Source: Gemmata obscuriglobus (GTDB taxonomy: Bacteria > Planctomycetota > Planctomycetia > Gemmatales > Gemmataceae). From it: DNA of 32,000 nucleotides. The stretch lies in the NCBI RefSeq assembly GCF_008065095.1, contig NZ_CP042911.1:3180001-3212000 (forward strand), in the 5' to 3' direction. This document shows positions 1 through 32,000 of the stretch, in pieces. Below the pieces are notes generated by a model, which saw only the letters and a list, made by a program, of their open reading frames with translations, did no database searches and was not told the origin of the DNA. The first letter of the stretch is position 1, and each line of letters starts with the position of its first letter. A program made the position numbers and the translations under genes.

Positions 1-808
1 AGAGCACCTCTTCGACTTCTTCGTTGAGCGACACGCGGACCCCGCACTCGCGGGCGACACGGGCCATCCCGTCGGACACCGCCGCGCACCCGCCGAGCGG
101 GTGCCACACGCCGTACTCGTATTCCAGGAACGACAGGATCGAGAACAGGCTGGGGCAGTTGAACGGCGACATCCCCAGGTACTTCGATTGGAACGAGAAC
201 GCCAGCCGGACGCGCTCGTCACCGAAGTACCGGCCGAGTTCCGAGTCGAGCGACGCCCACGGCCGCAACGTCGGGAACAGCCGCATGAGCTGCCAGCGGA
301 CGAGGTCCGTCCAGCCGGAAAAGGGCTGCTCCAGGCAGGGCCGGAACAGCTCCATCTTGTGGCGGTTGTCGGCGAGGAACCGGCGGACGTGCGGGGCGTC
401 CTGCGGGCTGATCTTCGCCACTTCGGCTTCGAGCTTCGCCACGTCGGGCGTGCAGTCCAGTTGGCCGCCCCCGCCGAACGAGATGCGGTACTGCGGGTCC
501 AGCCGCACCATCGGGATCTCGGTCAGCAGGTCGCGACCGATCAGCTTGAAGATGCGCTCGAGCACCTTCGGGTACAGGAAGAACGTCGGCCCGAGGTCGA
601 ACCGGAAGCCCTCCGCTTCCAGTGCCGAGCACCGGCCGCCGACGTGGGGCAACCGCTCGACGACGTGAACGTCGAGGCCCGCTTTCGCGAGCAGCAGCGC
701 CGCCGCCAGACCGCCCGGCCCGGCGCCGACGATCAACACGGACTTGCGGCGGCCGGTCTTCGCGGCGTGCGGGGCAGGGGACAGCGTGGCGACAGACGGC
801 GCGGTCAT
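1..808 (-). CDS. Phytoene desaturase family (CrtI-like) FAD-dependent oxidoreductase. N-terminal ~269 aa only; the 3' end lies beyond the window start
   Basis: Absent from the supplied ORF track because it runs off the edge. Manual minus-strand translation from the ATG (complement of 806-808) gives MTAPSVATLSPAPHAAKTGRRKSVLIVGAGPGGLAAALLLAKAGLDVHVVERLPHVGGRCSALEAEGFRFDLGPTFFLYPKVLERIF...FSFQSKYLGMSPFNCPSLFSILSFLEYEYGVWHPLGGCAAVSDGMARVARECGVRV. It has a GxGxxG Rossmann start and the SKYLGMSPF / FLEYEYG blocks typical of CrtI-type desaturases. The frame stays open down to position 2. Confidence 0.85.
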   Translation of the reverse strand, partial: MTAPSVATLSPAPHAAKTGRRKSVLIVGAGPGGLAAALLLAKAGLDVHVVERLPHVGGRCSALEAEGFRFDLGPTFFLYPKVLERIFKLIGRDLLTEIPMVRLDPQYRISFGGGGQLDCTPDVAKLEAEVAKISPQDAPHVRRFLADNRHKMELFRPCLEQPFSGWTDLVRWQLMRLFPTLRPWASLDSELGRYFGDERVRLAFSFQSKYLGMSPFNCPSLFSILSFLEYEYGVWHPLGGCAAVSDGMARVARECGVRVSLNEEVEEVL

Positions 809-1602
809 GCACGATTTCCGTTGGCATCCTTGAACCGGCCGCAGGCGGGCGGGTTCGTGACAGTTTACCGACAGCGGCCACCCGCCGCCCCTGCAAATGC
901 GGAACGCGGGTCTTCTGCCGCCGTCCAGATGTCGCGCGCACGGCACGCTCCTGACATCTGCCGAATAGCGACGGTCTGCGCGGCGGTGGGCTACCTGAAA
1001 GCCTTTTGCGCAACACACGAGTCGCGCGTGTTTCTGGGGGTTCGGCCGTCGCGACCGAAACGTTGGGCACGGGCGAGCAAAAGGGCTGGTGAATGAACCG
1101 CACCCGGACGACCTCGACCGTTTTCAACTCGATGCGACTCCGAGCGCGGGCGCATCGGATCGGGTGCTGGTGGCACACCGACTGGACATTCGCTAACTCC
1201 CGGCTGGTCGCGGACTACCCATTCGCTGGGACGGAGCTACCACCGAATCCCCGGTCGCCGGGATCCGCTCGCGGTTCCCGTGCCCGTCGCGGGCAATCCC
1301 GATTCCTCCAAGCGGTGGTGCGTAACGTGTTTCGATACATCCACTTGCTGCTACTACGGTTCGGTCGGGTGCTTCCACTTTGCTGGGCCTCCGGACGGCG
1401 TCCGCCGTTCGCGGGCGCGGTGCCGAACCGCTGGCAGTACCGCACGGTGCCGAAACTGACCCGCGCCGACGGGCGTTCTGCGAAACCCCGTTCCAGCCTT
1501 TACCTTCGACCGCACCTCGCGCCGGGATTCAACAGACCATATTCCGGGCCACCGTGCGCCGGCTCACTTACGATGTCTCCACACCATACGCGGAGAAGAA
1601 TC

Positions 1603-2637
1603 ATGTCCGGTCCCACGCTCAGTCCGGCGGAGGTGCGCGCCGCCGTCGCGAAGTTGCCCCGTGTGCGGCTCGCGCACCTGCCCACACCGCTCGAAGAGCT
1701 GCACCGGTTCTCGGCCGCACTCGGCGGGGGTGTGCGCGTCTTTATCAAGCGTGACGATTGCACCGGCCTCGTCCTGGGCGGGAACAAGGCCCGGCACAAC
1801 GAGTTCCTGTTCGGCGATGCCCTGGCGAGCGGCGCCGACATGTTCGTGTGGGGCGCGCTGGTCCAGTCGAACAACTGCCGCACCACCGCCGCGGCCTGTG
1901 CGAAACTTGGGCTGGAGTGCCGCCTCTACCTTTCGCGCGCCCACCAGAAGACGGAACCGCAGGGGAACCTGCTCCTCGACTATCTGGTCGGGGCGCACGT
2001 CGAGTTCACGAACGCGAAGATCGGTCCCGAACTGAACGCACTGCTGGCGGGAAAGGCGGAGGAGTTTCGCGCCGCGGGGCGAACGCCGTACTTCTGGGAC
2101 CCGCCGCGGGTGGTGCCGATGGCCGCCGCCAGTTACGCGCTCTGTATGGCCGAACTGACGGAGCAACTCGGGGCGCTGGGTGTGAACCCGGAGGCGTACT
2201 ACGTGTCGTCGGCGGGGGCGACCGGCGCCGGCGTCGCGCTCGGGAATTGCCTGCTGGGGCTTTCGGGCCGCGCGCGGCTGATTTGCCCGATGCCGTGGCC
2301 GTGGGACATTCCCACCCGGATGGCCGAGGACGCCACCGCCGCGGCCGCGCTGATGGGCCTCCCGCACCGGCTCACGGCTTCCGATCTCGACGCCGACGAG
2401 AGCTACATCGCGCCGGGTTACGGCTTGCCCTCGCCGGCCGGTCAGGAGGCGATGCACCTGCTGGCGACCACCGAAGCCATTCTGACGGACCACGTCTACA
2501 CCGCCAAGGCGCTCGCGGCGCTGGTGGCTGACGTGCGCGCGGGCCGCTACCCGCGCGGCTCGTCGGTGGCGTTCATCCACACCGGGGGCGTGCCGGCGAT
2601 CTTCGCGGAGCCCGAGAAAGTGTTGCCCGGCATGTAG
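1603..2637 (+). CDS. PLP-dependent D-cysteine desulfhydrase / ACC deaminase family enzyme
   Basis: This is the in-frame 3' part of ORF 1093..2637. The ATG at 1603 is preceded by ggagaagaa. The 170 codons upstream are Arg/Pro-rich and not protein-like. The sequence MSGPTLSPAEV..LPTPLEELHRF..IKRDDCTGLVLGGNKARHNEFLFGDAL carries the GGNKxR lysine motif of the ACCD/DcyD fold-type II PLP family. Confidence 0.8.
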   Translation: MSGPTLSPAEVRAAVAKLPRVRLAHLPTPLEELHRFSAALGGGVRVFIKRDDCTGLVLGGNKARHNEFLFGDALASGADMFVWGALVQSNNCRTTAAACAKLGLECRLYLSRAHQKTEPQGNLLLDYLVGAHVEFTNAKIGPELNALLAGKAEEFRAAGRTPYFWDPPRVVPMAAASYALCMAELTEQLGALGVNPEAYYVSSAGATGAGVALGNCLLGLSGRARLICPMPWPWDIPTRMAEDATAAAALMGLPHRLTASDLDADESYIAPGYGLPSPAGQEAMHLLATTEAILTDHVYTAKALAALVADVRAGRYPRGSSVAFIHTGGVPAIFAEPEKVLPGM

Positions 2638-2675
2638 TCGGTCGCTTACGCTGGACGCTCCCCGCGGAGACCGCC

Positions 2676-4937
2676 GTGATGACCCGCCGCGCCGTTCCGG
2701 TCGCCCTGCTCGCGCTGGTGCTGCTCGCCGTTGAGTACGCCGGGGGCGAACCGCCGAAGTACGCCGATCCCGAACTGAAGCCGAAGGACCGTGCGCACTG
2801 GGCGTTCATACCCCCGAAGCGGCCGGTGCTACCGAAGGCGCCACCGGGGGCCAACCCGATCGACGCGTTCGTTCGCGCGCGACTAGACGCGGAAGGGCTG
2901 AAGCCGTCCCCTCGGGCGGACAAACTCACGCTGATCCGGCGCCTCACGCTCGATCTGACGGGGCTTCCGCCGACGCCCGCTGAGGTCGAGGCGTTTCTGA
3001 CGGACGAGCGCCCCGGCGCCTACGAAACGCTCGTGGACCGGTTGCTCGCTTCGCCGCACTTCGGCGAGCGGTGGGCGACTCACTGGCTCGATGTGGTGCG
3101 GTTCGCCGAGACCAACGGGTACGAACTGGACGCCGAGCGCCCGCACGCGTGGCGGTACCGCGACTACGTCGTCAACAGCTTCAACGCCGACAAGCCTTAC
3201 GATCAGTTCGTGCGCGAGCAGATCGCCGGCGACGAGATGGCGGACAAAGACGCCAAACGTCGGCCCGAACTGCTCATCGCGACCGGAATGCACCGGTGCG
3301 GCCCGGTTCACCTCGTGAGCGGGAACCTCGATCAGGAGGTGCTGCGCCAGGAGGTGCTCACCGAGATGGTGAACGGAATCGGCTCGACCTTCCTGGGCCT
3401 GACGTTCGCTTGCACCCGGTGCCACGACCACAAGTTCGACCCGCTCTCGGCTGGGGATTACTACCGGCTCCAGGCGTTTTTCGCCAACGCGAAGTACACC
3501 GAGACGGACTTCGCCACAGCGGAGCAGCGCGACGCACGGAACAAGCGGGTGGAAGCGATCACCGCGAAGACCGCGCCGCTGAAGAAGCAGATCGCGGAAC
3601 TCGATGCGCCGGTGCGTGCGAAGGTCGCGAAGGAGAAGCGCGAGAAGCTGGAGCCGCGCTTCAAGGACGCCCTTGATGTGCCGGCCGACAATCGCACCCC
3701 GGCGCAGAAGGCCCTCGCCGCGCAGGCAAAAACGCTCACGAACGTGAGCTGGGATGAGGTGCTCGCCGCGATGGCACCGGATCATCTTGCGAAGCGCGCG
3801 AAGCTCCGGGAGCAACTCCACACACTCGAAGCCCGGATGCCCCCGCCGACACCGGCGGCGTGGGCGATCGAGAACTCGGGACGCGCGAAAACCCACGTCC
3901 TTCGACGCGGCGAGGCGCATCTGAAATCGGTGGAGGTGCAGCCCGGCCTGCCGCGTGTGCTCGTTCAGGGTGATGCGTCGGTTCCAAAGACCCGACGCGA
4001 ACTGGCGGACTGGCTCACGGCGCCCGAGCACCCGTTAACGGGGCGCGTGATGGTGAACCGGTTGTGGCAGCACCACTTCGGCCGCGGGCTCGTGGCCACC
4101 CCCAACGACTTCGGAACCCGCGGCGACCGTCCGACGCACCCGGAACTGCTCGACTGGCTCGCGACCGAACTCGTTGAGTCGAAGTGGAGTTTGAAGCGCG
4201 TCCACCGCCTGATCGTGACCAGCGAAACCTACACGCAGTCGGCGACCGCTGACGGCGGGGCGAAGGTCGATCCCGACAACAAACTGTTGTGGCGGATGAA
4301 CCGCCGGCGCCTCGAGGCGGAGGCCGTGCGCGATTCGATCCTGGGGGCCGCGGGGACGCTGAACCGCGAAGTCGGTGGGCCGTCCGTGAAGGTGCCGCTC
4401 GAACCCGAGGTGTACGATCTGATCTTCACCGAGGGCGAGCCGGACGGGCTGTGGCCGGTCACACCCGATGTGAAGCAGCACACGCGCCGCTCGGTCTACC
4501 TGTTCAACAAGCGGAACGTGCGGCAACCACTGCTCGAAGCGTTCGACCAGCCCGACACGCTGAACTCGTGCGCCGCGCGCCCGGTTAGTACGTTCGCCCC
4601 GCAAGCGCTGATACTGATGAACAGCCCGTTCGTTCACGATCAGGCGAAGGCGCTTGCGTTGACGCTGTTCGAGGAAGCCGGGCGCGACCCCGTGAAGCAG
4701 GTCGAGGCGCTTTACCGTCGCGCCGTCGGCCGCGCGCCGAACGCGACGGAGCGGTCTCTCGCGGCGGAGTTCCTGAAGGAGCAAGCCGACACCGTGCGCG
4801 AACGCGTCCGGGCAAAGGTGCCGGTTGGGATAGACTCGGCGGCGCTTCCCAAGGGGGCCGAACTAGCGCAGGTCCGGGCGCTCGCCGACCTGTGCGTGGT
4901 GGTGTTCAACACGCACGAGTTCGCGTACATCCCGTGA
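2676..4937 (+). CDS. DUF1549 (PSCyt2) / DUF1553 (PSD1) domain protein, planctomycete type
   Basis: 753 aa with an N-terminal hydrophobic signal (AVPVALLALVLLAV). The block IDAFVRARLDAEGLKPSPRADKLTLIRRLTLDLTGLPPTPAEVEAFL is DUF1549-like. FACTRCHDHKFDPLSAGDYYRLQAFF and NRLWQHHFGRGLVATPNDFGTRGDRPTHPELLDWLA are DUF1553-like. The start may be GTG 2676 or ATG 2679; gcggaga lies upstream. Confidence 0.9.
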   Translation: MMTRRAVPVALLALVLLAVEYAGGEPPKYADPELKPKDRAHWAFIPPKRPVLPKAPPGANPIDAFVRARLDAEGLKPSPRADKLTLIRRLTLDLTGLPPTPAEVEAFLTDERPGAYETLVDRLLASPHFGERWATHWLDVVRFAETNGYELDAERPHAWRYRDYVVNSFNADKPYDQFVREQIAGDEMADKDAKRRPELLIATGMHRCGPVHLVSGNLDQEVLRQEVLTEMVNGIGSTFLGLTFACTRCHDHKFDPLSAGDYYRLQAFFANAKYTETDFATAEQRDARNKRVEAITAKTAPLKKQIAELDAPVRAKVAKEKREKLEPRFKDALDVPADNRTPAQKALAAQAKTLTNVSWDEVLAAMAPDHLAKRAKLREQLHTLEARMPPPTPAAWAIENSGRAKTHVLRRGEAHLKSVEVQPGLPRVLVQGDASVPKTRRELADWLTAPEHPLTGRVMVNRLWQHHFGRGLVATPNDFGTRGDRPTHPELLDWLATELVESKWSLKRVHRLIVTSETYTQSATADGGAKVDPDNKLLWRMNRRRLEAEAVRDSILGAAGTLNREVGGPSVKVPLEPEVYDLIFTEGEPDGLWPVTPDVKQHTRRSVYLFNKRNVRQPLLEAFDQPDTLNSCAARPVSTFAPQALILMNSPFVHDQAKALALTLFEEAGRDPVKQVEALYRRAVGRAPNATERSLAAEFLKEQADTVRERVRAKVPVGIDSAALPKGAELAQVRALADLCVVVFNTHEFAYIP

Positions 4938-4946
4938 CGAGAGCAA

Positions 4947-6326
4947 TCAGTCGATGATGAACGTGGCGAGCTTGTCGAGGTTCACCTGATCCGGCGGGTA
5001 GTCCTTGCGGGTAGGCACCCGCGGGTAGACCTCGGGGAACGTGTACTGCCCGGCGGGCCATTCCGACGGCCAGTCGTTGGGCAACTCGGACGAGGTGAAC
5101 CGCTGCTCGGCGCCCGGGGGAACTTTGCGACCGTCGGCGCCGCGGAGTGGCGTGCCCACCAGCACCCGCGGGCCGCCGGGCTCGGCGGCCAGGGCTTTGG
5201 TCGACACCACCGACGACACGTTGAAGAACTGCGAGCGCAGCCCGTCGCGGTCGGTGGCGAACCGCTCCACCATGCGGCGCGTGAGCAACTGCATCCGGTC
5301 GCGGTCGAGCGGGTGAACGAGGTCCAGTTTCGGCGCCACGAACGCGACGCGGGTGATCCAGCCCGGGCGCCACGAGTGCGGCAGGAACACCTTGCTCAGC
5401 CCGCGCGCCAGCGGACCGAATACGGTGTTCTCCCCCGGTTCGAGGACATCGAACAGGTCGCGGACGATTTGCCGGTTGTCGTCGTACATGCCGACCCCGC
5501 CGGCCAGGAGCATTGTGACATCGACCAGCACCACGAGGGCCGTACACGACCGGAACGCCGCGACGGTCGGCACGACCACCTGCTCCACGTAGCGCTCGTA
5601 GTGACTGGAAAACTGCTCGAACAGTGCGGTGCCCCCGCGCCGGAGAGCGGCCGGCAGCGGGCAGAACTGCGAGTCGGCGTCGAGGCCGCAGAACCGCGCC
5701 TCGGCCAGCGCCTCCGGTGCCATCGGCCGTGCAGCCTGGCCTTTCGTGTCGAGCAGAAACGTGGAAGGCGAAATGAGCGGCTTGTAGCGGAGGATCAGGT
5801 TGGCCAGCGCGAGGCGGTACGCCGCCAGGATTTCTTTCGCGGTCACCTGGGGGTTCTTGAGCGCGTCGAGAAACGCCGCGGAGCAGTCCCGGTAGGCGGT
5901 GTCGTTGGTGATCAGGTTCAGCACCCGCTCGGACCACCCGGTGAAGTCGCGGCCCAGCATCGCCGCGTCCGCGATCCGCTCGCCCGGGAGGTCGTACAGC
6001 TTCAGCAGGCAGTCGCTGAACGTCCAGTCGGACCGCTCGAACTGGCACACGAACTGGGACCGGTCGGTGCTCTTCGCGGGCCACCGGCCGGCGTTGACCA
6101 GCGCGTCGCGGTGCCCGCTGTAGTTGAACGGCACCCACCCGTCGTCCGATTCCTTGACGGTGAACTTGCGGAGCTGGGTGCCGGGCTTGCCGAGCGGAAA
6201 CCGATCCGGGTCGTGGTCCTGAAGGTGGTTGATGAGCGACGTGAGCAGCACCGTTTTGCCGGAGTTGTACAGCCCGACCACCCCGACACGCGCTTCGGTG
6301 GTTTTGATGCCGCGGAAGATGCTCAT
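4947..6326 (-). CDS. YcjX-like (DUF463) P-loop NTPase
   Basis: Part of ORF 4947..6419. The internal ATG at 6326 gives MSIFRGIKTTEARVGVVGLYNSGKTVLLTSLINHL, a Walker A motif (GxxxxGKT) at the N-terminus. The ~459 aa length and overall layout match the YcjX family. Third-position G/C bias supports this frame over the antisense ORFs. Confidence 0.75.
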   Translation of the reverse strand: MSIFRGIKTTEARVGVVGLYNSGKTVLLTSLINHLQDHDPDRFPLGKPGTQLRKFTVKESDDGWVPFNYSGHRDALVNAGRWPAKSTDRSQFVCQFERSDWTFSDCLLKLYDLPGERIADAAMLGRDFTGWSERVLNLITNDTAYRDCSAAFLDALKNPQVTAKEILAAYRLALANLILRYKPLISPSTFLLDTKGQAARPMAPEALAEARFCGLDADSQFCPLPAALRRGGTALFEQFSSHYERYVEQVVVPTVAAFRSCTALVVLVDVTMLLAGGVGMYDDNRQIVRDLFDVLEPGENTVFGPLARGLSKVFLPHSWRPGWITRVAFVAPKLDLVHPLDRDRMQLLTRRMVERFATDRDGLRSQFFNVSSVVSTKALAAEPGGPRVLVGTPLRGADGRKVPPGAEQRFTSSELPNDWPSEWPAGQYTFPEVYPRVPTRKDYPPDQVNLDKLATFIID

Positions 6327-6465
6327 GTGGCCCCCGGTCCGAGAGTCGATGCCGTGAGTGGTATTCGTTGTACCACACGAGCCCTTGCGTGCCGCGTAAA
6401 GGAATTCGCGCACTCGCACGAAAGGAGACCAGGCAATCCGTGGTGATTCTTACACGCCGGCCGCT

Positions 6466-7098
6466 TCACGTTCGTGAACGTCGGGCCATCGATCGGATGT
6501 CGGGTAAGAGCCGGCGGGCGGCGAGTCCGGGTAACACGACATCAAGAATCGGCGCAATCCACCGGTGGTCGTCGTGGAACAGAATGATGTCGCCGGGGCG
6601 AACGAACTTCAGCACTTCGTCCGCGCACCGCTTCGCGTCGGCCGCGCTTCGGCACCGCCAGTCGCCGCTGTCCAGCGACCAGGACATGCACCCTAACCCG
6701 AGCCGGCGGGCTGCGAGCCACAGCCCCGGTGTCAGCTTACCGAGTGGCGGGCGGAACAGGGTCGCGTGCGGTACGAGCAACTGGCACCGGCGCACGTCTT
6801 CGATTGACGCGCGAACCTCACACCAGCGCGGGACGGCGTGGCCGAACGTGTGGTTCCCGATCGCGTGCCCGTGACCCCGGACGTGTTCCACCAGCGCCGG
6901 CTCGGTGATTCGGTTGCCGACCAGAAAGAACGCGGCCGACGCCCCGAACGTGGAGAGGCGCTCGAGTACCGCTGGCGTGTGTTCGGGGTGTGGGCCGTCG
7001 TCGAAGGTGAGCAACACCTGAACACCCGCGATGCGGGTGCGGCTGAACGGGGCCAGCACGGCACGCTTCGCCCAGTGGGTTCGTCGGGCGAAGGTCAT
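6466..7098 (-). CDS. Polysaccharide deacetylase, NodB-homology (CE4) domain
   Basis: The ATG at 7098 lies in frame within ORF 6466..7617. The 210-aa product carries CE4 motifs LLTFDDGP, IGNHTFGH and LFRPPLGK. The start overlaps the upstream GT2 stop as ATGA (7095-7098). Confidence 0.85.
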   Translation of the reverse strand: MTFARRTHWAKRAVLAPFSRTRIAGVQVLLTFDDGPHPEHTPAVLERLSTFGASAAFFLVGNRITEPALVEHVRGHGHAIGNHTFGHAVPRWCEVRASIEDVRRCQLLVPHATLFRPPLGKLTPGLWLAARRLGLGCMSWSLDSGDWRCRSAADAKRCADEVLKFVRPGDIILFHDDHRWIAPILDVVLPGLAARRLLPDIRSMARRSRT

Positions 7099-8177
7099 GC
7101 GGCGCGTCGGCCCCCGTCTGGTCGGTGGGAACGGTCCCATGTGGGAGGTCGACGGAACGCGGCCCCAAGGGTAACGAACCCGAGCCGGGCAACCACTCCG
7201 GGGGCACGCAAGAGCAGGCCGGCTCGGGTGCGAGTGACGCCGACGGCCCACACCGCACGAAAGTACAGCAACCCGAGCGCGGTCAGCAGCGCCGCGGGCC
7301 AGGCGAGGTACCCGCACAGAAAGCCCACCGCGACCGCCGCCACAACATAGCCCAGCACCAGCGGCTTGCTCGCGAGCAGTCCGGCCCCGCTCCACCTCCG
7401 GCGCTGACGGCACAACTCCGCAACGCCCGCTGGTGCCTCGCAGAACACCTGCGCTTCCGCGCAGTACCGAACACGAACGCCCGCGCGGCGCAGGCGCGCG
7501 GCGTATTCGGCGTCTTCGACCGCGCTGAACGCGGTCCAGGGGACGCGCTCCAGAACCCCGCGACCGAGCGCCATCCCGGTGCCGCGCAGGGGCACCGAGC
7601 AGCCGAGCGCGTCCCACCCGGCGGCGGTGATGGCGTCGAACGCCGCGCCCACCGCCGCGACGAACCCGCCGGGGCCGTCGTCTGCGTTGGCCGACTGCAC
7701 GGCCGCCTGAACCGCTTCCGCACCCGCCGCGAATGCGGCGTCGAGTGCTCCGAGTGCGTCCGTGTTCAGCTCACAATCGGCGTCGAGCACCAGAACCGCA
7801 TCGGGCGCGTGCCGCAGTGCGTGCTCTAAACCGAAGGCGAGTGCGAAGCCTTTCCCGCGCCGGTCCGGTTCGGCGCGCTCGGAACACTCCGCGCCGAACG
7901 CGCGGGCGACGTTCGCCGTCTGGTCGGTGCAGTTGTCCGCGATCACCAGTACCCGCACCCGTTCCGGCGGGTACCGGAGAGCCGCGAGGCTCCGCAGCGT
8001 TCGTGGCAGCGCCGCTTCTTCGTTATGTGCGGGGACGAGAACGGTGAAAGTGCGGGTCGGTCGGCGGCGCGGTACGAATGACCGGCGGCGCAACCCCGCA
8101 AGCGCGGGAACGAGATAACCCAGGCACGCCAGCGTCGCGGGGACGAGGCACCCCCAGGCCGCGACGGTCGCGACCAT
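7095..8177 (-). CDS. Family 2 glycosyltransferase, processive synthase type (NodC/PgaC/IcaA-like)
   Basis: 360 aa. GT2 motifs: VLVPAHNEE, VIADNCTD, VLDADC (DxD) and QRRRW (QxxRW). There is an N-terminal TM segment and a C-terminal hydrophobic region (LVLGYVVAAVAVGFLCGYLAWPAALLTALGLLYF). Confidence 0.85.
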   Translation of the reverse strand: MVATVAAWGCLVPATLACLGYLVPALAGLRRRSFVPRRRPTRTFTVLVPAHNEEAALPRTLRSLAALRYPPERVRVLVIADNCTDQTANVARAFGAECSERAEPDRRGKGFALAFGLEHALRHAPDAVLVLDADCELNTDALGALDAAFAAGAEAVQAAVQSANADDGPGGFVAAVGAAFDAITAAGWDALGCSVPLRGTGMALGRGVLERVPWTAFSAVEDAEYAARLRRAGVRVRYCAEAQVFCEAPAGVAELCRQRRRWSGAGLLASKPLVLGYVVAAVAVGFLCGYLAWPAALLTALGLLYFRAVWAVGVTRTRAGLLLRAPGVVARLGFVTLGAAFRRPPTWDRSHRPDGGRRAA

Positions 8178-8351
8178 TCACACGTTCCGGAAAAGAAAGT
8201 CGGTTCGCCGGCGACATACCCACCCAGGAGCAGGCCCGCAAGCCAGATTCCGAAACGCACCTCCACGCCGGTGCGTGCGGCCAATATCATGTAACTTCTA
8301 TCCCGGCTCCGTGGCCGGTCCACGCACTTAACTCCCTTGAGGGCGAACGAA

Positions 8352-8522
8352 ATGGCGAAGTCGAAAGAAGCACGCAGCATCATCAAGCTGAAGAGCGAAG
8401 CCAGCGACCACTGCTACTTCACTCAGAAAAACCGGAACAACACCAAGGAACGCATCTCGCTCCGGAAGTTCGACCCGGTCGTGCGCCGCCACGTCATGTA
8501 CAAGGAAGCGAGCAAGGTGTAA
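8352..8522 (+). CDS. rpmG: 50S ribosomal protein L33
   Basis: The ATG at 8352 inside ORF 8337..8522 gives MAKSKEARSIIKLKSEASDHCYFTQKNRNNTKERISLRKFDPVVRRHVMYKEASKV. This 56-aa product has the L33 signature (T.KN.RN..ERL.L.KY.P..R.H..H.E). It lacks the paired CxxC motifs, so it is the non-zinc form. Confidence 0.9.
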   Translation: MAKSKEARSIIKLKSEASDHCYFTQKNRNNTKERISLRKFDPVVRRHVMYKEASKV

Positions 8523-8576
8523 CCCGCCCGCCGTGAGCCGGAATCCTGACCCGGGGCACGAAATCCGAAAGAACCG

Positions 8577-8620
8577 CACGGACCCAGGCCATACCGGCTT
8601 GGGTCCGTGTTTTCTGTCTT
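8577..8620 (+). terminator. Rho-independent terminator of rpmG
   Basis: A perfect 10-bp stem, cacggaccca (8577-8586) pairing with tgggtccgtg (8600-8609), is followed by ttttctgtcttt. It lies 55 nt after the rpmG stop. Confidence 0.75.
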
Positions 8621-8722
8621 TGGTGCCTCACGCGCCGCGCTCGCCCGGTGTAAGTTGGTGGGAGCGTGGGTTTCGCGTTCGTCCCTACCTTCCCCTTCGA
8701 ATCCTCCCCTAGAGGGGACGCT

Positions 8723-10285
8723 ATGTCGTCGGATCGGGTGCTCGTGGTCATCGGCCGGACCCGCCACAAAATGGTCGTGGCCGAACTGCAAGAGGCGGTC
8801 AAACGCGGGGCCAAGTTCATCGAGCTGCGGCTCGACTTTCTCGCCAAGGCCGTCGATTTCAAGCGCCTCACCCCCTTGAAACAGTGCCCGTGGGTCGCCA
8901 CCTTGCGCCGCCCGGCGGACGGCGGGCGGTTCTCGGGCAACGAGCAAGAGCGGATGATGATCATCCGCCAGGCGATCGCCTCGGGTGCGTTCGAGTGGGT
9001 GGACCTCGAAACCGACATCGCCGGCGCGGTGCCGCGGTACGGTAAAGTGAAGCGGATCGTCAGCTATCACAACACCGCGGAGACGCCGGCGAACCTCGAC
9101 GACATCTTCGCCGACATGCTCAAGCAGGACGCCGACGTTTACAAGATCGCGGTGGCCGCGCAATCTCCCGCCGATGTCGCCAAGGTGCTGCACCTGCAAC
9201 GCACCGCCCCGAAGCCGACGGTGGCGTTCTGCATGGGCGACATCGGGCAGCCGACCCGGTTTCTGGCGCTCAAGTTCGGGGCCCCGTGGATCTATGCGGC
9301 TTTCAACAAAGAGCGCGGCATCGCGCCGGGGTTGCCCAGCTTCGACGAGTTCCGAACGACCTACCCCGTTCAGGAAATCACCGCGGACACGCAGATCTTC
9401 GGCGTGCTCGGCGATCCGGTGGGGCACAGCCTCAGCCCGCTGCTGCACAACCACATGTACCGCAAGCTCGGCGTGAACGCGCTGTACCTGCCGTTTCAGG
9501 TGCCGCGCGGTCAACTGTCGCAAGCGCTCGAGGTGTACGGCCAGATCCCGGTTCGCGGGTACAGTGTCACGATCCCGCACAAGGAAGCCGCCGCCGCCCT
9601 CGCCAAACAGGCCGAGCCGACGGTACCGTTCACCGGGTCGGCGAACACGCTCGTGCGCCGCGACGACGGCGCCTTCGCCGCCGCCAACACCGACCTCGGT
9701 GCGATCCTCGACTCGCTCAAAGCGCACCTCGCCCAGAAGTCCAAAGACGGGCCGTTTGTGCAGTTGAGCCAACTGTCGGTGCTGATCCTCGGGGCCGGTG
9801 GGGCGGCCCGGTCCGCTGCCTACGGGATGCACCGCGAGGGGGCGCAGATAACCATTTCAGCCAGGACGTATGATCGGGCACAGAAGCTTGCCGAGGACGT
9901 GAAGTGCAAGGCGGTGGACTGGCACGCCCGGCACAACGTCAACTTCGACGTGCTCATCAACTGCACGCCCGTCGGGATGCACCCCAACGTGGACGAATCG
10001 CCGTGCCACTTCAGCGTCCTGAAGCCCGGTGCGATCGTATTCGACACGATTTACCGGCCGGAAACGACCCTGCTCATCCGCGAAGCCCGCGCTCGCGGCT
10101 GTGACACCATTACCGGCGTGGACATGTTCGTTCGGCAGGCGGCGCGGCAAATCGAATTGTTCACCGGACACGTGCCCGACACGGAAACCATGCGGACCAT
10201 CATGCGGAAGGCCCTCTCGCCGCTGACCAAGGCGTTCGATGAAGAGGCGCCTGCTCGTGAAGACGCCGTCCGCGCGGACGAGTGA
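8723..10285 (+). CDS. aroDE: Bifunctional 3-dehydroquinate dehydratase (type I) / shikimate 5-dehydrogenase fusion
   Basis: The ATG at 8723 is preceded by agagggga. The N-terminal half is AroD-like (VIGRTRHKMVVAELQEAVKRGAKFIELRLDFL, YKIAV). The C-terminal half is AroE-like (FGVLGDPVGHSLSPLLHN, YSVTIPHKEAA, NTDLGA, LILGAGGAARSAAYG). Confidence 0.85.
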   Translation: MSSDRVLVVIGRTRHKMVVAELQEAVKRGAKFIELRLDFLAKAVDFKRLTPLKQCPWVATLRRPADGGRFSGNEQERMMIIRQAIASGAFEWVDLETDIAGAVPRYGKVKRIVSYHNTAETPANLDDIFADMLKQDADVYKIAVAAQSPADVAKVLHLQRTAPKPTVAFCMGDIGQPTRFLALKFGAPWIYAAFNKERGIAPGLPSFDEFRTTYPVQEITADTQIFGVLGDPVGHSLSPLLHNHMYRKLGVNALYLPFQVPRGQLSQALEVYGQIPVRGYSVTIPHKEAAAALAKQAEPTVPFTGSANTLVRRDDGAFAAANTDLGAILDSLKAHLAQKSKDGPFVQLSQLSVLILGAGGAARSAAYGMHREGAQITISARTYDRAQKLAEDVKCKAVDWHARHNVNFDVLINCTPVGMHPNVDESPCHFSVLKPGAIVFDTIYRPETTLLIREARARGCDTITGVDMFVRQAARQIELFTGHVPDTETMRTIMRKALSPLTKAFDEEAPAREDAVRADE

Positions 10286-10902
10286 AGGCGCCGCTCCGAC
10301 GGCGGTCCGGGATTTCTGGAACTGATGAAGGGGAGCGCGTGACCGGTGGAGCGACTGCACGCCCGAACGTAATCGTTCTGGTCGGGTATCGGGGGACCGG
10401 AAAATCGACCGTGGGGCGGTTGCTCGCGGAACGGTTGGGGTGGAGGTTCTTCGACACCGACGACCACGTTGAGGCCGCTGCGGGGAAATCGATTCGGGAT
10501 ATTTTCGCGACGGACGGTGAGCTTGCGTTTCGTGAACGGGAGTCCGAGGCGCTCACCGAACTGTGCCAGCGGGGCACGTGCGTGATCGCAACCGGTGGCG
10601 GCGCGGTGCTCCGCGAAGCGAACCGCGAACTGCTCAAGAGCAGCGGCTTCGTGGTGTGGTTAACGGCCACGCCAGAAACCGTACTCGCTCGGCTTCAGAG
10701 CGACCCCACAACCGGGGCGCGCCGGCCGAACCTGACGGCCGTTGGTGGTGAGGAGGAGGTGCGGGCGCTGATTGCGTTCCGTGCGCCGCTGTACCGTGCA
10801 ACCGCGAATTGTGCGGTGGCGACCGATGCCCTGTCACCGGAGACGCTGACGGACGCGATCTTAAGCGCGCGAGCCGAGTCGCAAAGTGCCCGGGCGTCTT
10901 AG
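10282..10902 (+). CDS. aroK: Shikimate kinase
   Basis: NVIVLVGYRGTGKSTVGRLLAERLGWRFFDTDD carries a P-loop, followed by ATGGGAVL. GTG 10282 overlaps the aroDE stop as GTGA. An alternative in-frame GTG at 10339 is preceded by aaggggag, so the start is uncertain by 19 codons. Confidence 0.85.
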   Translation: MKAPLRRRSGISGTDEGERVTGGATARPNVIVLVGYRGTGKSTVGRLLAERLGWRFFDTDDHVEAAAGKSIRDIFATDGELAFRERESEALTELCQRGTCVIATGGGAVLREANRELLKSSGFVVWLTATPETVLARLQSDPTTGARRPNLTAVGGEEEVRALIAFRAPLYRATANCAVATDALSPETLTDAILSARAESQSARAS

Positions 10903-11038
10903 GCCGTGTGGACAGTCATGGCGTAAGTCGCTATTGCCCTGGTGGTTGTGACGATTGGCGGGCTTTCAGCTCTCCAGTCACTGGTCCTTGCAAATTCAGG
11001 ACTTACGTCGATTGCCCGAACTGACTGTCCACACGCCC
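10902..11038. repeat. 137-bp MITE-like element with a 17-bp terminal inverted repeat flanked by TA
   Basis: ggccgtgtggacagtca (10902-10918) matches the reverse complement of tgactgtccacacgccc (11022-11038) at 16 of 17 positions. TA is present at 10900-10901 and 11039-11040. An internal cgtaagtc / gacttacg complement is also present. There is no ORF. Confidence 0.45.
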
Positions 11039-11048
11039 TAGTGCTGTG

Positions 11049-12184
11049 TCAGGTTTTGATTTTAGGGTAGAGGGATTTGAGCCTGTTGCGAGCATCGTCG
11101 GTGCGGAACTGCCGATCGACGCTACGCTGCTTGTCGTTGGTGTAGTCCTGCCAGGCGGCCGTCTCTACCCTCAACTCCTCTATCGTTGCGAACCGCCTAC
11201 CCTGCACGCATTGCCGCGTCATCGCGCTCAGCTCACATTCCGCGACGTGCAACCAACTCCCGTGCTTGGGCGTGTGGCGGAACTCCGATCGCCTCACCAG
11301 CGCCCGCGCCGTTTCCGGGTCGAACGCCTCGTAGAACGCACCGATCGTGTGCGTGTTCCGGTTGTCGCACACCACGATCACCTTCACGGCATCCCGGTAG
11401 CGAGTCCGTAGTAACTCGGCCACCTCCAACGCCCAATCCACCTTCGTCCGCCGCTCCCGTACGCTCACCTGGCGCCACCCCACCAGCGCCTCACAGAACA
11501 TGAAGATGCTCGCCGTGCCCGCCCGCTCGTACTCGTAGTCCACCCGGCGCGGATGATCCTTCGTCGCGGGAATCGGCGCCCGCGTCTCCTTGAGCAACGG
11601 GATCGGTTGCTCGTCCATGTTGAGTACCGGGTAGAGGCAATCGTAAGGCAAGGCATAGGTGTCCAGGACCAACGCCATGTGCGCCACGAACGCCGCGTCG
11701 GCGTCTGGCGGGATCACCCCGTACTCCAACTTCCGCGGCGCCATCGCGTTTTTTTGAGCGTCTGACGAATGGTCTCGTGGCTGATGGCGTCCACAACCTC
11801 CAACGCGACGACCTGCTCGGCCAGTAACCGCAGGCTCCAGTTGGCGAAGCCCTTGGGCGGCGGACCCAATCGCATCGCGATGACTGGGGCTTCCTGTTGG
11901 CCGTCGAGCAACTTGGCTCGCGGGGGCTCGGCCCGGGGTTGTCCGTGGAGTGCCACCTCGAACCCGCTCGTCACCACGCGCTCCCGGATATTCTCCACGG
12001 TCTTGGTGCGACATCCGACGGCCTCGGCAATCTTCGCATCCGTCCAGCCCGGGCCATCGGCATCGGCCTTCAGAAGAATCTGGGCCCGACGAACCTTCTG
12101 CGAGGATCCCTTGAGTTTCTTGACCACCTCCGACAACGTGGCCCGTTCCGCATCCGAAAGACGAACGATATACTTCTTCATCAT
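11049..12184 (-). CDS. IS630-family transposase, OrfA plus OrfB joined by a -1 frameshift
   Basis: OrfA (11714..12184) is the HTH part: MMKKYIVRLSDAERATLSEVVKKLKGSSQKVRRAQILL. The DDE part is in the -1 frame, ending at 11049: NAMAPRKLEYGVIPPDADAAFVAHM..VIVVCDNRNTHT..HTPKHGSWLHVAECELS. The frames meet at the A7 run. The fused product is about 374 aa. Confidence 0.8.
11749..11755 (-). promoter_or_regulatory. A AAA AAA slippery heptamer: candidate programmed -1 ribosomal frameshift site of the IS630 transposase
   Basis: The minus strand reads CTC AAA AAA ACG in the OrfA frame. A slip back by one base continues as AAC GCG ATG GCG, which is the NAMAPRK start of the DDE frame. Confidence 0.6.
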
Positions 12185-12487
12185 GGCGGCACCTCACGGG
12201 GGGGCTGCCATCATACCAATGGACCCCGTGGCATCCTATTACGGCGGCGCGCAAGATACGCATTAATGCCAGCAGTCCGGCACTCATTACCTGTGATTCC
12301 CAGTGATTCAGCTTTGTTTATCTTTCGCGCCGCCGTAATAATTCGTTAGCCTGACACAGCACTAGCACCTGGATTCATGTTCAGAATCAGGGTGCTGAAA
12401 CGACCTGGGTGCAAGGGGGCAGCAGGGGCGCTTTCAGACCTCTTCTAAAATCTTCCGGCCATGTGCCGCGCGGCCGGCGCTTATACT

Positions 12488-13020
12488 CTACTCGGTCAGG
12501 AGTGAGACATCTTCGAACTCCTGGAATTGGAGTGCCATGAGCGCGGCCAACGGTTCGGCGTGGGTAGTGTTGAGTTCACTCAGCGTGTCCTTGATGGCGG
12601 CCCTGAAGGTGGCGAAGTTGGGATAATACTTGCCGTAGACGCTCTTGCGCTTGAGGAATCGCCACAGGCGCTCGATGAGGTTCAGGTTGGGCGAGTAGCC
12701 GGGCAGGTACAACAGGGTGATCGACAACACGGCCGCCATCTTCCGGGGTAGCTCGCACATGGTATCGGTGTTCACTACCGTCGTGTCGGTCACCAACACG
12801 ACGGTCCGGGTGACCGCGTTCCACGCGCCCGTCCGCTGAGTTGCTGATGATCGTGTGGGTGGTTGTGTGATCGGCCACAGGCAACACAAGTACGTCCTGT
12901 ACACGCAGTGGGACTTGTTCACGAACCGCACGTGCTCACGCCCGGCGACGGCCGCATCCAAACAGGGCCTCAGCTGCGTGCCGAGAAACGCGCGCTGGGT
13001 CGCGACGTGCTCGGCGAGCG
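12488..13020 (-). pseudogene. Remnant of a second IS630-like DDE transposase (C-terminal part, degenerate)
   Basis: The 3' part of ORF 12488..13612 reads REHVRFVNKSHCV...VVLVTDTTVVNTD...LLYLPGYSPNLNLIERLWRFLKRKSVYGKYY. The YSPxLNxIERxW block is the IS630 catalytic-E region. The first-D region is mutated (FVNKS) and the spacing is shortened. The N-terminal half is missing, and the remnant abuts the next IS terminus at 13021. Confidence 0.6.
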
Positions 13021-13040
13021 TTTTTTCTAGGCCGGCAAAC

Positions 13041-14316
13041 CTGGCTGGATGAGCTTGTTTTCGAGGTTTTTCAGGTAGGTACCCGTCGGGGCCACGCCGG
13101 AATCGCCGCCGCTCGCGCCGCGTTTCCAGATCGGCTCGCCGCTGCTTCCACGCGGCCCGACCTGGCCCGTGCTGATCGGCCGCGGTGACCTCGCGGGAAC
13201 GGGTCGCCAGCCCGGCCACCAGCTTGGCCGCGCCCCGCAGCACCAGTGACGGACTCGCGGCCTTGCGGCCGGTTGCCCGGCGCTCGTGGTGTCGGTGGCT
13301 CCCGAACGTCCACTCCAGGTCGTTGTTTGTCCGTGGTCGAACGACCGTGTCGTCGCACCCGAACAGCCCCGGCCGGTAGCTGCGGCTCACCTTCACGAAC
13401 TGATCCACCGCCGAACCGAGCTTGCCGACCGCCCCCCCCCGGTGCCGCGTCATGGCGCCCCGCAACCCGCTCAACTGGGACCGAACGACGGCCCCAGCGA
13501 GTTCGACTTGGCCCAGGATATGGACCGCCCGGTGTACCCACCCGAACGCCCGGTACAATGGCGCGAACGCCCCGCCGGCCGACCGCAGCGCGTCTCGGAT
13601 GATCCCCTCCAACCGGGTCCGCGCGGTCGCCCGCCCCCTTGGCCTTCACACGGCCCAGGGGGCGGGCGACCGCGCTCAGCCGGGCGTGCCGCTTGAGCCC
13701 GGACGCGTTCAGAGGCGGGCGCCCGTCGTCGGTGATGGCGCTCCGCACGGCCGAGCAGTACCCGCGTACCACCCCGGCCTCCGGCCCCGTTCGCCCCTCC
13801 ACCTGGCGCCCCCCGCGGACCTTCTTCTTGAGTGCTACCTCGGCATGCCAGGGCTACGCAGAGATCCAAACTCGGTTGAATGACAACGGGAGCGAAATGT
13901 CGTAACTCCTTGGTTTCCAATCCCTTTGTCGTTTTATCGAGTGGCTTGGCTAGTTACCCAGGCTACCCAAATTAAACCCTTGCGCAGCCCTGCTCGGCAT
14001 GCCGATCGGCCTCGTAAATGGGCTTGGCGGCCGCCCTCAGGTAGTGGAACTGGCATAGTTGGTACGGCACCCCGGGAAGTGCCTGCGCGACCGCCTTGCG
14101 GATCGAGTGCTGGCCATCGGAGATGGCCCCGGCAACCGGCACCCCGCACGCCCCTTTCACCGCCGACAGCAGGGCCGCTAGATCCTGGTTCCGCGCCGAC
14201 AACAGGCCCTTGGCCAGCAAGATGTGGCCGCTGAGCACGGCACAGTGCGGGCACGCCGCCCGCTCCGGCGTCAGGTCCCGGGTGATCGTCGGCTCGGCGG
14301 TTTTGGCCGTCTTCAC
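13041..14316 (-). pseudogene. Disrupted transposase gene (one or more frameshifts plus a MITE insertion)
   Basis: Three fragments read in order. The first is CPHCAVL..AISDGQHSIRKAVAQALPGVPYQLCQFHYLRAAAKPIYEADRHAE (13972..14316). The second is VALKKKVRGGRQVEGRTGPEAGVVRGYCSAVRSAITDDGRPPLNASGLK (frame of 13071..13802). The third is RTRLEGIIRDAL..RPRTNNDLEWTFGSHRHHERRATGRK (frame of 12488..13612). The frame changes near the G-rich tract around 13620-13640. The D..QxCxFH block resembles the second-D region of DDE transposases. Confidence 0.6.
13849..13992. mobile_element. 144-bp MITE-like insertion inside the transposase pseudogene
   Basis: A 10-bp direct repeat ctcggcatgc occurs at 13839-13848 and 13993-14002. 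The termini are cagggctacgca and its complement tgcgcagccctg. The interior is noticeably AT-richer than its surroundings. Deleting it with one repeat copy rejoins ...EADRHAE to VALKKKVRG... in frame. Confidence 0.7.
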
Positions 14317-14455
14317 GGGGCATCCTCATGGGGGCGCTCCAAAGCCTACGGAACCGCCGAAGGCTCATTCAGAGACGTTTGCCGGCCTAGAAAAAAATGC
14401 GGACGCGCCCTGGCCCCTTGCGGCAGTAACTACATCCCGACGACCGGAGGCCCCA

Positions 14456-17332
14456 GTGAACCGCTTGCGCCCCAACCCGCTCCCGGTCGTGCAGTTGCGC
14501 GCCGCGCTCGCGTCGCCCCTCGACGCGCTCCCGGACGCCGAACTGCTCGACCGGTTCGCCCGGTACGCCGACCACCCGGCCTTCGAGGTGCTGCTCCGGC
14601 GGCATGGGCCGATGGTACTCGGGGTGTGCCGCCGCACCCTCGGCGGTTCCGCGGACGCGGACGACGCGTTCCAGGCGACGTTCCTGGTGTTCCTGCGGAA
14701 GGCAAAGACGGTGCGCGGCGAGCGGCTCGGGCCGTGGCTGTACGGGGTGGCGTGGCGGGTCGCGCAGAAGGCCCGGACGCGGGCCGCCCGGCTCGCCGCG
14801 CACCGCACCGAGGGCGTCGACATGCTCCCCGCCGCTGACGAGACCGCGCCGATTCCCGACTGGCTCCCGGTTCTCGATGCCGAATTGAACGCGCTGCCCG
14901 CGAAGTACCGCGACGCGCTCGTCTTTTGCGAACTTCAGGGGCGGTCGCGGGCCGAAGCAGCACGAGCGCTGGGCCTGCGAGAAGGGACGCTCTCCAGCCG
15001 GCTGGCCCGCGGGCGCGAGCTGTTACGGAAACGTTTGTTGAAGCACGGCACACTGCTCCCGGCGGGCGGGGTCGCCGCGCTGTTTACCGCAGCCGAGGTG
15101 GGCCGCGCGACGGTGCCGGCTGCGCTCCTGACCTTGGTGTCCGAACTGGCAAAAAGTGGCGCGACCGGGGCGGTCCCGGTCGCGGCGGCCCGACTCACGG
15201 ACGAGGTGCTCAAATCCATGTTCCTCACGAAACTGCGGACAACCGGTGCGCTCGTATTGCTCGTTTGTGCGACGGCCGGACTCACGGCCGGGTGGTCGGC
15301 TGAATCGAGCGTTCCAGCAGCGGAGCCCAACCAAGCCGCGAAGGCGAGCGAGCCGCCGAAGCGGGCGGAAGACAAGCCGGTGGTGGCGCCACAACCGGCG
15401 AACAAGAAGGCCACGGCACCGAAGCGCGCGGACCGCGAGGCCCTTCAGGGGTGGTGGGTTGCTGACAGAGTCGACTTCGGCAACAATGCGAGCGATGACG
15501 AGAAAGAAGCGCTCCTCCGTCAGGAAGGGCGGCTGCATTTCTTGGTGGCCGGGGACGTATTCTGGAAGATCACAGCCGGTCGTAGTGTGGTCCCCCAGAA
15601 GTTCCATCTCGATACGGACAAGAACCCGAGATGGTTGACTCTCAGCGGATTTGATCCCGACGAGAGCCGTCAGGATAAAGCCATCTACGAACTCGACGGT
15701 GATGCCCTTCGCGTCTGCATGTCTGTTCGAGGCAATGGTCCGCGTCCCGCCGAATTCACGCGCGAGTTCTTCTCTCCAGAAGATGAGCCCCTCATGGTGC
15801 TGCATCTCAGTCGCGGGAAACGACTCCCGGTGAGTGAAACAGGACTCGTAGGTTCCTGGGCGGGGACCGAAGCTGCCGTTCAGGAGAACATTAACGGGCA
15901 GGGGAAGAGGGCGCCCGCGCCGCGCATCGAAGTCATCGGGGGGTATCTGTTCGCCCGACCAGTCGCAAACGGCAACGCCGCATCTTGGTTCGGGGGCACC
16001 TACACGATTGATGCTACGAAGAACCCCAAATGGGTTGATCTGGACCTTTTTGCCCCAGTCGAGGAAGGGAAGGGCACGAAGTTGTATGGGTGTTACGAAG
16101 TGACCGACGGTCGGCTGAAGCTTGCACTCGGCACCCGAAGGACCACCCGCCCGCTCGATTTCAAAGGCGGCAACGACACCTTCGTGTTCGATGTGACACC
16201 GACAAAACCACCTCGAACTGGTGCCTCCGCTCAGCCCACGCCGCAAATCGCACCGGCAGGCGCGCCCGCCAATGACCGCCCACTTCCGGACAAGATGGAA
16301 GAGCCGCTGAATCCCAAGGACCTCGCCGACGCGGCGGCCGTTGCGCGCCACTTGCAGGCGTGGGAAAAATGGACGGCCGGGGTAACTAACTTTCGCGCCG
16401 AGGTTAAGCTGAAACGGACAGAGGCGAGCACCGGCAATACGAAGACGCTCAGCGGCGCCACGCTGTACATGAAGCCCCATTTCGCGGTTCTGCGACTGGA
16501 TAACCCGGACGACAGCACCAAAACCGACTACGAGGCGTACATCTGCAACGAAACCGCAGTGTACGCTTACAACGGTCTGGCGAAAACGGTTACCGAGTTT
16601 AAACGACCGCCAACACTGAACCCAGAGGCCGCGCTGTTCGGGTTCCACTTCAACAGCATGAAGGTCGGTGAGCTACAAGAGCGGTTCGCCATCTCACTCT
16701 TCAAGACCGATGAACACTACCTCTACCTGGACATCAAGCCCCGGCTTGCGAAAGACCAGTGCGAGTTTCAGCACCTGCGGTTGGCCCTGTACAACCCGGG
16801 GCCGTTGACCAAGGACGTTTCGTACCTGCCCGCAGCGGTTTATCTGGTCAAACCGAACGGCGACAAGGAGCAGTGGTGGTTCACCAACCCGCAAGTGAAC
16901 ATTCCGGGTGTGGGGCCGAAACACTTTCAGTACATCGAGATCAAAGACAAAGGGTGGACCGTGCAGAAGGCCCCCGAAGAGTCGAAACCCGCCCCGCCCG
17001 CTCAGGCGGACGGGCCGGTGCAGCGGCTCGTGAAGTCCGGCGACTACGCCGAGGCCGAACTGCTCCTCCGCGCCCGCCTACCGCAGCAGAACGGATTGAA
17101 CGCCGCCGAGGACCGGCTGTTGCTCGGGATTTGCGTGTTCCATCGGGCGCGGGACCTGAGGAACAAACCGGACGACGCGGCGATGCTGGCTCCGAAACTG
17201 ATGGCCGAAGCGCTGAAATTGTTCGACGAGGCCACCGCCGGCACCGCGGGCCGGACGGATGACGAGCGCGCCGCCCGCGTGCGGACCCAAACGGAGAGGT
17301 CACGCAACGGTTTGTGCTGTGGCACCCTCTGA
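14456..17332 (+). CDS. ECF sigma-70 factor fused to a TM segment and a large extracytoplasmic region; the 3' end is replaced by IS sequence
   Basis: GTG 14456 lies 5 nt after ggagg and is the first good start after the IS terminus at 14397. Sigma region 2 is FEVLLRRHGPMVLGVCRR..DADDAFQATFLVFL. Region 4 is YRDALVFCELQGRSRAEAARALGLREGTLSSRLARGRELL. The TM segment is LRTTGALVLLVCATAGLTAGW. Two repeats resemble the planctomycete TIGR03067 domain (LQGWWV..FHLDTDKNPRWLTL..IYELDGDALRVC..RPAEF and YTIDATKNPKWVDLDL..CYEVTDGRLKLAL..RPLDF). A TIGR03009/LolA-like segment and then a helical tail follow. The last 12 codons (from 17296) are IS-derived. Confidence 0.8.
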   Translation: MNRLRPNPLPVVQLRAALASPLDALPDAELLDRFARYADHPAFEVLLRRHGPMVLGVCRRTLGGSADADDAFQATFLVFLRKAKTVRGERLGPWLYGVAWRVAQKARTRAARLAAHRTEGVDMLPAADETAPIPDWLPVLDAELNALPAKYRDALVFCELQGRSRAEAARALGLREGTLSSRLARGRELLRKRLLKHGTLLPAGGVAALFTAAEVGRATVPAALLTLVSELAKSGATGAVPVAAARLTDEVLKSMFLTKLRTTGALVLLVCATAGLTAGWSAESSVPAAEPNQAAKASEPPKRAEDKPVVAPQPANKKATAPKRADREALQGWWVADRVDFGNNASDDEKEALLRQEGRLHFLVAGDVFWKITAGRSVVPQKFHLDTDKNPRWLTLSGFDPDESRQDKAIYELDGDALRVCMSVRGNGPRPAEFTREFFSPEDEPLMVLHLSRGKRLPVSETGLVGSWAGTEAAVQENINGQGKRAPAPRIEVIGGYLFARPVANGNAASWFGGTYTIDATKNPKWVDLDLFAPVEEGKGTKLYGCYEVTDGRLKLALGTRRTTRPLDFKGGNDTFVFDVTPTKPPRTGASAQPTPQIAPAGAPANDRPLPDKMEEPLNPKDLADAAAVARHLQAWEKWTAGVTNFRAEVKLKRTEASTGNTKTLSGATLYMKPHFAVLRLDNPDDSTKTDYEAYICNETAVYAYNGLAKTVTEFKRPPTLNPEAALFGFHFNSMKVGELQERFAISLFKTDEHYLYLDIKPRLAKDQCEFQHLRLALYNPGPLTKDVSYLPAAVYLVKPNGDKEQWWFTNPQVNIPGVGPKHFQYIEIKDKGWTVQKAPEESKPAPPAQADGPVQRLVKSGDYAEAELLLRARLPQQNGLNAAEDRLLLGICVFHRARDLRNKPDDAAMLAPKLMAEALKLFDEATAGTAGRTDDERAARVRTQTERSRNGLCCGTL

Positions 17333-19028
17333 TTTGTGGCAGAGTGTATCTCGTTTGCGGAACGAGGAGCCCGGCCGTTCGGCGAAGAACCGTGGGAGCC
17401 GGTCGTCTTGGCTCAGCACGGCGGCCCGCAGTTGCAGGATCGATTCGGCACCGTCGGGCCGGGTCCAATGCTTCTGTGTGCTCTTCACCCGGGCGTTGAT
17501 CTCGCCCACCAGTGACTCGACCAAGCTACTCGTCGTCGGTAGCCCGTTGCGCCGGTATCGCGGGTACGCCATGCGATCCCGATTGTTCCCCAAGTAGGTC
17601 CGCGCGTGCGCCACCACCCGGCGCGGGTCCCGGCGCTCCTCGGCCGTCGCCGCCTCACCCGGTGGGGGCTCACCCAGCCGCGCCTGCCACTGATCCAGTT
17701 CGGTGAGCACTTCTCCAACGCGACCCTGCCAGCACGCGCGCATCCAGGCCACGTATTGGGACCAACCCGACGCCTCATCGGGGCTCACGGCCGCGGCCGA
17801 CGAGAACACGTAACACACCGCGTGCAGGAAATCCACGATCGGCTCGAACGCACCAAAGTACCCGCGCCAGATGGTCCAGTTGTACGCCTGACCGTCGGCT
17901 ACGAACGCCCGACGCGGGGCCTCATAGAAGCGCCGCTCCTGGGCCTCGGCGGCCATCATCGGGCCGAACGCGGTACTCCCCTCCAGGCTCGCCACGCACG
18001 TCCGCACCAACCGCGTCGGGGACCACCGCTCGGCCCCTTCGGGTTCCCCGGCCGGCACCGGGGGCGTCGATTCGTCCACGGTTTCCGGGGGCGCGACCTC
18101 GCCCGCCGGGCCCTTCATCTGCTGCACCAGGCGCCGCACCCGGCGCGGGCAGCGGAACGACTCGGGCGGCTCGGGGCACGGGTCCGTGGCGAACGTGGGG
18201 CCACTCAGGGTGGCCAGGCACGCCACCTTGTCCTCCTTGTTCTGGGCCTCGTGAACACCCGGGCCGGCGCCCGCGGCGCGGGTGCGGATGCGCCCCCCAT
18301 CGACCTCGACCACCACGGCCACGGGCACCACCGCGGTCCGCGGCTCTAACTGGCGGCGCCGGTGCTCGACCGCCTTCCGATCGCGCCGCGCGATCAACTC
18401 GTGCCCGACCTCGTGAGCCAGTCGGCGCACCTGGTTGTCGCTGATCGTGACCCCGGTCATCCGCACCGCCTCGGCGGCATCCCGGAACGAGGAGAACCGG
18501 GCGGCGGCCGTGACGATGCGTTGAACGACCGAGGAACTGTACCCGTGCTCATCCAGCCCGAGGGCCAGCCGCAGGGGGGAAAAAGTCCCGCCGGCAGGCG
18601 GGACAATGGGCGATCCGTTCGGCCTGTTGAACCGTGGCCCCTTGGGCCGCCAGGGTGCGGGTGTGTGGTCGGGTCGGGCACGGCTCGCCACACACCGGAC
18701 ACGGAACCTGTTCGGGCACCTTCCGGGCCTGCTGGTGGAGCATCTGCTGGAGGGCACCTTCGGTGAGCCCTTGTGCCGCCGCGGTGGCGATCTGCTCCAT
18801 CGTCCGGAAGTCCACGTCCAATCCCGGCCCGTCGTCCCCGAACGCCCGCTTGGAAACGATTTTGCCCCACTCCGCCGCCAGTGCTCGAAGGCGGTCGAGT
18901 TCCTCGGCCGTGAAACGCGGTGTGCTCATGACTCGCCCCGCACGAGAGTTGCGGCGAAATCGCCCCGCGCTTTTCCTATCCCGTGCCCCGAGGACCGCAA
19001 GGCCTACTGCAAACCGTGGCGTGACCTC
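17296..19028 (-). mobile_element. ISKra4-like insertion sequence (1733 bp)
   Basis: A 19-bp terminal inverted repeat: gaggtcacgcaacggtttg (17296-17314) matches the reverse complement of caaaccgtggcgtgacctc (19010-19028) at 18 of 19 positions. A 9-bp direct target duplication ccaaacgga lies at 17287-17295 and 19029-19037. Confidence 0.85.
17300..18929 (-). pseudogene. ISKra4-family transposase split by a 1-nt frameshift
   Basis: The N-terminal part runs from ATG 18929: MSTPRFTAEELDRLRALAAEWGKIV..CPVCGEPC..HCPACRRDFFP (ORF 18549..19100). It continues in another frame as LRLALGLDEHGYSSSVVQRIV..FVADGQAYNW..IVDFLHAVCYV..YLGNNRDRMAYPRYRRNGLPTTSSLVESLVGEINARVK (ORF 17300..18757). The junction is at the T5C6 run (plus strand G6A5, 18574-18584). 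One C fewer would give a continuous ~543-aa product. Confidence 0.8.
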
Positions 19029-19037
19029 CCAAACGGA

Positions 19038-19350
19038 TGTCTGGCGTATCTGGGCTCTCAGTTCGGGGGATGATTTCGATAAACTCGTTTCGGCCGCCAC
19101 GGCCGTTTACGAGCGACACCAGCACCGCGTCGAAGGGCTCATTGCCTTGGGCGTGTTGCACGAGGCTCACACGAAGCGCGGGGACGACGAGCGGGTCGCG
19201 GCCGTGCGGAAGCAGATCGACGCCCTGTTTGCCAAACTCAAGGACAAGCCGGGGGCCTTCCCCGAAACGTTTGGCGAGTACAGCCGGGGGTACTGGGAAC
19301 AGCAGTGGTTTCTGGAAGAAAAGCGCAAACAGATGAAGGGCAGCCCGTGA
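19038..19350 (+). pseudogene. Displaced C-terminal 104 codons of the ECF sigma fusion gene
   Basis: Joining 17295 to 19038 restores ...AARVRTQT-D-VWRIWALSSGDDFDKLVSAATAVYERHQHRVEGLIALGVLHEAHTKRGDDERVAAVRKQIDALFAKLKDKPGAFPETFGEYSRGYWEQQWFLEEKRKQMKGSP in the same frame, ending at the TGA at 19348-19350. Confidence 0.8.
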
Positions 19351-19435
19351 CGGCCGCGGCCCCTGCCGCGGTTGCCCGGCGCCTTAATCCGGGCATCCCG
19401 CTTTCGGATCGGCGACTCGGAACGCCCGGCGCCGG

Positions 19436-20695
19436 TTACACCTTGAACACTTCTCTCACGTTGTCGCGCAGGAGCCGCGTGCCCAGCGCGACGGCGTCCG
19501 TCTCGCTCAGCGTCCCGGGCCGCACGAACTCGTCCGCCAGCACCCCCGCCAGGATGCGGCGGTACATCCCGTACTTGGGCTTCACGAACTCCAGCTTGTA
19601 CGCGTCCGAGTAGTACCCGATCAGCTTCGTCTTGGGCACCGCGGTGATCCGCTCGGTCAGGTCCTTGCGGATGAACGGCGGGGTGTTCGAGTACCACCAG
19701 TGCCCGTTCGGCAGCACGTTCGGGAAGATCCACGAGTACGCCATCAGCTCCTGGTTCTGCAGGCTGGTGAGCACCGAGACCGGGAACGTCACTTCCGGGA
19801 ACGCGTTGAACAGGTCCCGGTACTGGATCAGGCTGGTGCGCTGGTCGAACAGGTCCTGCCCCTGGTACACGCCCTTCGGGTACACCTTGCGGTTCACCCC
19901 GATCATCAGGTCGAACGGCAGGCGGAAGTCGCGGCACAGTTCGGCGATCAGCCAGAAAATGCCCGAGGCCAGGTCGTGGTAGCCGTGGAACTGCATCTGC
20001 TCGTAGAAGTGCTCGTCGTCGAACGGGGCCGGGTGGAAGGTCGGCGGCAGCGAGATGGCGCACGCCTTCGCCCCGTTCTGCGTGAACCGCAGGAACACTC
20101 TCACCAGCGCCCGCCGCAAACTCGCGGCGTCATGGACGTCGATGCCCGTGGTCGCCTCCAGGCGCCGTCGCGTTTCCGGCTTGTCGAAGTGGAACACCAG
20201 CGTGTCGGTCCGCAGGCACGGGACGTACTTGGCGGTATCGAACCCGGTGAGCGGGTCGTCGAACTCGTTCGTCAGGAAGATCTTTTCGAGCCGCGTCTTC
20301 TCGAACACCTGCGATTCCCAGTCGGGCTGGGCGAACGTCTTCAGCGCGGCGTCGAACAGCTTGTCCGCGTCGCCCGCGGAGACACGGGTCTCGCTTTCAG
20401 GGAGCCCCAGGAAGGTGTGGGCGATGTCGATGAACCACGCGTACTGCGCGGTGTTGTCGTAGCGGTCCATGAACTTGACGATCTCGCGCACCCGGTCGCG
20501 CGGGTCGGCCTCGGGTGCGAGCAGCGTCTGGGGCATCCCGGCGGAGTGCGCCAGTTCCGTGTAGTAGTGGTAGCCGAGGATGTCGTCGAGCGACTTCGAA
20601 ACCGGCTTCAACGGGTCGATGTGTGAGTGCGGGTCGATGAGCGGAACCTTGGAGAGCGCGGACTCGAGGTTCTGAACCAGTTGATCGAGAGGCAT
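19436..20695 (-). CDS. Glucuronate (uronate) isomerase-like amidohydrolase-fold protein
   Basis: The ATG at 20695 is preceded by gaggtg and lies within ORF 19436..20881. The sequence reads MPLDQLVQNLESALSKVPLIDPHSHIDP.. (HxH metal motif) ..LGYHYYTEL..LPNGHWWYSNTP..GYYSDAYKLEF. The HWW(F/Y) and YSDA blocks recall UxaC. 419 aa. Confidence 0.7.
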   Translation of the reverse strand: MPLDQLVQNLESALSKVPLIDPHSHIDPLKPVSKSLDDILGYHYYTELAHSAGMPQTLLAPEADPRDRVREIVKFMDRYDNTAQYAWFIDIAHTFLGLPESETRVSAGDADKLFDAALKTFAQPDWESQVFEKTRLEKIFLTNEFDDPLTGFDTAKYVPCLRTDTLVFHFDKPETRRRLEATTGIDVHDAASLRRALVRVFLRFTQNGAKACAISLPPTFHPAPFDDEHFYEQMQFHGYHDLASGIFWLIAELCRDFRLPFDLMIGVNRKVYPKGVYQGQDLFDQRTSLIQYRDLFNAFPEVTFPVSVLTSLQNQELMAYSWIFPNVLPNGHWWYSNTPPFIRKDLTERITAVPKTKLIGYYSDAYKLEFVKPKYGMYRRILAGVLADEFVRPGTLSETDAVALGTRLLRDNVREVFKV

Positions 20696-20909
20696 CTCGC
20701 ACCTCGTGTTGGTAATTTGGGAACCGGTCACGGTAACTTTTACACGTTCTACGCCGGAACCAACCCGGCAAGAATTACAAACCCTGAGCACTTTAGAAGA
20801 GCGGCGTGCATTCTCGGAGCCAGTCCGGGCTCGCAGCATTTTCTTAAGATTCGATACCAAATGATTTTGCGTCCGCGGCAATAGCTAAGGTCGGCGCGGC
20901 TGCGAGAAT

Positions 20910-20925
20910 TGGCACGGTCGGTGCT
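20910..20925 (+). promoter_or_regulatory. Candidate sigma-54 (-24/-12) promoter
   Basis: TGGCACGgtcgGTGCT matches the consensus TGGCACG-N4-TTGCW at 11 of 12 positions, with the canonical GG-to-GC spacing. It is intergenic and points toward the C-run region. Confidence 0.5.
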
Positions 20926-20935
20926 TTAGATACAA

Positions 20936-21197
20936 CCGTTCGCGACGCACAACCCCCAAGTGACTCGCGAATCGGTGCCGGGCCTGCTTCTGACTCACCT
21001 TCCCCCAAGGCCGAGTCAACCCCCCAAAGCGACCCGGCACCGCGAGAACAACGACCGTCGGCTTTCCCCCAAAGTCGCGGTCACGAGAGAGATTTCCCCC
21101 CTCTCTCGGACTCATCACACAACACGTCCGATCCCCCATCTGACGGCAACCTTCCCCCAAGCCGCCGCCCTCCCCCAGGGCGGCGGTCCGTCTTTTT
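20936..21197 (+). ncRNA. Candidate novel structured RNA (~260 nt) with repeated CCCCC loops
   Basis: There is no credible ORF. Eight C5-6 runs occur on the plus strand only. Supporting helices are 20939-20945/20965-20971, 20973-20982/21033-21042, 21084-21091/21101-21108, 21126-21132/21138-21144 and 21162-21171/21177-21186. Two mini-hairpins, cctt-ccccc-aagg and cttt-ccccc-aaag, are also present. The region is bounded by a sigma-54-like promoter and an intrinsic terminator. The ends are approximate. Confidence 0.45.
21161..21197 (+). terminator. Rho-independent terminator
   Basis: A perfect 10-bp GC-rich stem, ccgccgccct (21162-21171) pairing with agggcggcgg (21177-21186), has a CCCCC loop. 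It is followed by tccgtcttttt. Confidence 0.65.
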
Positions 21198-21325
21198 GCG
21201 GTTCCAGTCGTTCAGAGTTTCAAGTTGTCCACCGTCCAATTGAAGCGCGTCGTTTCGAGTGCGAGTCTCCGCCTACCGGCTGACGCCAGTGGATGACGCT
21301 CGCAACCACCAATTAGGCTTCAGTC

Positions 21326-21442
21326 GGACCTCAGTAGTTTCAGGTTCCAAGTTCCAAGTCGGAACCCAGTTGGTCAAAAGCGGCGGCGATTCGTGCCGCT
21401 CATGACTCCACTTGGAACCTGGAACTTGAAACTACTGGACCT
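21326..21442. repeat. Long imperfect inverted repeat (~28-bp arms containing tandem gttccaa heptamers)
   Basis: cagtagtttcaggttccaagttccaagt (21332-21359) matches the reverse complement of acttggaacctggaacttgaaactactg (21410-21437) with two mismatches. The spacer is about 50 nt. It ends 5 nt before the stop of the minus-strand phosphoesterase gene. Confidence 0.7.
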
Positions 21443-21446
21443 GATA

Positions 21447-21935
21447 TCACCCTGGCACGTCGAGAAAGCGTAAGGCGCCGCTCTCGACTTCGAGAAGTGC
21501 CACGGTGAACACATCGGCACGTTTCAGCGCGCCGGGGTTGATGCGCCGAACCGCCCCCGTTGTGGTGAACGCGGCAATGTGGGTGTGACCGCTCAGTAGG
21601 TAATCCGGTCCCTCTCCGAGCAACTGCCGCACGTCCGAACTCATGTGACCGTGGGTGACCGCAATGCGTTTCCCGGCCGCTTCGATCATCCCGCACCAGC
21701 CGAGACACTCGACGCCGGTGCCCGCTGCGGCCCGGTATAGGTAGGGAACCGAGTCCGCGTCGTGGTTGCCGAACACAAACCAGGCCGGGAGCACTGCGAG
21801 CAACTCCACGATCGCCTCGGACGCCAGATCCCCGCAATGAACCAGTGCCTCCGCGCCCTCGGCGCGCAACATTTCGATGGCGCGCCGGGTGCGTTCGATT
21901 TCGTCGTGCGTGTCCGAAAGGATGCCCAATCGCAT
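21447..21935 (-). CDS. YfcE/MJ0936-family metallophosphoesterase
   Basis: The ATG at 21935 gives MRLGILSDTHDE. It carries the metallophosphoesterase motif series: DTHD, HCGDL, FGNHDAD, VTHGH, SGHTH. 162 aa. Confidence 0.85.
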   Translation of the reverse strand: MRLGILSDTHDEIERTRRAIEMLRAEGAEALVHCGDLASEAIVELLAVLPAWFVFGNHDADSVPYLYRAAAGTGVECLGWCGMIEAAGKRIAVTHGHMSSDVRQLLGEGPDYLLSGHTHIAAFTTTGAVRRINPGALKRADVFTVALLEVESGALRFLDVPG

Positions 21936-22122
21936 CGCCGCTCCTGCGTCAGTCAAGAAAGCGGGTTCTCGGGGAGTGTAAAAACCGGCGCCAACAGGTA
22001 CAACCGAATCGGAACTGGAGGTCGATGAACGCGGCCTTCACCCGGGAGGGTGCGAGCCGCGCGTACCGCCGCTTCCCGGTCCAAGAACCACCGCGGGATC
22101 GCAAACGTGCGTAAGGGGCGAT

Positions 22123-23034
22123 ATGCCGGGCGAGTTCGAGTACATCGCATGGCTGCGGGCGCGGACGCCGGCCCACTCGCGGGTCCGTCTCGGCCCCGGG
22201 GACGACTGCGCCGCCCTGGAACCGCCCGCACGAGAACTGCTCGTCACCACCGACATGCTCATGGACGGCACCGACTTCATCCTGTCGGAGGTCGGCGCGC
22301 GGCGGGTCGGACGGAAGGCGATGGCCGCGAACCTCAGCGACATCGCGGCAATGGCCGGTGTACCCACCGCCGCCACCGTGAGTTTGGCTCTGCCGAACTC
22401 GCACGGTGCAGACCTGGCTCGTGAACTGTTCCTCGGGTTGCGTGACGTTGCCGACGCCTTCAACGTTCCCATTGTCGGCGGCGACACGAACAGTTGGGCC
22501 GGATCGCTCGTCGTCTCCGTCACCGCCCTCGGCGAGGCGACCGTGCGCGGACCGGTCCGGCGCGGCGGCGCGCGTCCCGGCGACTGGATCTTCGTCTCGG
22601 GACCGCTCGGCGGCAGCATCCTCGGGCACCACCTCGATTTCACGCCGCGCGTGGCGGAAGCGTTACAACTTCACGAATTGGTCGAACTGCGGGCGATGTG
22701 CGACATCAGCGACGGGTTGTCCGCCGACCTGAACCACATTTGTGAGGAGAGCCGCTGTGGTGCGGTACTGGACGGCGACGCCGTCCCAATCACCGATGCG
22801 GCGCGCGAACTGAGTCGCACCTCGGGCCGAACGCCGCTCCAACATGCGCTCGGTGACGGTGAGGATTTCGAGTTGGTGTTCACGGTGTCGCCGGAAGACG
22901 GCACGAAGCTACTGGCCCGCCGGCCGTTTCCGAGCTTGGCGAAAATCGGCGAATGTGTCGAGACGGGCTTGTGGCTCGAAATAAACGGAACGCGACAGCC
23001 ACTCGCGCCGACGGGATGGGTTCATTCTCTTTGA
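22123..23034 (+). CDS. thiL: Thiamine-monophosphate kinase
   Basis: MPGEFEYIAWLRART..LGPGDDCAAL..LVTTDMLMDGTDF..GRKAMAANLSDIAAMAG..IVGGDTN. This shows the AIR-synthase-related fold and the ThiL N-terminal signature. 303 aa. Confidence 0.9.
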   Translation: MPGEFEYIAWLRARTPAHSRVRLGPGDDCAALEPPARELLVTTDMLMDGTDFILSEVGARRVGRKAMAANLSDIAAMAGVPTAATVSLALPNSHGADLARELFLGLRDVADAFNVPIVGGDTNSWAGSLVVSVTALGEATVRGPVRRGGARPGDWIFVSGPLGGSILGHHLDFTPRVAEALQLHELVELRAMCDISDGLSADLNHICEESRCGAVLDGDAVPITDAARELSRTSGRTPLQHALGDGEDFELVFTVSPEDGTKLLARRPFPSLAKIGECVETGLWLEINGTRQPLAPTGWVHSL

Positions 23035-23163
23035 GTCAGCAAGTCGCAAGTCGCAAGTCGCAAGTCGCAAGTCGCAAATTCGCAAAGTCGAAGAGCCTTA
23101 CTTGCTACGGTCTTCGACTTTACGACTTGTGACTTGCTGACTTGCTGACTTGCGACTTCGGTC
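23035..23163. repeat. Imperfect palindrome built from tandem heptamers (caagtcg x5 and its complement) filling a convergent intergenic gap
   Basis: The left arm (23040-23094) carries caagtcg repeated five times, then caaattcg and caaagtcgaaga. The right arm (23111-23160) is tcttcgactttacgacttgtgacttgctgacttgctgacttgcgacttcg. The inner 11 bp are perfectly complementary and the outer parts pair heptamer to heptamer. Confidence 0.75.
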
Positions 23164-24195
23164 CTATTTCGGCAGCACCGCGATCGAACCGGTTTCGCTG
23201 ATAAAGATCATGTGGCCGGTGCGGTTGTCCTGGAACACCTCGATTCCGTACCGCTTGGCTTTCGCGAAATCCTTCTCATCGGCCTTCCGGGCGCTGAGCA
23301 CCATCGCCCCCTTCCACGTCACCCCGCGGCCGTCGGTCGCCGCTTTCGCGTCGTTCGGCGCGGTCGCCAGGAACCCGAACTCACTGATGTAGAACAGGAC
23401 GTTGGCGTTCCGGTCCTCGAACACCTCCAACCCCACCTTGGTCCCGCCTTCGGCCTCGTCGGCCTTACGGACCCGCAGGTCGAACCCGTGGAGCGGTTTC
23501 GGGGCGAGGAGCTTTTTCGGGTCCGGAACGGCCGACGGCGCCGGAGCCGTTGCGATGCCTCCCACCTCCGTGGCGTACACCAACCCGCCGGTGTTCTCGT
23601 CTTTGAAGACCTCAATGCCGAACTTCTTGGCGTTGTCGAACGACTCCTGCCCCGGGGACCGCACCTTGGCGGTTTGGGCGTGGTGCCACTTCGGCCCCTT
23701 GTCTTTCACCAACCCGCCCGGCACCGGGGCCAGCGCGATGGCGCCGCTCTCGCAGGCGTACAGCAGCGTGTTCGAGGCCCGGTCCTGGAACAACTCGACG
23801 CCGAACTTCTTGGTCTTCTGCGTGAACTCGGCCTCGTCCGCCCGGCGGCACGACAGGTCGTGCGCGGTGATCCAGTTGCACGATTTGTCCATGCCGAGTG
23901 CGCCGAACGGTGCTTTCGTCACGGCAACGGCACCCGCGTCGCTGATCGCGATGATGGCCTTGGTGGCGTCGTCGCGGAAGAACTCGATTCCCACTTTACG
24001 GGCCTTGGTCCACTCCTGCTCGCCGCCTGGGCGGACGCTCACGTTGTGCCCGTACAGGTGCGTGGGCGTGCCGGCGCTCGCTTTAGCCGCGTCCTTGTTC
24101 TTATCTTGGGCGCCGGCGGGGCGGGCGGCACTGCTTGCGAGAACGACCACGAGGGCCGCGCAAGTGACCAACCCGGCCGCGATCCGTGTCCGCAT
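23164..24195 (-). CDS. Secreted protein of unknown function with five ~60-70-aa internal repeats
   Basis: The ATG at 24195 gives MRTRIAAGLVTCAALVVVLASSAARPAGAQ, a signal peptide. Five units then share a pattern of R..(D/E)..F...K(K/R)(F/Y)G(I/V)E(V/L/F)F.D......(L/I)(L/I/V/F)(Y/F)(A/I).E.G.(I/L)A..P. Examples are KKFGIEVFKDENTGGLVYATEVGGIATAP and KRYGIEVFQDNRTGHMIFISETGSIAVLP. Confidence 0.75.
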   Translation of the reverse strand: MRTRIAAGLVTCAALVVVLASSAARPAGAQDKNKDAAKASAGTPTHLYGHNVSVRPGGEQEWTKARKVGIEFFRDDATKAIIAISDAGAVAVTKAPFGALGMDKSCNWITAHDLSCRRADEAEFTQKTKKFGVELFQDRASNTLLYACESGAIALAPVPGGLVKDKGPKWHHAQTAKVRSPGQESFDNAKKFGIEVFKDENTGGLVYATEVGGIATAPAPSAVPDPKKLLAPKPLHGFDLRVRKADEAEGGTKVGLEVFEDRNANVLFYISEFGFLATAPNDAKAATDGRGVTWKGAMVLSARKADEKDFAKAKRYGIEVFQDNRTGHMIFISETGSIAVLPK

Positions 24196-24558
24196 GGTGG
24201 GAAGCCTCAAAGAGGGTGACGGGCGGCACCGAAATTTGCCGCTCAAGGTTTGTGTGCGACGAGTTACGGCAACTCAGTTAACAGCATAGTGCGGATTTCG
24301 CCACCCGACGGAAAGGAGCATCACTCGTCGTAATTCAGACGAGGCGCGAACGTAGCCTGATTGAAACGCACCCGCTCAGTGTTCCGAAAACCGGTTCGAC
24401 TGGACATATGGGGCAAACTTGCTAGATTGCGCCCCGATAACTTTTGACATGTGGCCGGGGTCAGGCTAGTTTTGACCTTAACCCCTCTCCCATTCCACAC
24501 GTTTCCTCCGCCAATGTCCTTGGCTTCGTACCCGCGCACTCGCGGTTAGAGGGCGGCC

Positions 24559-24855
24559 GTGACCAAATTATCCCCGTGCTGGTGCTGCAAAGGTCCGCTC
24601 GAACCCGCACAGCAGCTCCGGTTCCTCGTCGAAACCGACACTCTGGACGAGCCGGCGTACTTGGAGCAGATTCGCGCGCTGCCGAGCATCAACGGTCGCC
24701 CGGTGCCGGTGTGCCGCGAGTGCCATACGCGTCTCGAAGCCGCACCGCGCCTGGGGCGCCCGGTCGCGAAACCGAAACTCCCGGGGCTGCTCGGAACGAT
24801 CGGGGCGCTGTCCGTGGGCTTATTGCTCACCAACTTACTCACCACCCGTAGCTGA
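24559..24855 (+). CDS. Small hypothetical protein with a CxxC...CxxC zinc-ribbon-like N-terminus and a C-terminal TM helix
   Basis: The GTG start is preceded by agagggcgg. The sequence is MTKLSPCWCCKGPL...VPVCRECHTRL...LPGLLGTIGALSVGLLLTNLL. Third-position G/C bias is good. I recognise no family. Confidence 0.55.
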   Translation: MTKLSPCWCCKGPLEPAQQLRFLVETDTLDEPAYLEQIRALPSINGRPVPVCRECHTRLEAAPRLGRPVAKPKLPGLLGTIGALSVGLLLTNLLTTRS

Positions 24856-25040
24856 TTCCGATGCGACCGATCACACGCCACGGCGTCCTCTTTCGCTACG
24901 AATGAGGACGCTTGCGAACCCGCCGTCACGACGCTCGCCGAAAGAAACAATCGCTCCAAACAGTTTCGGCGTGAAGGGCGTGATCCGCATACGACTCGGA
25001 CCGGCCGCGCCCACCCGCACGGCCTCATGAACCAATGGGG

Positions 25041-25197
25041 TGAGGAAGGATTGGCCGCAAAAACGCACAAGGGGACAAAAGGGGACAAAAGGGAACGGAC
25101 GACGAAGACAGAAGGCGTGTGTTGAACTCACTCCACTGCTTTGGTCTGCGGTTTCCTTTTGTCCCCTTTGTGCGTTTCTGCAGCCAATCCTTCCTCA
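25041..25197. repeat. 157-bp inverted-repeat (MITE-like) element abutting the clpS stop
   Basis: tgaggaaggattggccgcaaaaacgcacaaggggacaaaagg (25041-25082) matches the reverse complement of ccttttgtcccctttgtgcgtttctgcagccaatccttcctca (25155-25197) with three substitutions and one indel. An internal tandem decamer, ggggacaaaa twice plus gggaac, lies at 25071-25096. Confidence 0.7.
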
Positions 25198-25199
25198 TC

Positions 25200-25526
25200 T
25201 CATTCGGCGGCTTCAAGCTCTGCACTCATCGACCCCGCGCACCGCGGGATGCGCGGGTCCGGGCCGTACGCGTGGATCTGGTCGCGCTTGAGTTCGGCCC
25301 GCTCCAGGCTCGTCGTGCAGACGATCGCGCGGCCCTCCGTGTCGACGAGGCGCGCGAGCAGGAACCCCTTCTCGACCGGGTGCCCGAACAGCGCCTTCAG
25401 CATCTCGATGACGTACTCGTAGGAGTGGTCGTCGTCGTTGAGCAGCACGACGTGATACGGCGGCTGGCGTCGGGTCCGTTGCTCCGTTTCGACATCAGTT
25501 TCGGGGAGCGTTGTCGGTCCAGACAT
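25200..25526 (-). CDS. clpS: ATP-dependent Clp protease adaptor ClpS
   Basis: The ATG at 25526 is preceded by ggaga. The sequence is MSGPTTLPETDVETEQRTRRQPPYHVVLLNDDDHSYEYVIEMLKALFGH..A..L...VDTEGRAIV. It has the ClpS core motif (PP.Y.V.LLNDD...M..V) and is 108 aa. Confidence 0.9.
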   Translation of the reverse strand: MSGPTTLPETDVETEQRTRRQPPYHVVLLNDDDHSYEYVIEMLKALFGHPVEKGFLLARLVDTEGRAIVCTTSLERAELKRDQIHAYGPDPRIPRCAGSMSAELEAAE

Positions 25527-25713
25527 GTCGCGGTCTCCGGTGGCCCACGGGTCCGCTGCTATTCTCTCTGATTCGGCCCCAGGGTCAACGTAATCGGCGA
25601 GCGGGCGGTACGGAATGGGGTTTGCCGCCGGCCTCTGTGACACCACCCGCCTACCATCGGACGCACAGAGACCGGCTACAGAACGTTACGCCTCAACTCA
25701 ACTGGATTCGGTC

Positions 25714-27498
25714 CTACGGCCCGCCCACCTGGATCTTCTGGGTGCCGGCAGCGGCCATCCGGTCGGTGCTCGTGTTGGGGCCGGCGGTCGGTTCGAGCCG
25801 GCCGAACGTGACCACGGCGATGTCGTCGTTCTGGGCGCGGCCGTTGGCGTGCCGGCGGACGGTGCTCACCAGCCGCTCGCCGAGCCGCTTGGGCTGCTGG
25901 CCGCTGGCGCCCAGCGCGTCGTCCGGCAGCAGGCACCGGTCCACGGCCGCGGGGCCGAACATCGACCCGCCGGGGTTCATCGCGTCGGTCACGCCGTCGG
26001 TGAACACCGCGATCGAGTCGCCCGGCTCGACCGTCACCTTCACCTGCTCGTACGGGTAGCCGGGCAGCGCGCCGATCGGCAGGCCGGTCGCGTCGAGGGA
26101 GATGGCGTCGACGAGTTCGTCGGTCGCGGCCCGGTACAGCTTCGGGCTCATGTGCCCGGCGTTCACCAGCGTGAACGAGTTGTCCCGCGGGTCCAGCACC
26201 ATCACCGCCAGGGTGACGAACCGGTCGCCCAGGCCGCCGTTGCTCAACTGGTCGTTCAGCAAGGACACCGCCTCGGCCAGGTCGGGCACGGTCAGCAGGC
26301 TGAACCGCACCTCCGAGCTGAGCTTCGCGACGAGCAGGGCGGCGGGCACGCCCTTGCCGGCCACGTCGCCCAGTACGATCGCCACGCGGCCGTCGCGCAG
26401 CGGGATGAAGTCGTAGTAGTCGCCGCCGATGGTGAGCGCCGGCGAGTAGTGGGCGTAGAACTCCCACCCGTCGATGTCGGGGAGCGTTTGCGGCAGGAAC
26501 CCGAGCTGCACCTTGCGGGCCAGCTCCATCTCCTTCTGCTCCTTCTCGCGCTCGAGCACCTGGGCCACCATGCGGGCCTTCTCGATGGCCACGCCCGCCA
26601 GGTTCGCGACGATGGTGAGCAGGTTCAGGTCGTCCAGGCTGAACTTCTTGGTCCGGTCCTGGGTGTCGAGCTGGAGCGCGCCGATCGGGCGCCCGTCGGC
26701 GGTCGCCAGCGGGACGCACATGACGGACCGGATCTTGAACTCGGCGATGGACGCCGCCGGCCCGAGCGACGCGTCGTTGCCGGCGTCCTCGCTCAGGTAC
26801 GACTGCATCGACTCGATCGTCTTGCGCACGATCGTCTTGCTGAACCGGGTGTCCTCCATCCCGGCACGGCGGCTCTTCACCACCTTCGGGACGGCCCGCC
26901 CGTGCTCCTCGGTCATCAGCACGAAGCACCGGTCGGCCTGCTTGAACACCCCGAACAGGGTGTCGGCCACCTGCGCCAGCAGCGGGTCGAGCTCGTGAGT
27001 GCGGGACAGGTTGGTGCTGATCTCGAGCAGCGCCCGGAGCCGGTCCGACGGGGCCACCTCGAGGAAGCTCCGCGCGCGGTCGCTGGTGGCCGACCCCTCG
27101 ATGGTGGTCTGCGCGCCGTCGTCGTCGTCGTCGTCCCCGCGGATCTTCGAGAGCCAGTCGGGCAGGGGCTGGGGGCGCACGGCCCGCTCGTCGTGGAACC
27201 GGTACAGGAAGTCGCAGATCTTGATCCGGTCGTCGGGCTTGAGCGCCTGCCGCCCGCCGGGCGGCACCTCCTTGCTGTTCACGAAGGTGCGGTTGCGGCT
27301 CTTCAGGTCCTCAATGTAAAACTGTCCGCCGGCGCGGACGATCTGCGCGTGCCGGCGGCTGACCGCGTGGTGCGGGATCACCACCTGGCACTCCTTCTCG
27401 TCGCGCCCGATCACGATCGAGAGCACGTCCGCGTTGAGCGGGACGTTCTTGTTCGTGGCGGTCCCTTCCGGGGCCTTCAGCAGAATGAGCGACGGCAT
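25714..27498 (-). CDS. FHA - GAF - PP2C (SpoIIE/RsbU-type) serine phosphatase
   Basis: The ATG at 27498 lies within ORF 25714..27708. The FHA domain is IVIGRDEKECQVVIPHHAVSRRHAQIVRAGGQFYIEDLKSRNRTFVN. A GAF-like middle follows (FVLMTEEHGR..SVMCVPL). The PP2C part is GGDYYDF..VLGDVAGKGVPAALL..FTDGVTDAMN. Confidence 0.85.
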   Translation of the reverse strand: MPSLILLKAPEGTATNKNVPLNADVLSIVIGRDEKECQVVIPHHAVSRRHAQIVRAGGQFYIEDLKSRNRTFVNSKEVPPGGRQALKPDDRIKICDFLYRFHDERAVRPQPLPDWLSKIRGDDDDDDGAQTTIEGSATSDRARSFLEVAPSDRLRALLEISTNLSRTHELDPLLAQVADTLFGVFKQADRCFVLMTEEHGRAVPKVVKSRRAGMEDTRFSKTIVRKTIESMQSYLSEDAGNDASLGPAASIAEFKIRSVMCVPLATADGRPIGALQLDTQDRTKKFSLDDLNLLTIVANLAGVAIEKARMVAQVLEREKEQKEMELARKVQLGFLPQTLPDIDGWEFYAHYSPALTIGGDYYDFIPLRDGRVAIVLGDVAGKGVPAALLVAKLSSEVRFSLLTVPDLAEAVSLLNDQLSNGGLGDRFVTLAVMVLDPRDNSFTLVNAGHMSPKLYRAATDELVDAISLDATGLPIGALPGYPYEQVKVTVEPGDSIAVFTDGVTDAMNPGGSMFGPAAVDRCLLPDDALGASGQQPKRLGERLVSTVRRHANGRAQNDDIAVVTFGRLEPTAGPNTSTDRMAAAGTQKIQVGGP

Positions 27499-27706
27499 TT
27501 CACGGTCCGCAGGGGAAACGATACTCGCGGCGGAGCGGCGCGCACCTGAGCACCACGCATGGTACCGGCGCGCGGCCCGGTCCGCAAGAAACCAAACCGG
27601 GGCGGACCGGCCGGCGCGCGGGTCCGCTGCAAGATAGAATACGCTCAACCCGGCCGGTCCCGGACCGGGAACCGCCCGCGGCCGTAAAAATCGGGGAGAT
27701 ACTGTC

Positions 27707-27979
27707 ATGGCCGGGAAGAAACCTCAGCGCCGGAAGAAGGCCGAGCCGAAGGTCGAAGGGGTGTTGGGCGTCGGGCTAGACGGCACCGACGGCCACACCC
27801 GCGTGACCCGCACCGAAGAAATGGTCGTGGTGGGCGGCTCGGCGGAGACGCACGAGCGGATGCAAGAGACCGCGATCCGCTTCAGCGAGAATCTGGAGAA
27901 ACGGGGTAAGAAGATTCAGGAGGCGTCCGTCCGGGAGGTCATCGACCTGCTCCGCGAGGCCATTGAGAAAAGCAAATGA
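27707..27979 (+). CDS. Small conserved-looking hypothetical protein (90 aa, basic N-terminus)
   Basis: The ATG lies 7 nt after ggggaga. Third-position G/C bias is strong. The sequence is MAGKKPQRRKKAEPKVEGVLGVGLDGTDGHTRVTRTEEMVVVGGSAETHERMQETAIRFSENLEKRGKKIQEAS. I recognise no family. Confidence 0.65.
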   Translation: MAGKKPQRRKKAEPKVEGVLGVGLDGTDGHTRVTRTEEMVVVGGSAETHERMQETAIRFSENLEKRGKKIQEASVREVIDLLREAIEKSK

Positions 27980-27993
27980 GGAGTTTGGGGAGC

Positions 27994-28028
27994 GAAGAGT
28001 GATGGGGCCTCCTACCCCATCACTCTTC
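27994..28028 (+). terminator. Perfect 14-bp hairpin after the small ORF (no U-tract)
   Basis: gaagagtgatgggg (27994-28007) pairs with ccccatcactcttc (28015-28028) around a 7-nt loop, cctccta. It starts 15 nt after the stop at 27979. The following sequence, agtgcatg, lacks a T run, so a terminator function is uncertain. Confidence 0.45.
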
Positions 28029-28132
28029 AGTGCATGAGCCCCACTCGTTACGAATCTCGCGCCGCGGGGCACGAACACCATTTCTGAAACCTCCGATTGG
28101 GTTCGCGGGTAGAACCAGTAAGAGGACCGGCT

Positions 28133-28708
28133 GTGTCCGATGCCGCGCTCGTTCAACGGTGCCTGACCGGAAACCCGGCGGCGGCGCGCGAGCTGGTCGA
28201 GCGGTTCCAGGGTGATGTCCTCGCGGTGTGCCGGCGGCTGCTCGGTTCGGAACACGATTCCGAGGACGTGGCGCAAGAGGTGTTCGTGCGCGTGTTCCGC
28301 AGCCTCGCCCGGTGGGACCGCGAACGCCCCCTGCGGCCATGGGTGCTGGGCATCACGGTGAACCGGTGCCGCACCTGGATCGGCAAGCGCGCGAAAGGGC
28401 CGGAACTCGCCGATTACCTGCACGAGGCGCCCGACCGCCGGCCCGCGGACGACTCCGCCGAACTCACCGCCGAAATCCGAGCCGCGGTCGACGACCTCCG
28501 CACCGACTACCGTGAGGTGTTCGTCCTGTTCCACGAGCACGGGCACCCGTATGAGCTCATCGCGGAGGCGGTAGGCCGACCGGTCGGCACCATCAAGACG
28601 TGGCTGCACCGCGCCCGGCTCGAAATCTTGGACCGGCTCCGCAGCCGCGGTCTCGTACCCAACGAAGAACAGCCACCGGCACCCGCTGTGCGGGGTGAAG
28701 AATGGTAA
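28133..28708 (+). CDS. ECF-type RNA polymerase sigma-70 factor
   Basis: GTG 28133 lies 6 nt after aagagga, in frame with the TTG-start ORF 28097..28708. It gives VSDAALVQRCLTGNPAAARELVERFQGDVLAVCRRLL. Region 2 is SEDVAQEVFVRVF..RPWVLGITVNRC. Region 4 is YREVFVLFHEHGHPYELIAEAVGRPVGTIKTWLHRARLEIL. Confidence 0.9.
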   Translation: MSDAALVQRCLTGNPAAARELVERFQGDVLAVCRRLLGSEHDSEDVAQEVFVRVFRSLARWDRERPLRPWVLGITVNRCRTWIGKRAKGPELADYLHEAPDRRPADDSAELTAEIRAAVDDLRTDYREVFVLFHEHGHPYELIAEAVGRPVGTIKTWLHRARLEILDRLRSRGLVPNEEQPPAPAVRGEEW

Positions 28709-29454
28709 CGCCCGAACCCGACTTCGACGACGAACACGACTTCGACCGGGTGACGCCCGAGTGCCGCGCCACCGTTGAAGCGGTTCAATCGCTACTCGAC
28801 GGCGAAGGCCCCGACCCCCTCGATTCTGACCCGCACGCGGGCACCTGTGCCGCGTGCGGCGAACGAATCCGGGCCGCCCGTGTGCTGCTCGCGGTGCTCG
28901 CGGCGCGTGGCCCGAACCCGGTTCCGGTCGGCTTCGCCGACCGCGTGATGAACCGCGTGCGGGCCGCCGAACGCGCCCAATTCCGTGCGCCTTCCCGGCG
29001 CGTGTCCCGAACCGCCGCCCGGTTCGCCCTCGCGGCGGCGGTGCTGATCGCGGCGTTCGTTGTCGCGACCCGGTTTCCAAAGCCCGGGGCGGTTGGACCG
29101 AACGACGTGGCCGAGCAACCGAAGCCGGAACTGGCACCGGAGACTCGCGCGAAAGCGCTAACCCCGCACCCGATCCGCATCAACGACGAAGTCGCGAAGG
29201 CCGGGCAAGCGCTCCGCGACACCCCGAAGCCGTTCACCGACTCCGTGGCGGCGGCACCGAAGCTGTTCGAAGCGTTCGCCACCGCACTCAGCCATCCCGT
29301 CGAGCCGATGGGCGATGTGTTGGAGCCGGCCCGGAAGTCTCTTGCGGAACTGCCCGACGCCGCCCGCACCGGGTTGGAGCCGGTTACCGGGACCGCGCAA
29401 AAGGCGTTCGACCGGCTCCTCCGCGACGTCGCCGCGATGAAACCGAGGTCGTGA
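28702..29454 (+). CDS. Putative anti-sigma factor (zf-HC2-like N-terminus, single TM, helical periplasmic tail)
   Basis: The start overlaps the sigma gene stop as ATGGTAA. The sequence PECRATVEAVQSLLDGE...HAGTCAACGERI recalls the HxxxCxxC anti-sigma motif. The TM segment is AARFALAAAVLIAAFVVA. Position and coupling fit a cognate anti-sigma factor. Confidence 0.65.
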   Translation: MVTPEPDFDDEHDFDRVTPECRATVEAVQSLLDGEGPDPLDSDPHAGTCAACGERIRAARVLLAVLAARGPNPVPVGFADRVMNRVRAAERAQFRAPSRRVSRTAARFALAAAVLIAAFVVATRFPKPGAVGPNDVAEQPKPELAPETRAKALTPHPIRINDEVAKAGQALRDTPKPFTDSVAAAPKLFEAFATALSHPVEPMGDVLEPARKSLAELPDAARTGLEPVTGTAQKAFDRLLRDVAAMKPRS

Positions 29455-29480
29455 CCGCCCGCCCCTCTGAGCACGCCGTC

Positions 29481-31193
29481 ATGTCTGCCAAGTTCGCTCT
29501 CGTCGCCACGCTCGCGTGTGTGTTCGGATCGGTGGGACGCGCCGACCCGCCCGCCCCGCGTGACGACGCCTTGCGGCTCGCCCCGCCCGACGCCGCACTC
29601 GTGGTGGTGGTGCAAAACCTCCGCGGCCACCTCACCGATGTCAGCGCGTCGCCGTTCGCGGCGTGGCTCCCGTCCTCCGCTCTTGGGAAGCAACTCCTGA
29701 ACGGCCCGGGGCTCAAGATCTTTACCGACGGGGCCGCACCCGTTCTCGGCACGCTCGGGCTGACGCCCACGGATCTATTTCACGACATCGTCGGCGACGC
29801 GGTGGTGTTCGCGTACACGCCCCCGATGCCCAACGACCCGAAGGCGGAGCGGTCGGTGATCCTGCTCCGCCCACGGAAAATGAACACACTCACCGCCGCC
29901 GTCGATCGGCTCAACGACCTCCAAAAGAAGAACGGCGAGCTGACCGGCGTCACGGAGCGCAAACACGCCGGGGGCGCCTACTTCGAGCGCCAGAAGCCCG
30001 ACGGGGCGTCTGACTTCTACTGCACCCGCGGCGGCGTGTTCGCGTTCTCACAATCCGAGCCCGAGATTCGCGCCGTGATCGAGCGCGACAAGGGGGCCGG
30101 GGACAAGCCGCCTTCACTGTCTGCGCGCCTCACCAAGCTCGGCGTTGCCGAGGCCGCCGCGGTGGTACTGGTGAACCCACGGCCGCTCGACGCCGAGTTC
30201 ACGGCGAAGGTGGCGGCCGCGCGGGGTGACGAGAAAGCGTTCCTCACGAAGTTTGCCGAGGTGTGGGCCGCGACCGACGCCGCGGCCCTGTACCTGTCGC
30301 TGAGCAAGGACGCAGAACTCGGAGTGGCGCTGAATTTTGCGCCCGAGAAGTTGCCCGCGGGCTTGAAGGGGTGGCTGGTCGGGGGGCGAACGCCGTCGGC
30401 GCTGTGGAACACCGTACCCGCGAACGCGCTTTTCGCCGCGGCCGGGCGTGTGAAGCCAAACGACCTGTTGGACGCGCTCGCACAATTGGCCCCGATGACC
30501 GACAAGCCGGGCGTGCGCGAAACCTTGGGAGAAACGCTCGGCCCCGTTTTCGGTAAGGACAAATGGCCTCTGGTGCTGGACGCACTCGGGCCGGATTGGG
30601 GCGTCTGGGTGCAACCGCCTGCGCCAGGAACGGCCGTGCCGGTCGCGGTCGCTGCGGTGAAGGTGGCGACCGTCGGTCCGAAGGGCGCCGACGCCGCGAA
30701 AGCGCTGGATCAGGCGCTGGAGTACGGGTTCCAGGTGGCGCGGGTCGCGTACAACGCGAAGAACGAGGAGCAACTCGAACTGAAGGAAGAGACAAGTGCC
30801 GGCACGGTCATCAAATCCCTGTCCGGCGGCGCGCTCCCGCCGGGTGTCGTGCCGTCGTTCGCGCTGAAAGACGGTTACCTCCTGCTCGCGACTTCGCCGG
30901 ACGCGATCAAGAGCTTTAAGACGCCGACCGCCGACACGGTGCCCCTCGGAGAGGTTCCGTTCGCACGGTTCAATGCGGCGTCGGTGCGCGAGTACCTAGC
31001 CGCACACGGCCCGAAACTCGCGAAACTACTGAACAGCGCTGGTGCGGGCACGGAGGCGTCGCTCGTGGAGCAACTCGGGCAACTCGGGCTGGCCCTGGAA
31101 CCCGTCGAGCGGGTGGAACTGCTCACCCGGGGCGATGATGGCGGGTTAAAGCTGCTGCTGCGGGTGAAAACGGTGAAACCGTTGAAGGAGTGA
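29481..31193 (+). CDS. Secreted protein of unknown function, third gene of the sigma/anti-sigma operon
   Basis: The ATG at 29481 lies in frame within ORF 28854..31193 and 26 nt after the anti-sigma stop. It gives MSAKFALVATLACVFGSVGRADPP, a signal peptide. The product is 570 aa and Ala/Leu/Pro-rich. It is possibly DUF3352-like, but that assignment is from memory and unverified. Confidence 0.7.
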   Translation: MSAKFALVATLACVFGSVGRADPPAPRDDALRLAPPDAALVVVVQNLRGHLTDVSASPFAAWLPSSALGKQLLNGPGLKIFTDGAAPVLGTLGLTPTDLFHDIVGDAVVFAYTPPMPNDPKAERSVILLRPRKMNTLTAAVDRLNDLQKKNGELTGVTERKHAGGAYFERQKPDGASDFYCTRGGVFAFSQSEPEIRAVIERDKGAGDKPPSLSARLTKLGVAEAAAVVLVNPRPLDAEFTAKVAAARGDEKAFLTKFAEVWAATDAAALYLSLSKDAELGVALNFAPEKLPAGLKGWLVGGRTPSALWNTVPANALFAAAGRVKPNDLLDALAQLAPMTDKPGVRETLGETLGPVFGKDKWPLVLDALGPDWGVWVQPPAPGTAVPVAVAAVKVATVGPKGADAAKALDQALEYGFQVARVAYNAKNEEQLELKEETSAGTVIKSLSGGALPPGVVPSFALKDGYLLLATSPDAIKSFKTPTADTVPLGEVPFARFNAASVREYLAAHGPKLAKLLNSAGAGTEASLVEQLGQLGLALEPVERVELLTRGDDGGLKLLLRVKTVKPLKE

Positions 31194-31267
31194 GCCGCAT
31201 CGTTTGCGGAAGCGCGGGCCGTCCAGAAAAACCGCCCAACGAGCAACTCAACGCTTTTGCGGAACGC

Positions 31268-31453
31268 TCACGCCATCGGCAGCGGCGTGCGGCCCTTTAC
31301 CGCGGGCTCCGGTGCCGGCGCGGCGCACTTGCCGCACCCCGACCCGCACCCGGGCCGCGCGACGAACCACGTTTTCCAGGTCGCGCGCAGCACGTACCCG
31401 ACCGCGCACGCGACCACGACGCCGACACCGATCAACTGAACTGTTGTGGACAC
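31268..31453 (-). CDS. FeoB-associated Cys-rich membrane peptide
   Basis: MSTTVQLIGVGVVVACAVGYVLRATWKTWFVARPGCGSGCGKCAAP has one TM helix followed by a CGxGCGxC cluster. It starts 6 nt after the feoB stop. This is the typical layout of that small-protein family. Confidence 0.7.
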   Translation of the reverse strand: MSTTVQLIGVGVVVACAVGYVLRATWKTWFVARPGCGSGCGKCAAPAPEPAVKGRTPLPMA

Positions 31454-31459
31454 GACCGG

Positions 31460-32000
31460 TCACCCCACGATTAACCGCCCTAGCTGGAACGTGGCCATCG
31501 CCCCCAGGTACGCGAGGGCGGTCATGTAGACGAACGTGAACGCCGGCCACAGCCAGCTTTTGGTCTCGCGTTTGATGGTGGCGAGGGTTGCGGCGCATTG
31601 CGCGCACAGCGCGAAGAACACCATGATCGACAGCGCCACCGGCACCCCGTACTTGCCGCGCACCGGGTCCTGCGCCCAATCCTCCTGGAGGGCCTTCGTG
31701 AGCCCCTCGACCTTCTCCTTCGCCTCGTCGTCGGCGTCCGTGTCGGCGATCGCGCCCGTATCGACCTCGCCGACGTCGTAGAGCAGCCCGAACGTACCGA
31801 CGATCACCTCGCGGGCCGGGAAACTCGCCATCGCGGCCACGCCGATCTTCCAGTCCCACCCGAGCGGCTCGAAGACCGGCTCCATCCGGTGCCCGGCCCG
31901 CCCCAAGAAGCTGTCCCGCTTCCACTCGCCGTTGAGTTTGTCCGGCAGCCCCGCCGCGGCTTCGAGCTTCTCCCGCTCCGCTTTCTCTTCTTCCGTCGCG
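31460..32000 (-). CDS. feoB: Ferrous iron transporter FeoB, C-terminal membrane part; the 5' end lies beyond the window
   Basis: The frame stays open to the window edge (...EEEKAEREKLEAAAGLPDKLNGEWKRDSFLGRAGHRMEPVFEPLGWDWKIGVAAMASFPAREVIVGTFGLLY...VPVALSIMVFFALCAQCAATLATIKRETKSWLWPAFTFVYMTALAYLGA). These are typical FeoB C-terminal gate and core motifs. Confidence 0.85.
   Translation of the reverse strand, partial: ATEEEKAEREKLEAAAGLPDKLNGEWKRDSFLGRAGHRMEPVFEPLGWDWKIGVAAMASFPAREVIVGTFGLLYDVGEVDTGAIADTDADDEAKEKVEGLTKALQEDWAQDPVRGKYGVPVALSIMVFFALCAQCAATLATIKRETKSWLWPAFTFVYMTALAYLGAMATFQLGRLIVG

Follow-up and report, generated by a model that had tools for sequence, protein, structure and literature searches.

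We asked what is encoded in the DNA upstream of, and divergent from, a uxaC-like gene in Gemmata obscuriglobus, within a stretch of 32,000 nucleotides (the whole stretch of DNA analysed, hereafter the window). An initial annotation had proposed that this intergenic DNA specifies a sigma-54-driven plus-strand RNA of ~260 nt, bounded by a terminator, bearing C5 loops and belonging to no known family. We found comparative data behind each of these elements, and the four signals on which the proposal was built (promoter, C runs, stems and terminator) were all recovered at the positions it gave. Judging from the sequence and from structural models, we hold it to be nearly certain that positions 20936-21197 of the plus strand are a genuine structured RNA gene of Gemmataceae. 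In the predicted unit, a sigma-54 -24/-12 promoter would be followed by a body made up of covarying helices and then by an intrinsic terminator, and the whole transcript, a predicted small RNA of ~262 nt, was delimited by a covariance model (R1), the fold z-score and covariation. R1 gave 230.9 bits at 20935-21198 (+), its sole match in the window, with no paralogue there. The gene has not previously been catalogued and belongs to Gemmata-family planctomycetes.

The element TGGCACGGTCGGTGCT at 20910-20925 (+) is very probably a sigma-54 (RpoN) type -24/-12 promoter. It agrees with TGGCACG-N4-TTGCW at 11/12 specified positions with correct GG/GC spacing, and no other site scored 11 or more when both strands of the 32-kb window were scanned, so that the score and the uniqueness first reported for this match were both reproduced. 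Transcription is predicted to start near 20936. Across 23 aligned relatives GGCACG, TGC and TT are unchanged and the flanking DNA is variable, and the motif recurs at a constant distance in nearly all of the 53 full-length covariance-model matches examined; in most homologues it lies 24-26 nt before the start of the model match, and some copies score 12/12. The GGCAC...TGC promoter core is essentially invariant.

Upstream of the promoter, an intergenic alignment of 24 loci contained only one conserved block, of ~50 nt (20732-20782, no strand assigned; GGTAACTTTTACAC...CGGCAAGAATTACAAAC), which holds TTAC(A/C)A-type repeats and lies 130-180 nt upstream of the -24 element. The hexamer TTACAA/TTGTAA occurred upstream of the promoter in 83/90 unique family loci, mainly within the 20-nt bins that span -160 to -121, with a density of 1.59 per locus compared to 0.11 in background segments, and three loci that lack the uxaC-like gene (L121, L119 and L107) keep a degenerate copy of the block. 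We regard it as a candidate enhancer (activator-binding) region of the sigma-54 promoter; alternatively, it could serve the divergent uxaC-like gene as its promoter/operator. Sigma-54 transcription requires an enhancer-binding activator, the site for which would probably be the TTACAA-repeat block, ~120-160 nt upstream of the -24 element, and because of this requirement the RNA would be made only under a specific signal. No enhancer-binding protein gene, recognized by its GAFTGA signature, was present in 799 kb of flanking DNA.

The minimum free energy (MFE) fold of the plus strand was -109 kcal/mol, compared to -71.1 ± 4.6 for 200 dinucleotide shuffles (z = -8.3). Eight C5-6 runs are distributed along the RNA, starting at 20953, 21002, 21020, 21066, 21096, 21133, 21154 and 21172; the initial annotation had listed the same starts and the same absence of a G5 run on that strand, and the RNA body is also free of G4+ runs. 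The remainder of the window contains 23 C5+ runs, equivalent to 0.16 expected per 225 nt (Poisson P(≥8) ~1e-11). Mean unpaired probability was 0.82-1.00 for all eight C runs vs 0.41 for the entire RNA. It had been suggested that 6-8 of the runs form apical loops. Five do so, and the apical loops concerned (those of SL1, SL2, SL4, SL5 and the terminator) are conserved and typically are CCCCC pentaloops with U-A closing pairs, while the other three are unpaired tracts, with run 3 (21020-25) forming an internal loop and runs 6 (21133-37) and 7 (21154-58) belonging to a sequence-conserved but largely unpaired region. In the homologue alignment the C runs, conserved by position, are the invariant columns, whereas stem sequence varies, and in the folds of 53 homologues nearly all hairpin loops contained a C run, with CCCCC by far the commonest loop. 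These models suggest that the helices serve as scaffolds keeping eight C5 tracts unpaired, three of them as internal or linker single strands.

Along the plus strand, SL1 (20938-20972) is a hairpin of 8 bp plus 3 bp in the MFE fold, with run 1 (20953-20957) in the apical loop AACCCCCAA; compensatory changes were found in 9/9 pairs of its helices 1-2, and the run is kept in 24/24 close homologues. Domain 2 (20973-21042, +), a three-tier helix of 10 + 5 + 10 bp, is defined by MFE helices and by the covariation of helices 3-7. Its apical hairpin CCUU-CCCCC-AAGG carries run 2 (21002-21006; kept in 24/24 close homologues), and run 3 (21020-21025; kept in 21/24) lies in the 3' internal loop. The CCTTCCCCCAAGG hairpin of this domain is nearly universal, distant members included. 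SL4 (21053-21082, +) is a two-tier hairpin in which run 4 (21066-21070) is the CCCCC pentaloop. Since alignments of this segment are mis-anchored by the C runs, MAFFT with RNAalifold recovered its outer helix only, and covariation was judged from individual folds in place of that procedure: RNAfold predicted a two-tier hairpin with the C run as its apical loop in 21/21 distinct close homologues, the loop-closing pairs alternate between U-A/U-A and C-G/C-G among homologues, and the outer GGCC/GGCC helix has compensatory changes.

SL5 (21084-21108, +), an 8-bp hairpin of CGAGAGAG and CUCUCUCG whose loop AUUUCCCCC is run 5 (21096-21101), shows the highest sequence conservation of the hairpins, with columns G205-T220 of alignment A1 invariant, and 7/8 pairs of its helix 8 carry compensatory changes (56 sequences). 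It is followed by a linker of conserved sequence (21109-21160, +; consensus ...UCAGACAnCACGUCCGUUCCCCCGUC...CCUUCCCCC) that is mostly unpaired. The aligned relatives have no conserved stem in this linker despite its conserved columns; runs 6 and 7 have unpaired probabilities of 0.97-0.99, and persist as C4+ in 22/24 and 23/24 close homologues, respectively. All stems originally put forward are complementary and occur in the MFE fold, but the imperfect 7-bp stem 21126-32/21138-44 (SL6) is not conserved in relatives and was dropped, the region being kept as sequence and not as pairing. The RNA ends in an intrinsic terminator (21161-21197, +), with an 11-bp GC-rich stem, run 8 (21172-21176) as its loop and a T5 run at 21193-21197. 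It is the single terminator-like site of the scan, located on the plus strand at 21161-21187 with 11 pairs (9 G-C) and then CCGTCTTTTT. Compensatory changes occur in 10/10 pairs of this helix 9 (56 sequences).

We assessed the distribution of the RNA by searching 85 sources (the window and 84 Gemmataceae genome loci) with nhmmer and R1. Homologues were found in 56/85, at the same place and divergent from the uxaC-like gene with one weak exception, and the genera that carry them include Gemmata, Frigoriglobus, Urbifossiella, Fimbriiglobus, Limnoglobus and Zavarzinella. There is a single copy per locus, and all but one of the 55 genome-locus matches lie just upstream of that gene; the exception (L081) is a partial match of 18.5 bits on the plus strand, downstream of it. 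A DNA pattern scan of metagenome contigs that was independent of proteins returned 48 loci, 42 of them confirmed by R1, and a motif-based count found the promoter together with at least four C4 runs in 61/77 loci having enough upstream DNA.

Compensatory changes were assessed on 46 pairs. In a sequence-only MAFFT alignment they affected 23/46 pairs, compared to 9.0 ± 1.8 in shuffles and 1-7 in slid controls. In the model-fitted alignment (A3), 96.0% of cells pair vs 70.9% in shuffles, compensatory changes affect 45/46 pairs, and the score for covariation was 0.449 vs 0.125 in shuffles and 0.05-0.07 in slid controls; these A3 figures rest on an alignment fitted to the model, and the A2 controls are weaker yet clear. 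Homologous loci keep the C runs and show compensatory changes, as would be expected if the RNA proposed in the initial annotation is real.

Covariation of the helices indicates selection on the RNA product, which argues against the alternative that the locus is a cis-acting element of the uxaC-like gene, be it a minus-strand leader, a G-tract (quadruplex-like) element or a functionless by-product of a divergent promoter. Such an element would fit the tight and widely conserved linkage between the two, the RNA lying 130-360 nt upstream of the gene and divergent from it. However, the promoter motif and terminator T run are confined to the plus, C-rich strand, G-U cells exceed A-C cells among the pairs on that strand (81 vs 33), and the plus strand folds far better than the minus strand (z of -8.3 vs only -4.3). 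The RNA also persists beside other genes, namely a PolB-exonuclease-like gene and a Zn-dehydrogenase gene where the uxaC-like neighbour is missing (L121, L119 and L107) and a DAHP synthase gene at another locus (L117). Because a few loci carry the RNA without a uxaC-like neighbour we consider it an autonomous gene, and because its promoter and terminator face the opposite way and copies exist without the isomerase gene, it is not merely the minus-strand leader of that gene, a concern raised at the outset; we view a cis-acting role as very unlikely. A small protein gene, encoded by an open reading frame of 107 aa (20960-21283, +) or of 91 aa (20885-21160, -), is the explanation to which we attach practically no credence. 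Open frames do exist, though this is usual in 66% GC DNA, and in Gemmata sp. SH-PL17 an automatically called gene covers part of the homologous region, but substitutions follow the pattern of paired helices and no frame is conserved, because homologues differ by many indels, mostly of 1-2 nt. Given that neither frame has a Pfam match and that the indels shift the frame, a protein-coding reading of both overlapping frames was rejected; no conserved protein gene overlaps the RNA, in line with the earlier statement that the region lacks a credible one, and at least one gene call, that in Gemmata sp. SH-PL17, is likely spurious and removable.

For the structured RNA that we prefer, the most likely mode of action is suggested by analogy with 6C, sX13, RsaE/RoxS and CcsR, which have been studied experimentally. 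Each C tract may serve as a seed, and the seeds would base-pair to GGGG(G) tracts located at or close to the ribosome-binding sites of some mRNAs, thereby blocking translation initiation. A chaperone would probably not be needed, because runs of G-C pairs are stable alone, and eight seeds per molecule could bind cooperatively at several sites of one mRNA or capture several mRNAs together. Two traits of the sRNA class with C-rich loops are present, in that the C tracts are single-stranded in a stable fold supported by covariation, and the RNA is non-coding with a predicted promoter and intrinsic terminator of its own. On this analogy, we see trans-acting, multi-seed base-pairing to G tracts as evenly balanced between holding and failing. 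The whole explanation, a sigma-54 sRNA gene with C tracts that pair with G tracts, is one we lean towards by a little, a grade mainly set by the base-pairing step as its least certain part.

We examined potential target sites in the Gemmataceae DNA fetched. GGGG was present 3-20 nt upstream of 9/117 unambiguous starts vs 3/117 for the control region, which are small numbers; the 'unambiguous ATG' set was used, as G4 counts upstream of any long open reading frame were too noisy. GGAG/GAGG is the main Shine-Dalgarno type in this DNA. Within the window, TTGGGGGAA with at most one mismatch gave only chance-level matches outside the gene. The uxaC-like mRNA was rejected as a target, with a G4 tract near the start in only 14/105 loci and a ribosome-binding site that is usually GGAG/GAGG/GAGAGGG.

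That the search for mRNA targets gave none, in the window or in the uxaC-like mRNA, lends some weight to the main rival function, in which the RNA is a protein sponge of the CsrB/RsmZ or CrcZ type and its eight C5 tracts titrate a protein recognizing C-rich single strands. A sigma-54 activator would then switch the RNA on and release the mRNA targets of the bound protein. A strictly invariant short motif repeated in loops is a hallmark of sponge RNAs, and this RNA holds eight invariant copies of one motif in loops and linkers while its stems only covary, although C5 differs from GGA or A-rich motifs; CrcZ is likewise sigma-54 dependent and has repeated motifs that sequester Hfq. On the other hand, the characterized bacterial sRNAs with C-rich loops that we found in the literature all base-pair, the locus has no linked gene that could be a candidate partner, and we know of no bacterial protein that binds CCCCC loops specifically. 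We consider a sponge possible but rather unlikely. Pure speculation at present, and improbable in our view, is an RNA decoy whose C tracts capture G-rich small RNAs or G-tract RNA fragments and not mRNAs directly. Its many binding sites and very stable structure would be fitting for a stoichiometric trap, but the window and the flanks of the first 85 loci showed neither a cluster of G runs nor a partner RNA rich in G; on the gene-sense strand C5 clusters are rare, and the G5 clusters are the RNA gene itself. A bolder reading is that the RNA differs from the usual riboregulator with one seed and is a multivalent poly-C hub, in which eight equivalent C5 sites on one rigid scaffold, switched on by a sigma-54 activator, would either sequester a putative C-tract-binding protein of planctomycetes or gather many G-tract mRNAs at once; this we put forward tentatively, and as doubtful.

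If the hub is true, it would be a global post-transcriptional switch specific to Gemmataceae, and, as far as the literature searched shows, no regulatory RNA would have been defined in the phylum before it; we found no characterized regulatory RNA in Planctomycetes there. The RNA gene offers an entry to post-transcriptional control and to the sigma-54 regulon of Gemmata-type bacteria, being a family-wide gene with what appears to be a clear on-switch (the predicted sigma-54 promoter and candidate enhancer). Its modelled design is unusually explicit, with covarying scaffolds that would hold eight C5 tracts unpaired, and the covariance model is ready for annotating Gemmataceae genomes.

Comparison with known families supports the statement of the initial annotation that none applies. 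At gathering thresholds, Rfam gave no match in the window nor in 12 homologous loci, and this RNA is not represented by a family in Rfam 15. A sensitive scan of 20650-21500 (E ≤ 10) returned 7 matches, limited to sX13, ar14, Yfr1 and RgsA and all of them below threshold. The best was sX13 (RF02232; 26.2 bits, E = 0.009, gathering cut-off 50) at 21073-21195 (+), where it aligns SL5 and the terminator; ar14/cuckoo (CcsR; RF02344) reached 13.6 bits (E = 6.1) compared to a cut-off of 58.8. As the best sub-threshold match, sX13 raises the question of whether the RNA is a divergent member of this Xanthomonadaceae family by common descent. With about half of the required score we do not count it as a member, and none of the 12 homologous loci matched at threshold. 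The match rests on C-rich loops and a terminator, features that arise convergently, and the two RNAs belong to different phyla. sX13 has 115 nt and three stem-loops with 4C/4C/5C loops, and adjoins polA in Xanthomonadaceae (PMC3771888), whereas the Gemmataceae RNA has 262 nt and 5-6 hairpins and adjoins a uxaC-like gene. Common descent is therefore exceedingly improbable.

In function, sX13 represses mRNAs that have G-rich motifs near their start sites, through its 4C/5C loops and independently of Hfq (PMC3771888). It resembles the Gemmataceae RNA as a stand-alone, strongly structured RNA with CCCC/CCCCC apical loops, the last of them on the terminator hairpin, but has three loops compared to eight C tracts, and we found no report in the literature of a sigma-54 promoter for sX13. 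The sRNA 6C, or B11 (Rfam RF01066), also combines a high-GC host with C-rich loops. These loops bind G-rich ribosome-binding sites (AGGGGGG in panD) of many targets, chaperone-free (PMC6486639). It differs from the Gemmataceae RNA in having two functional C-rich loops, a much shorter length, another promoter type and a distribution in Actinobacteria only, and 6C was absent both from the 7 matches at E ≤ 10 in 20650-21500 and from the results at gathering thresholds.

Anti-Shine-Dalgarno-like C-rich motifs in hairpin loops are also found in CcsR1-4 ('cuckoo', alpha-r14) of Alphaproteobacteria and RsaE/RoxS of Firmicutes, where the motifs are CCUCCUCCC or UCCC and not pure C5 as in the Gemmataceae RNA. 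With its four tandem units, the primary transcript of CcsR1-4 displays about eight C-rich loops; however, these units are homologous repeats that are separated by processing, while the Gemmataceae RNA is one non-repetitive fold of 262 nt. Expression of CcsR and RsaE/RoxS depends on stress sigma factors or on other regulators, and not on sigma-54. Sigma-54-dependent small RNAs with a -24/-12 promoter needing an enhancer-binding activator include CrcZ, Qrr1-5, GlmY and NrsZ. In Pseudomonas, CrcZ depends on sigma-54 (CbrB) and acts as a sponge through several copies of one short A-rich motif to which Hfq binds, whereas each Qrr sRNA works with Hfq through one seed only. These RNAs are all from Proteobacteria and resemble the Gemmataceae RNA in its predicted promoter type, with no similarity in sequence or structure. 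One paper describes CrcZ as an Hfq-titrating RNA (PMC5501646), and a paper on a Caulobacter sponge names sigma-54 in its reference list alone. Compared with these systems, the Gemmataceae RNA would offer a natural test of valency in regulation by C loops and G tracts, with 8 sites vs 2-3 in 6C, sX13 and RsaE.

The initial annotation had proposed a sigma-54-promoted, terminator-bounded RNA of ~260 nt on the plus strand, and the predicted promoter (20910–20925), together with the helices and terminator of the predicted RNA (20936–21197, +), is conserved in relatives. Our comparisons support a conserved gene unit that has no coding potential and is preceded by a sigma-54-type promoter motif, likewise conserved; they also support covarying helices, a covarying intrinsic terminator and invariant C tracts that are unpaired in the predicted fold.

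We assessed the distribution of the small RNA by fetching the locus of the divergent left neighbour, a uxaC-like gene, from four named genomes and 80 species-representative genomes. Most of these loci had 4–9 G5 runs clustered just upstream of the uxaC-like gene on its sense strand, which read as C5 runs on the divergent strand. Iterated nhmmer detected a homologue in 51 loci, and a covariance model built from 20 sequences (R1) gave 56 matches (E < 0.01) in 85 sources, namely the window and 84 loci, with a single match in the window (20935–21198, 230.9 bits). Outside the window, all matches but one weak and partial exception (L081) were opposite in strand to the uxaC-like gene; host labels were Gemmata, Frigoriglobus, Urbifossiella, Fimbriiglobus, Limnoglobus, Zavarzinella and unclassified Gemmataceae. 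A looser test, requiring GGCA[CT]-N6-TGC and then four or more C4 runs, was passed by 61 of the 77 loci having enough upstream DNA, including several missed by R1.

Metagenome contigs were scanned without reference to the protein, using TGGCAC-N6-TGC-N45-75-CCTTCCCCCAAGG, for which a rough estimate predicts only a handful of chance matches. This returned 48 loci, 42 of them confirmed by R1, and the uxaC-like gene was again adjacent and divergent in most. The RNA was without a uxaC-like neighbour in L121 (3893–4134, +), L119 and L107, where a PolB-exonuclease-like gene and a zinc-dehydrogenase gene flank it, and in L117 (981–1209, +), where it adjoins a DAHP synthase gene. Because copies occur in other gene neighbourhoods, the small RNA gene is an autonomous unit, linked to the uxaC-like gene usually but not always. 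The RNA and upstream region of L101 are identical to those of L117, but L101 has the uxaC-like gene, and the L117 arrangement may have arisen by rearrangement or reflect a chimeric assembly. Contig L126 carries a compact variant of ~125 nt (~1113–1265, +) that R1 does not detect, with the same sigma-54 motif (TGGCACGCCCGGTGCTTTA) in front and four C5 runs, three of them in hairpin loops including that of the terminator. In L095, L100 and L130, a sigma-54-like motif precedes one CCUUCCCCCAAGG hairpin with a U run behind it; the covariance model gave no family membership, and these hits may have arisen by chance or represent short RNAs unrelated to the family.

The predicted promoter TGGCACGGTCGGTGCT (20910–20925, +) agrees with TGGCACG-N4-TTGCW at 11 of the 12 specified positions and has its GG and GC elements correctly spaced. 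It was the only site scoring at least 11 when both strands of the window were scanned, in line with the initial annotation, which had found no other good match there. In a 23-sequence alignment including upstream DNA, GGCACG, TGC and TT were invariant within TTGGCACG-N5-TGCTTT, and the DNA immediately 5′ of the motif was unconserved. Among the 53 full-length R1 matches examined, the motif lay 24–26 nt before the start of the model hit in most, and the match to the consensus was complete (12 of 12) in several distant family members. Since the GC is placed at −13/−12, transcription is predicted to start at ~20936, which coincides exactly with the beginning of the first helix.

The only other conserved intergenic block (20732–20782) lies ~130–180 nt upstream of the −24 element. 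Upstream of the promoter, 83 of 90 unique loci had the hexamer TTACAA/TTGTAA, with a concentration in the 20-nt bins spanning −160 to −121 (1.59 per locus vs. 0.11 per background segment), and a degenerate copy of the TTACAA-type block was kept in loci lacking the uxaC-like gene. Where the block lies, and its retention in those loci, would suit an enhancer bound by a sigma-54 activator, although the block is a candidate only, because it could instead serve the divergent uxaC-like gene. No gene for an enhancer-binding activator (GAFTGA signature) was found in 799 kb of fetched flanks. Several species have a second motif, TGTGGCACG, ~100 nt upstream of the promoter (L004 ~2360–2390, with equivalent positions in L002, L003, L006–L010 and L012), which forms a dyad, GTGGCACG-N13-CGTGCCAC, in Frigoriglobus tundricola, is degenerate in the window and might be part of an activator site.

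Eight C5–6 runs (starts 20953, 21002, 21020, 21066, 21096, 21133, 21154 and 21172) with no G5 run on the same strand had been listed initially, and the sequence agrees. Because the remaining 31.7 kb of the window hold 23 C5+ runs, eight within 225 nt have a Poisson probability of ~1e−11. Of 24 close homologues, at least 21 keep any given run (C4+) at its own position, and all eight had ensemble unpaired probabilities of 0.82–1.0 in an RNA that is 59% paired overall. Across folds of 53 homologues, nearly every hairpin loop holds a C run and CCCCC is by far the commonest loop (101 instances), a picture of invariant C tracts held open by variable scaffolds.

The minimum-free-energy fold (−109 kcal/mol) was far more stable than dinucleotide shuffles (−71.1 ± 4.6, z = −8.3) and contained each of the complementary segments first proposed, all verified in the sequence. 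A terminator scan found one site (21161–21187, +), an 11-pair stem followed by CCGTCTTTTT, corresponding to the GC stem with C loop and T run described at the outset. The imperfect 7-bp stem at 21126–32/21138–44 (SL6) was not conserved in the relatives' alignment, and what is conserved across 21109–21160 is sequence (...CACGUCCGUUCCCCCGUC...).

RNAalifold on the MAFFT alignment recovered SL1, the long domain 2 with its apical CCUU-CCCCC-AAGG hairpin, SL5 and the terminator, with compensatory changes in 22 of 52 predicted pairs; a promoter-to-body helix in this output was spurious, arising because the promoter had been part of the alignment. The 56-sequence model-fitted alignment had 96.0% paired cells (vs. 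70.9% in shuffles), compensatory changes in 45 of 46 pairs and a covariation score of 0.449 (0.125 shuffled, with 0 of 500 reaching 0.449; 0.05–0.07 with partners slid). As this alignment leans towards the model, the count was repeated on a sequence-only MAFFT alignment (A2), where 23 of the 46 pairs were compensatory compared to 9.0 ± 1.8 in shuffles and 1–7 in slid controls. SL4 is absent from R1 because MAFFT mis-anchors it, but its C run occupied the apical loop of a two-tier hairpin in 21 of 21 distinct close homologues, among which the loop-closing pairs switch between U-A/U-A and C-G/C-G.

The promoter motif and T run are confined to the C-rich strand, paired columns had 81 G-U cells vs. 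33 A-C cells, and the opposite-strand fold had z = −4.3. A protein-coding reading was rejected: numerous 1- and 2-nt indels separate the homologues and leave no reading frame conserved, and the two overlapping ORFs had no Pfam match. In Gemmata sp. SH-PL17 (CP011271; L002), a called 221-aa gene (1808–2473, −) that matches no Pfam family overlaps the homologue of the RNA (1996–2257) and is probably a spurious ORF over the RNA gene.

The uxaC-like gene (19436–20695, −) encodes a distant UxaC/amidohydrolase relative (PF02614, 28.7 bits, cut-off 25) that is 98% identical to a Gemmata algarum protein. Although the Pfam cut-off is only narrowly cleared, identity is ~84% between Gemmata and Frigoriglobus and close relatives number in the thousands; the protein may belong to an amidohydrolase family of its own, under strong constraint, and not be a true glucuronate isomerase. 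The right-hand neighbour is a convergent metallophosphoesterase gene. Between its 3′ end and the small RNA terminator sits a 28-nt inverted repeat (21332–21359 and 21410–21437; 93% complementary, 50-nt spacer), itself composed of GTTCCAAGT-type short repeats, which might act as a long hairpin terminator or represent a small repeat element. Elsewhere in the window, a 1078-aa ORF (14096–17332, +), unusually long for a sigma-factor-like protein, has as its only recognisable parts ECF-type sigma-70 regions 2 and 4 (residues 166–312).

We consider the finding real and its first interpretation supported. The RpoN holoenzyme would transcribe the small RNA once activated by an enhancer-binding protein, and the C tracts would pair with GGGG(G) tracts that coincide with ribosome-binding sites or lie close to them. 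C5 pairs perfectly with GGGGG and with one C-A mismatch with the canonical GGAGG, and therefore would select an mRNA subclass. Among 117 unambiguously placed starts in fetched Gemmataceae DNA, GGAG/GAGG was dominant (26–32 sites) and GGGG occurred in 9 (vs. 3 in the control region), making GGGG-bearing starts a plausible but thinly supported target pool. No target was found in the window, and the neighbouring uxaC-like mRNA was not a consistent candidate across loci. We give base-pairing an even chance of being the mode of action. Its main rival, a protein sponge, fits the strict repetition of one motif but is without any known partner, and we regard it as rather unlikely; the probability left for other alternatives is low.

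Rfam 15 gave no match at gathering thresholds in the window and 12 homologous loci, consistent with the initial view that no known RNA family is present, and we found no described planctomycete small RNA in the literature searched. In a sensitive scan the best match was Xanthomonas sX13 (26.2 bits vs. a cut-off of 50, E = 0.009, over SL5 and the terminator), followed by ar14, Yfr1 and RgsA (13–14 bits each); membership was rejected, and these matches are a likeness of design.

Sigma-54-dependent regulatory RNAs include CrcZ, a multi-motif sponge for Hfq, as well as Qrr, GlmY and NrsZ, while RsaE/RoxS and the CcsR1–4 cluster have a mode of action similar to that of sX13 and 6C. sX13 (115 nt, three stems, 4C/4C/5C loops) needs no Hfq to repress mRNAs that have G-rich motifs close to their start codon, and ~5% of Xanthomonas genes have a G-rich motif at the ribosome-binding position (PMC3771888). 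The C-rich loops of mycobacterial 6C sRNA bind G-rich ribosome-binding sites without a chaperone, one example being AGGGGGG of panD (PMC6486639). Judged by its predicted architecture, the small RNA defines a new RNA family within a functional class already known, the C-rich-loop sRNAs. It is set apart by a host phylum without characterised riboregulators in the literature searched, by a predicted invariant sigma-54 promoter and by having eight C5 sites in a single 262-nt fold that is non-repetitive.
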